A DNA stretch of 54,447 nt, counting the filler, from Thelocarpon superellum (Eukaryota), in assembly GCA_026025795.1 (NCBI GenBank). It is 2 parts of 2 records of this genome, joined end to end, with 100 filler letters (N's around TTAATTAATTAA, not from the genome) between each part and the next. Parts side by side here need not be neighbours in the genome. Positions count along the whole stretch, not along the records: positions 27,307 to 54,447 come from JAPEUG010000250.1; 1 more part is not named here. One strand, written 5' to 3'. The notes under the pieces are model-generated. The model had not been told where the DNA came from, did not search any database, and saw only the letters and a program-made list of their open reading frames with translations. The position numbers and the translations under genes were made by a program. Below, one piece after another: positions 1 to 54,447 of this stretch. Within the stretch, counting starts at the first letter, position 1, and each line of letters opens with the position of its first letter.

Positions 1-551
1 CTCTCTCTCTCTCTCTCGCGTAAACATGTGCCTGAAGCTATAAGTTGTCCACCCTGCACCTGGACGTGACCGTCCACTTTCTGGCCCTCGGTGCTAGCCG
101 TACAATTTGTGTCCCTGCGACGGTGTGAGAACCCGTGCCCAGCACACCTCCACGTCCGCGCACTACAGCACCACCATCACGAGCACCTCCATCACTCTTC
201 CGCTCTGTTGCCGCCCGTGCACATCGCCGATGGTTGCATGAGCTGTGAGCCGTGAGCCGCGAGCCGCGAGCTGTTGTGTCAGTGTCGCTAGATTGCGGGT
301 GTCGTCGTCGTTAGACCCCCCACCATAACCGTGCGGGACAACGGTGAACAGCCCGGCGCGCACGACAGTCCGGTAACTCGAGCCGAGTCGCGGCCGCGAC
401 CACGACCACCGCTGCCGCTAGGATGTACTCGTACACCAACAATTTCATCTCGCCGACGCGCGGTGAGCGACCGACGGTGCATCCCCCACCCACCACCTCG
501 CATGTCAACCGGCAAGCCTACCAGCCTTTATCCAGCGCGCATCCCTCCAAG

Positions 552-941
552 ATGGCCAACGCGCCCGACCGCTTCGAGCTGTTCCTGCTGGGCGACGACG
601 AGAAGAAAGTGGTCGAGGTGCCGGAGACGCGCATCCCCGACACCTCCATCTTCTGGTTCAACAAGGAAGACCACACGCTCGGGAATATGATCCGCGCCCG
701 TCTGCTCAAGTCGCCGCACGTGCGCTTTTCGGGGTACAAGGTGCCGCATCCGCTCGAGGCGCGCTTCATGCTGCGTTGTCAGACCGATGGCGAGATCACC
801 CCGCGAGAGGCCGTCATTCAGGCTTGCAAGGACCTCATGGTGGACTTGGCGACGCTGAGCGCCGAGTTTACGAAGGAGTGGGAACTGAAGAAGATGGTGG
901 GAGGGGATCCGGGTGCGGGTGCGGGCACAACTGGCCTGTGA
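552..941 (+). CDS. RPB11: DNA-directed RNA polymerase II subunit RPB11 (intronless; in-frame upstream ATG at 423 could add 43 aa)
   Basis: MANAPDRFELFLL...NKEDHTLGNMIR...FSGYKVPHPLE...QTDG: the RPB11/RpoL signature. Confidence 0.95.
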   Translation: MANAPDRFELFLLGDDEKKVVEVPETRIPDTSIFWFNKEDHTLGNMIRARLLKSPHVRFSGYKVPHPLEARFMLRCQTDGEITPREAVIQACKDLMVDLATLSAEFTKEWELKKMVGGDPGAGAGTTGL

Positions 942-1540
942 GATGCCGACACCACCAACACCACCACCAGACCGACGACACCGACGACAAGCACCGCCAC
1001 GCGAGGCGGAAAGGGAAATGGTCCGCGTGACGAGACGCGAGCTGGACGACTGGGATCGGCGGGAGCGACGGTGGTTGGATAGGTTGAGCTGGATCAGCAT
1101 TCGGACTCGGATTCGGGCTTGGGACGGAAAACGGTCAACTGCATCATCACATACGGCGCACGGCGACGGAGCGACGGAGCCATCGGGCACAGGGAGTATG
1201 AAGGTATGGCGGCATAGCAGGCAAGGGAGCATAAGGCGGGACTTGTATTTTCTTCTTCATCAGCCCTGTGCTTCTTTTTTCGTCTTCATCTCTCCTCGCC
1301 ACCTCTTCTCTTTGCGGTCTTGGTCTCGAGAATCATCACGTCGGGCCACATACGATATACTGGAGGAACACGTCACAGGTTACAGCTCTCGCTTGCTCGC
1401 ACGCACGAGAGAGGACGAAACAAGACAAGACGGGGCGAGAAGAGACGGGACGAGGTTTTATTTCTTGTCTGTTTCTCACTTCCACACAATTCCACACTAA
1501 AACTTCCTCGGTAGTCCCCCAACTAGTAAATATGTACACT

Positions 1541-1572
1541 GATTTCCTTCTTCTTCTTCTTCTTCTTCCTCT
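1541..1572. repeat. (TTC)n microsatellite
   Basis: Run of cttcttcttctt... between the convergent 3' ends of RPB11 and PAN1. Confidence 0.7.
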
Positions 1573-1994
1573 ACTTTTGCAAGCGATAGTGGTAGTAGTA
1601 ATAACCGTCTAGGTACAGAAAGTAAGGGATTTACCACCACTTCTACTGTTTCCGCCCTCATGCAAGTCTCTACCTCTAGGAAAGAAAGAAAGACTTGGGC
1701 GTTTGGGTAGCATCTCAGCAAGACCGAGTAAGCAACGACGGGACGATGGGATGATAGGATACCGAAAAAGACAAAGGTCAAGGATAAGGATAAGGAGGGT
1801 AGGGATTGCGGCGTAGGTAGGTAGTGTACACGAATCCATCATGACTCTCGAGCTCCTCCGCTTCCCTTTCTCCTCCTCTTCCTCACTTCTTTCCTCTTTC
1901 CTCTTTCAGTTCCAGCTTAGAATTCTAGTTCCCCGTTCCTCCTGGGCACCACTGCAATGATCTCGTTCTCGATACTGGTACAGTCTGTCGTCGT

Positions 1995-4900
1995 TCAATC
2001 CAACACCCGTCCAGCCACAGAACTCACACTCCGGTCTTTCGTCTGTACCTTCTTCAGCGCCTTGCCTGACGAGATCTCCCCCAGCAAAGCACCACGTCCT
2101 AGTCCTGGTAGACCGCCGGCCGCGGGAGGTGGTGGAGGTGGCGCGGGAGGTGGGCCGCCGAAGCCACCGCCAGATGGCATGCCCGGTGGCGGTGGTGGTG
2201 GAGGAGGAGGAGGAGGCGCAGGGGGAGGCGCGCCGGATGTTGGAAGGGGTGGAGGCGGGGGCGGTGCCGGAGGAGGCGCACCGGCGTCGGGAAGCGGTGG
2301 TGCTGGGGGCGGCGCTGGGGGAGGCGCACTGACGGTCGGGAGTGGTGGGGCCGGTGGGGCCGGTGGCGGCGACGTCGGCCCGTTTCCAATCACCGCGGGG
2401 CTGCTCGGTCCCGAGGCTCTCTTGTTGTCCGATGCAGAGAGCGGACGCGGCGGTCCCATGGTCCCGAAGAGGATCGACGCCAGATGCGTGGCGTTGTTCC
2501 GCCCTGCCGACGGCCTGTCCTCATCGTCGTCTGACGAGTCGTTGTCAGAGTCGACCACGGACCAGTCATCATCCTCAGGCCGTGCTCGCGAGGGACGATG
2601 GCCCGGCGTTGGCATCACGTGGTGTTCCGCTGGGCTCACCGCCTTGCTACTTGTCTCCTGCGTGAGACGGTGGAAGGGATTCGTCGACACCTCCTGTGAG
2701 GCCGGCGCGGGCGGAGTCGCGACGGAGGCAGGGGCTGCGCTGACTTCGCCGGACTGGGCCAGCTTCTTGAGGAAGGGATTCTTCGTCTCCGTATCCAGGG
2801 CTGCGGGTGCTCCTGACACCGGTGGCGGCGGGGGGCTCGTGACCGGGGAGCTCGTGCTCGCGGACGGAAGACTAGGCGGCGCCGGTGCGGGAGGTGGACT
2901 TGGCGGTGCCGGAGGTGCCACGGACGACGCCAGCGATGGGATGCTGGATGGTACGCTCCGATCATGCGACAGCTCTTGACTGGTGGTCGGCGTGTTCTCC
3001 TGGGGCGTGATCTGATCTGGCCCATCATCGTCCGACGATTCCTCGTCGCCCATGTGCTCGAGCTGCAGCTGCAGCTGTCGTTCTCGCTCACGCGCCGCCT
3101 CCAACTCCGCCCGTTGCGCCGCCAGTCTCGCCTCCTTCTCCTTGGCCTCTCTCTGGGCCGCCTGCTTTCGTCGCTTCTCCTCTTCCTTCTTCACTTTGCC
3201 CTGTTGCACTTGTTCCTCCAACGCTCGCAACCGAGCTTGCGCACCCTCACGTTCGCGGGCCAATTCCTCCTGCTGCCGTCGCTCCTCGTCCCTGTCATGA
3301 GATCAGCACGGTGGCGATGTGACCATCAAACGAGGAGAGCACTCACTCCATTGCACGTCGCTGCGCTTCTTGCGCCTCTTGCTGTGCCCGTAATTCTTGT
3401 TCGCGCGCTTCGTGCTCAGCGCGCTTGGCCTCTTCCGCCTTCTGTCGCGCGTCGTCTCTTTCGCCGGCATCGCTCTTTGCGGCCTTGCGCGATGGCGGGG
3501 GCGGGGGCTTCTTGGCCGTTGTCTTGGCCGCCGTGGGGGGCTGAATCTGCTCGTCCGCCAGCCGGCGCTGCCGTTCCTGTTCGCGTTTGGCATCTTCTTC
3601 TTCGGCCTGTCGTCGACGGTCTTCCCGCTCCTTCTTCTCTCGTTCTTGTCGCTGCTGGATCGTCTCACCCGCTTTCGTGGGGGCCTTCAGACCCAACGCG
3701 GCAAGCCGTTCATTCATGCGTTGCTCGGCCTGCTGCTTGATGAAGGCAGCTCGCTCCTCGGCCGTCTGGAAGGAGGAATACGAGGACCCAGCCGAGGGCG
3801 TCGCCGCGGGTCGAGCCGGAGGCTCTCTGACCACCGCACTCTCCACGCGGGGACTGGCAGTCTCGCGGCCTCGATCCAGGTGCCGCGACGAGTCGGACCG
3901 ATCGATCCTGCACCATCACCAGCGTTAGCATTGATCGTTCAGGGCGGGGTCGGAAGGCCTACTCCTCGCGCCGGACGCGCGTGCTGCGGCTGCTGCGCTG
4001 CAGATCAAAGATGAACTCCTTGACCTCGTCTTCCACCCCCAGGCCATCCTCCCACCGTCGTCGCTCGTGCTCGCTCGTCGCGTCCTCCCCTCCCTCGCGT
4101 AAGCCATCTTCCAGACTCTTGCCGAAATCACGCACGCTGTCCTCGACGTCACGCGTCATCCGCTCGTTGTTCTCCTTCTCCGAGCGCACGCGCGCATTTT
4201 CGTCTTCTAGTCGCTTCGGCGCGGCCAGGGCGTCGTCGTCCGTGGTGGGCATGGCCTTGCCGGTCAAGGCGGCCGATCGTTGCTGCATCATCGCCTTGGC
4301 ACGAGCCTTGAGCCGGTCCGACTCCGTCACGGCGCCGCCCGGCCCGGTGCCCACGACGGCGGCGGCACTACCCGGGTGAGCTTTGGCATCGCGAAGGCGG
4401 AAGAGCTCCATCTTGGCGTCGGCGATGCTTCGCTCCGTCTGACGCACGCGCGACGCGATCTCTGGAAGCTTGTCCGTGAGGGTCTGCAGCTGTCGCCGGA
4501 GGGCGCGACGCTCGGCGCCCGAATCGACGGCGCGAAGGGCGGCGTGGGGGTTGCTATCGATGTCTTCCTGCGTGCGTCGGATTCGCCGGTACAGGTCCTC
4601 GGCGTCGCGCCGGTCCTTCCGATCGAGCGCTGCGTCTTCCTCGTCTTGATTCTCGTCCTTGAAATCCATGGCGTCCAGCAGAATCTGCTTCTCCCGAAGC
4701 TTCTTGCGCAGCTGCTCGACCGACAGGTCGTCGGCCGATCGCTCCGACGATGGCGATGATGGCTGTGCTGGCGAAGGGGATCGACGGGGGTCGTTGCCGG
4801 CGCCAAGTCGACGGCGGGCGCTGGAGCGATAGCCCACATCGTCGTCGTTGTTCTTGTACACCGTGGCGTCCTTGCGCGAGCCAAAGGCATCGGCGCCGCC

Positions 4901-6783
4901 CCGGAAGGAGTGATTCTTCAGGTAGCTGACCCCAGTCTTCTGCGGTAGCAAGGCCGCGCCCGAGTTCTTCCGGCTCTCGGCGTCCTGCGAGAGCAGCGAC
5001 TTGACCGTGCCAATGGAGTCGGTGAAGTTCCTCGTGGACGGCGGCACCAGCTCGGGCGGCAGTCGGTTGGGAAGATCGTAGTTGTTGAGCTTCCGGTAGA
5101 TGAGATGCATCGCCACGGCAAACTCGTCCAGATCTAGTCGGCCCTTGTTACCGTGGTCGGCCAGCGTCCAGACGCGCTCGAGGTCGGACTTGGGCAGGCC
5201 ACTCTGACCGAAGATCTCGATGGCCACGTCGCCGCCAATGTGGCCCTTGGCGAAGCCATCCCACGCGCGGAAGAGCTGGTCGTACGTCTTCTTCTCGTCC
5301 TTGGTTACGGCCCAGGGGATAGTTGCATTGCCGGCCAACCCGGCCGTGGTGAAGCCACCTTCACGTCCGGCTTGGGGCATCATGCGTTGCTGCAGGGCCT
5401 CGATATTGGGCAGGCCGGTCGCGGGGGTGTTGACCAGCCCCCACTGCCCCGGACGCCCCGTTGGCTGCGCGTTCAATGGCATCGACGTCGGACCGGGTGG
5501 TGTCAGGCTGGATCCCACCCCCGTGGGCATGGGCGGCATGGGCGGGCGCGGGCCCGTGTAACCCTGCACGGCAGGACTGGGGTTTTGGAAACCCGTCGGC
5601 TGCGGCTGGAAGCCGGTTGGCTGTGGCTGGAAGGACGGAGGTTGTTGCGCAAACCCGGCAAGCTGTGGATAGCCCGTCAGTTGTGGTTGAAAGCCGGTGG
5701 GTTGTGGTTGGAAGCCGGTCTGCTGCGCCGCGATCTGTGACAGGAGTTGACTATTTGAGGGTTGCTGTGGCTTCGGCTGTTGCGGCGCCGGTGGGGTGAG
5801 GCTATTCTGATGCAAGGGAATGTCAAAACTTGGCGCATTGGATCGCGGAGCCGGAGCGGGGGCGGCATCGGGCACGCCAAAGGAGATGATGTCCACCATG
5901 CTCGAAACCTCGTTGGCGATGCGCTCGGGCAAGGCCTGTGGCAGGGGTTTGTTGACCAGCTGGAGGTTGCAGAGATACATGGCGACAGCGAACTCGGGGA
6001 ACAGGAGCTGCCCGGACTTGGTCGTGTCAGAGAGGGTCCATATCTGCGACAGCACATCGCCTGGTAGCTTCGAGCGGAGGAGGAGATCACGGCATTTGTC
6101 CCCTGCATCATGTCAGCGATGGCGGGTCCGGGGTGAGGTCACCGTGGCTCACCTGATAGAGCCTGGTTCTCTCCCACGGCGGATTTGAACAGTTGCTCAA
6201 ATTTGGCCTGGTCCTGCACCGTGATGAAGGAGAGTCGGATGTTGGGGATCTTGGCGCCGGACTGGATCGGGCGAGAAGTTTGACGCGGGGCCGAGGGTGT
6301 CGAATGGAAGGACTGGGCGATCTGCGACGACGTCTGTCCGGTGCTCTGCGGTAGCTGCTGCTGCTGCTGCTGTGCTTGGGCTGGCTGTGGCTGTGGCTGC
6401 GGCTGCGGCGGTTGAGGGGACGGCTGTCCCGTCGCAAAGCCAGATTGTAGTCCTGGCTGGCCCTGGAATGACTGCTGGGGCACGGCGGGAGGCGGGAGAC
6501 CGGTGTAGTGCTGCGGTAGCTGGGGCTGCTGGGGAGCTTGAAAGCCAGGTTGCGGCAGCTGCCCAGGGTAGCCGGTGGGCTGTTGCGATAACGCTGGAGA
6601 TCCTCCATATCCGGTAGGCTGTGGCGCGAATCCGTTCATTTGCGGCGGCGGCGGTTGTTGCTGCTGGAGGGGTGCTTGCTGCTGCGCTTGAGGGACGCCA
6701 TACTGCGAGGAATAACCGTATTGCGGTGGACCAGGCCGGCCGCTGTTGGCCCCTCCGAGATAGGAGTTGGAACTGGAAAACAT
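1995..6783 (-). CDS. PAN1: Actin cytoskeleton-regulatory complex protein Pan1 (EH domains, coiled coil, Pro-rich region, WH2); introns about 6103-6152, 3908-3962, 3292-3346
   Basis: N-terminus [15 protein letters not shown] repeats; [22 protein letters not shown]; two EH domains ([32 protein letters not shown]); C-terminal [23 protein letters not shown]2 motif. GT-AG introns with branch sites link the four ORFs. Confidence 0.95.
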
Positions 6784-7934
6784 GCTGGCGACGTCGAGCG
6801 CGTCGATGGGATCAGGAGGAAGGGGAGGACGGACGGTCGATCCAGGACGTGGACGAGGGGCCGATGAGCACCCAACCCTGCCTACTTGCGGACTCCGTGA
6901 TTTGGCCGATGGAAAGGTAGCGATCCAAGGAAATGGGATGTCGGCCGCTGAGTATTAGACCTGCACGAGTACCGGGACTACTAGTCGTAGCAGTTCCTGA
7001 CCAAAACCCGGAATCCCGACCATACGGCATCGAGCGAGGCAACGTACGACGGCCAGCTGCACTACTGACATGGGGGAAACATGGGGGTGCTGACGACGAT
7101 CGCCGGTCGGCGCTCGGGTAAGGGCGATTTAATTGGTGGCTGAACTGGTCCTCCGTGTGAGAGTCTTGGCAACTCTCGCCCTCGTACTGGTGCCCGGCTT
7201 CGCTACGACGAACCCGCCGTGCCAGACGCCATTCCATACAACCCGGGATATCGGTTTGGTGGTACGTGCACCAGCCGGAGGTCAACTCATGAACCAGCCA
7301 CTGGACATCGAGACGATTTCTTCGCAGATCCAACGGTAATCCAACCTGCCAGGGCTGTGAGATTTTTTAAAGTGCCTCTGCCAAGTTAGTCGTAACATGA
7401 ACGTCGCCGGGCTAGGGACTGCAGAGCTCTTGGAAAGGCGCTTCTTTCATGAAATCCACGACGTAGATTTCAACAGTCGCTCTTAAGTCCCCAGAGCGCC
7501 AGGAGCGCCCGTTGCTTGGACGGGTGTCAGTGGATCCACTCACTCTACGCCGTCCAGCTAGTCTCATGGCGTGTCCCAGAAACAGCAAAAACAAAACATA
7601 CAACAGCGGGGATTCGCTGGTCGTCACCGACCCAACTACTAGTCCGCCGATCTGTGGCTTATGTATGGCAGAGCGGACGGGATGCCCAGTTCTCCACAGT
7701 CTATGGTCGTATGTATGGGCTGACGATGATAAATTTAATATAATCTACCTTCCGTCTTCAAACCCCAAGCTAGAGACTTCCAAAGGGCGAGACTAACCTT
7801 TGGCGAGAAATGGCCCAGGTGTTGGATATATCTTCATCGCTTCTAATGTATGCTCGTACTGGTATCATAGAAACAGAAACGCTTCATATTGGACGCTACC
7901 ATCCCGAACCCCAGCGCCACTTTCCGAGCCTTGC

Positions 7935-10900
7935 CTATGATAGGTCACCCCAGAACCCCAGGGCCTCGATCACGAGGTTCCCAACCGTACTGAGCGTCCA
8001 GAGGACGATCAAGCCCCAGCCCACCTTGCGATCCATCCGCCATCCATTCCACGGCACCACGATCAACAACCCAACCAGCGTCACGAGTAAGGTGGCGCCA
8101 GATACCAAGAGCGTGCTGCTGACATCGATCTGATAGGGCCGATATCGGAGACGCTTGTGCGGGTGCCGGTCATGTCGATGGGTGCCGTCGCGGATCATCA
8201 GATACATCCCGCTGATGCCCACCCCCAAGAGGATGTTCAGCATGGGCCCGCCAAAGCAGGCGGACAGTGCCATCACGGGAAAGCCGAGGCGTGCCACCGT
8301 GATGTCCGCCACGAGATCGCCCAGCGAGTTGCCGACCGCGAAGACGGTGAGGCCCAAGATCGCGTCCGAGATGCCTAGGATGACTCCCACGGCCTTGAGC
8401 ACGCCCACCACCTCATTGGCGATGGTGGAGATCCACGCCACACTGACCACGAAGCCCACGAAGCAGAGGAGAATACGCCACCGTGGTAGCCGCTCCGGGG
8501 TGGTCGTGAGCACCAGCAGCACCAGCAGGATGCACGACACAAGCAGGGCGTACAGGGCAGGCAGCAGAAGCGCACGACCATCCGACACATCCGTCGTGGT
8601 GTTGGCCCACGCCACTGCGACGATGAGACACGGCGCGGTGAAGGCCTGAACGAAGACCAGCCAGCGATTCCATTCCCGCGACACCGATGATCTCGGCGAC
8701 TCCGGTAGCCCGGCGGTGTTTGCGAGCGACCGTGCATTGTCTGCCGTCGCGCGACGTTTGGTACGGGGCGAGCAGGGCGGAACTAAATCGGAATCCGTTC
8801 GTACTGGCGCCGGCATCGGGCTCTCTAGTGGTAGAGGCGGTCGTGACGCCACAAGCACTGGCCGTCCGTCGATAGGAGCGTCGTCCTCATCCTCGTCGAC
8901 ACCTACTTCCACTACCGGCAGCGTGATCGTCAAGAGGAACACGCTGGGCGCTGCCACCAGGCCCAAGAACCTTTCCCACACGTTCTTCTCGTCCCAGGCA
9001 TCCAATGTGGGGAAGAGGGTCGACATCAACACGCGCGGACGTGGCAACAGCCAGTCCGGCCACCAACTGGGGCCTCCGTCATCATCGTCTTTTGCTTCGG
9101 ATGGGTGGTACCAGGTGTCAGGGCCAAGGGCGGGCGACGGCAGCCGTTCTGGGCTAGCGCTGCCCGACCACGGCGCGGGCGACTCCGTAAAGGCAGGAAA
9201 GGGAAAGGCCGCAGAACGCTTGTCTTCGGGCGAGGGCGACGTGGGCAGCACGATCCGCGGCAAATGCTGTGGTGTCATTCGGGGCGAGACGATGGAAACC
9301 CGGGCCTTTGGCGCCAGGCGCGTCCGATCCGTGGCTGGTTCCCAAGGCCGTCCGGCGCCGTGGACGACAGAGTGGCTGTGAGGAGGGGGGGCCAGGCGCT
9401 CGGGGGACGAGGTGCGCGAGATGTCCGGCACGAGGCTTGAACGACGTGAGTGGAGGGATGGCACGGGCGAAAGCGAGAGCCTCGGCGAAGTCGTCCGCGA
9501 ACTGCCGCTCCCACGCCGGGAGATGTGGTCTTCGGTGGGCGACCGGCTGAAGGGTTCCAGGAGCGCTGTGGATGACTGATAGAGCTCCGGGTCTAGATGG
9601 GCGCTCGTCGCGTCATTGGCCGATACCGCCCGGGCGCGGTAGCTCGTCATGGATGAATCCATGTCAACCCCGAGCTGGGAGCCTTCATGCGATCTCCCAG
9701 GATCGGTGTCGGCCACCGAGGCCGCGTCGGGGTCGGGCGTGTAGGAAAGATCATGCGCCGGAACGCGAGCGAGCGAGGGATCTTCAGAGTGGCGCCGGTG
9801 GAAGGCGGGCCTGGTCGGAAGGCGGCGCGAGAGGTGGGAATTCTGCCGGGATGACAACCCGGCACGGAATTCTAGGGCACCCACCAGACTGGGCCGGATA
9901 GGATTTCCCGTACTCCGCCGATCCCCGCCCGGCCGACGGCTGACGCGCATGACATGGCTAACGTGGGCGAGCCAGCGCGCTTGCGCCTCCTCTTCATCCT
10001 CCTCCTCTTCTTCGTCGTCTTCGTCTTCTTGCTCCATATCCGTGCCGGCACTTGGTCCGCTTGCATCGATCGTCCCCAACCCGCCACTGGAGCGGTGCGG
10101 CAGTAAGCTCGCATGCTCATCTGCAAAGGGCGTTTCGACGTCGTCAACTCCATGGAGGCCGAAGCCAGGCGCAACGCGGCCGGTCGAGGCGCGGGAGAGC
10201 CCTCGACGGGCGGCCTCTCGGCCGCGAAGGCGATGGCGACGACGGCCAAGCCACCAGTGCCAGACCACGACCACCATGACGTAAAAGACGTAGAAGGCTA
10301 CCATGGCTACACACTCCCACAAGTAGAGATGTCCGTCGACGAGAAAGGCCATGGTAAAGGAGGCAGCGACAATGAAAAAGGTCACGTCACGCACAAAGCT
10401 CTTGCGCGCGACGCCGAAGGGTCGCGTCACAGCCATGGCGCCGGCCACGACGGCGGTGATGAAGCCGGCAGCACCAATCAGCTCGCCCACGGCCAGGCTA
10501 CCGCTGTGGGTGTTCATGGCGGCAAACGTGGAGAAGACGTCGGGGCTGCCGTTCCCAAGGGCCAAGAGGGTCACCCCGGCCATGCTCTCGCTCATGCCAA
10601 AGGAGCTCGCGATGCTGCTCAGATTGACACAGAAGAAGTCACTAGCCGCGATGCCGATGGTGGCGAACAAGAGGCCGAGCCAAAGCACGATGATGATGAA
10701 GGCCAGCGCCGGGACCTGGGGCAGCCGGCAGTAGTAGAGCTCGAGATAGGAGAGCAGGCCTGCCTCTTCGTCCGCACAGTTGGCGCGGATGAAAGCGCAT
10801 TGGTCGGCAGCAAGATACACCCGTTTGCACTGCGGTCGCCGCCATGTCAGCGTCAGGTCCTTCCCTTGGATCTTGGTCTGGCGCACCCCTTCGTCTCTCC

Positions 10901-11111
10901 GCACGAGAGGAGCAGCATACGGATCGGATACGAGCCATTGCGGCGTTGGCGCACGCTGGTCGGTGACGCCGTGAGGACGGGAGTGTCCCAGAAATGAACA
11001 TGCGGCGAGGATGGTGATGGCGACGAGCGTGAGATAGAATGGCCGGGCAGAGTACTTGTCCCTCCTCCGCGCTGGAGGTGGCGACAACAACAGTAAAGGC
11101 GAGGAATGCAT
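7935..11111 (-). CDS. Ca2+/cation (Na/Ca) exchanger family protein, CCX/Ecm27-like; one in-frame 57-nt intron at 10830-10886
   Basis: Alpha-1 repeat GVTLLALGNGSPDVFSTF and alpha-2 repeat GLTVFAVGNSLGDLVAD, plus ACFGGPMLNILLG; two TM clusters separated by a long loop. Confidence 0.9.
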   Translation of the reverse strand: MHSSPLLLLSPPPARRRDKYSARPFYLTLVAITILAACSFLGHSRPHGVTDQRAPTPQWLVSDPYAAPLVRRDEGVRQTKIQGKDLTLTWRRPQCKRVYLAADQCAFIRANCADEEAGLLSYLELYYCRLPQVPALAFIIIVLWLGLLFATIGIAASDFFCVNLSSIASSFGMSESMAGVTLLALGNGSPDVFSTFAAMNTHSGSLAVGELIGAAGFITAVVAGAMAVTRPFGVARKSFVRDVTFFIVAASFTMAFLVDGHLYLWECVAMVAFYVFYVMVVVVWHWWLGRRRHRLRGREAARRGLSRASTGRVAPGFGLHGVDDVETPFADEHASLLPHRSSGGLGTIDASGPSAGTDMEQEDEDDEEEEEDEEEAQARWLAHVSHVMRVSRRPGGDRRSTGNPIRPSLVGALEFRAGLSSRQNSHLSRRLPTRPAFHRRHSEDPSLARVPAHDLSYTPDPDAASVADTDPGRSHEGSQLGVDMDSSMTSYRARAVSANDATSAHLDPELYQSSTALLEPFSRSPTEDHISRRGSGSSRTTSPRLSLSPVPSLHSRRSSLVPDISRTSSPERLAPPPHSHSVVHGAGRPWEPATDRTRLAPKARVSIVSPRMTPQHLPRIVLPTSPSPEDKRSAAFPFPAFTESPAPWSGSASPERLPSPALGPDTWYHPSEAKDDDDGGPSWWPDWLLPRPRVLMSTLFPTLDAWDEKNVWERFLGLVAAPSVFLLTITLPVVEVGVDEDEDDAPIDGRPVLVASRPPLPLESPMPAPVRTDSDLVPPCSPRTKRRATADNARSLANTAGLPESPRSSVSREWNRWLVFVQAFTAPCLIVAVAWANTTTDVSDGRALLLPALYALLVSCILLVLLVLTTTPERLPRWRILLCFVGFVVSVAWISTIANEVVGVLKAVGVILGISDAILGLTVFAVGNSLGDLVADITVARLGFPVMALSACFGGPMLNILLGVGISGMYLMIRDGTHRHDRHPHKRLRYRPYQIDVSSTLLVSGATLLVTLVGLLIVVPWNGWRMDRKVGWGLIVLWTLSTVGNLVIEALGFWGDLS

Positions 11112-11869
11112 GCTGACTTCATGGTCTCAATTGCCAGGGACGTTGCGTGGCCGGCCCCTCTTCCATGAGCGATACAGACACGCTCAAAGAGCTACGGGCG
11201 ACGGTGATGGAAAGGGCGACATGGACGATGCAATCACATCTTCCTCGCGTCGGATCTTGGATAGACGAGCGCCAAGGCGCTGACGTCGTCGGTAGTGGCC
11301 CGCCACCTGCCCCACGTCCTCCCGTACTGATGAGCACAAGGATGAGCACATCTGCCACGCACATTGGCTTTTTCCACGGAGTGCCCCATCTCCCCCAGAT
11401 GCATGCGAGAACAATATGACTGGGGGTATGTCTTGATGGATTATTTCTACAGGTGATTAGGACGATATACGAAGATAGTGGGAGCTCGTCTAAAGATGGC
11501 ATCATGACCTTGAGCGATCCAGTACCCCGTACCCTCGTTCCTTGGGGGCGATCCTTGAGACGTCCGACGATAAAGTTAGCGTGAACAATACCGGTGTAAG
11601 CGTCACCCAACTTCCGGTGGGAAAGGCCGAGGGCATTATTTCGCGAATCCAGCACGTGACTCGGATTGGACTCAATGTTTACCTCCTCGCGTAAACAAGG
11701 CCGCAGTGGCAGAGAGCCAGGACCAAGACCCGCACATGAATGCACGGCATTGGGCACTGTTCCCTCCAAAACGCCCGCTCGTGCTCTGACCCAGCGGCCC
11801 TTGGTGCAGCAGCAGAGCCACGCTTTGATCTACTGATGATCGTGAACAAGCAGCCTCCAACCATCCAGC

Positions 11870-14661
11870 ATGCCACGGGTGGCCAATCCCCCTCGCGCCA
11901 ATGGTAGAGTGACGGCCAAACACCCCGCCGCGGCCAGCCCCTTCAAGTCTCCCATGAAGTATGTGACACGCGTGGCTCCACGCAGTCGGACGGCCCAGGG
12001 ACGGCCCAGCTGACCGATGACCAGGATCGCGCTCAACGATGATGCCCAGGAGAAAGCAGTCCGGCTTCAGTCGCGACAGGCGCTGCACGACATCCAGTTG
12101 AATCAGATCAAGGCCGCCGCATCACCGATGCGCCGGCTCAACAATCATGCGCGTGCCGCCAGTAGCAGTCCCAAAACGCTGCATGGCCTCGCCGACGCCC
12201 GTGGCAAGGAGAATGACGGCCCGGCGCTGGCCGTCGTGAGTGGCAGCACGGTCTCGCCCGTCAAGCGGGTGCCGATCCTCGCCAACTTTGAAGAGTGGAT
12301 GAAGATGGCCACGGATAATGTCCGTCTCTGGCGATGCCTACCCTCATGGACCACGGCTGATGCGCTGGCAGAAAATCAACGCGACGAATTCGTGGAACTT
12401 TGCGCTCATCGACTACTTCCACGACATGTCGCTGCTCAAGGAAGGGGACGGCGTGAATTTCCAGAAGGCGAGCTGCACCCTGGATGGCTGCGTCAAGATC
12501 TATACCAGTCGCGTGGACAGCGTCGCCACTGAGACGGGCAAACTGCTGAGCGGCCTGGCCGACAGCGGGAACAAGAAGCGGCGCGGCGACGAGGTCGAGG
12601 GCGAGGAAGGCGAGGAGGATGGCGAAGAGGAGGAGGGGGAGGATGGTCAGCCGAAACGCAGCAAGAAGCGGGTAGGCACGGAGGAAGCGTCAATGTTCGA
12701 GTGCCGCGACTGACGGAGGCCAGGTGAACCGGTCGTCGGAAGCCACGTTGGCCCCGTCGTTTGCCCCTCTCCAGCTGAAGAAGTTTGAGCTTGAATTCTC
12801 CGTCGACCCGCTGTTCAAGAAGGCATCGGCCGACTTCGATGAGGGCGGGGCCAAAGGGCTGCTACTGAACCATCTGGCCATCGATGCTCATGGGCGCATC
12901 GTCTTCGACAGCAGCGACGATGCCGCGGACGCGAGCGCAGAGGGCGACCGACGCCGGCGAAAGAGCGACTCCGCACTGTCAGACATCGATGAGGCGGCCG
13001 ATGCGGACGATGCGCCGGAGGACGAACGAGAAGCCACGCCGCCGCGTGAGGAGGAAGCGACGGAGATGGATATGGCGTCCTTGGCGGCCAGATTCTTCCC
13101 GGATCTGGCTCGGCTCGACGTGCAAGACATCTGTCCGTCGCTCAAGAACTTCGATCTCGGAGACCCCGCCGGATCCTTGGACATTCCCTTCCTCAAAGCA
13201 GCCGACGAGAGTGCCGGCGACGGGCCTCAGGCCGGCGGCGTGGGCGATCGTTCTGGGGTCTTCCTTGACGACGATAACGCCCCGGGCTTTGACGATGACG
13301 ATGGTGCCTTGGAAGGCTTTGATCTTCCCGCTGACGCTGGCTTCGGAGAGGGTGGAGAAGCTTGGGCACGCGACGCCGCCATCGCACCGCAGCCACGCGT
13401 CTTCGACGAGGGCTTCGATCAAGACGATGGAGGCGGGGCGGCGAATGGCGATGGTATGGCCGCCGGGCCCTACAGCGCGAATGGGGAGGAGTACATCGTC
13501 TCGCTCGGACGGGGGGTGGGCACGGGAGAAAGCGAGCATGATGAGATCATGAGTTATTTCGACCACGCCTTGAACAAGCAGTGGGCCGGGCCGGAGCACT
13601 GGCGGATCCGACGCATCAAGGATCTGGCCAAGTCGGCAATGCCCGCCACCAAGGCACGGAAAGAAAAGGAGCCCTTTGAGATTGACTTCGCCTCGCCGCT
13701 CGACCCGGTCATGGCCGAGTCCATCTACACGCTGGCCAGCTCTAACTCGAGCATTTCGCTGCCCAAGAGCCAGTGGAGGTCCAAGACACGCAATCTACTC
13801 CCGGACGACAAGCACTTCAACTCGACACATCTGCTGCGCCTGTTCCTGAAGCCCAAGGCACGGCTCGCCTCGCGACGGAGAGGGACGGCGGGCCGGGCGG
13901 GCGGCGGCCATCAGCCAGACGGCCTGGATGCCATCCCCGAGGGCGAGTTGGACGAAGCCTACTGGGCCCGGAACGAAGGACCCCCGGGAGTAGCATCTGA
14001 GGAGGGGCTAGGAGGGGGTTACGACGCCGACTTCTTTCAGGACGATGGCCTGGCCTTTCCCGGAGGCCTCCCCGATGATGACGATGACGACTTTGCCGAT
14101 GCCCAGGAGCGATTCTCTCCGGGCGTGGAGGGCGACGCAGGAGCGGACGGGGGAGAAGCAGGATCAGGGGCGGCGGCCAACAGCCAAGATGCGGCCTACG
14201 GCAACCAGTTGGTAACGCAGAACCGGCGGTTGCGGCCCGAATACGTGCAATATGCCCGTGTGGCAAAGAAGGTTGACGTGCGAAGACTCAAGGAGGAGAT
14301 GTGGCGAGGGATGGGCATCGAGGATGTCGCAGATCAGGTATGTGTGCTCTCCGACGGCCAAGCACGGCGGGAACCCGCTGACCCCAGGCGCCAGGCATTG
14401 CCCCCTCCCACGCCATCGAGGCCCGCCCCCACGGCCGTCTCGAAAGCGGATGATGGATCATTCAAATTCACCACGGTGATGAATAACCTGCAAACGGTCT
14501 ACCCGAAGCAGGCCATGGCCGACATCTCGACGTCGTATTGCTTCATCTGTCTGCTGCACCTGGCGAACGAGAAGGGGCTCGTCATCCAGAATGAGGAACA
14601 GCTAATGGATCTGAACATTCGACGGGATCTCACGGCGGAAATCACCGAGGGCGCCGATTGA
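11870..14661 (+). CDS. BRN1: Condensin complex subunit 2 (kleisin Brn1/Cnd2/barren); introns about 11959-12024, 12320-12371, 12672-12723, 14338-14394
   Basis: FEEWMKMATDN|KINATNSWNFALIDYFHDMSLL..NFQKASCTLDGCVKIYTSRVDSV; VDPLFKKASADFDEGGAKGLLLN; WAGPEHW; FICLLHLANEKGL. Confidence 0.95.
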
Positions 14662-15160
14662 GGGGTCGATGATCTTGGATGCGTGATCTTTTCTCTGGAG
14701 GCACATGGTGTTCTGGCTGGGCATGTCGCAGTAGGTGATTCTTTCAATGTGACCCATGCCACCTACTCGTATACCGCTGCAGCGGATCAGCTGTGCGGAC
14801 GAGTGCTCGTCCATCATCTCGGAATCGAGGTGAGATGGCATCGTGCGACGTGCCATGTTCAACGCTGTGCTGAGTGCGAGAGGTGAATGGCGGAGAGCGA
14901 GAGGGCAAAAGACGCGTGGGGGTCAGTTGTGACGGGTGGATGCGGAGCGCGTGGTAGGGGGGCGGATCGTTGGAGACGCCCGACTTCGGCATCCGCCGTC
15001 TCGCACGGGGGCACCACGTCGTCGGTGGCCGCGGGTCCAATTTCCAGTGTCACCGCCAACACTGCACCTCTCCTGCGTAACAACCCCTTCATCAGCACCA
15101 ACCCCCGTAGCCACGTCTTTGATCCGGCTCGGGTCGATCCAGTAGCACACCACCATCATC

Positions 15161-16125
15161 ATGGCAGAGGCAGCAAGCGTATATCCTCCGTTGAACAAGC
15201 GGCCGGTGGCCAATACCATCTGTTTGTTCGATGTCGACGGCACCTTGACCCCCGCCCGACGAGTATGCTCCAGCCCGATCTCCACTTTTTCCCATTTCCC
15301 CATTTCCACATCTCCACGTCTCTACTAGCACCCCTGCACGCCGTCTGAAAGGTCGTCGCTGACCATTTGTAGGACGTCTCGCCCGAGATGCTGGCTCTGC
15401 TCTCCGCGCTGCGGCAGAGAGTGGCCATTGGCTACGTGGGCGGGTCGGACATGGTCAAGCAGCAAGAGCAGCTCGGCACGGCCTCGATCAACGTGACCTC
15501 GCTCTTCGACTTCTGCTTTCCGGAGAACGGTCTCACGGCCTACCGTCTGGGCGTGCCGCTCGCCAACCAATCCTTCATCCAATGGCTTGGCGAGGACAAG
15601 TACAAGCAGTTGGTGAATTTCATCCTGCACTATATTGCCGACCTCGACCTCCCCGTCAAGCGCGGCACGTTCGTGGAGTTTCGCAATGGCATGATCAATG
15701 TCAGTCCGATCGGGCGCAATGCCAGCGTGGCGGAGCGGAACGAGTATGAGCGGCACGACAAGGAGACGGGGATCCGGACGAAGTTTGTCGAGGTCTTGAA
15801 GGAGAAATTCGGCCATCTCGGGCTGACGTGCGTGTTCCCGCTGCAGTAGATTCTTGACCTGACCCTTAGTAGCTTCTCCATCGGCGGACAGATCTCCTTT
15901 GATGTGTTTCCTCATGGCTGGGACAAGACATACTGCCTTCAACATGTCGAGGCCGAGGCCGAGCGACCCGACGGCGTCAAATACACTACCATCCATTTCT
16001 TTGGCGACAAGACCTACAAAGGAGGGAACGACTACGAGATCTACGAGGATTCTCGGACCGTCGGGCATTCCGTGACCAACCCGGAAGACACGGCGGCACA
16101 GGTGAAGAAGACCTTTGGGCTATAG
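15161..16125 (+). CDS. SEC53: Phosphomannomutase (HAD family); introns about 15263-15372 and 15828-15872
   Basis: [83 protein letters not shown]. Confidence 0.97.
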
Positions 16126-16305
16126 ACGCCACGGGTGATGCATTCGTTCCTCTTTCCTCTTTCCATGTCATGACCAAATCATTGTTGCATGGGAGGGCGA
16201 GGTGCTGAAGCATTTGCACCACGTGGCGATTTCAATCGCCACCTACTGCATGCACGATGCCCGGTAGACGGTATCTGAAGCGAATGCATCTAGCTAGCCA
16301 GCCGG

Positions 16306-17285
16306 TTACATGAGTAGACGCCAGGCACCGAGAATGAGCGCCGCGGTACCCGTACAGACACCCCTAGAGAGAACGTCAGCTTGAAGCACCAGACGAGCAA
16401 GGGGGAAGAGGGAAGAGGAAGAGGGATGAGACTTACATCAGCCACTGCAGAGTGGAGAACTTGACGCCCTCCACGCGTTCCCTCAGGCCTGCCACCTCCT
16501 GCTCGATACGCGTCTCCGTCTCCTTGATCTTCAACTCCTGCACGTTGGCCTCCTCACGGATCCGACCCTTCTCGAGATTGAGGTCGAGGCGTACCGATGC
16601 CTGCGTACGACTGATCTCATCACGCAGCCGCGAGTTTAATTTGGCCAGATCGTTCGTCAGCCGCTCGTGCGACGCCCGCGTCAGAGATAGCTCCGTCGAG
16701 TCGGTCGAGAGCAGCTCTGAGCGCAACTTGGCAAAATCCACCTTTTGCGTGTACGTCGCCTTTTCCTGGTCTTCGCGCAGCACCATGGTTCGCGTCAGGT
16801 TTTGGATGCTAGCGCGCGTTAGGGACGTTTCCATCTGCCTGAACTCTTTCCTATTGATAGCGGACACACCTCTCTTCGATCACGTCGCTCAATACCTTCA
16901 TCATCGCCACGGCTTGCTCTTCGCTGAACCCCTCATCCTTCAATCGCTGCACGAACTTCAGCGTGTCAAAGTGGTGGTCGCGCTCTCGTGGCGGGGTCGC
17001 GTGGAAAGCCCGTCTGGTGTGTGCGGGAAGCGTGATGCATGGTCGAGTACCTGTCCATCTTAGGGGCCTCCCTCTGCCTTGACTTGACGCCCCATCGGCC
17101 CGCCTTGATGGCTCATGTGCGCACAGAAGTCGCGCTGCAATGGTATGATCCCGCTTTTCGAAGTGATGTCGTGCGCCACTGATCCCGCGCTGGGCCACTT
17201 GCGCGCCCAAGACATCCGGTCGCCACGTTGCCCGTGGCAGTAGAAAGCGCGGCACGCCAAGCATCTGTGCCGCGGGGTGAGCCAT
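16306..17285 (-). CDS. FMP32: Mitochondrial DUF1640 coiled-coil protein (Fmp32/CCDC90/MCUR1 family); two introns
   Basis: Presequence-like N-terminus, HHFDTLKFVQRLKDEGFSEEQAVAMM, YTQKVDFAKLRSEL, VRLDLNLEKGRIREE, C-terminal TM STLQWLM|GVCTGTAALILGAWRLLM. Confidence 0.9.
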
Positions 17286-19348
17286 GGCAACCCAAATATC
17301 GTCCCGAAGTTCCTACATCTCCCCTTCTCCCCATCTCTTGTGCACGTGAAGTGGTGGTTGAAGTTTAAATCACGTGACTGAGCTCCGCTTCGCCACCAAT
17401 GATAAATCCTTGCTATTGTCCCTCGTCAGATCTGCAGCATTGGACTACATTGTCCGCTCAAGGCCCGGCAAGTCACTGTCCTTGCGCGGCATTCTTGACT
17501 CGAAAGACAAGAGCCGTCGTGAGTCACTGGGCCCATTGTCTCCGACCAGGTTCACGGCCTCGATCCATCCCACCCGGTCATCCGACACCATGCCTGCCAC
17601 CTGTTATCGCCGACTGCATTCCTGATCAGCAATCACACTTGGAATGTAATCAGACACCTTTGATGCGATGCAGAGCCCCCACCGCTCAGCGACAAGTCTC
17701 CGGTGGAGCCCCCGCGAAGTTGTCAATGTCCGAGCGCTGACGGGAGGTTGTGGCCAAAAATAGAAGAAAAGGCGACAAAATGGCGTACTCCCAAGGTCGG
17801 GCGCTAACAATAGAGCATCGCTGTGGCTAAAGTCTGCAATATCTCCTCAAGACGGATGACGCTATGCTTCTGTGCAGCGTACTCCTCCCCTTACCTCGCT
17901 TCCACGCTACACCCGCGAAAGGCTGAACTACCGAGCAGGAACTGTCGGGCTCTCGCTGCAGCGGATCGGATCGGCCGCCCTAATCGTTACTGCTGACGCC
18001 AGCGGTCGATCCATTCGTCATCGGCCGGAGCCCATCCAGAGAGCGTGCGGTGGCCGTGGCAAAATGGCCAAGATATAGATAGTGACGGGAGAGAGAGCCC
18101 GCAACAGTCCGTCTCGTGCGCATGACATTCGTGGAGTCGCGGGGTGGTACTCGTACAATAAGTGTAACCGCCGGCCAGGCCGCGGTCTCAGTCAATCCAA
18201 TGGCGGAGCAATGGATCGAGTGCACGACGTCGACCTTACACTTGGGCGTCACGGTACGGGACGAGTGGGCTAAAACTACTAAAACAAGAGGGGCGCACCG
18301 GAGCGACCGAGAGCCCAGACATGCAAAAGGTGCCAGAGCCCGTAGGTCCCGGCGTGGCCGCTTACTGGCGAGCGGGGATTGGTCAAGGTGCAAGGGTCGA
18401 GGCGCGTGCGAGCGATGGGCTGCCTTAGCCCGGCAGCACCTGGCCACCCCTCCACCAACCACGGGCGCGAACGGCCTCCGTACTGTCGTGCTATCCGGCC
18501 GGAGGTTGTGACTGGATGACCCGACTGCATCTCCCCACCACCCATCGCTCACTCACGCCCACCCACGGGTGATGGAACTGCTCGTAGACGCTGCGCCAAT
18601 TACGACCATGCTCTGTTCGGTGCCCCACCTACGCACGGGCGTGCCGCCACGCCTTGCCGGCTGCCGGGCCCTGCCAGGTCAGCGTCAAGGTGCCGACGTC
18701 GATTGGCAGACGTTCCCCCACCTCCGCTGCCCGTTGGCGGCTCATATACCACCAGGCCGCCCAGCCCTTCTCACGCACCCAAGGTTCCCATCTCTCCGGC
18801 ATCACAGCTTCGGTGTCTGCTCACGCTGTTTGGTCCTCTCCTTCCTTCTGTCTGCATCATCTTCTTCGGTCCCATCGGCTGGGAGCCGGAGCTACATCGC
18901 GTACGGATCTTGGTAGCTCTGCAGCCCAGTTCAGTCTCCGCCAGCGAGGGAGAGCTCGACCATTCGCGCAACCGCCGGGGGACCGGGGGGTTGAATCGTT
19001 TCAAAAATAGAAGCTCCATCCCTCCACTCAGATCGTCCATCCAGTGGCTACGATCCCGGTTCGTTGGCGCTGTCCAACGCCACGCGCTGGTCGTGTCCTC
19101 TCCCCCTCCTCGCCCAAATTGGCTACATTGTCGATCCGACCCGCGAGCGCTTAGACGACGCACGCAACGCCTTCGACCTCCTCCTCATCTAGCCGTCGGC
19201 ACCCCGTCCGTATCGTGGCATCCGCCCTGGTGGCAGTGAAAACCCCCTCTCCTCCCCCATCTCTCTTCTCGTCCGTCGAGTCGCCTACATCGCTCCCAGC
19301 GTGAACAAGCTTCATTGCCTCTGGATCCGTCAGTGTCGGACCAAGACG

Positions 19349-20999
19349 ATGCCCTATCCCGGTGCTCCCGTGAAGCGAGACGACGCCACGGCGGCGTTGA
19401 ACTTCAACTTCAACGTCACGCCGCCGCAAGAATCCGAGGTGTCGCTCGACGAGAAGACGGCTGGACCTGACCCAACTCGCTCACGCGCCTCCTCCCACTC
19501 CTCCTCGAGCCTGTCATTGAAGACGCCACGCACGCCACGCTTCGCCGAAGCGACGACGGTCCACTCTCCGGTCGAAGCGGGCCGATCTCCCTTTGCCGAT
19601 CCGCCACACAGGATGGAGAACCACTACGCGCCGCATGCGCAGCCGTCGGACGTGGGCTTCGGCTACATTGGCGAGAACGAGAACGCGCGAGCGGCCAACC
19701 ACCCGAGTGTGCCACTGGATGACGCACCCAAGTCGCCCCTGAGGAGTGCCTTGAAGGTACCGGGGACGCCGGGGCGAAGGAACCCGCTCAGCCCCACCTT
19801 CCACGAGGAAGAGATGCTCGAGAAGCAAGAGGTCTCGACCGACAAGGAGAATGCGCGAGATCTGGTAGGTTTTGCGTCCGATGAGAGCATAAGACCGGGA
19901 CGATGCTGACGGAGCGTAGAAAATCAAAGTCCGGGTACGACTGGCTAAGATCGTGCTGCGCTGCACCAACTTCAGCTGCAGTCTAATCGTGCTGTCGATG
20001 CTGTCGACTACCTTTTCCATCTTCAATGCCACCAAGGCGATCCCCGCGCGCAACAACCTCCCAGCGTGGGCGTCGGGCACGCAGACATGGCCGCAGATCG
20101 TCTTGCTCAGCATCTCGTGTGTGTCGCTGTTATTGTGCGTCATCATCATGTGGAATCACTGGAAGGGCAAGAAGAAGCGAGCGGCGAAGACGGCGGCCTA
20201 CTACACCGTCTTCTCCATTGCCTTTTTCATCTTCAACATCATCATGTGGGCCATCGGCGCCGGCCTGATCAACAACGCACGGCAGAACGGCAACGGGCAA
20301 GATCTGTGGGGGTGGAGCTGCAAGGACAACGAGCGGAAGCAGCTGTTCCAGAATGACGTCAGCTACGGCCTGGTCTGCCGGCTTCAGGTATGTCCATCCG
20401 CCCCGGCATTCGCTGTGCGTGACTGACACCCACGGGCACAGAACTGGTCGCTCGTCTGCGCCATCATCGAGATTGTCGTCGAGCTCATTACGATCCTGAT
20501 CTACTCCGTGGTCTTTTACCGATTCTACTCGAAGCGCCGTCTGCGCAAGTCCATGGACACGCGCGACAAGGCACGAACGGACCTCTACCTCGCACAACTC
20601 CGCACGCAATCCGCGCCCAACACGCCCGGCTTCGGCCCCACCTCGCCGCGCTTTGCCTCCGAAGTCAAGAACGACCTGTCCGCCGCGGAGGAAGGGCTTG
20701 CCGAGGGCGCCCAGTACGCCAGCAAGCGCGAGTCGATGGTCATGACGAAGCCCTTCCAGCTTCAGCGGCCGCCACCGCCCATCAAGGTGCAGCACGCGAG
20801 CCCCACGACCCCGACGGGCGGCTTCGAGCCTCCGGCCTCCCCTGGGCCTCTGGCTTCGCCGCGAAAAATCGCCCCCAGTGCACCGGGCGAGAAGACGTAC
20901 GACACCGTGCCTATTCCCGGTGCCTATGCGAGCCCGATGGCTAGTCCTAGCTTCACGCCTGCTCGTATGTCCTTTCCGAAGCCTGGGAGCGGTCAGTAG
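19349..20999 (+). CDS. Four-TM MARVEL-like membrane protein resembling Neurospora HAM-8 (hyphal anastomosis); introns about 19865-19919 and 20388-20441
   Basis: Ser/Pro-rich N-terminus (KTPRTPRFAEAT, NPLSPTF), KVRVRLAK..NFSCSLIVLSML, DLWGWSC, VCRLQ|NWSLVCAIIE, FYRFYSKRRLRKSMDTRDKARTDLY. The HAM-8 name is from recall and is less certain than the gene itself. Confidence 0.75.
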
Positions 21000-22632
21000 G
21001 GGGTGGTGAAGGAGCCGTGATGCTGCTTGATGAGGCAGGTGTTGCTGGTGGTGGTGATGGTGGTGATGAAGTCTGCACAGTGTCGATCTCGACCCCGCAT
21101 AATCTAGAGGAACATGGACTCGAACCCGAACCTGAAGCTGGACCTGACGCTGCATTTGCATTCAATCCCGTCTCTCGCTCTTCATTCGTTCCAACCTTTC
21201 CTACACCTCTCTCTGTGATCTCCCGAATATATCCATCTCAATCCCTCACCCGCCCGTCCCCGTCCTCTCATTTTCTTGTTCTCTGGTCTCTGTTCATGTG
21301 TCTATATATCGTCATTGGATGTCTAGTCTAGCATCATAGCACAAGCGACGGACCGGAATGGAGAATGAGGATTGACAAACTGAACACAATGGAAGGTGAT
21401 GGACGGGCGGACTCGCGGCGGTCACTTGCTCTATTCATTCATGCATGCGTGCTAGCATGCACGGACTCGCCGACATCCGGCCCGCCAGCATGCAAGCATG
21501 CCAAGTCAGACTTAAGTAACCAGCCACTCATATAACCAGTATACCAGTAGTAAGTAGTTGACTAGAAGCTACAGCTTTGCACGAAGTCCGACGGTACTTT
21601 GTACCAAACATAGCACGCCACGAGCGGTAAAAGGACATCGATGGTTCGCAGTGGAAAAGCAAACCGATACCAATGCCACTGTCGCTTTTCCCCGTCCCTT
21701 CCCTTCCCGTCCTACTCCTTTACGCGCCGTGTCCTTGGTTTGAGCGTCGAGCAAGCCCATCGACGTCCCAGACGTACGAGGAGGCAGTCGCGTGAGTCGA
21801 CGGGGTCCCCGCTCTGATTCGCGGGCGATGGGCCGAGGAAGATGGACGGTGACCGACGACTTGCGGACCTCGTAGAGCTCGAGAAACGGTGCTGCAGTGT
21901 GCGGGTACGGGTACAAGTACACCATGCCAGAGTGAATGATGATGGGATGAGTAAGATAGGAAAGGGGACTATGTGTGGCGACAATTTGTAAGAAGGGATT
22001 ACGATCTCATCTATCGCCAAGGTCAACAAGATGGGAAAGCCCAGATGAGATGGGAGATCGTAACATGACTGTGTAGGAATCAGAGCGGAATTGCTAATCT
22101 ACGCGTAGTCTGGGATAGTAATATGAGTGGGCACGTGACCAGATCACGTGCGCGCTCCTATAACTGGAAACTTACGCGGTGCGTGGTAAGCGTGACGGGA
22201 CGAAGTATTTACGTGAGCGGTACAGCGTATAACAGTCCGAGCAACCCAACCCGTTGTCTCTACGACTAATGGTGGTGTTCTGGAAATCTCGAAACGTACG
22301 ATGGCTCCTAGCTATCGCAGTCGTGCAATCTATCCATCTTCCAAGCTGTTAACGGAGTAGATAGGTGCAGGGAGAACATGGTCGAGCCGAGAAGAACGGG
22401 AATGGTAGAGGTGGGAGGAGAATTTGTATGCCGGCGGGATGCAAGAGTAAGGGACATGCTATGGGTCGATGGTTTTTTCCCCACCTCCTCTCCTCCTCTC
22501 CGATGAATCTCATCTACATCTTTCCCCTCTGAATGGCGACGTTGGTTCACGGCCTCCTGGTCCCCTTCTCCTGCGAGTCTCGGAAGCCTCCGACGTCTCT
22601 GAGGAGTTCAATTCTCAGGTTCGTATTCCTTT

Positions 22633-23337
22633 TCACGAGCTTCGTTGGTCGCTGGCTTGAACCGACTTTGCGACGGCCGCTAAGTCACGTCGGGCGAGAA
22701 GACGACGGAACAGCCTCATCATGCGCTTCGGCGACTTGGGCCACACTCCATTGGCGACGACGTTGTAGCCCAACAGCTTCGCCAGCCCTTCATTGGCGGC
22801 CCGATTCGCCTGGAGGCTTTTCGGATCCACCCCAAGGTTGGCGAAAACTTTCGACGTGGCGTTCTCGATCTCCTGTTGGTTCAAGTCGTCCTCGTCGCTG
22901 TCCCACATGGCGCCGGTATAGAGGAGGTCACTCTCAGACCCGTTAAAAGAGTACATCCATCCACGGCGATCATTTATGGCGACGCCGTCGGAAGCCGGGT
23001 ATCCCTCACACGGAATACGGTATTTTTGGTCATCAACATATCGCGTGCCGGCCGTCATATTGAATCGACGGTCCTGATTGATGGCCCTTGATACTTGATG
23101 CTCCGTGTAAGCGTAGGCTTTGTGTTTTGTTACATCTAACCCAATGAAAAGGACTTCACGGTAGGAGTGTTGGGCGGCGCAACATGTTCGGCGTGGAATG
23201 TTGATGCATGCGTGTATGGCCGGGCGGCGGCCGAGGAGACCACGGTCGGGGACCATGAGGGTAATGTCAACGGCTGACGCTCCCAAGGAGTGGAACGAGA
23301 GGAGGAAAATGAACACGGCCTTGGACCGCAGGATCAT
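22633..23337 (-). CDS. Putative secreted Cys-containing protein A (234 aa, intronless), unknown function
   Basis: Signal-like MILRSKAVFIFLLSFHSLGASA|VDITLMVP; CINIPRRTCC motif; shares motifs with the neighbouring ORF at 24160-25185. Confidence 0.65.
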   Translation of the reverse strand: MILRSKAVFIFLLSFHSLGASAVDITLMVPDRGLLGRRPAIHACINIPRRTCCAAQHSYREVLFIGLDVTKHKAYAYTEHQVSRAINQDRRFNMTAGTRYVDDQKYRIPCEGYPASDGVAINDRRGWMYSFNGSESDLLYTGAMWDSDEDDLNQQEIENATSKVFANLGVDPKSLQANRAANEGLAKLLGYNVVANGVWPKSPKRMMRLFRRLLARRDLAAVAKSVQASDQRSS

Positions 23338-24159
23338 GATGATGACATCGACGACAGCGGCGGTGGGCACGGCGAGGATATAGCACGGTTGTTTTGATTG
23401 GTGCGGATTGGTCGGCGCTGTTTACCGTTTCTGACACGTCTTCTGAAGACCACCGAGCACGACTGAAGAGTGAGGAGTGAGAAGAACGGGTGGCAAAGGG
23501 AACAGAAGGAGTGGAAACGATGGGAGAAGATGTAGATGGGCCAAGCAGCCAACAACTCGTCCGCACACGCCAGGAGACGACTGACGATGGCACGCTGCAG
23601 CTGGTTTCACAGGTTCAATGAGCGTGGATGGACTCGGGGTGGTGGAAGAGAAGGCATTGTCCGTACCGTTTCCTCATGCCCACACTTGCCTCGAAGAGGC
23701 AGGCCAATCTGCGCACATGATTCAGGCAAACGTCGAGCACTCGTCCTTGCCTGATTCTGCGTGAGAAGGCCTCAACTAAACTTCATGCACATCGACTCAG
23801 GCTGCGCTACTGATGACACAGCGCAGACCGACGTCGTGATGTGAATGCCTTTTACCTCGCAGTGGCGTCAGACTGGTCGGGATGGAGATGGTGCGGGGGG
23901 AGGGGACCGGGATCTTGTAGGGATCCTGACGTCGGTACGCGACCGGGCGAACAGACGTGTCTAAGTTTGGCTCAACTCCGGCTGCTTGACTAGCCTCACA
24001 AACAAGAGGGCGTTCCTGAGTACGAGGACGAGGGCCAGCAGTGACACGACACGCGGATGCATACTATGCAGCGTACTGCGCAAGACTTGCGCTGGAAAAT
24101 GCCTGTCGTCTTGGCCATGGCTGTGCTCATATAGCCCTGGGAAGGCAATCTTGACGCCA

Positions 24160-25185
24160 TCAGCCAGCTTCGTCTAGGGATCCTGGTGTGCGAGCATGGA
24201 CTCGACACCGAGTGAATCGTGTGCACAGACAATTCAAGCTACAATGGCAATGCAGACAATCCGCTTCAATCTCTCGCGATCCATCTCGACCCAAACTTGG
24301 TCTAGAAATCCACCTCGAGTCTGTTCCGTGTTCGTCATAATAGTTCATGTCGCCCCAATGACCATCAGAGTATTCGACACCATCGACGACCACGACGTCG
24401 GGAAGGACTGGCGATCGAACCAGACCCTTGCCAGGCGTTAAAACGGGATGGTTCTTCGAGAGGAGAGGACTCGCTGCGTCCCTGGCACTCCATGTCTCAT
24501 CGTCTGGTGCCTTTGACTTTCTCCTGCGAAGAATCAACCCATCACACTGCCGCATAAAGGCGGCGATCAAGTAGTTGGCCGTGGATGTGGAGATATATTT
24601 GCTGAGGTGTGCATTGGCGTCTGCGCTCAACTTCTCTTCCGCCTCTGTGGGCGTCTGGAACTCAGGACATTGGATCCACATGGCGCCGGTCAGGCCGGCT
24701 GTAACACAGTGCGGATATGCAAGATCTGCATCCTGGGCTTGCTCGTCAAAGGTGATGTTGCACGAGCCGGGCTCGCCGCCGCCCAAGTCGGCGACACGCT
24801 CGCGGTGCAACACACGCCCATCGCAGCCATGTACATAGTGGTGGACGTTGCCTTCCACGCCAACATCCCAGACCCAGGTCTCGTCGGGCGGCGGGCGCGG
24901 ATACCAGAACTGTCGGCGTTCCAACCGGTTTCGGAACGTGGCTAGTCGATCGCTGGGGTCTGCTTTCCTCACCCGCACCTCCTGATAGGCCACGCGGATA
25001 CTGCAGCATTCGTATCGCGGAATGTCGCTACAGATGACGCGGTCAGGCACTCGGTGGTATCCCAAGTATTGCGAGTTCATCATCGACGCGCGGCGTGGCA
25101 CTGTTAGCTCGATCGTCAACCCCGACACCGAGTCCGTGCCAACATTCAACACGGCGAAGATCATGCTGAGAGGGCGGGTCCACAT
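24160..25185 (-). CDS. Putative secreted Cys-containing protein B (about 341 aa, intronless), paralog of A
   Basis: MWTRPLSMIFAVLNVGTDSVSG|LTIELTVP; CSDIPRYECC; CDG; LTGAMW; long uninterrupted ORF. Confidence 0.65.
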   Translation of the reverse strand: MWTRPLSMIFAVLNVGTDSVSGLTIELTVPRRASMMNSQYLGYHRVPDRVICSDIPRYECCSIRVAYQEVRVRKADPSDRLATFRNRLERRQFWYPRPPPDETWVWDVGVEGNVHHYVHGCDGRVLHRERVADLGGGEPGSCNITFDEQAQDADLAYPHCVTAGLTGAMWIQCPEFQTPTEAEEKLSADANAHLSKYISTSTANYLIAAFMRQCDGLILRRRKSKAPDDETWSARDAASPLLSKNHPVLTPGKGLVRSPVLPDVVVVDGVEYSDGHWGDMNYYDEHGTDSRWISRPSLGRDGSREIEADCLHCHCSLNCLCTRFTRCRVHARTPGSLDEAG

Positions 25186-25875
25186 CGTAAGGAATATCCA
25201 AGCTATGTCTGTCTCAGACCACCGCGATCCGAATTGCTGCCTCGAGTCTGGGATCCAAAGTCGTGGTCGTCCTCCAGCGTATCTGATCAACTCAGTTGTA
25301 ACGGCACAGGGGCAGAAATGCAGACATTGCTCCCGGTGAGACCAGAGTCGGCATGACGCAGGTCTGGCTGGAGACGGCATCCAGCAGACGATCGAGACGA
25401 AGCCCTGATCGTGTACTGAGGTAATAAAAAGGCGTCATGACGTCGCTTACTGCGGAAGAATGCCGTGAAGGATTTGATGCAAATGCGGTCTTTGCCGTTG
25501 ACCTACGAGACATAGACGAGCCAGTGATTCGATCGAGCGGCACTCTGTCGCTGCGACGTCCGTGAATAAGAGAGTGCGGAAGTCGACGAGGGAAAAGAAA
25601 TTGGACGGACTGGATCAGTGGACGAGTACACCGAGGTGGCCGGAATCTTCATCAAGGTGGATGGCGAGAAACAGATGACCGGGGTGGCCTTTCTCGTGAC
25701 AGGACCATCACGACGTAAAAATGCCATGTACGAGTCGTTCGAATGTCTCAGTACGAAGACTCCGCACTCATCCGACTAATGCACGTCCATCACCTGCAGC
25801 AGTCATACGCTGCCGATCATCCCCATCATTCTGCAACGATCACAAGCACATCCTCTACACGGGCCCACCTCAGGA

Positions 25876-26179
25876 ATGCCCTTCCGGAGATTCTTCCCCA
25901 CCCGTCTGCAACATAATATCTCGGTGTGCCCACGGACGTCTTCTCCCCGGCTGCAAAGGCCAAACAAGATCAGACCCGGCCGGTCCCCCCTCGTCTCTCG
26001 CCGTGCCTACGCAGGCCGGCCCAGCCAATCGCCGCTGAAAGTGTGGCCGTTTGTGCTGATTTTCGTCTCGGGCTCGCTGAGCTACGCGTACATGGTGAAA
26101 GCCCGGACGGGTACGTGTTTGACCCGCGGCCCGCCCAACATGAAGATGCTGAGACGCCGTAGATACCACCCCCAAGTGA
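25876..26179 (+). CDS. Upstream exon or small ORF with mitochondrial-presequence-like N-terminus and one TM (83 aa if intron 26111-26162 is used; may instead be exon 1 of the UMP-CMP kinase)
   Basis: MPFRRFFPTRLQ... is Arg-rich and acid-free, then LKVWPFVLIFVSGSLSYAYMVKART, followed by donor GTACGT at 26111. Confidence 0.55.
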
Positions 26180-26268
26180 TCCGTGATCCGTGATCCGTGA
26201 TCCGTGCGACCCGTGATTCGAGCAAATCACCCCCACCAGAGGCATACATAGACCATACACCTCTCACC

Positions 26269-26964
26269 ATGTCACCCGCAACACAGCAGCCATCTGCAGG
26301 CAAAAAGGAAGGCTCCGGGCCGACCTTCTCGCCGACCAACGTGACGGTGATCTTTGTGCTCGGCGGCCCCGGAGCAGGCAAAGGGACGCAATGCGAGCGC
26401 CTCGTCTCCGAATTCGGCTTCCGGCACCTCTCAGCGGGCGACCTCTTACGAGCGGAACAAGAGCGGCCGGGATCACAGTACGGCGACCTGATCCGGGACT
26501 ACATCAAAGAAGGCACGATCGTGCCGATGGAAGTGACGGTCGCGCTGCTCGAAAACGCCATGAAGGACGCGGTGAAGGAGAAGACGCACGACGGGGACGG
26601 GGACGGGGACGGGGACGGGGCCGGGGCCGGAAAGGGCCGGTTCCTGATCGACGGCTTCCCGCGCAAGATGGACCAAGCGGAGCGGTTCGAGGCCGTCGTG
26701 TGTCCGTCGCGCTTCGTCCTGTTCTTCGACTGTCCCGAGGACGTGATGCAGAAACGCCTCCTGCATCGTGGCGAGACCTCCGGTCGCGCAGACGATAATC
26801 TCGAGAGCATCAGCAAGCGATTTCGTACCTTCGTCGACACCTCGATGCCTGTCGTCGAGTATTTCGAGAAACAGGGCAAGGTCGTCAAGGTCGACGCCAC
26901 GCCCGACCCTGATCACGTCTATGCCGTCACTAGTCGCTTGGTCCACGAGCGATTGTCGTCGTAA
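26269..26964 (+). CDS. URA6: UMP-CMP (uridylate) kinase
   Basis: VIFVLGGPGAGKGTQC P-loop, HLSAGDLLRAE, IVPMEVTVALL, FLIDGFPRKMDQA, RGETSGRADDN. Confidence 0.95.
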   Translation: MSPATQQPSAGKKEGSGPTFSPTNVTVIFVLGGPGAGKGTQCERLVSEFGFRHLSAGDLLRAEQERPGSQYGDLIRDYIKEGTIVPMEVTVALLENAMKDAVKEKTHDGDGDGDGDGAGAGKGRFLIDGFPRKMDQAERFEAVVCPSRFVLFFDCPEDVMQKRLLHRGETSGRADDNLESISKRFRTFVDTSMPVVEYFEKQGKVVKVDATPDPDHVYAVTSRLVHERLSS

Positions 26965-27071
26965 CTTGGTCTTACTACCGCTGCGAGGAACGAGCGTGCA
27001 ACCAAAGCCGGTCAGTACGTAGATTCCTCCATCTATCTACTTTTCCAACCTTCAACCATTCAATCAATCGA

Positions 27072-27206
27072 TCAGTCCGTCAGTCCGTCAGTCCGTCAGT
27101 CCGTCAGTCCGTCAGTCCGTCAGTCCGTCAGTCCGTCAGTCCGTCAGTCCGTCAGTCCGTCAGTCCGTCAGTCCGTCAGTCCGTCAGTCCGTCAGTCCGT
27201 CAGTCC
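27072..27206. repeat. Perfect 8-mer tandem repeat (CAGTCCGT)n, about 17 copies, running into the gap
   Basis: Directly visible; truncated by Ns. Confidence 0.95.
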
Positions 27207-27306
27207 NNNNNNNNNNNNNNNNNNNNNNNNNNNNNNNNNNNNNNNNNNNNTTAATTAATTAANNNNNNNNNNNNNNNNNNNNNNNNNNNNNNNNNNNNNN
27301 NNNNNN
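27207..27306. other. Artificial scaffold spacer N44-TTAATTAATTAA-N44
   Basis: Exactly 100 nt, symmetric, centred on a palindromic six-frame-stop linker. Confidence 0.97.
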
Positions 27307-27410
27307 TCTTGAAGCATCTCATCGTAGACATTGGCATTGGGAATCGAGTCGTCTCCGCCGGCGCCGGCTCTCCGCCGCTTGCTCCTCGAAGAAGCCGCTC
27401 TGCCCGCCAT
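27307..27410 (-). CDS. 5' fragment of a gene cut by the gap; possibly a Rad4/XPC-like N-terminus
   Basis: cATGG start, MAGRAASSRSKRRRAGAGGDDSIPNANVYDEMLQ.. open to the gap; resembles the 'PDVYQEML' N-terminal motif I recall from filamentous-fungal Rad4 homologs. Confidence 0.4.
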
Positions 27411-27719
27411 GACCAAGAATGCCACATCGTCTGCGATGATGTGGAAGAAGAGTGGGAGGTCGACCCGGATTACTTTGCGTGTTATCACGCCTCGCTAGCC
27501 TCGCTACTCTCGTGACTCTATTCACTTTCTCCATGGGACTGATAACATTCATCGAGGGACGGTGAAGTCATTCACAACGCAAACCAACTCATCTGATCAC
27601 GTGACCTCGCGACAGAGCTACTCACGTCGCGTCCCGGTCGCGAGAGCCGGCGGTCACTTCGAGATGCTGACGCAACATCAATTCATGATGTCAGTACATA
27701 AGTCCCCTTGTCTGCCTGG

Positions 27720-28997
27720 ATGAGGCCAACAGGGTTATCTTCTTTCTCTCCCGCAATGGACGGAGGTCATCGCCAATCTGGAAGTTCCGCGATCCGACGG
27801 AGGTCGCGCTGGTCGCTTCCGCTCCTCGACCGCACCCAACAACAGACCTTGACGCAGATCGACTTTGTCTCGGTGTATACACCACACGCTGACGTGGACC
27901 TCGACTTCATGGAGGCCGACGAGCCACCAACTAGAAAGCGGAGGCGTTTGAGCCCAGACAACTCACCACCGCAAGGATTGGACCTGGGCCGGACTGGACG
28001 CATGGGCGCGCCAACTGCTCGATCTCAACCGGTCAAACGAGAGCCTCCTTCCACGCCACCCCGGGCGGTGAAGTTTGAGATCCCCTCGTCTCAGTCACCA
28101 CGGGAGAGTGTGTCACCGACCCAAAGGGAATCGCCTTCGAGGAACACTGCCTCGGTCTTGACGGACATTTCCACCAACATCCGACGCGGCTTTACGTCTG
28201 GACCTACGACGGGAAGGTCGGACGGGGGGAGCTGCTTGAAAGGGATTGTTCTCCCTATGAAGAGGGAAGAAGGCCAGTCCGGTGTTCAGCCACGGCACCA
28301 AGTCAGAAAACGGAAAGATCCAGGCCTTCCGAACCTGGTCATTGCAGACTCCGAAGACGAGTCGGAAGATGACGATGAGGACGACGGAGACGGAGACGTG
28401 GACGAGCACCTCGGCAATGGACACCCGACAGTCTCGGCCGACCCCAAGATCGACCCCGACACACAAACTCCACGATGGCCTCACATCAGCCTCAACGAAG
28501 CCATAGAAGGAGAAGTCCCATCGAGCATGACGGAATCCGAACAAGCGTCGTGGCAGCTTGACGGTGACATGCATCGATTCACGCAGCACCAACACGTGCA
28601 CCCGGAAGACTCGGGCTCGTCTTCTTTCGAACACGAACACGAATATACGACGCTTGACATGGCCTCAGCACCAGCACTGCGCCCGTCCCAGATCTCAACA
28701 CAGGGTACGGCACCGAGCAGTGTCCTCCACGAGAGCGGGCTCTCCTCGCCACATACTCACAGTGGCATATCCTCCTCATCACACACCCACAGCGACCCAT
28801 CCTTCTCCCCCCACACCAACGCTCAGAGGAACGACACCTGTACCAGGACGCCAGTGAAACGAACCAGCTTGCCGAGCAGAGACATCCCCTCCCCGATCAA
28901 CGAGAGCCAGCTTCTTCCCGAGAGCTTGCTGGATAGTCTGTTGCCCTTGCCGCCTTGTCTGACGCAAGACACGGAGGATGGTGATGACGCGTTGTGA
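27720..28997 (+). CDS. Hypothetical disordered, probably nuclear protein (about 425 aa)
   Basis: Long ORF with QQTLTQIDFV, RKRRR NLS-like motif, EIPSSQSP, VIADSEDE, ESQLLPESLL; divergent from the truncated gene. Confidence 0.65.
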   Translation: MRPTGLSSFSPAMDGGHRQSGSSAIRRRSRWSLPLLDRTQQQTLTQIDFVSVYTPHADVDLDFMEADEPPTRKRRRLSPDNSPPQGLDLGRTGRMGAPTARSQPVKREPPSTPPRAVKFEIPSSQSPRESVSPTQRESPSRNTASVLTDISTNIRRGFTSGPTTGRSDGGSCLKGIVLPMKREEGQSGVQPRHQVRKRKDPGLPNLVIADSEDESEDDDEDDGDGDVDEHLGNGHPTVSADPKIDPDTQTPRWPHISLNEAIEGEVPSSMTESEQASWQLDGDMHRFTQHQHVHPEDSGSSSFEHEHEYTTLDMASAPALRPSQISTQGTAPSSVLHESGLSSPHTHSGISSSSHTHSDPSFSPHTNAQRNDTCTRTPVKRTSLPSRDIPSPINESQLLPESLLDSLLPLPPCLTQDTEDGDDAL

Positions 28998-29018
28998 GAA
29001 ATGCATAAAGTTACCTCA

Positions 29019-30788
29019 TCAACCGAAGAGTCGTAACCCGCCCACGTCATCGTCATCATCCTCTTGTTCCCTCTCTCCCCCGTGCTTCTCCCTCTCTCCG
29101 TCGACCTCGTCCTCCATGTCGTCATCCTCATCCAACGTGCCCCGACGACCAAACAAGCCACCAAACAGCTCGTCCACTTGTCTCTGCGCCCAGGACGAGC
29201 GATCCTCGGGCGCCATAAAATTCTGCAACTTCTCATGCACCACGTATCGCAATTTGCGGCCCTTGCTCGCCTTAACATCCACGTTGCGTCGATGCGTTTT
29301 CGCTTCGTGTGACGCTGTCGCTAGGTTTGCTATCGTCGATATGGGGTGATCACTGGTATCGGCGTTGGTGTTGAATGTGGCGAGAGGGGTCCTGGATGGG
29401 TGACCGGTAGACGCAGACGCAAGAGAGGCATCCGCCATACGCTGCTCCACTAGCTCCTTGAGCAGGAGCTGGTAGAAATCCGCGTCGTCGAAGATCTTCT
29501 CGCGCTCTTCCTTACCCTTGGCTTTCGCCGTGGCTTGGTGTGGGGCGCAGGATCGTGGCATTTGAGTCCGCACAAGGAGTCGTTCCACGTTGCTTCCTGA
29601 CAGGTGCCCGTCTAGCACGTCGGTGAGGTTTTGCTGGCGCGCGGTGTTGTTGAGCCGTTGTGCCGTGCTGAGCGTCGGTGCCACCCGTGCTTTGGACGCC
29701 CATTTCTCGAGCGTGCTGCGGCGGACAGGGAGGGCGGCGTTATGGAGGCCCTGCATTTCGGTCCACAGTGTAGAAAGCGGCGTGGAGGAGATAAGTGAAG
29801 ACGAGGGGCGTATCCGCTTGGTGGCCGTTGAGGGGTTGAGCGTTGCTCGGAGATTCGTGACTTGGTGCCACAGATGAAGGGCTGCTTCTTCGGCGACCGC
29901 GTAGGCCGCGTCGTTCGCATCGGAGGGGTGGCTCGACACCTCCGTCATGGTATTCGTGGCAATGAGAGCCTTTTGGAGACGGATGCGAGTGTTGAGAAGT
30001 GCGTCGTACGTTTGTCGTTGACGCTTGACTGCCCGGCCTTTTGCGGCGTCTGCTTTCGTGGCTTGTGAGATGGTGGCTAGCACGGACTTTTGAGACTCGC
30101 TCATCATCTTGCGCAGCGCCGTACGGTCGATGATGTCGCCGGGAGGCCGAGGGGTGTCATCGTCATCCGATTCGTCGTCGTCATCATCGTCCCCGTCGCC
30201 GTCGGACTCGCCCTCGTCGCTTCGACGGTCATCTTCGTCCGATGTGCTGCCGGAAATCCCATTAAAGTTATCCTCCACATCCAGCACCTCGTCTTCTGTC
30301 TCTTTCCCTTCCGTAAGGCCGGTAGACGAGGCATTGATCGGATCGACCTCGTCCTCTTCTCCCTGAGAACTCCCAGACTCGTCATCCACGTTCCCGCGCA
30401 GGGCAAAAGGGTCATCACCACTGTCATCTTCAACCGCATCCCGACTAATCCTTGAGCCAGAGTATTGTGGGCCTAGCGGAACTTCTTCCACTCTTCGCAA
30501 CTGACTCTTCCTGCACACGATCAGTCCTGATCACTGCTCTAGAGCTCATGACGCTCACCCGACATCCACGTAGTGCTCCCGCCCGCTAGTTCCCTCTATG
30601 GTCCCAGCATCTCCATCAGAAACGGACGGATCATCGTCGCTCTCTGACGCTTCCACTTGGTCTTCTGGGTCCAACTCTAGAAATCAAAAGTGAGCATACT
30701 TCGCTGTAGGGTGCAGCCGTGCCATACCTCGTGGGGCGGGATCATCCAAATCCGCAATTTGCTCGGCCAACGTCTTGATTTTCTTCAT
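29019..30788 (-). CDS. BFR2: Bfr2/AATF SSU-processome protein; introns about 30677-30727 and 30511-30558
   Basis: MKKIKTLAEQIADLDDPAP, GREHYVDVG|KSQLR, KGRAVKRQ..LLNTRIRLQKAL, IFDDADFYQLLLKELV, VDVKASKGRKLRYVVHEKLQNFMAP. Confidence 0.93.
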
Positions 30789-31011
30789 TTTGACAAGCTC
30801 GACCACGTCTCATGACGGGCATGTGGCTCATGGGAGAGCTTTGCACTGGACGCTCTCTTGTCAACTTGTCGGAGAAGATTCGTGGGGAGACTTTCTGGCC
30901 GAATCTAATCTTATCTCGATCTGACGTCCACTACGCGAATCAATCCGATGATATTCGTACTACGAGTGTTGGAGCCAGGTTGCTGGGGCTGGTCATGGAC
31001 GAGGCACAGTA

Positions 31012-32182
31012 ATGAAGCCACGATTCTTTTCCACCTTGCGCTCTCTTCGTCATGAAAACCCATTGGTAAGGCCCATCAGTTGCATTTTGCATTTCTTACC
31101 AAACACCTAAATCCATCTAGGGATTACCGCGGTCTGGCGCGCCACCGCAGCTACCGCGTATGCAACGCGGCCTGCCCCAGAGACGACATATCCCCAATGT
31201 ACGAAAGATCATAGCCGTGTCGTCAGCCAAGGGAGGGGTGGGGAAATCAACCATCGCAGGTGTCTTCTTCACCGCACACTCGTCTTTCGTCCATACAACG
31301 ATTGACGACCCATAGTCAATCTAGCGCTCGCGTTTGCGCGTCAAGGTCATCGAAGCGGCATTCTGGACACGGATATCTTTGGGCCGTCTATTCCGACCTT
31401 GCTAAACTTATCCAGCGAACCAAGGCTCTCGTCGAGTATGCCGCACCTGTTTCCTGGTGGGAAGTGACCCAAACCTAACGCTGCCCTAGACAATCAGCTC
31501 CTACCCCTGTCCAATTATGGCATCCAGTCCATGTCCATGGGATACTTGGTGGATGAACGGGCCCCGGTAGTCTGGCGGGGCTTGATGGTGATGAAGGCCT
31601 TACAACAGCTCTTACATGAAGTCGACTGGGCCGCTTTGGACGTGCTGGTCTTGGATCTACCGCCTGGCACGGGCGATACCCAGTTGACCATCACGCAACA
31701 GATCAAGCTTGACGGTACGTCTAGACCTTGTCGACCAGTTACAACCTCCGTACACCGCTGACTGATCGCCAAGGCGCCGTGATTGTCTCCACTCCCCAAG
31801 ACATCGCGCTTCGAGATGCGGTCAAGGGGATTGTCATGTTCCAAAAGACCGAAGTGCCGGTAAGATCTACAAGTAGCATCATGAACATTCCGACTCACGC
31901 TGCTGACAGATCCTGGGCATGGTTCAAAACATGTCCATCTTTACCTGTCCGCATTGCTCTCAAAGTACTCATATCTTTGGCGCTGAAGGCGTGGCGCGTG
32001 AATGCCTCAGCCATGGCGTGGACTTCCTTGGTGACATCCCATTACATGCAAGCATCTGCAGCGATGCGGACCGCGGTGTGCCTACCGTGGTCTCAGAGCC
32101 AGGTAGTGTGAGGGCCAAGGCGTTCATGGACATAGCGGAGACGCTGAGTCACAAAATTGGGCTGGGCGGAGGCGGAGAGTAG
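31012..32182 (+). CDS. IND1: Mitochondrial Mrp/NBP35-family Fe-S assembly ATPase (Ind1/NUBPL); five introns
   Basis: [74 protein letters not shown]. Confidence 0.93.
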
Positions 32183-32312
32183 CTTCTTGCTCCCAGGGGG
32201 CGTGAGATCTCCAAGGAACCTGGACGCGCTTCTTGCACCATGCCGAGACACCAATGCGTGCTCTCCGCACATTCATCAAGAGGCAAGCGGAGGATCAGGG
32301 ATTCGGGGAGGA

Positions 32313-33542
32313 TTAGAAGACCGTGGCACCGCCTTACATGTCGCCACACGTCAGCGGTCATGTTCCTGCTCAGGCGTGGAGCCAGCTCACCGTCCACGAC
32401 GAGATCCGCGCCGTTAATGTAGCTCCCGGCGTCGCTACACAAGAGCACGATGGGCCCGGTGATCTCGCTCGGGGCGCCCATTCGGCCCATGGGATTCCGC
32501 TCGGCCCAGGTCCTCCGTGCTGCTTCCAATCCCGGACCCTCGTTGAGCACCGTATCCATGTAGCCCGGACTGATGCTGTTGACGCGGATACCAAAGTGCG
32601 CCCATTCGGCCGCGAGAGAGCTCTTGAGGGACAGGATGGCCGCTTTCGAGGCATTGTACGCCGCCTGAGGCTGGGGGAAGTTGACGCGGTGGGCCGAGAT
32701 GGAAGCGGTCAGCACGATGCTCCCACCCGTGTTCTGCACTACCATCCGTCTATTCTACCAGTCAGCCTCTGCGGTGTGCAGGATGGGGGCAGAGTAGTTA
32801 GTGGGGCAAGGGAAGGTGCATCCCCAGATATCACATCTTACTTGGCGACAGCTTGAGCGACCAGGAAGCTCCCCGTCGTGTTGACGTCAAGGAGACGGCG
32901 CCACTTCTCCGGCGTCATGTTAAGAGCATGCGTACAACCCACGACGCCGGCAAAACAGACGAGCATGTCAAGAGAATCAAAGGTATCCACGGCGTCTCGG
33001 ATGGCCGAATCGACAGCTTCCGCATCACACACATCAAGCTCGACAGCAAAGAGCAGTACGTCGGGGAATTCGCGCCGAAGTGGATCCAGCTTCTCCTTCT
33101 CGCGGCTCATGTCGGTGTCAATCAGAAAGACGCCGGTGCAGCCATGTTCCAGTAGAGCGCGGATGGACTCCAGCCCGAGAGCTCCCAGTCCTCCGGTCAC
33201 TGCGGAATCGGTGGATCCAACATTAGCCGTGCACCCACACGGGTCATCCAAATAGTAGGTACGGAATGATGATGGGGATGCTGCCGTTATAGTGGCATAT
33301 GGCGTACCGACAGCGTTGCCTTCGACCATGAATCTCGCCACCGCTCGACCCTCTGGGGTCAGGTAGTGGGGCAAGGGGGCAGGGGGGCCTGTCGCAGAGC
33401 CAGCAGTCCCGTCGGAGAGCGTCATCTGTGGGAGGACACGGCTCGTGAGCGCTTCTTCGCCGGAAGTGGCCGGCGCCGACGCCGGCTCGAACAAGGAGGC
33501 AGACGCGGTGTCCTCCATGTTGTCTACCATGTTGTCCGCCAT
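32313..33542 (-). CDS. Short-chain dehydrogenase/reductase (D-arabinitol 2-dehydrogenase/sorbose reductase-like); introns 33200-33307, 32750-32841, about 32333-32390
   Basis: VTGGLGALG, FAGVV, ASISAHRVNFPQPQAAYNASKAA (YxxxK), GIRVNSISPGYMDT, YINGADLVVD|GGATVF. Confidence 0.9.
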
Positions 33543-33846
33543 GGCTGTGAATGACGAGGAAGATGGCAGAGTAACACTCCTAGCAAGCGTGGTGACGGCC
33601 AAGATGAGCCATGGTTGGAAGCGTTCACTGCACGGGGATGTCACTGTTCTCCTTCGATCACGAGGTTCACAGGATTTCAAATATACGCTTATTGCCTGGG
33701 ACAGACGGTCGTCTACACAACAGTGACATACACAAATCAATTCCAGATCGCCGCCGGCAACGCCTCCCCACGCAGGAGAGACACCGCTCATACCTAGACC
33801 CGACCCAATCCGACCTGATCTGACGCTTCGCACCCTCGTCCCATCG

Positions 33847-36027
33847 CTAGGCCTGGGGCATCTTCTTTTGCTTCGCGAGCCGCGCCAGCATGATATCGGC
33901 ATCTTCCTGGTCAAAGTAGAGCCCCGTCTCGGAGCATTTGGCTTTCTTCCGCATGTCCGAGCACAGACTGTCAATGTCAATCTCAAACTCGCCGCACCGC
34001 ACCTTCTGATCGCCCGATTTCATCATGTCCCTGCAAACGAAGCGGTCAGCAACACCGTCCACGGAACACGGACGCGTTGAGATGTGGCAGGATTACGAAC
34101 CATGCTTTGTTGATTGCCGTCACTGGGGACTGCAGAGGCTCGTGCGCGGACTTGTCCTGAGCCTTCCGCTCTCGTTCTTGGGCCTTGTCCGCCGCGTTGA
34201 CCGGGATCGCGTTGGCGTTAGGCGAGAAGTTGGCCAAGAGAGTATCGCTGAACGGCGCGCTGAGATCCGGCAAGGGGAAGGCCTCGTTGAAGTAGCTGTC
34301 GTATTCACCCGAGGTGATGGCGTCTTGCGGTTCCCGATAGTCGCCAAAGAGCACGGGGTCAAATTGCCCGCCATTCTGTTGGGCCAGCCAGTCGATGCCG
34401 TTCAGATCACTGCCGGGCGTGGACAAGGTAGCGCTCGAGAGCACGCTGTTTTCCGACGTGTTCCGCGAATTGGCGTCTCGTGGATTGCCCCCGTCGGTGA
34501 GGTTTGGTACCCACGGATTGCTCGTGAAAGTCTCCGCACTATGGGAGTGCTCCTCGCTGATTGTGCCAAGCAATTGATCTGGTAGCTTGCCCGTCACGGG
34601 GGAGCAGTTGCTCGGCTCCGGTGACGTCCCACACGATGAACCTGAGCCCTTGTGGGAGACGGAAGACGCGGATGGGGACGTGGTAGAGGAGGCATTGGAA
34701 CCGGCGTGATATTGCGAACTGGCCGTGTTGCTGTTCAGGCTGCCGCTCCCATTCTGAGGGCTCTGCCCAGTCCGAGGGGATGTGGTGGTCGGAGCGGATG
34801 CAAAGGGGAATTCGGCAGACGAGGACTTGGTCACGGTCTGAAGGATGGAGGGGCTAAACAGGCCCGATAGACTCTCCGCGGTACTAAGATTGGCTGGAGA
34901 CTCGCCCGCATTGTAGTCGCTGCCCTTGGGGCTTTCCAGGTCCCCCACACTGCCACGGCTCACGCCGTTGGTGCCAGTGGCAGCGGCAGTGGAAGGGGAC
35001 ACGGCGGCCTGGCGGTCATCTCGCTGGGCCAAGGACCCGTTGTTGAAGATGTGCGAGCCTGGCAGATTTCCGAATCGGGGAAAGTCGAATTGGAATGCGC
35101 TGTCGGGATTGACGCCTTGACTTTGCCGGTTTAAGAACGTGGTGAGCGCATTATTTGGGGGAGAGCGGTTGAGGTTCGCCGGGCCCGTGGCCGAGAGCCG
35201 TTTCCGGTAGTCTTTGAGCTCATTGTTCAGCCGTTCTACTTGGGCTCGCAGCAATCCATTCTCTTGATTTGCCGACTCCGATGCCTTCTCGAGGTCTGAC
35301 ACCTTCATCTCGAGATCTTTGAGATGTTTCTCTTTGCGGTCTCGGAAGGCTCGTTGAGCCGCTCGGTTCTGCGCCTTTCGTTTCTGTTGTACACGTGGTT
35401 AGTACACCACGTCGCCAATCATGGCATGGCACTTGGACGCACCGAGGTGGGTTCCGACGTCAAGGGTTTGCGGCCGGGCTTCTTGGCCGTCTTGTCATCA
35501 CCCTCTCTCCGCTTTCCACCACCTCCATTGCCGTCCTCGGTTGCTTTATCATCATCAGGACTCTTCCGCTTGTCGTTGGTTTCATTGGTTTCGGCGTCAT
35601 TGTCGCCATCGGTGCCTCCCCCGGCGGACGACGAGGGCCCCGGCAGATTTCCAATCATCTGGCCGTCTTGGATGGTGCTGTCATCGACATCGAACGACCC
35701 ATCGATGTCAAAGTCGAGGTCGTAGTCGAGGGCCGGACTATCCTCCGGACCAATTCCTTCCAGATAAGGGAGCCCCATGTTTTCCGATGGCGGAGATTGA
35801 AAGAGCCCCGACGATTCCATTGACGTCGATGGATTCTGGGCGGATTGAGGGAGTTGGCGTGGAGTGGTTCCCAAGGCGGGACGTTGGCCCGCGTTGGAGG
35901 ACCCAGGCAATGTAGTGGCTGTGTTTGGATTGTTAGACGAGAGCGCGGCGAGCAGGAGTTCTTGTTGGTCAGCCGAGAGGTAAAGATCGGGCAGGGCAGA
36001 AGTGGAGTCGTCGGAGAAAGTGGCCAT
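33847..36027 (-). CDS. YAP1: AP-1-like bZIP oxidative-stress transcription factor (Yap1/Pap1/NapA); introns about 35383-35438 and 34031-34099
   Basis: LSADQQELLLAALSSN, KKPGRKPLTSEPTS|KRKAQNRAAQRAFRDRKEKHL bZIP, SSCGTSPEP, IDWLAQQNGGQFDPVLFGDYREPQ, IDIDSLCSDMRKKAKCSE. Confidence 0.93.
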
Positions 36028-37120
36028 GTCGCGTGGGAGGGAGCGGCGGCGTCAGCGGCGGCGGCAGCGGGAGCGATGACAATGGCGATGACGACAGACG
36101 ACGAACGCCTCCGATGCGGTCGTGGGTCACACGATGATCGGTCGACAATTGCGAGCAAGGGCTAGGTTGGTGAGATGACAGACGAAGGACGTTGAAGAGG
36201 GTGCGAGCGAGGGCAGGCGGAAAGAGATGGCCGTGGAAGGACCTAGAGTTCGACGCTAGAGTGTATTTCACCTGGATTGTCACAGAGCGTCATGGTGGAG
36301 AGGGGCCGGGTCGATGCCGGTGGATGGGCGGCAAATCACGAGTAACATACTCAAAGCTCTTGTCAGTCCGTCGCGGGGCCACTCGATCGGCTGAGGGGCC
36401 GGGATCTGCCTGGTTGGGCGGATGCAGTGGCGTCTACTCCCGTGTACAAGTCTAGTCATACGGTGCGCTCCTACGCAATAGCGACGCCAACAGGCCTGCC
36501 TCCGAGCATTTGGGAAGGGAGGGCTTTGTGCGTTGGCCCCTCTCCGCACAGATTGAGATCCTGCCCGAGTAGACTACTGGCATACGTTAGGAGACCGATT
36601 GCATGCTTCGAACGTTACTGAGGACTCTGTTTGGTGCGACAGATAGAGCAGCAAGCCGATGACTCCCAGGATCATTATTAATCCACACAAACGCCGCGGG
36701 TGCCAGGCATTTTGTCGTGCCGCTTTATCGATATCCCCGTCGGCTGACATGCCTTTGCCTCTGGCGACGAGGCCCCAGGTTTCGATTTCTCAGCCTGGCC
36801 AGATCTAGGGCGACCTCTCGGCAGCAGGGTGCACGGCGGGCGAAAGTCCGACCGCCGTCGCATGAGCCCGCATGAGCCTCCCATGTGCACACCGACCGGC
36901 CCCCACCGCCTCTTCCACGACCTATCGGAAATCCTTACCGGATCAAGTCGACCTCCCTCCGCAACCGTGATCATCTCCCACGTGATCGCGAACGTGGATG
37001 TTGCCACTGGAATTTGTATCCACCACTAGACGTCGTACCTGTGGAGCTCCCGTATTTGCGTTCCAGGACCCTTGGGACCTGCAGTAGTGTTGTCCCACGC
37101 GTCTCGTTGCTCTGATCATC

Positions 37121-38136
37121 ATGGCGACGGATGTGGCCAGCCTCGAGAATGATCTCCGGGAGTACAAGCTACAGGTGAGTCATGTGGCTCACGTTCCCCG
37201 CGTTCATGCATGGCTCACGTCTCCTGTAGCTCGAAACGGTAGATTCGGGTCTTCAGGCCGACCCGGACAATCAAGATCTCCAGAGCCTCAAAATCGAAGT
37301 CGAAGAAGTCATTGCCCTCACCGAAGCGACGATTGCAGAACTAAAGCCCGCCTCAGCTCCGTCAACGTCCAAGAAGCCGTCATCCCCTCCGCCGACCAAG
37401 GAGAAATGGTCGCGCGAGAATCACCCGGCCTTCCAGGCCGGCTACCGCAGATCCGACGCGCCGCCGAGTCCCGTGGACGAGGGTCAGAGCCCACATGTCT
37501 TTGCGGTCAATGACACCGTCCTAGCCAAGTGGGTATCCGGCGATCACTCATTCTACCCAGCCAGGATCACATCTATCACAGGCTCGTCGACCTCGCCCGT
37601 GTATATCGTCACGTTCAAGTCGTACGGCACCACGGAGACGTTGTCCTCGAAGGACATCAAACCCATCTCGAGCGAGGCTAAAAAGCGAAAGGCCGACGGC
37701 TCGCCCGCTGTGTCGGCGCCCCATCCTGCAGGCGCGCCTGTCCAGAACAACGTCATTTCAGCCGCGGCCGACATCGACCCAGCCCTGGCCACCCAAGCCC
37801 GGCGCGAGCCGAGCAAGGTGAGCGACGGCCCGACCCGACCGGCCAAGGTACCTCGCAAAGTCAAAGCGAACAAAGAGCTGGAGGCGGGCAAGAATAAATG
37901 GAGGGACTTCACCACCAAGGGGAAAGTGGGCAAGGTCGCCAAGAAGGAGAGCATGTTTCGCACTCCCGAGGGAGTCAATGGACGCGGTAGGTCGAGCAGC
38001 AACGCCCTGCATCGCGATAAACCACTGACGTCCCTGGGTCGCAGTTGGCTTCACGGGGTCAGGACAGCAAATGCGCAAGGATCCATCCCGGAGCAAGCAC
38101 ATCTACCAGCAAGCACAAGAAGAGGACCAGATATGA
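37121..38136 (+). CDS. SPF30: Tudor-domain splicing factor Spf30/SMNDC1; introns 37175-37229 and about 37988-38045
   Basis: LREYKLQ|LETV..LQADPDN, Tudor VLAKWVSGDHSFYPARITSITG..VTFKSYG, KNKWRDF, SMFRTPEGVNGR|VGFTGSG. Confidence 0.9.
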
Positions 38137-38559
38137 GATTACTCATCGTTGGAGTTTTTCATGTTGTCGCGGACGCATTGAACGACAGCGCCCATCCCTC
38201 CCCTTGTCTCCTTCCTCCCGCCGTCTCTACCCTCCTCTTCTCCCTTCTCTTCCCCTTTCCCCCCGACCCCTTCTTTCTCCGTCCATGACGTCTCTGGCAT
38301 CAGCTAAGAGATGAGTTTTCAACACAGGGACTCGACTCTCGTGTACTGTGACCTCTGCCCGGCCCCATCCCGTCCAGTCCCAATCTCGTGGCGGGAGCTA
38401 CTTGCGTGCGTACGTGGATACAGCGCAGGGCACATTGTAAAAACGAGAGCATTGCTAGCTAGCTAGCTCAGACGAGTGGAATCCAGACGAAGTGTCATTC
38501 TGATCGTATTGGCCCTCAACTCTATTCTCATTCTGATAAGGAACTGCCACCACTACCAC

Positions 38560-41134
38560 TTAATGACGGTCCTCGCCGTCTACGACGTAGCCAGGACTCG
38601 AACCAAGGGTAGAATCCGACTCGACACTGATGCCTCGAGCCAGGGGAGTTGCACGGGTCGGTAGGATACGAGCCGTCGCACGCGGGGCTTGGTGGCGCAG
38701 GCGCGCTACGGGCGGTGTGTTGGGCGTGCGCGCTGCTGTTGAGTAGGGAGAGGATGGCGGTTGTGACTGCGGCTGTGGCTGTGGAGACTGTGTGGGAAGA
38801 GATGACGGCGAGGGCGACGGGGAGGGGAATGGTGAGAGGGGGGGGCGCGTGTGGTTGGGCCGTGGGCCTTTCCGTGCGTTGGGATACCGAGAGGCCGTGG
38901 GTTCGTTTGGCTTCGTAGTGCTAGAGGTGGGAAGTGCTGGCGTGGAGGTGGAGGGAGACGAGGGATTGGTTGGGCTGCGAGTCCTGCGCTTTCTACGGCG
39001 TTGGTGACGATGGGCTGGCTGCGAGGACGTGGAGACAGGAACGGGGGGCGAGGACGTGTGGTGGGATCTGAGCGCGATTCGCTCATGGGCTAATCGCGGG
39101 CTTGAAGGGAGGACGTCGGCGTCGTCGATGAAGTCACCTTCGCCTTCGCCTCCATCTTCAGCCTCGACATATCCGCCCTCCTCGTATGTATATGCCCCTC
39201 GCTCGCGCCGTCTCATCGGACTGTCGTCGTAAGGATCAAAGCCCAGTCGCTGCCGGGCCTCCCATCTCTTCCGTCGACGTTCGTCGCCGTCGTTGCCGGC
39301 GCCCGTGGTGCTGGATTCGCTGAGGAAGAAATTGAGGAGCTCGTCGGTGATGGATAGGTGGGACGTTTGTTGGAATTGCTGCAGGGCCGTCAGGCGGATC
39401 AATGTCTCCAGGAGAGAAAGTGAGGTGCGGATCGGGCCGGCGTTGTTGAACGTCGCAGCAGGCGCCGATGGCTGGCCCGAAATGAACGGCATCTGAACCA
39501 TTTGGCCGTTGGATGCCGGTGGCGACGGCGATGGCGTGTTGGATGAGGCTATGTTGAGGGCGGAGAAGGCACTGGTCATGTTCGGGTCCAGACTCCCTTC
39601 GCGTGACGGTCTCGACGCTCGAGACGTCGGTTTGCTGTCCGTGTCTGACAGCGGTTCGTCCTCGGAGTCTGGCTCTTGCTGCTCGACGTACACCTCGAAC
39701 GCCATCCACTCCGGATCCAAGTTAGATTTGAGTCGCCAGGGGTCCGCGCGAGCTGGGGCAGCTTCTTCTTCGACTGGAAGAGAGGACGACCGCTCTTCGC
39801 GGGTGATTTGCGCATCGACCTCTGGCTGATCCTCATCGGGCTCAGACTCATCACTCCTTTCGGGGTCGACGGAGTCGTCGTACCATTCTTGCTCGCCATG
39901 CACTCGTTCCATCATGCGCCTGGGTGGGAGGGCGTTCACGTCCCGCTTCAGGAGCAGCACGGGATTCTTCATCTCGCCCTCGCTGCCGATGCTCAAGATC
40001 TTCCCTGTATCGGCGTAGAAAATCTTGGAGATCTCGTGAATTGGGATGACTTCACGGATACCAGCACGGGCCACGTCGTCAAACTCGGCCGGTTCTGGCT
40101 CATCGTCGTCGAGAGAATGGACTCGGTCATCATCGAGGTCCTCAATCATCAGGATCTGGTAGGCAAATTCGTCACTTCGACCTTCCCCTGCGAGCATGGC
40201 CGAGGTCCGGGAAGGGTCGTCGGTGGCCGCGTCCCGCGCGCCGTCCGCCGGTTCTTCGCCGGCCTCGGATCGTGCAGACGGCAGATGGTAGGCCTTTTCG
40301 ATCGGAACCCGACAGAGCTTGACGCGTGCCTTGTGGACGACCTCTTGCCAGGTGGTTTCCTTGACCGTTCCATCCTGCTCGCGCGGACGCGTCGCATGGC
40401 CGCGGAACAGCATGTACAGGGAGAGGGTGAAGGTGGGGCCAATCTGGCAGGCCTGGCTGGTCTGCATGGCATATTGCGTGTCACCCGCGGTCAGAAAGGT
40501 GCTCGCCTGCAGCAGTCGGGAGGGCGAAATGGTCGAAGGGAGGCTAGTGGACAGACGGGCGCCCGACGTGGTGATGGCCAGGTTGATGAGGGGCACGGCA
40601 TCTTCGATGCGGTTCAGGAGCTTGCGGATCTCCCGCACGATGAGCTTGCGCTCGGCCTCATGTTCGGCCCCCGTCTTGGTCTTGGCCCCTCCTCGGCGAC
40701 TGTGCTCCTCGGCGTTGGCGGCGTTGGCTAATCGCAGGCCCAGACACTGAATGTCCCAGCGGAGGGCTTTGGTCAGGGACACGGCCGACTCGAGCGAGGA
40801 ATTGCCCCGGGCGGCGATCAACTCGATCATATCAATGGCGGGAGAAATGATGCGTATCTTGCTCTCCAGCCGCGTCTGCAGGTCGGAGAGCTCCTCATGC
40901 TCATCACCGTGCACATTCTGAGACTCGTCAGTCATCAGCGCGCCCGCAGCGGGATCGACGGACCTACCTGTAGGAGCCGAGAGCATTGGCGAATGGCGTA
41001 GGCGCTGGTGATGGAGATGCCGGAGCGGATTGCGTAGTTCATGGCCTGCTGGGTCACCTATTCCCGTTGACGATGAGCATCGCGGTGTTTGGCGCCGGGC
41101 TTGGAGCACTCACTCGGCCCAGCAGGAGATCCAT
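38560..41134 (-). CDS. YRB30: RanGTP-binding protein, Yrb30 family; introns 41058-41113 and 40918-40967
   Basis: MDLLLGR|VTQQAMNYAIRSGISITSAYAI, KIRIISPAIDMIELIAARGNSSLES, AVPLINLAITTSG, ISPSRLLQAS, SLSLLETLIRLTALQQFQQ. Confidence 0.9.
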
Positions 41135-42817
41135 GGCTAACGCTCTCTAGACTCGACCAAGGACAATCAGTCTCGTCGGTCGAGCAGGCCTGGATGAAGA
41201 GGGAGGGTTGCTTCATCGTCTTGAGACAGCTGTCTAAGCTTGCAGCCGTCGTGTCGTGCTTGCAGCGGAGCATGCGAGAGGCTTGTCGCCAGACACGTCG
41301 ACATGCGTAAACACGGCCATTATTATTGGAACGTTCATCATACTGTGGAGTAGTACTCCGTCAGCCGTCAGAGTACGAGCACTCTGTAGCTTAGAAGAAG
41401 CCCCACCGAGATCCTCATTGGACGCCTCTCCGTGCCGGGGCTCTTTGCCGGAGCGCCTACGCCAACACCGCTTGTCGCCCACAACCCATCGTCCCAAAGT
41501 TTGGCCTTCCCTAATCTTGCATCATCTGGTTCCTCTTCCCGGCCGACATGGGTACTCCGCAGCAGTACGTTCCGGGCTCCGCTTCTCTCTACCTTGGCGG
41601 TACCATGCTTAAAGATCGTTCGAAAGCTGCAGAGCCGGCTTTCTCGTTCATTACGTCGGAGGCAAGGTAAATGTTCACAACTGCAATTCTGACCGAACTA
41701 TTCCCTCGTACCAGATCCCCGTGGAAGGATCTCGAGTGATCGTGTACGCGACCGGACTTCCAAAGAGAATTTCTAAAAATCACGATGGTAAAAGCACCGC
41801 CTGAAAACCGCGAAGATCCCAGCCGGTCGAAACCATTAATTATGACCAATACAATGGTTTACGAATTGTTTCACCCACCGCCATGGAAGGCTGGTGAGGA
41901 TTTCCAGCCGGTCGAACATCGCACAGAAGTGACCCAGGCAATCTTTTCGAGTTGCTACCTGCAAATGGCCGCGAAACGATGCACCAGTACCACTAGGCCA
42001 TCCAAGCTGAAGTTAGCAGGTCGATGAGTAGTAAGTATAGCATCCGAGCCATGTGTCGTTCTGACGACCTGGGAGTTGGCCCTGATGGTGAATGGGATGA
42101 AATGGTGTTGACGTTGGTAGGAGACCCGCCGGTACGAGAACGAGACGAAGGACGACGCTCGCGCTACGATATGAGTAACATACACACGCGGGCCCCACCA
42201 TGACTCAAGCCTGACCTAAGGCTTGAGACTCGGTAGTTGGGTTAAGCGGCCCGGGATTGGTGCGTCATTCAGGACCAGGCCCGGCGGTTGCCGGTGGCCG
42301 GTGGCACGATGCACGGCGAAGGGTAGCATCGCCTACTAGTCGATAGGCGTAGTTCCAGTCTAGCAGATGCCAAATGGCGGCGAAGCCCTGCCGAAAAGAA
42401 TCCGCGGACGACGACGACGGGCGACGGACGACGATCGAGCCGGTCGATATACGTTGCATGCACCTACTGCTCCTCTTGCACCCGCCCTCGCACTTGCAGA
42501 GATTGGCTCCCTGCGCTCTCCTTGTATCTCTCTCTCCGCTGCGGCAACGCTTCCGGCGGCTCAGTGGGGTGTGGAGTGAACTTGCAGCGGCACGCGTGTT
42601 CGGCCTCGGGGTGTCCACCTCGCTCTCTCCAGAGTCACGTTTTCCCTCTGTCGTTTGACGACCCACTGCACCCCACATCCAGCATCGGGAGACCATCTGT
42701 GGTGGCGCACATCCCCGCTCACAGCCTTCAAGTGCGCCGCGCGCGGACAGTTTCCGCTTCGCCGCCCCGGAGTGCAGGATCTCTCGTCCTCGGTCCCCGC
42801 CATCGCCATCCGTCAGC

Positions 42818-45231
42818 ATGTCGGACCTCAACTCCTGGGAAGATGATCCGGCGGCGCAAGACGAGAGCCTCTCGCGCCAAGCCCAGCAGAACTTGAGCCT
42901 CAACCAGGGTCCGCAAAACATGCCCAATGGCTTCCGGCCCAACGTCACCTCCTTCCAGCCCGGCGCCCAGTCGTTTCAGCCCAACCCGCAGTACCAGCAG
43001 TATGGTGCCTACGACCAGTCACCGGCACAGCCACAAGCACAGTCGCAGTACGGCGCCTACTACAACCAGCAAGCCGGCTTCGGCGGGGCAGGCTACCCGC
43101 AATATGGTCAATACAATCAAGCATACTCGGGCCCCTATGGCCCGGGTGCACAGGCCGGCGCCTACGGTCAATCACAGTACCCAGCATACCACCAAGGGCA
43201 GCAGGCCGCCCCCGCTCCCGGCTCGGTCCCGGCACCACAGCAACCCTTCCAACCCCGTCAGGCACCAAGCCTCGTCAATCGACCATCCGCTGGCGCCGCG
43301 GGATCGGGTGCGTCGGCGACGGCGGCGGCCACAGGAAATAGCACCACGGCCTCATCGTCCAAGCCGTCGGTGAAGAATGAGGGTGGCGCGAAGGTGTGGA
43401 GCATCGGTGGTGACGCCGCTCCGCCCAAAGCCAAGGTTCTGTCCATCGGCACGACCACGCCCGCGAAGCCGGCCGCGACGGAGGAGAGCAAAGAGATGAC
43501 GGTGCCGGGAGGGGGCGCCAAAGCTGCGGCGGCCAAGGCGATTGAGAAGACGGAGAAGCCGACGGACAAGACGGCGGGTGCGAGCGGGGGCAACAAGACC
43601 ACGGCCTCCTCGGGCACGTCAAGCCCGTCGCAAGCCGAGGCCAAGGCCGCGGTGCGCCAGGCCGACGCCGTGGCCAAGGAGCAGGCGGCCGACGTGGACA
43701 TGGAGACGCTGGAGGAGGTGTATGGCAAAGAGCACGTCAATCTGATCTTCATCGGCCATGTCGACGCGGGCAAATCCACCTTGGGCGGCAGCATCCTGTA
43801 CGCCACGGGCATGGTGGACGAGCGAACGATGGACAAGTACAAGAAGGAGGCCAAGGAGGCCGGGCGTGAGACGTGGTATCTGTCCTGGGCCCTGGATCTG
43901 ACCAAAGAGGAGCGGGCCAAGGGCAAGACGGTCGAGGTGGGTCGCGGCTTCTTCGAGACGGAGAAGCGACGCTACACCATCCTCGACGCCCCGGGCCACA
44001 AGACCTTTGTGCCCAACATGATCGGTGGCGCGTCCCAGGCCGATGTCGGCATCTTGGTCATCAGCGCGCGGAAGGGCGAGTACGAGACGGGCTTCGAAAA
44101 GGGCGGGCAGACGCGCGAGCACGCCATGCTGGCCAAGACACAGGGCGTCAACAAACTGGTCGTCGTCGTCAACAAGATGGATGACCCCACGGTGGAGTGG
44201 AGCAAGGAGCGCTTCGACGAGTGCACGTCCAAGCTCAAGGTCTTTCTCAAGGGCACGGGATATGATCCCAAGACCGGTGAGGATCTTGAACTGACTCACC
44301 AAGTGACCTGGCAGCTCAGCTAATGTGCCCCTGGCTAGACTTGACATTCATGCCCATCTCGGCTCAGACGACGGTGGGAATCAAAGACCGGGTGCCCCAG
44401 CATCTGGCGCCATGGCATGACGGGCCATCACTGCTTGAATACCTCGACAACATGAAGACGTTGGAGCGGAAAGTCAACGCACCATTCATGATGCCCATCA
44501 ACGGCAAGTACCGAGTACGTCTCCCATCGTTCGCTCATCGCGCTCGTCTGACGTATGATGCAGGACATGGGCACGATGATCGAGGGCAAGATCGAGTCAG
44601 GCGTGATCAAGAAAGGGTCGTCGTACGTCATGATGCCCAATCGGGAAAAGGCGGACGTGGCGGCGCTGTACGGCGAGACGGAAGAGGAGATCCCGGCGGC
44701 GACGTGCGGCGACCAAGTCCGCATCCGGCTGCGCGGCGTGGAGGAAGAAGACATCATGCCTGGCTTTGTGCTGTGCTCGCCCAAACGGCCCGTCCACTGC
44801 GTATCGGCATTCGAGGCGCAGATCCGGATCCTGGAACTCAAGAGCATCCTCTCGGCCGGCTTCAACTGCGTGCTGCACGTGCACTCGGCGATTGAAGAGG
44901 TCACGTTCGCCGCGCTGCTGCATAAACTCGAGAAGAACACGGGCCGCAAGAGCAAGAAGCCGCCCCCCTACGCCGCCAAGGGCCAGAGCATCATCGCTCG
45001 TCTGGAGGTCATCGGTGGGGCGGGCGCGGTCTGCGTCGAGCGCTTCGAGGACTACGCCCAGCTGGGGCGCTTCACGCTGCGTGATCAGGTGAGTCGAGCT
45101 TCTGTTTCTGGCCTTGGGGACCGTCCCAGGGGAATAGACCGTCCCAGTTGCTGATGCCTGCGTACGCACGACAGGGCCAGACCATTGCCATTGGGAAGAT
45201 TACCAAGTTGATCATGGACGGCACGAATTAG
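42818..45231 (+). CDS. SUP35: Eukaryotic release factor 3 GTPase; introns 44277-44338, 44515-44562, 45089-45174
   Basis: Q/Y/G-rich N domain, KEHVNLIFIGHVDAGKSTLGG, DAPGH, NKMD, GRFTLRDQ|GQTIAIGKITKL. Confidence 0.97.
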
Positions 45232-45560
45232 GGGGCTGTAGTATCATCATCTGCATGGTATATCTGCCCTACCAGTGGCTCTTCTGATCATATTTCCGTC
45301 CTTCAAAGGGTTCAATGTCTTCCACGTCGATCCCCACCATGTGGCACCGGGGAGATACAAGACGAGATGGAATGGGAGCGAAACGGGACGAATGAGCGGG
45401 AGAGGGAATGACAACCAACGCCCCATATAGAAGCGAAGACGAAGATGATGTTATGAAGATGTGAAGAGACATGCCTGCTCCTTTCCTCGTTGACTCCCGC
45501 CTCCGGCCTCCTGATTCCTGGTTCCCGAAGCCCCAGCGCCCCTTCTCATGTCCAAAACAC

Positions 45561-47003
45561 TCAGTCAGAATCGTAATCTACCAGTCCTCGCCCAGGAGCC
45601 GTGGCCGTGGCCGTGGCCGTGGCCGTGGCTATCGTCGTAGTCGTTGTCGTCTTGGGGGATTGCACAACGCGCCCGTCTCCTCCTTGACGCAGCAAGGGCC
45701 CCTTTCCGGCCGCCGGCGCGCGTATCAGTTTCGGAACAGTACTTGATCGTGTCGACGAGGATGAGGGATCCCGCCATGACTTGAGACCGTCTGGCCCACC
45801 CTCGTCATTACCACCACCGCTGCCGCCGCCGCCGCCGCTGCCGCGGTTACTGGGGAAAGCCGGGAGCAGAAACGGATCGCGGACCGCGCGCGAATTCAGT
45901 CGGATTTCCTGCGCGAGCTTGCGTCGTGCCGTCTCTTGCTTTTTCGCCTCTTTTCCTTTCGACCGGGACTGTGGCTGGGACGGTGTCGTTGTGGCGGCCC
46001 GTTTCCGAGGACTGGCCTGCTCCTCCCGCCGGCCGGGCGGCTCTGCAAAGAGGGGTCTTGCTTTGGCTTGCGCGACCGCAGTGGTGGTGTGGATTTCGTC
46101 GTCGTCATCGTCCAAGGCATTGGCAGTCTCGCCAAACTCGACCAGGCTGGCACGCAGTCGATCGTCGTCGTTCTCGGCCAGGAGATCGATGCTTAGATTC
46201 ATCCTGTCGCGTAGGGCTTCCGTGGCCTTCTCCTCCTCGGCGCGCCGTTTGCGGCCCGCGCGGAACGTCTTCCGGAGGCGCTGGCTCTGCGCGTACGGAT
46301 CGGCCCAGTCCTGGTCGACTTTGCTCCGGAGCTCCTCGACCCGACTGTGCTCCGTCTGCGCGCGGCGCTTGTCTTCCACTTTTCCCTCGAGCGCGGCAAA
46401 GGCGTCGTTGCGCCGTCGTTCGCGCTCTTCTTCCGTCGTGATGTTGATCGTGCCCTCCACCTCCTTGTCCTCACCCGTGTCACGTTTCTTGCCCCCCTCC
46501 GTCACCACGTAGGCGGTGTTCTGCGGGTCCGTCCGGATCTCGATCGTGCCCCCGCAGACGGTATGTTTCATCCGGAAGGCGTAGATCGGCGTCGAATAGT
46601 AGTTTCCCACCTTCCTCTTCTCCGCATTGAACCGCACCCCCTGCCCGATGATCGTCTCCTTGGGACAAGTGCTGCACCATACAGCAAAGGGCATCTCGAA
46701 TCGCACCGTGAGGATCCCTTGCCCGGCTTTACGCCCCCGTGCCCCCAGTGGGTGTCTGCAGTGAGGCATCAGCGGCGACCGGGATGAGGTGGCGGCCTGT
46801 CACATACTTGCCTGCCAGCTTGTTGGCTAACACGGTGCCTTCATGTTCCGGCGGGACATAGCTATGAGGGAGTCAGTGCTGGCGCTTGGTCGAGGCATGC
46901 AGCGAGTATCTTGGTCTCGTACCGTCCCATATCTATGAGAACAGCGGTCAGCGTCCCGAGCTCCCACGAGATCGGCCGTATGACACTCACTAAAGCCTTG
47001 CAT
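45561..47003 (-). CDS. CWC16/Yju2-family splicing factor (CCDC130/Saf4-like); three 5' introns including a 10-nt microexon at 46923-46932
   Basis: Spliced N-terminus MQGFNMGRYVPPEHEG..NKLAGKHPLGAR, VRFEMPFAVWCSTC, IGQGVRFNAEKRKVGNYYSTPIY, EIRTDPQN; C-terminal GLVDYDSD. Confidence 0.9.
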
Positions 47004-47316
47004 CTTGACTGGGCGAGACGCAACTGCGTCGTGGATGGCCTTGAGAAAGGAGAGGCGGGCGAAGTCTCGATTGCCCGCCGTCACGTAGTCCAAATGAACC
47101 ACCCAGCCGGCCGTCGCTGACCTACTCAACCGTGGCGTACCATGGAGCCTGTTTGCCATTCGCTACAGATCCTTGACATTTGCGGTCAAAATGGTAGGAG
47201 TGGGACCATGACTACCTGAGGTTCTCGCCCTGCAAGGATCCTCCCTGATGTCGATTGTGATTGATAATCATCGGCTTGGTACTGAGAGGTGATTATTTGT
47301 GAGGTTTCAGTATTTT

Positions 47317-47337
47317 ATTAACGAAAGTTTCGTTAAT
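47317..47337. repeat. Perfect inverted repeat ATTAACGAAA-G-TTTCGTTAAT abutting the tRNA 5' end
   Basis: The 10-nt arms are exact reverse complements; preceded by an AT-rich TATTTTATTA tract. Confidence 0.85.
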
Positions 47338-47475
47338 GGCTGGGTAGTTCAGCGGCAGAATTCTTGCTTTGGGCGATTCAAAGTCTGAAATGTAAGAGGT
47401 CCTGGGTTCAGTAAGTCTCCTATCCACCGCACTCCAAGAGCAGGTCTAATATGTTGAAGATCCCCAGCTCAGCCC
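47338..47475 (+). tRNA. tRNA-Pro(UGG) split by two introns (47374-47390 canonical; 47411-47459 spliceosomal-type)
   Basis: Acceptor GGCTGGG/CTCAGCC plus discriminator C; D stem GTTC/GAAT; anticodon stem CTTGC/GTAAG with loop TT-TGG-G^T; variable loop AGGTC; T stem CTGGG/CCCAG with loop TTCA^ATC. Joined exons 36+20+16 = 72 nt. Confidence 0.92.
47411..47459 (+). other. 49-nt U2-type spliceosomal intron within the tRNA T-loop
   Basis: GTAAGT donor, CTAAT branch (47446-47450), AAG acceptor; exact removal restores GGTTCAATCCC. Confidence 0.85.
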
Positions 47476-47480
47476 TCTGC

Positions 47481-47495
47481 TTTTTGCCTTTTTTT
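47481..47495 (+). terminator. RNA polymerase III oligo-dT terminator
   Basis: T5 and T7 runs beginning 6 nt after the tRNA 3' end. Confidence 0.8.
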
Positions 47496-48213
47496 ACATC
47501 AAAGGCGGGCTCTTGATGGTATCTCACAGCTTGCGACACATACTAGGTGTTCGTAGTTGATTTGCTTTGACACTGGTGGGAGCGTCAGAAGTCCCGGTCT
47601 GTACGTGGTCCCAGGAGACCTTTAGTCGGCGTTCGTCTACGGTCGAGGGTGCAGAGGTACCCCACTTGCTCGGCTACTTTTGGCGTACCCAAATGCGTGA
47701 GAAGCGTCTCATGTTCAATTCCTTCATGAGGTTCATTTTTGCCACTCAAAAATAGGGTCACTGGATATAAGTCGGATACGAAAGAGCTTGAAGATGCCGA
47801 TGTTGAAGTACACACGGCCACTTCTACCTTGTTTTTGTGGCATGTCGCGGCTGGGTCTCGTGCTGAGTGAGGAGTGGGTCTCCTACGACTCCTCCGACTC
47901 AAGAAATGTTGTCTCGACGGGAATCACTGCTCTTGCGGACCAGGTCTACTGAAGAACTATCACGATGTCTTTCAACGGGGCACCCTCGGGCAACTGCGCT
48001 CGGAGAGTGACGCTGCTGACCGCCACACGGAACCCGGGATTCATGGTTTCTGCTGAGATTGAATCCATTTTGAGTCTAGTAGAGGCTACGTGCAGTCATG
48101 CAAATCCCCATTCCAGCACCCAGGTCCAGCGCGAGATGGAGAGATGGAGAGCTTGAATGCGCCTCTGCCCAGCCTCCATGCCCGCCAGATTACTCCATGA
48201 CGGATTCACGGAT

Positions 48214-51200
48214 TCACGGATTTACAGTGGCCACGAGATCGGCCATGTAGCCGGCCAGAGGCCGATTGTGCGCAAAGACATACCACAGCTGTGGCAGGAC
48301 GGGAGCGAAGAGATCGCGCATGGAGACGCACCCGGTGCCGGTGCCGGTGCCGCCTTCGCCCGGGGGCTCGCCGCGCTCCTTGGGCATGTTGCGCGCCAGG
48401 TTGCGCAGGACCAGCGCGGCCGTCAGCGGCAGCCCGGCGGCGTCGCCGCGCTCGTCCACGGCGGTGTTGTAGTGCACCTGCGTCTGGTACTCGGCCTCCT
48501 GCGCCGCGTTGGGACCCTTGACCGGGCGGTCGCCCGGCTTCCGCTTCGGATCGGGCAGGTGCATCTTGATGTGCATGGCCACGGACATGGCCTTGGTCGT
48601 GCCCTCGCGCGCATAGGCGTGGCAGCTGCCCCACCGACACAGATACCGTCGATCCGGCTGCTCCGTGCTGTCGTAGCGTCCGTCGGGGTGCTTGGGCACG
48701 TGCAGATGGTCGTCGAGGATATGCCGCCACATGCCCTCGGCGGTCAGGGCAAATGCGCCACAGGCCGTCTTCTCGGCCACGCGCCAGGTGCAGCGCTCGT
48801 ACACCTGGCCGTCGGGGCTCATGGGCAGGTGGCGCGGGCGGATGCCCTTGATGATGAATTTGGTGAGGGGTCCTTGCAGCACTTGCGCGCTGGCGTTCGC
48901 AAAGGTCGCGCTGATGTGCTTGATGAACTCGGCCGCCGGGAGGATGGCGTGGCCGGGGGTCTGGTGCTCGAGGAAGCGCGACTGGTAGGCCTGCCAGAGC
49001 GCGATCTGCGTGATGTCGGAATCCGCGTCTTCCTCGAAGCACGCACGGAGCCTGTCCCACCATCCGATTGTCAGCCAGGCGGCACTCGCGCGGAGATGCG
49101 AAGAGAGGGGGGGGGAGGCTCGACGCACCAATGCGAGCTACGTTCGGGCTCGGCGTAGGTCAAGAGCTTGGCCAGGAGATCCGGCGGCAGCATCGGCAAC
49201 TCCGTCGCCGGCTTCTCCTTCACGGGGGCTTTGATCATGCGCTTGGTCTCGACCTGGGTGGCGCCATGGAGCAGCAGACGCACGAGCTGATGGAGAAGAC
49301 CGCCGAGATTCATGTCGCGGGCCAGGGCCTCGACGTTGTCCGGCACGGCCGTGTACTGGTAGAGAAAGTCCAAGCACGCGTGCACCAGCTCCTCGTCGTC
49401 AATCATGGTCCAGTCGGACACGCGCTCCACGAGGGGGAGAGGGATGCCGTCCAGCCGGTTGTGCTCGTCGAGGTTCATGGAGATGCGGCTCAGGGCGCGC
49501 AAGGCGGTCAGGATGGCGCCGCGGTCCGAGTCGTCGAGCTGGGCGAGGAGCGAGCGGTACAGCGGGTCGTCGGGGCCGAGGGCGTAGTACTTGGTCAGCT
49601 GCTCGGCCATGTCGAGGGCGTAGTGCTGCATCTCCACCACGGCCGGGCGGGCGGGCAGGTTCAGGGCGACGGTGATCAGGTCGCGAATGGGCGCCTGCCG
49701 GGCGAGGTATTGCGCATTCTCCTCCAGCATGGTCATGTTGCGGAGGACCAGGGCGGCTTCGTTGATCCGGACCATCTTCTGCGCAAAGTCCTCCGTCTCC
49801 AGCGAATCGGAGGGGTAGCGCTCCAACGACTGGATGCGCTGCAGGAGGTCGGCCGTGCTGTTGATCCCGTCCAAGGCGTCGACGGGCGGCGCCTCGGGCT
49901 CGTCGTAGACGATGCGCCAGGCGACGTCGTAGAAGAGGGCGCCCACCTCGAGCGCTTTCTCGATCAGGCCCTCGGCCAGGCCCGGGAAGGCGTCGAAGCG
50001 AAACTTATCGCCGCGCTCGTGCGAGATCTTGACGAGATGGTGCAGGGCGTAGTCTTCCTCGGCGGGTATGCCGGATCGCAGCGCGAGCAGCGTGCGGACG
50101 TAGACGTTGGGACCTTCAAATCCGGTGCCGGGGAGCATCATGCCCTTGTACACGGCAGCCTTCTTGCCATCCTTGTCGGCCTTGGTGTCCTGCGCGTCCT
50201 TCAGGGCACGCTGTCGCTCTTTGAACAGCGTCGGGTTGTTGCCCGGCGTCACGACGGGGCGCAGGGTGAGCGGCATCTGCGGCCGCGGGTCGTAGCTGCC
50301 CACGGTGAAGGACATGCTCTGGGGATTGGACGAGTTGTAGAGGCTGGCCGGCGCCGGCGGTCCACTCGGCTGCGGGGACTGCGTGTTGGAGGCGTGCTGC
50401 CGCGGTTGGCGCGACGACGACAGATCGGGCTGGAAGAGGACGCGTTGCGGCGGCGCCTGACGGAGACCTAGCACCAGTCGCATGTCAGAAAGCGACGGGC
50501 GGACGACGGAGAAAGAGACGGCCAGCGACTGACCTCGGGTGACTCTACCCCCACTACCGGGATCGTCGCTCTGACCGCGCTCCTGGTCCGGCGTCGTCAC
50601 GCGCTCCTCGTCGCCGAGGCCGTCAGACTCTTCGCCGTTCGTCGGACGGGTACTCTCGCGACCGACGGCATGTGGTTTGTAGTTCTCCACCGTGCGATTC
50701 AGGATGTCGCCGCCTCGAGCACTAATGTCTTCGAGGATCTCTTTGGGAGGTGGCTCTCGGCCGTGAACCGTCGAGATCTCGTAGGCCCTAACAGTGAACG
50801 GCAGTCAGCCGATGTGCGCGCGCGCAGTCAGTGCAGTCAAGATCAGTCGGGAGCGGAGCACATACGCCAGGTTTCGATAGTAGACCGTCTTCATGGAGAA
50901 GGCCAGCGCGGGCAGATTGGTGGCGCCCAGGGCGTATTCTTGCCCGAGCTTTCTCCAGGCGAGCTTCTCGGAGCTGACGGAGTCGTAGCCTCCCTTGCTC
51001 ACCACAGCTTTGAAGAGCCGGAGCAGGTCGATGTGGCGTGTGCCCACGCGCGGACGCGGGTCGAAGTTGGTCCTGTCACGCTGAGCTAGGACTCCAGATC
51101 GGCCTGACGATGACGATGACCAATGGTCCGTGGTCAAAAGCCACCGACGGCAGGAACGGCCAACTCACCCTCGCTGTTCATGATAGGCAGTCAGCTTGGC

Positions 51201-51266
51201 AATGAAGTCGTCATATTCTTCCGTGTGTTCAATCGAGGGCTCTCGGGTGCGTCCTGGAGGCGCCAT
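48214..51266 (-). CDS. RSC9: RSC chromatin-remodelling subunit Rsc9 (ARID domain plus RFX-like winged helix); introns 51073-51168, 50788-50865, 50468-50533, 49052-49128
   Basis: YDDFIAKLTAYHEQRG|TNFD..IDLLRLFKAVVSKGGYDSV..LAWRKLG (ARID), GPNVYVRTLLALRSG..YALHHLVKIS, WLRACFEED..ITQIALWQAY, LTAALVLRNLAR. Confidence 0.93.
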
Positions 51267-51805
51267 GATGAACGGTTCGTCTCGATGGTCTGTCACGCGC
51301 GGAATGGTGCAACGAAGCTGGGGTCACAGCTGCACCCGCCCTGGCAGGGCGATGCGACACTGGACAAGGGCGCCCTAGCGACGCGGGCACAAAGGGGCGG
51401 TCCAGCAAGGACGAGAGGTGTGGTGCATCAGATCTCGGAACAGTTTGGACATCAAGCTTGAAGACGCGACGGCTAATAGTCGATGGTTGACACGCCGATT
51501 AGAGGAAGCGATGAGAGGTGTGCCGGGTAACGTGGCGTGGAAGCGGGCCATCGACGCGAGATACGCACGAGACAGGAGAAGCGCCAGAGCCGCGGGCTTC
51601 GAGTGATTCACCCATCACACATCAGATGTCACCGTTGCTGGATACTTGGTAACCTCTTCCTTTCCGGTGAATCTTCGTCTCCTTAGTATCAGGTCCATGG
51701 GCCACGTTCGCCTCATGGGATCTTCATGTCGCCGAGGTGTCACTCCCTTGTTCCCTGTCCATTCTCTTTAGACAGTGTCCAGGTTCACGGCCATCTCTTT
51801 CCGTC

Positions 51806-53595
51806 ATGGCGCCGCTGGATACCTTTTCGTCCGAGTTTCTTTTCAGAGCCAACTTGGTCCTGGCCGCGCGAAAGATGCCCGATCCGGCCGAAAGTGTGCA
51901 ACGTCGGCGAGAAGATGACATGCACATGGATGTGCAGGATGTCTCCAACTCCTTCGGCGTGTCCCGGAGGATCCTGCGGGTCGCTAGTCCGTCACAGACT
52001 CTTGTGCGGTGCTCCATACCCACATCATATGATGTCATTTACTAGGCGATGCAGGAATCGTCCGGCGTGGGCCGAGATTGATGTTGATTATAGGAAACGC
52101 TGGACCTAGACCACGAGATGCGCCACCCATCCATGGCCGGTCTGAAGCGCGATGGCATCCAAGTCCCCGCGGACGAGCTTTCGTTCTGTGCCTTTGTCAG
52201 ACCACCGCTGCGGATGGGGTTCAACTACTATCGGGACGGCAAGGTCAGTGACCGGTTTGGCGTGAGGACGTTGTCGCTCCAGACCGCTGACTCTATCTGC
52301 CCCGGTCGCAGCCGAGGACGATGCAGCTGGAATTCTACCACGAATCCGATTGTGTCTCGCTCGTGACGCTGTTGAAGACGATCGGCTTGCCCGTGCGAGC
52401 GGCGGTGGCAAGCCGGCCGCTGTCGAGCTCGCGCCCGATGTCTAACCCGCGGGCTCTGACGACGGAGAGCCGGAATTCGCAGGAGAGCATATCTCAGCTC
52501 TCGTCGTCGCAACGACCCCCCTACCCACTACCTGACATGGCGCCCGTCCCACGCCTTCGGACCCCGCATTCATCCCACGGCCATCTGCCAGGTGCGCAGG
52601 ACTCGAACTTGGATCTCTTGCCGATGCCGATGCCGATCCCGACCGCACCAAGGGAAGGATTGCCTGATCAGTATCGACCTCGTCCAGCATCCAGTGAGGC
52701 ACCAGGACAACCTCCTACGTCGAGTAGGGGCAGTTTGCATCCCAGGTGCATGACTCCCCCGGCCTCACAAGAGCTCTACGGACGTCCACGGCTCATCGGG
52801 AAGGGAGGCGGGAGTCAGGCTCCTCGACCCCCCGGTAGGGAGCTGCAGTTGCCTGGGGCCCAAGCATTACACCAATCCATGGTGGCAGCAGCTCCTCCGT
52901 CCTGTACGCCGCCTCTCGTTCCTCCGCATGTACCTTCGCCGGTCGACGCTCGGGTCCAAGAGACCCGGAAACGAAAGCGGGTGTCGAACGCTTCGTTGAC
53001 TCCAACGCGTCGGAGCAGCAGACTCGCGGCCAGGTCGAGTGATATGGCAGTCCCTGTGCCAATTCCTACGATGCCGACAGTACCCATGCAGGAGCCAGGC
53101 CCGATCCCCGTGCCGGCTGCTCCAGCGAGCAAAGTGGAAGGAGTACCCAAAAAGGCCAGGGGACGACCGCGTTCATCGCGTGGCTCACGCTCCACCGCCG
53201 CGACTACCAAAGGGGTTGCCACACCACCAGTCGTCACCCAGGGATGCAGCGTCACGGCTACAGCCAGCAGAGGTGCTGATCGGCTAAGTAGCTCATTCGA
53301 CGCGCTCGTCGCCGGGAAACTGGCTCGCGAGAAAGCGCAGGAGCAGGCGAAATGGGTCAAGATGACGACGGAAGAACGACTGCTCACGGTGGAAAGCTTG
53401 CAAAAGGAGGAGCTGGTCGCCGTGTTCTCGCACGGCTACGACGACCTGATCTCGTCCCTCTCGGAGCGGCAACGGTTGGAGAGGAGCTTGCAGGCCCCCG
53501 ACGACATTTGGCAGGCGACGCGACTGACGGACGGGAAACTCCTCGTCGTGGAGTCGGAGCGGCCCCACGCAACGATGCCGGCCAGCACCTGGTGA
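51806..53595 (+). CDS. Probable divergent meiotic recombination protein Rec114 (PH-like N-terminus, disordered middle, helical C-terminus); introns 52004-52093 and 52244-52311
   Basis: Phase-0 introns join ILRVASPSQTL|ETLDLD..FVRPPLRMGFNYYRDGK|PRTMQLEFYHESDCVSLVTLLKTIGLP; C-terminal WVKMTTEERLLTVESL. The gene is likely real; the Rec114 identity is inferred. Confidence 0.5.
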
Positions 53596-53987
53596 CCTTG
53601 CCTTCCTTTGACGTAAGTGATTACGCGACCCCGTGGCGTCGAGGGACACGTCAAGACAATCAAATGCATCGGATCGCCGTCGGTCAGGATCTGGAGATGG
53701 AGCAGGACACGGGATGGATGAAACAGGAAGCGGGAGACATAGACGGGCTACCATGTGCGGAGGGCTGTAGAGTTTGCGATCTGGTGGACGGATTGATCGG
53801 GAGATGGGTCAGGGCATTCACAATCTGCATAACTCCGTAGCTGGATACCTGACGAGTAGTAGTACCATGGTCCTCGTGCTGGGAGAAGAGGACGGGTACT
53901 TGCGGGAGGACCGGGTTCCGCCTCCCTACCTACCCCACGCTTGGCTAAACCTCTTTCACTTCTCCACCTCCCATCTTCTGTCTCTCC

Positions 53988-54093
53988 CTTCCTCTTCCTC
54001 CTCCTCCTCCTCCTCCTCCTCCTCCTCCTCCTCCTCCTCTTCTTCCTCCTCCTCTTCTTCCTCCTCCTCTTCTTCCTCCTCTTCTTCCTCCTC
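53988..54093. repeat. Compound (CCT)n/(CTT) microsatellite
   Basis: About 105-nt pure pyrimidine triplet tract. Confidence 0.95.
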
Positions 54094-54362
54094 GGGAACT
54101 CTATGCGTGGGCGCAGCGGGCAAGGCACGGCACGACACGGAAGACACCCACGCCACATACGCCGCAACCCCGATCGGAATTCTAGTCCCATCGGGTCCAT
54201 CTATCCGTCTATCCGTCTCTCCGTCTTTCCGTCTACCCGCCCGGCACGATCCGTCTTCTGACCGGCAATCGGCGCATGGCGTCTCGCCGTGAAAGTCAAA
54301 CACTAGCAGCTGCCCGATCCCTCTAGGTGGGATTCAGGCTTCCGTAGCGCAAATCGGCTCTG

Positions 54363-54412
54363 GAAGACGGGGCTTGACGTTCTTGGCGAAGACGGGGCTT
54401 GACGTTCTTGGC
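54363..54412. repeat. 25-nt tandem direct repeat, 2 copies
   Basis: GAAGACGGGGCTTGACGTTCTTGGC occurs twice in tandem. Confidence 0.9.
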
Positions 54413-54447
54413 AGAGGATGGGATTCGAGGAAATGGGATGGACGGGG

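Follow-up and report, generated by a model that had tools for sequence, protein, structure and literature searches.

The window, by which we mean the whole stretch of DNA analysed (54,447 nt), carries at 47338-47475 on the plus strand a sequence that reads as a tRNA-Pro(UGG) gene in three exons, starting at 47338 (Table 1). When both inserts between the exons are taken out, the remaining sequence gives a 72-nt cloverleaf. A script found 21/21 of its stem pairs to be standard (3 G.U), and its T-loop is the 7-nt TTCAATC. The same 72-nt product has a G1-C72 pair and the discriminator C73. Our reading of the sequence found U8, A14, G18, G19, U33, G37, G53, T54, T55, C56, A58 and C61, with none missing, and the D arm of exon 1 contains A14, G18, G19 and A21. 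G37, G1-C72 and C73 agree with the identity rules of eukaryotic tRNA-Pro. The preliminary description of this DNA had proposed a cloverleaf that is whole except for 49 nt at T-loop position 57/58, and had stated that excision of these at GT/AG leaves a 7-nt T-loop and a 72-nt tRNA with G1-C72 and C73; all of these elements were found.

The shorter of the two inserts had been described as a separate 17-nt intron at 37/38 whose TCAAAG is able to pair with the anticodon loop. This also holds, as TCAAAG can pair with C31-G36 (with one G.U). If position 37/38 together with intron-anticodon pairing is taken as the criterion, the 17-nt intron falls within it and the 49-nt insert, at 57/58, falls outside. 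If the T-loop insert alone is taken out, so that the 17-nt intron stays, the lowest-energy fold contains the acceptor stem, the T arm and an extended anticodon-intron helix. In the lowest-energy fold of the intact 138 nt the acceptor stem alone survives, and this fold is uninformative. The mature tRNA-Pro sequence has a lowest-energy fold that differs from the cloverleaf (z = -0.9). Because the minimum-energy fold of an unmodified tRNA is often not the cloverleaf, we left this value out of the evidence.

As for the surroundings, the tRNA lies 454 nt from the start codon of a CWC16/Yju2-like gene, the two being divergent (head to head). The best NCBI match to the product of the CWC16-like gene, with 100% identity, bears the labels MAG and Thelocarpon superellum, and the next-best match, with 61% identity, is labelled T. 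impressellum. An ARID-like gene on the minus strand, convergent with the tRNA, ends about 730 nt from it. There is no ORF of at least 60 aa on either strand over 47163-47560. This, and the fact that both neighbours are on the minus strand, indicates that the intron is not part of a protein gene. Just ahead of the tRNA, at 47318-47336, there is a perfect 19-nt palindrome, TTAACGAAA-G-TTTCGTTAA, with 9-nt arms and a 1-nt centre, whose last base is one short of the tRNA start. It explains weak minus-strand matches to Rfam miRNA/sRNA families, and it might bind a protein or fold into a hairpin. Elsewhere in the window, two runs of 44 N (27207-27250 and 27263-27306) stand 12 bases apart and represent gaps or masked stretches in the record.

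Table 1. Features of the tRNA-Pro(UGG) locus and of other parts of the window that are used in the comparison.
Feature	Position	Strand	Length	Remarks
TATA-like AT-rich element, TATTTTATTAA	47311-47321	+		-27 to -17 of the tRNA start
Exon 1	47338-47373	+		Standard positions 1-37, position 17 absent; acceptor 5' strand, D arm (A box TAGTTCAGCGG), anticodon stem 5' strand, U33; anticodon TGG, 47370-47372; G37, 47373
tRNA-endonuclease-type intron, position 37/38	47374-47390	+	17 nt	Same 17-nt intron as given by ARAGORN after deletion of the T-loop insert
Exon 2	47391-47410	+		Positions 38-57; position 38, anticodon stem 3' strand, 5-nt variable loop, T stem 5' strand; ends TTCA (T-loop 54-57)
Putative spliceosomal-type intron, T-loop 57/58	47411-47459	+	49 nt	47% GC; no T4 run
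Putative 5' splice site, GTAAGT	47411-47416	+		Exact start of the insert; agrees with GTRNGT
Putative branch, CTAAT	47446-47450	+		Ends 9 nt before the insert end; branch A, 47449
Putative 3' splice site, AAG	47457-47459	+		Sole AG downstream of the branch
Exon 3	47460-47475	+		T-loop 58-60 (ATC), T stem and acceptor 3' strands; last acceptor base, 47474; C73, 47475
Pol III terminator-like T runs	47481-47495	+		T5, 47481-47485; T7, 47489-47495
CWC16/Yju2-like gene (PF04502)	45564 to ~46884	-		Start codon near 46884
eRF3 gene intron	44515-44563		49 nt
SDR intron, AAG acceptor	32390-32333	-		Removal restores an SDR-type C-terminus (...VDG/GATVF, then stop)
IND1-like intron, AAG acceptor	31715-31773	+
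5S rRNA gene	7595-7714	-		Complete, solitary; Rfam 73.5 bits

Transcription signals and detection by tRNA finders

The GC content just upstream of the tRNA dips to 37-40%, compared with 60% for the window, and we infer that the TATA-like element TATTTTATTAA is a TFIIIB/TBP site. The A box is present, contiguous and intact in exon 1. In contrast, the B box is cut by the T-loop insert, so that the DNA retains contiguous GGTTCA alone, followed by intron bases. Scored against the consensus, the B box reaches 8/11 in the DNA (two N counted) and 11/11 after removal of the insert. Thus, the contiguous A and B boxes of a Pol III type 2 gene are not both present, the B box being the broken one, which makes the binding of TFIIIC doubtful and its loss possible. 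T5/T7 runs begin 6 nt after C73, and there are no T4 runs inside 47338-47475, both introns included; the oligo-T terminator is therefore present downstream and absent internally. The 5S rRNA gene of the window has a similar layout, with TATA-like ATTATATTAAATTTA upstream and T4/T5 runs downstream.

The best B-box-like match of the unspliced gene is GATTCAAAGTC at 47375-47385 in the anticodon intron, with 9/11 (two N counted). Its position brings to mind the intronic B box of fission-yeast U6. By our estimate a match of this quality is at chance level, and we did not use it as evidence.

On the intact sequence, ARAGORN detected no tRNA anywhere in the window, whether its intron option was on or off, and none at the locus. 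After deletion of 47411-47459 it reported a 72-nt tRNA with a 17-nt intron. It labelled this tRNA Leu(TAA) because it put the intron at 33/34; since nuclear tRNA introns of eukaryotes lie at 37/38 and the variable loop is only 5 nt long, the gene is correctly read as Pro(TGG). The preliminary description had expected ARAGORN to recognise a Pro-TGG tRNA when the insert is removed and not otherwise. The dependence on removal was observed, whereas the label given by the tool was Leu(TAA). With the intact DNA the Rfam tRNA model reached 16.2 bits, its cut-off being 29, and drew the T arm wrongly, and a search of the whole window with the curated Rfam thresholds reported the 5S rRNA gene and nothing else. 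The suspicion that standard tRNA finders may miss this gene was thus justified, as ARAGORN and the Rfam model both miss it.

We also removed GT..CTRAY..AG segments of 30-150 nt one at a time from both strands of the window and ran ARAGORN after each of the 3,548 deletions. A tRNA appeared solely without 47411-47459. This outcome (1 of 3,548) indicates that there is no other split tRNA in the window and that deleting and scanning in this way makes no accidental tRNAs. It had been suggested to look for further tRNAs split by GT..CTRAY..AG introns; none emerged from these deletions in the window.

The T-loop insert compared with mRNA introns

The insert was claimed to start with GTAAGT, to have CTAAT ending 9 nt before its end and to end with AAG, and we read all three at 47411-47459. 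The distance from the branch A to the terminal G is 10 nt. No flanking base is repeated across either junction, so the boundaries are unable to slide and the 49-nt insert is exactly GT...AG. There is no target-site duplication at the junctions. To define how common such signals are, we used a relaxed set (GTRNGT, CTRAY 6-30 nt from the end and a terminal AG) and a strict set (the same with GTAAGT). Among the 108,500 49-mers on both strands of the window, two carry the relaxed set, and one, the tRNA insert alone, carries the strict set. Among 200,000 random 49-mers of local composition the numbers were 2 for the relaxed set and 0 for the strict set.

We compared the insert with 16 likely mRNA introns of the window, 15 of which came from an ORF-joining scan and one of which, the SDR intron, was read from the sequence. 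Thirteen of the 15 have at least 100 open codons on both sides, and the eRF3 and IND1-like introns have shorter flanks. The scan used the regular expression GT[AG]NG[TCA] with CTRAY. Since the candidates were thus picked for their 5' site and branch, length, branch distance and acceptor are the sole independent comparisons. The 16 candidates are 49-110 nt long (median 58.5), a range that includes the 49 nt of the tRNA insert. In these candidates 7-19 nt separate the branch A from the intron end, with a mode of 10, which is the distance in the insert. Their acceptors are CAG in nine cases, TAG in four, AAG in two and GAG in one, and the insert has AAG. In GC content the insert (47%) lies below the candidates (52-70%). 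The likeness to neighbouring mRNA introns that had been asserted is therefore upheld for length, branch distance and acceptor, each within the range of the 16 candidates, and the two AAG acceptors cited in its favour, in IND1 (31773, plus strand) and in the SDR gene (32333, minus strand), both proved to be real and belong to two of these candidates.

An introner-like element or another transposon-derived intron would be expected to occur in several similar copies and to have a target-site duplication or terminal repeats. There is no other copy of the 49-nt insert in the 54-kb window, the best match being 12 nt long with E = 0.1. These 12 bases (GCAGGTCTAATA), which lie in a candidate 100-nt mRNA intron at 6948-7047 on the minus strand, are identical to the branch region of the insert, and the branch of that candidate is CTAAT, as in the insert.

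A self-splicing intron of group I or II was considered and rejected. No Rfam intron family was found at 47250-47560 with E values up to 10, and 49 nt is much too short for either group. The sequence features that could be examined here all agree with the claim that the insert is of the spliceosomal type, and on these features we regard it as very probably a spliceosomal-type intron.

Haplotypes, rival explanations and the preferred reading

Seven sequencing runs were listed as matching 43000-51000, none of them an RNA run, and the DNA run X1 is the best match. Contigs of X1 reproduce the sequence of the locus across both insert junctions, although this support for the assembly is not independent because X1 may be the source of the assembly. 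In X1 the locus contains a bubble at 47393-47525, whose arms have depths of 75 and 34.7, with flanking contigs at 105.8 and 106.3. The arm depths sum to the flank depth, which is most simply explained by two haplotypes at about 2:1, with paralogues as the alternative. The minor arm has eight differences, five in the insert, three in the 3' flank and none in exon 3. It keeps GTAAGT and AAG, and its branch is CTAAC in place of CTAAT. Because both haplotypes have the insert, it is not an assembly error, and the insertion is older than the split of the haplotypes. An assembly error revealed by reads had been named as something that would overturn the claim; what the reads give is X1 contigs crossing both junctions and a second haplotype that has the insert.

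The same comparison provides a test of selection on the exons, in which 0 of the 8 differences fall in the 16-nt exon 3, a result that is not significant on a strict count. More generous calculations gave P = 0.087 and P = 0.011, the second of which treats one contig as both haplotypes. The comparison is weak for exons, because the way in which a bubble is built forces its 30-nt anchors to agree and because single scattered variants may be lost in contigs. X1 has two patches with variants at a depth ratio of about 2:1, 47047-47158 (4 differences) and 47393-47525 (8 differences), and the sequence between them is identical as far as the contigs show. It seems that the sample holds two genotypes of the fungus. 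A G>C change at 47456 in the minor variant turns the intron end into GTTCAAG (47452-47459), an echo of the terminal GTTCA of exon 2. This echo could be a hint on the origin of the intron, or chance.

A further X1 contig matches the gene exactly from 47338 to about 47373-47375 and has a different, AT-rich 5' flank; its depth, estimated from depth bins, is about 35-37. It is another candidate 5' exon of the Pro-UGG type, followed by some other intron or by no intron, and it comes from the same genome or from another organism of the sample. Therefore, a redundant copy may exist, and selection on the split copy could be weak. A close relative is represented in the moss-metagenome runs X2 and X3 by contigs over 46900-47279 and 47661-47900 at a depth of 2-5, and these pieces have 0-15 other letters each, scattered. 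In JGI metagenome contigs we also looked for T arms of tRNA-Pro in which 37-67 extra nt follow position 57, whether or not these had GT/AG ends. None of the five matches was a real split tRNA-Pro. They yielded no tRNA before or after removal of the gap, none of them had both a GT start and an AG end, and they look like tRNA-derived repeats or chance.

The reading that we prefer, and to which we give about even confidence, is that in a Thelocarpon-like ascomycete this nuclear tRNA-Pro(UGG) gene acquired a genuine U2-type GT-AG intron and is transcribed and spliced to give a working tRNA-Pro. On this reading its precursor would need two splicing machineries. The model proposed here covers transcription, splicing, the order of the steps and an origin by reverse splicing. 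Transcription would most likely be by Pol III, with the undamaged A box and the TATA-like element before the gene as aids, and would stop at T5/T7; alternatively, the transcript could come from divergent Pol II transcription from the neighbouring promoter. The spliceosome would recognise TCA/GTAAGT, the CTAAT branch and the first downstream AG, and the 49 nt would leave as a lariat, which would rebuild the 7-nt T-loop. The T arm and the elbow would form solely after this removal. RNase P and RNase Z would then trim the ends and the tRNA endonuclease and ligase would remove the 17-nt intron at 37/38, all of them measuring from the mature domain. The intron itself may have entered the RNA by reverse splicing and then reached the gene through reverse transcription and recombination.

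Some explanations deny that the insert is a spliceosomal intron at all. The insert might be cut out by the tRNA splicing endonuclease or another nuclease, like the ectopic introns of archaea, Cyanidioschyzon merolae and nucleomorphs, and such introns do occur in nuclear tRNA genes, namely in C. merolae and the Guillardia nucleomorph, according to the part of PMC3978253 that deals with them. The endonuclease would be expected to use a bulge-helix-bulge, that is, two 3-nt bulges bearing the splice sites with a 4-bp helix between them. In the canonical register, the insert gives 0/4 central, 1/4 outer and 3/4 inner pairs and so does not form this motif, and the presence of all the spliceosomal signals would have to be put down to a coincidence of about 1 in 100,000. 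We consider removal by a nuclease very improbable. An assembly artefact, or a chance insert without relation to introns, is brought to mind by the label of the neighbouring protein, according to which the window comes from a metagenome-assembled genome. It is scarcely credible in view of the X1 contigs, which span both junctions without a difference at a depth of 75-106, of the second haplotype, which has its own substitutions and the insert too, and again of the chance of about 1 in 100,000 for the signal set.

Other explanations accept the intron and deny that a working tRNA is made. The main rival is that a spliceosomal intron, or its cDNA, entered one member of a tRNA-Pro(UGG) family and killed it, either because the split B box silences the gene or because a Pol III transcript never meets the spliceosome; the locus would then be a young pseudogene that has not decayed. 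The split B box and the other Pro-UGG-like 5' exon, which has a different flank in the same sample, make this rival a serious one. It also gains from the facts that the metagenome scan revealed no conservation outside one species and that the comparison of exons between haplotypes is not significant on a strict count. However, the 5 differences in 49 insert positions between the haplotypes mark the insertion as old, and yet in the window's copy the 21 pairs and the invariant positions are undamaged. The three splice signals are kept in both haplotypes, in one of which the branch is nearer to the consensus, and the terminator, the A box and the upstream AT-rich element are undamaged as well. 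We regard a killed copy as a possibility to be taken seriously, though a less probable one than the working gene. It is also conceivable that the locus specifies a Pol II non-coding RNA, for example one divergent from the promoter of the CWC16-like gene, from which the intron is spliced and no working tRNA is made, the tRNA-like part being a relic or a processing signal. The head-to-head arrangement with the CWC16-like gene (minus strand, start codon near 46884) and the perfect GTAAGT 5' splice site fit such a transcript, but T5/T7, the A box and the perfect cloverleaf favour a tRNA gene over a relic, and a Pol II origin of this kind appears improbable to us.

Known systems and the meaning of the locus

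Introns of the mRNA type are known in the fungal genes for U6 snRNA, a Pol III transcript, in those for U1, U2 and U5 snRNA and in ascomycete rRNA genes, as summarised in a passage of PMC5855946. The works cited in that passage are Tani and Ohshima (1989, 1991) for the U6 introns of Schizosaccharomyces pombe and others, Takahashi (1993, 1996) for the U1, U2 and U5 introns of Rhodotorula hasegawae, and Bhattacharya (2000) for the ascomycete rRNA introns. The determinants of spliceosomal intron insertion into snRNA and rRNA genes are called unclear there, and the passage does not mention tRNA (PMC5855946). For the U6 introns an origin by reverse splicing has been proposed, and in Schizosaccharomyces the intron interacts with the internal promoter in that it carries a B box, according to the title of a reference cited there (PMC5855946). 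The tRNA-Pro locus resembles fungal U6 in that a spliceosomal-type intron would interrupt a conserved region of a short, highly structured, Pol III-type RNA gene. It differs from U6 in that the insert splits the B box and does not supply one, in that the gene also bears an endonuclease-type intron, and in that splicing is merely predicted here from sequence. Furthermore, unlike U6, tRNA is to our knowledge not a component of the spliceosome and has no known contact with its catalytic centre.

The snRNA introns of R. hasegawae and the ascomycete rRNA introns are likewise GT-AG introns in stable fungal non-coding RNA genes, and the rRNA cases show that the hosts of spliceosomal introns include RNAs not made by Pol II. 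The tRNA-Pro gene differs from these cases in its host RNA and polymerase, and there is no tRNA among them. Spliceosomal introns in rRNA come mostly from lichen-forming fungi, and Thelocarpon is a lichen-related genus.

Nuclear tRNA genes of C. merolae whose A and B boxes are split by introns are thought to be expressed via an upstream TATA-like element, independently of TFIIIC, as stated in the portion of PMC3978253 on their expression. Both signals named for C. merolae, a TATA-like element before the gene and a T stretch after it, are present at the tRNA-Pro locus. Like genes of C. merolae, of cryptomonad nucleomorphs and of archaea that are described in PMC3978253, it is a two-intron tRNA gene with one intron outside the anticodon loop and a split internal promoter. 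The introns described there form a bulge-helix-bulge and are removed by the tRNA endonuclease, whereas the tRNA-Pro insert has 0/4 central pairs and spliceosomal signals. Textbooks and more recent accounts keep spliceosomal and tRNA introns apart as systems that act on different substrates; a 2025 paper (PMC12530127) names three types without relation to one another, namely those of the spliceosome, of tRNA and of XBP1.

A full-text literature search, which covered the subscription journals in part, brought up no paper that describes a tRNA gene with a spliceosomal intron. The statement in the preliminary description that no such case is known thus agrees with the search, and within the literature searched the tRNA-Pro locus would be the first spliceosomal-type intron in a tRNA. 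If it is spliced, this would be the first tRNA found to depend on the spliceosome. A tRNA with both machineries would link two systems, would mean that the spliceosome can act on a tRNA precursor made by Pol III, and would expose a blind spot of tRNA finders, both of ARAGORN and of the Rfam model. It is a bolder claim, and one that we think unlikely at present, that the spliceosome is obligatory for maturation of this tRNA-Pro and that tRNAs split by spliceosomal introns are a recurrent, overlooked class in Thelocarpon-like and lichen fungi. If this bolder claim is true, Pol III transcripts besides U6 would routinely enter the spliceosome, mRNA-splicing capacity could gate tRNA supply, and the tRNA gene sets of such genomes would be under-counted. 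The locus would then also document, cleanly and in nature, how reverse splicing into an abundant structured RNA leads to the gain of an intron.

The locus is unusual whether or not the gene works. A dead copy would still be a rare and precisely bounded landing of a spliceosomal intron in a gene that has no reading frame and whose RNA has no usual contact with the spliceosome. Such a landing bears directly on the origin of new introns.
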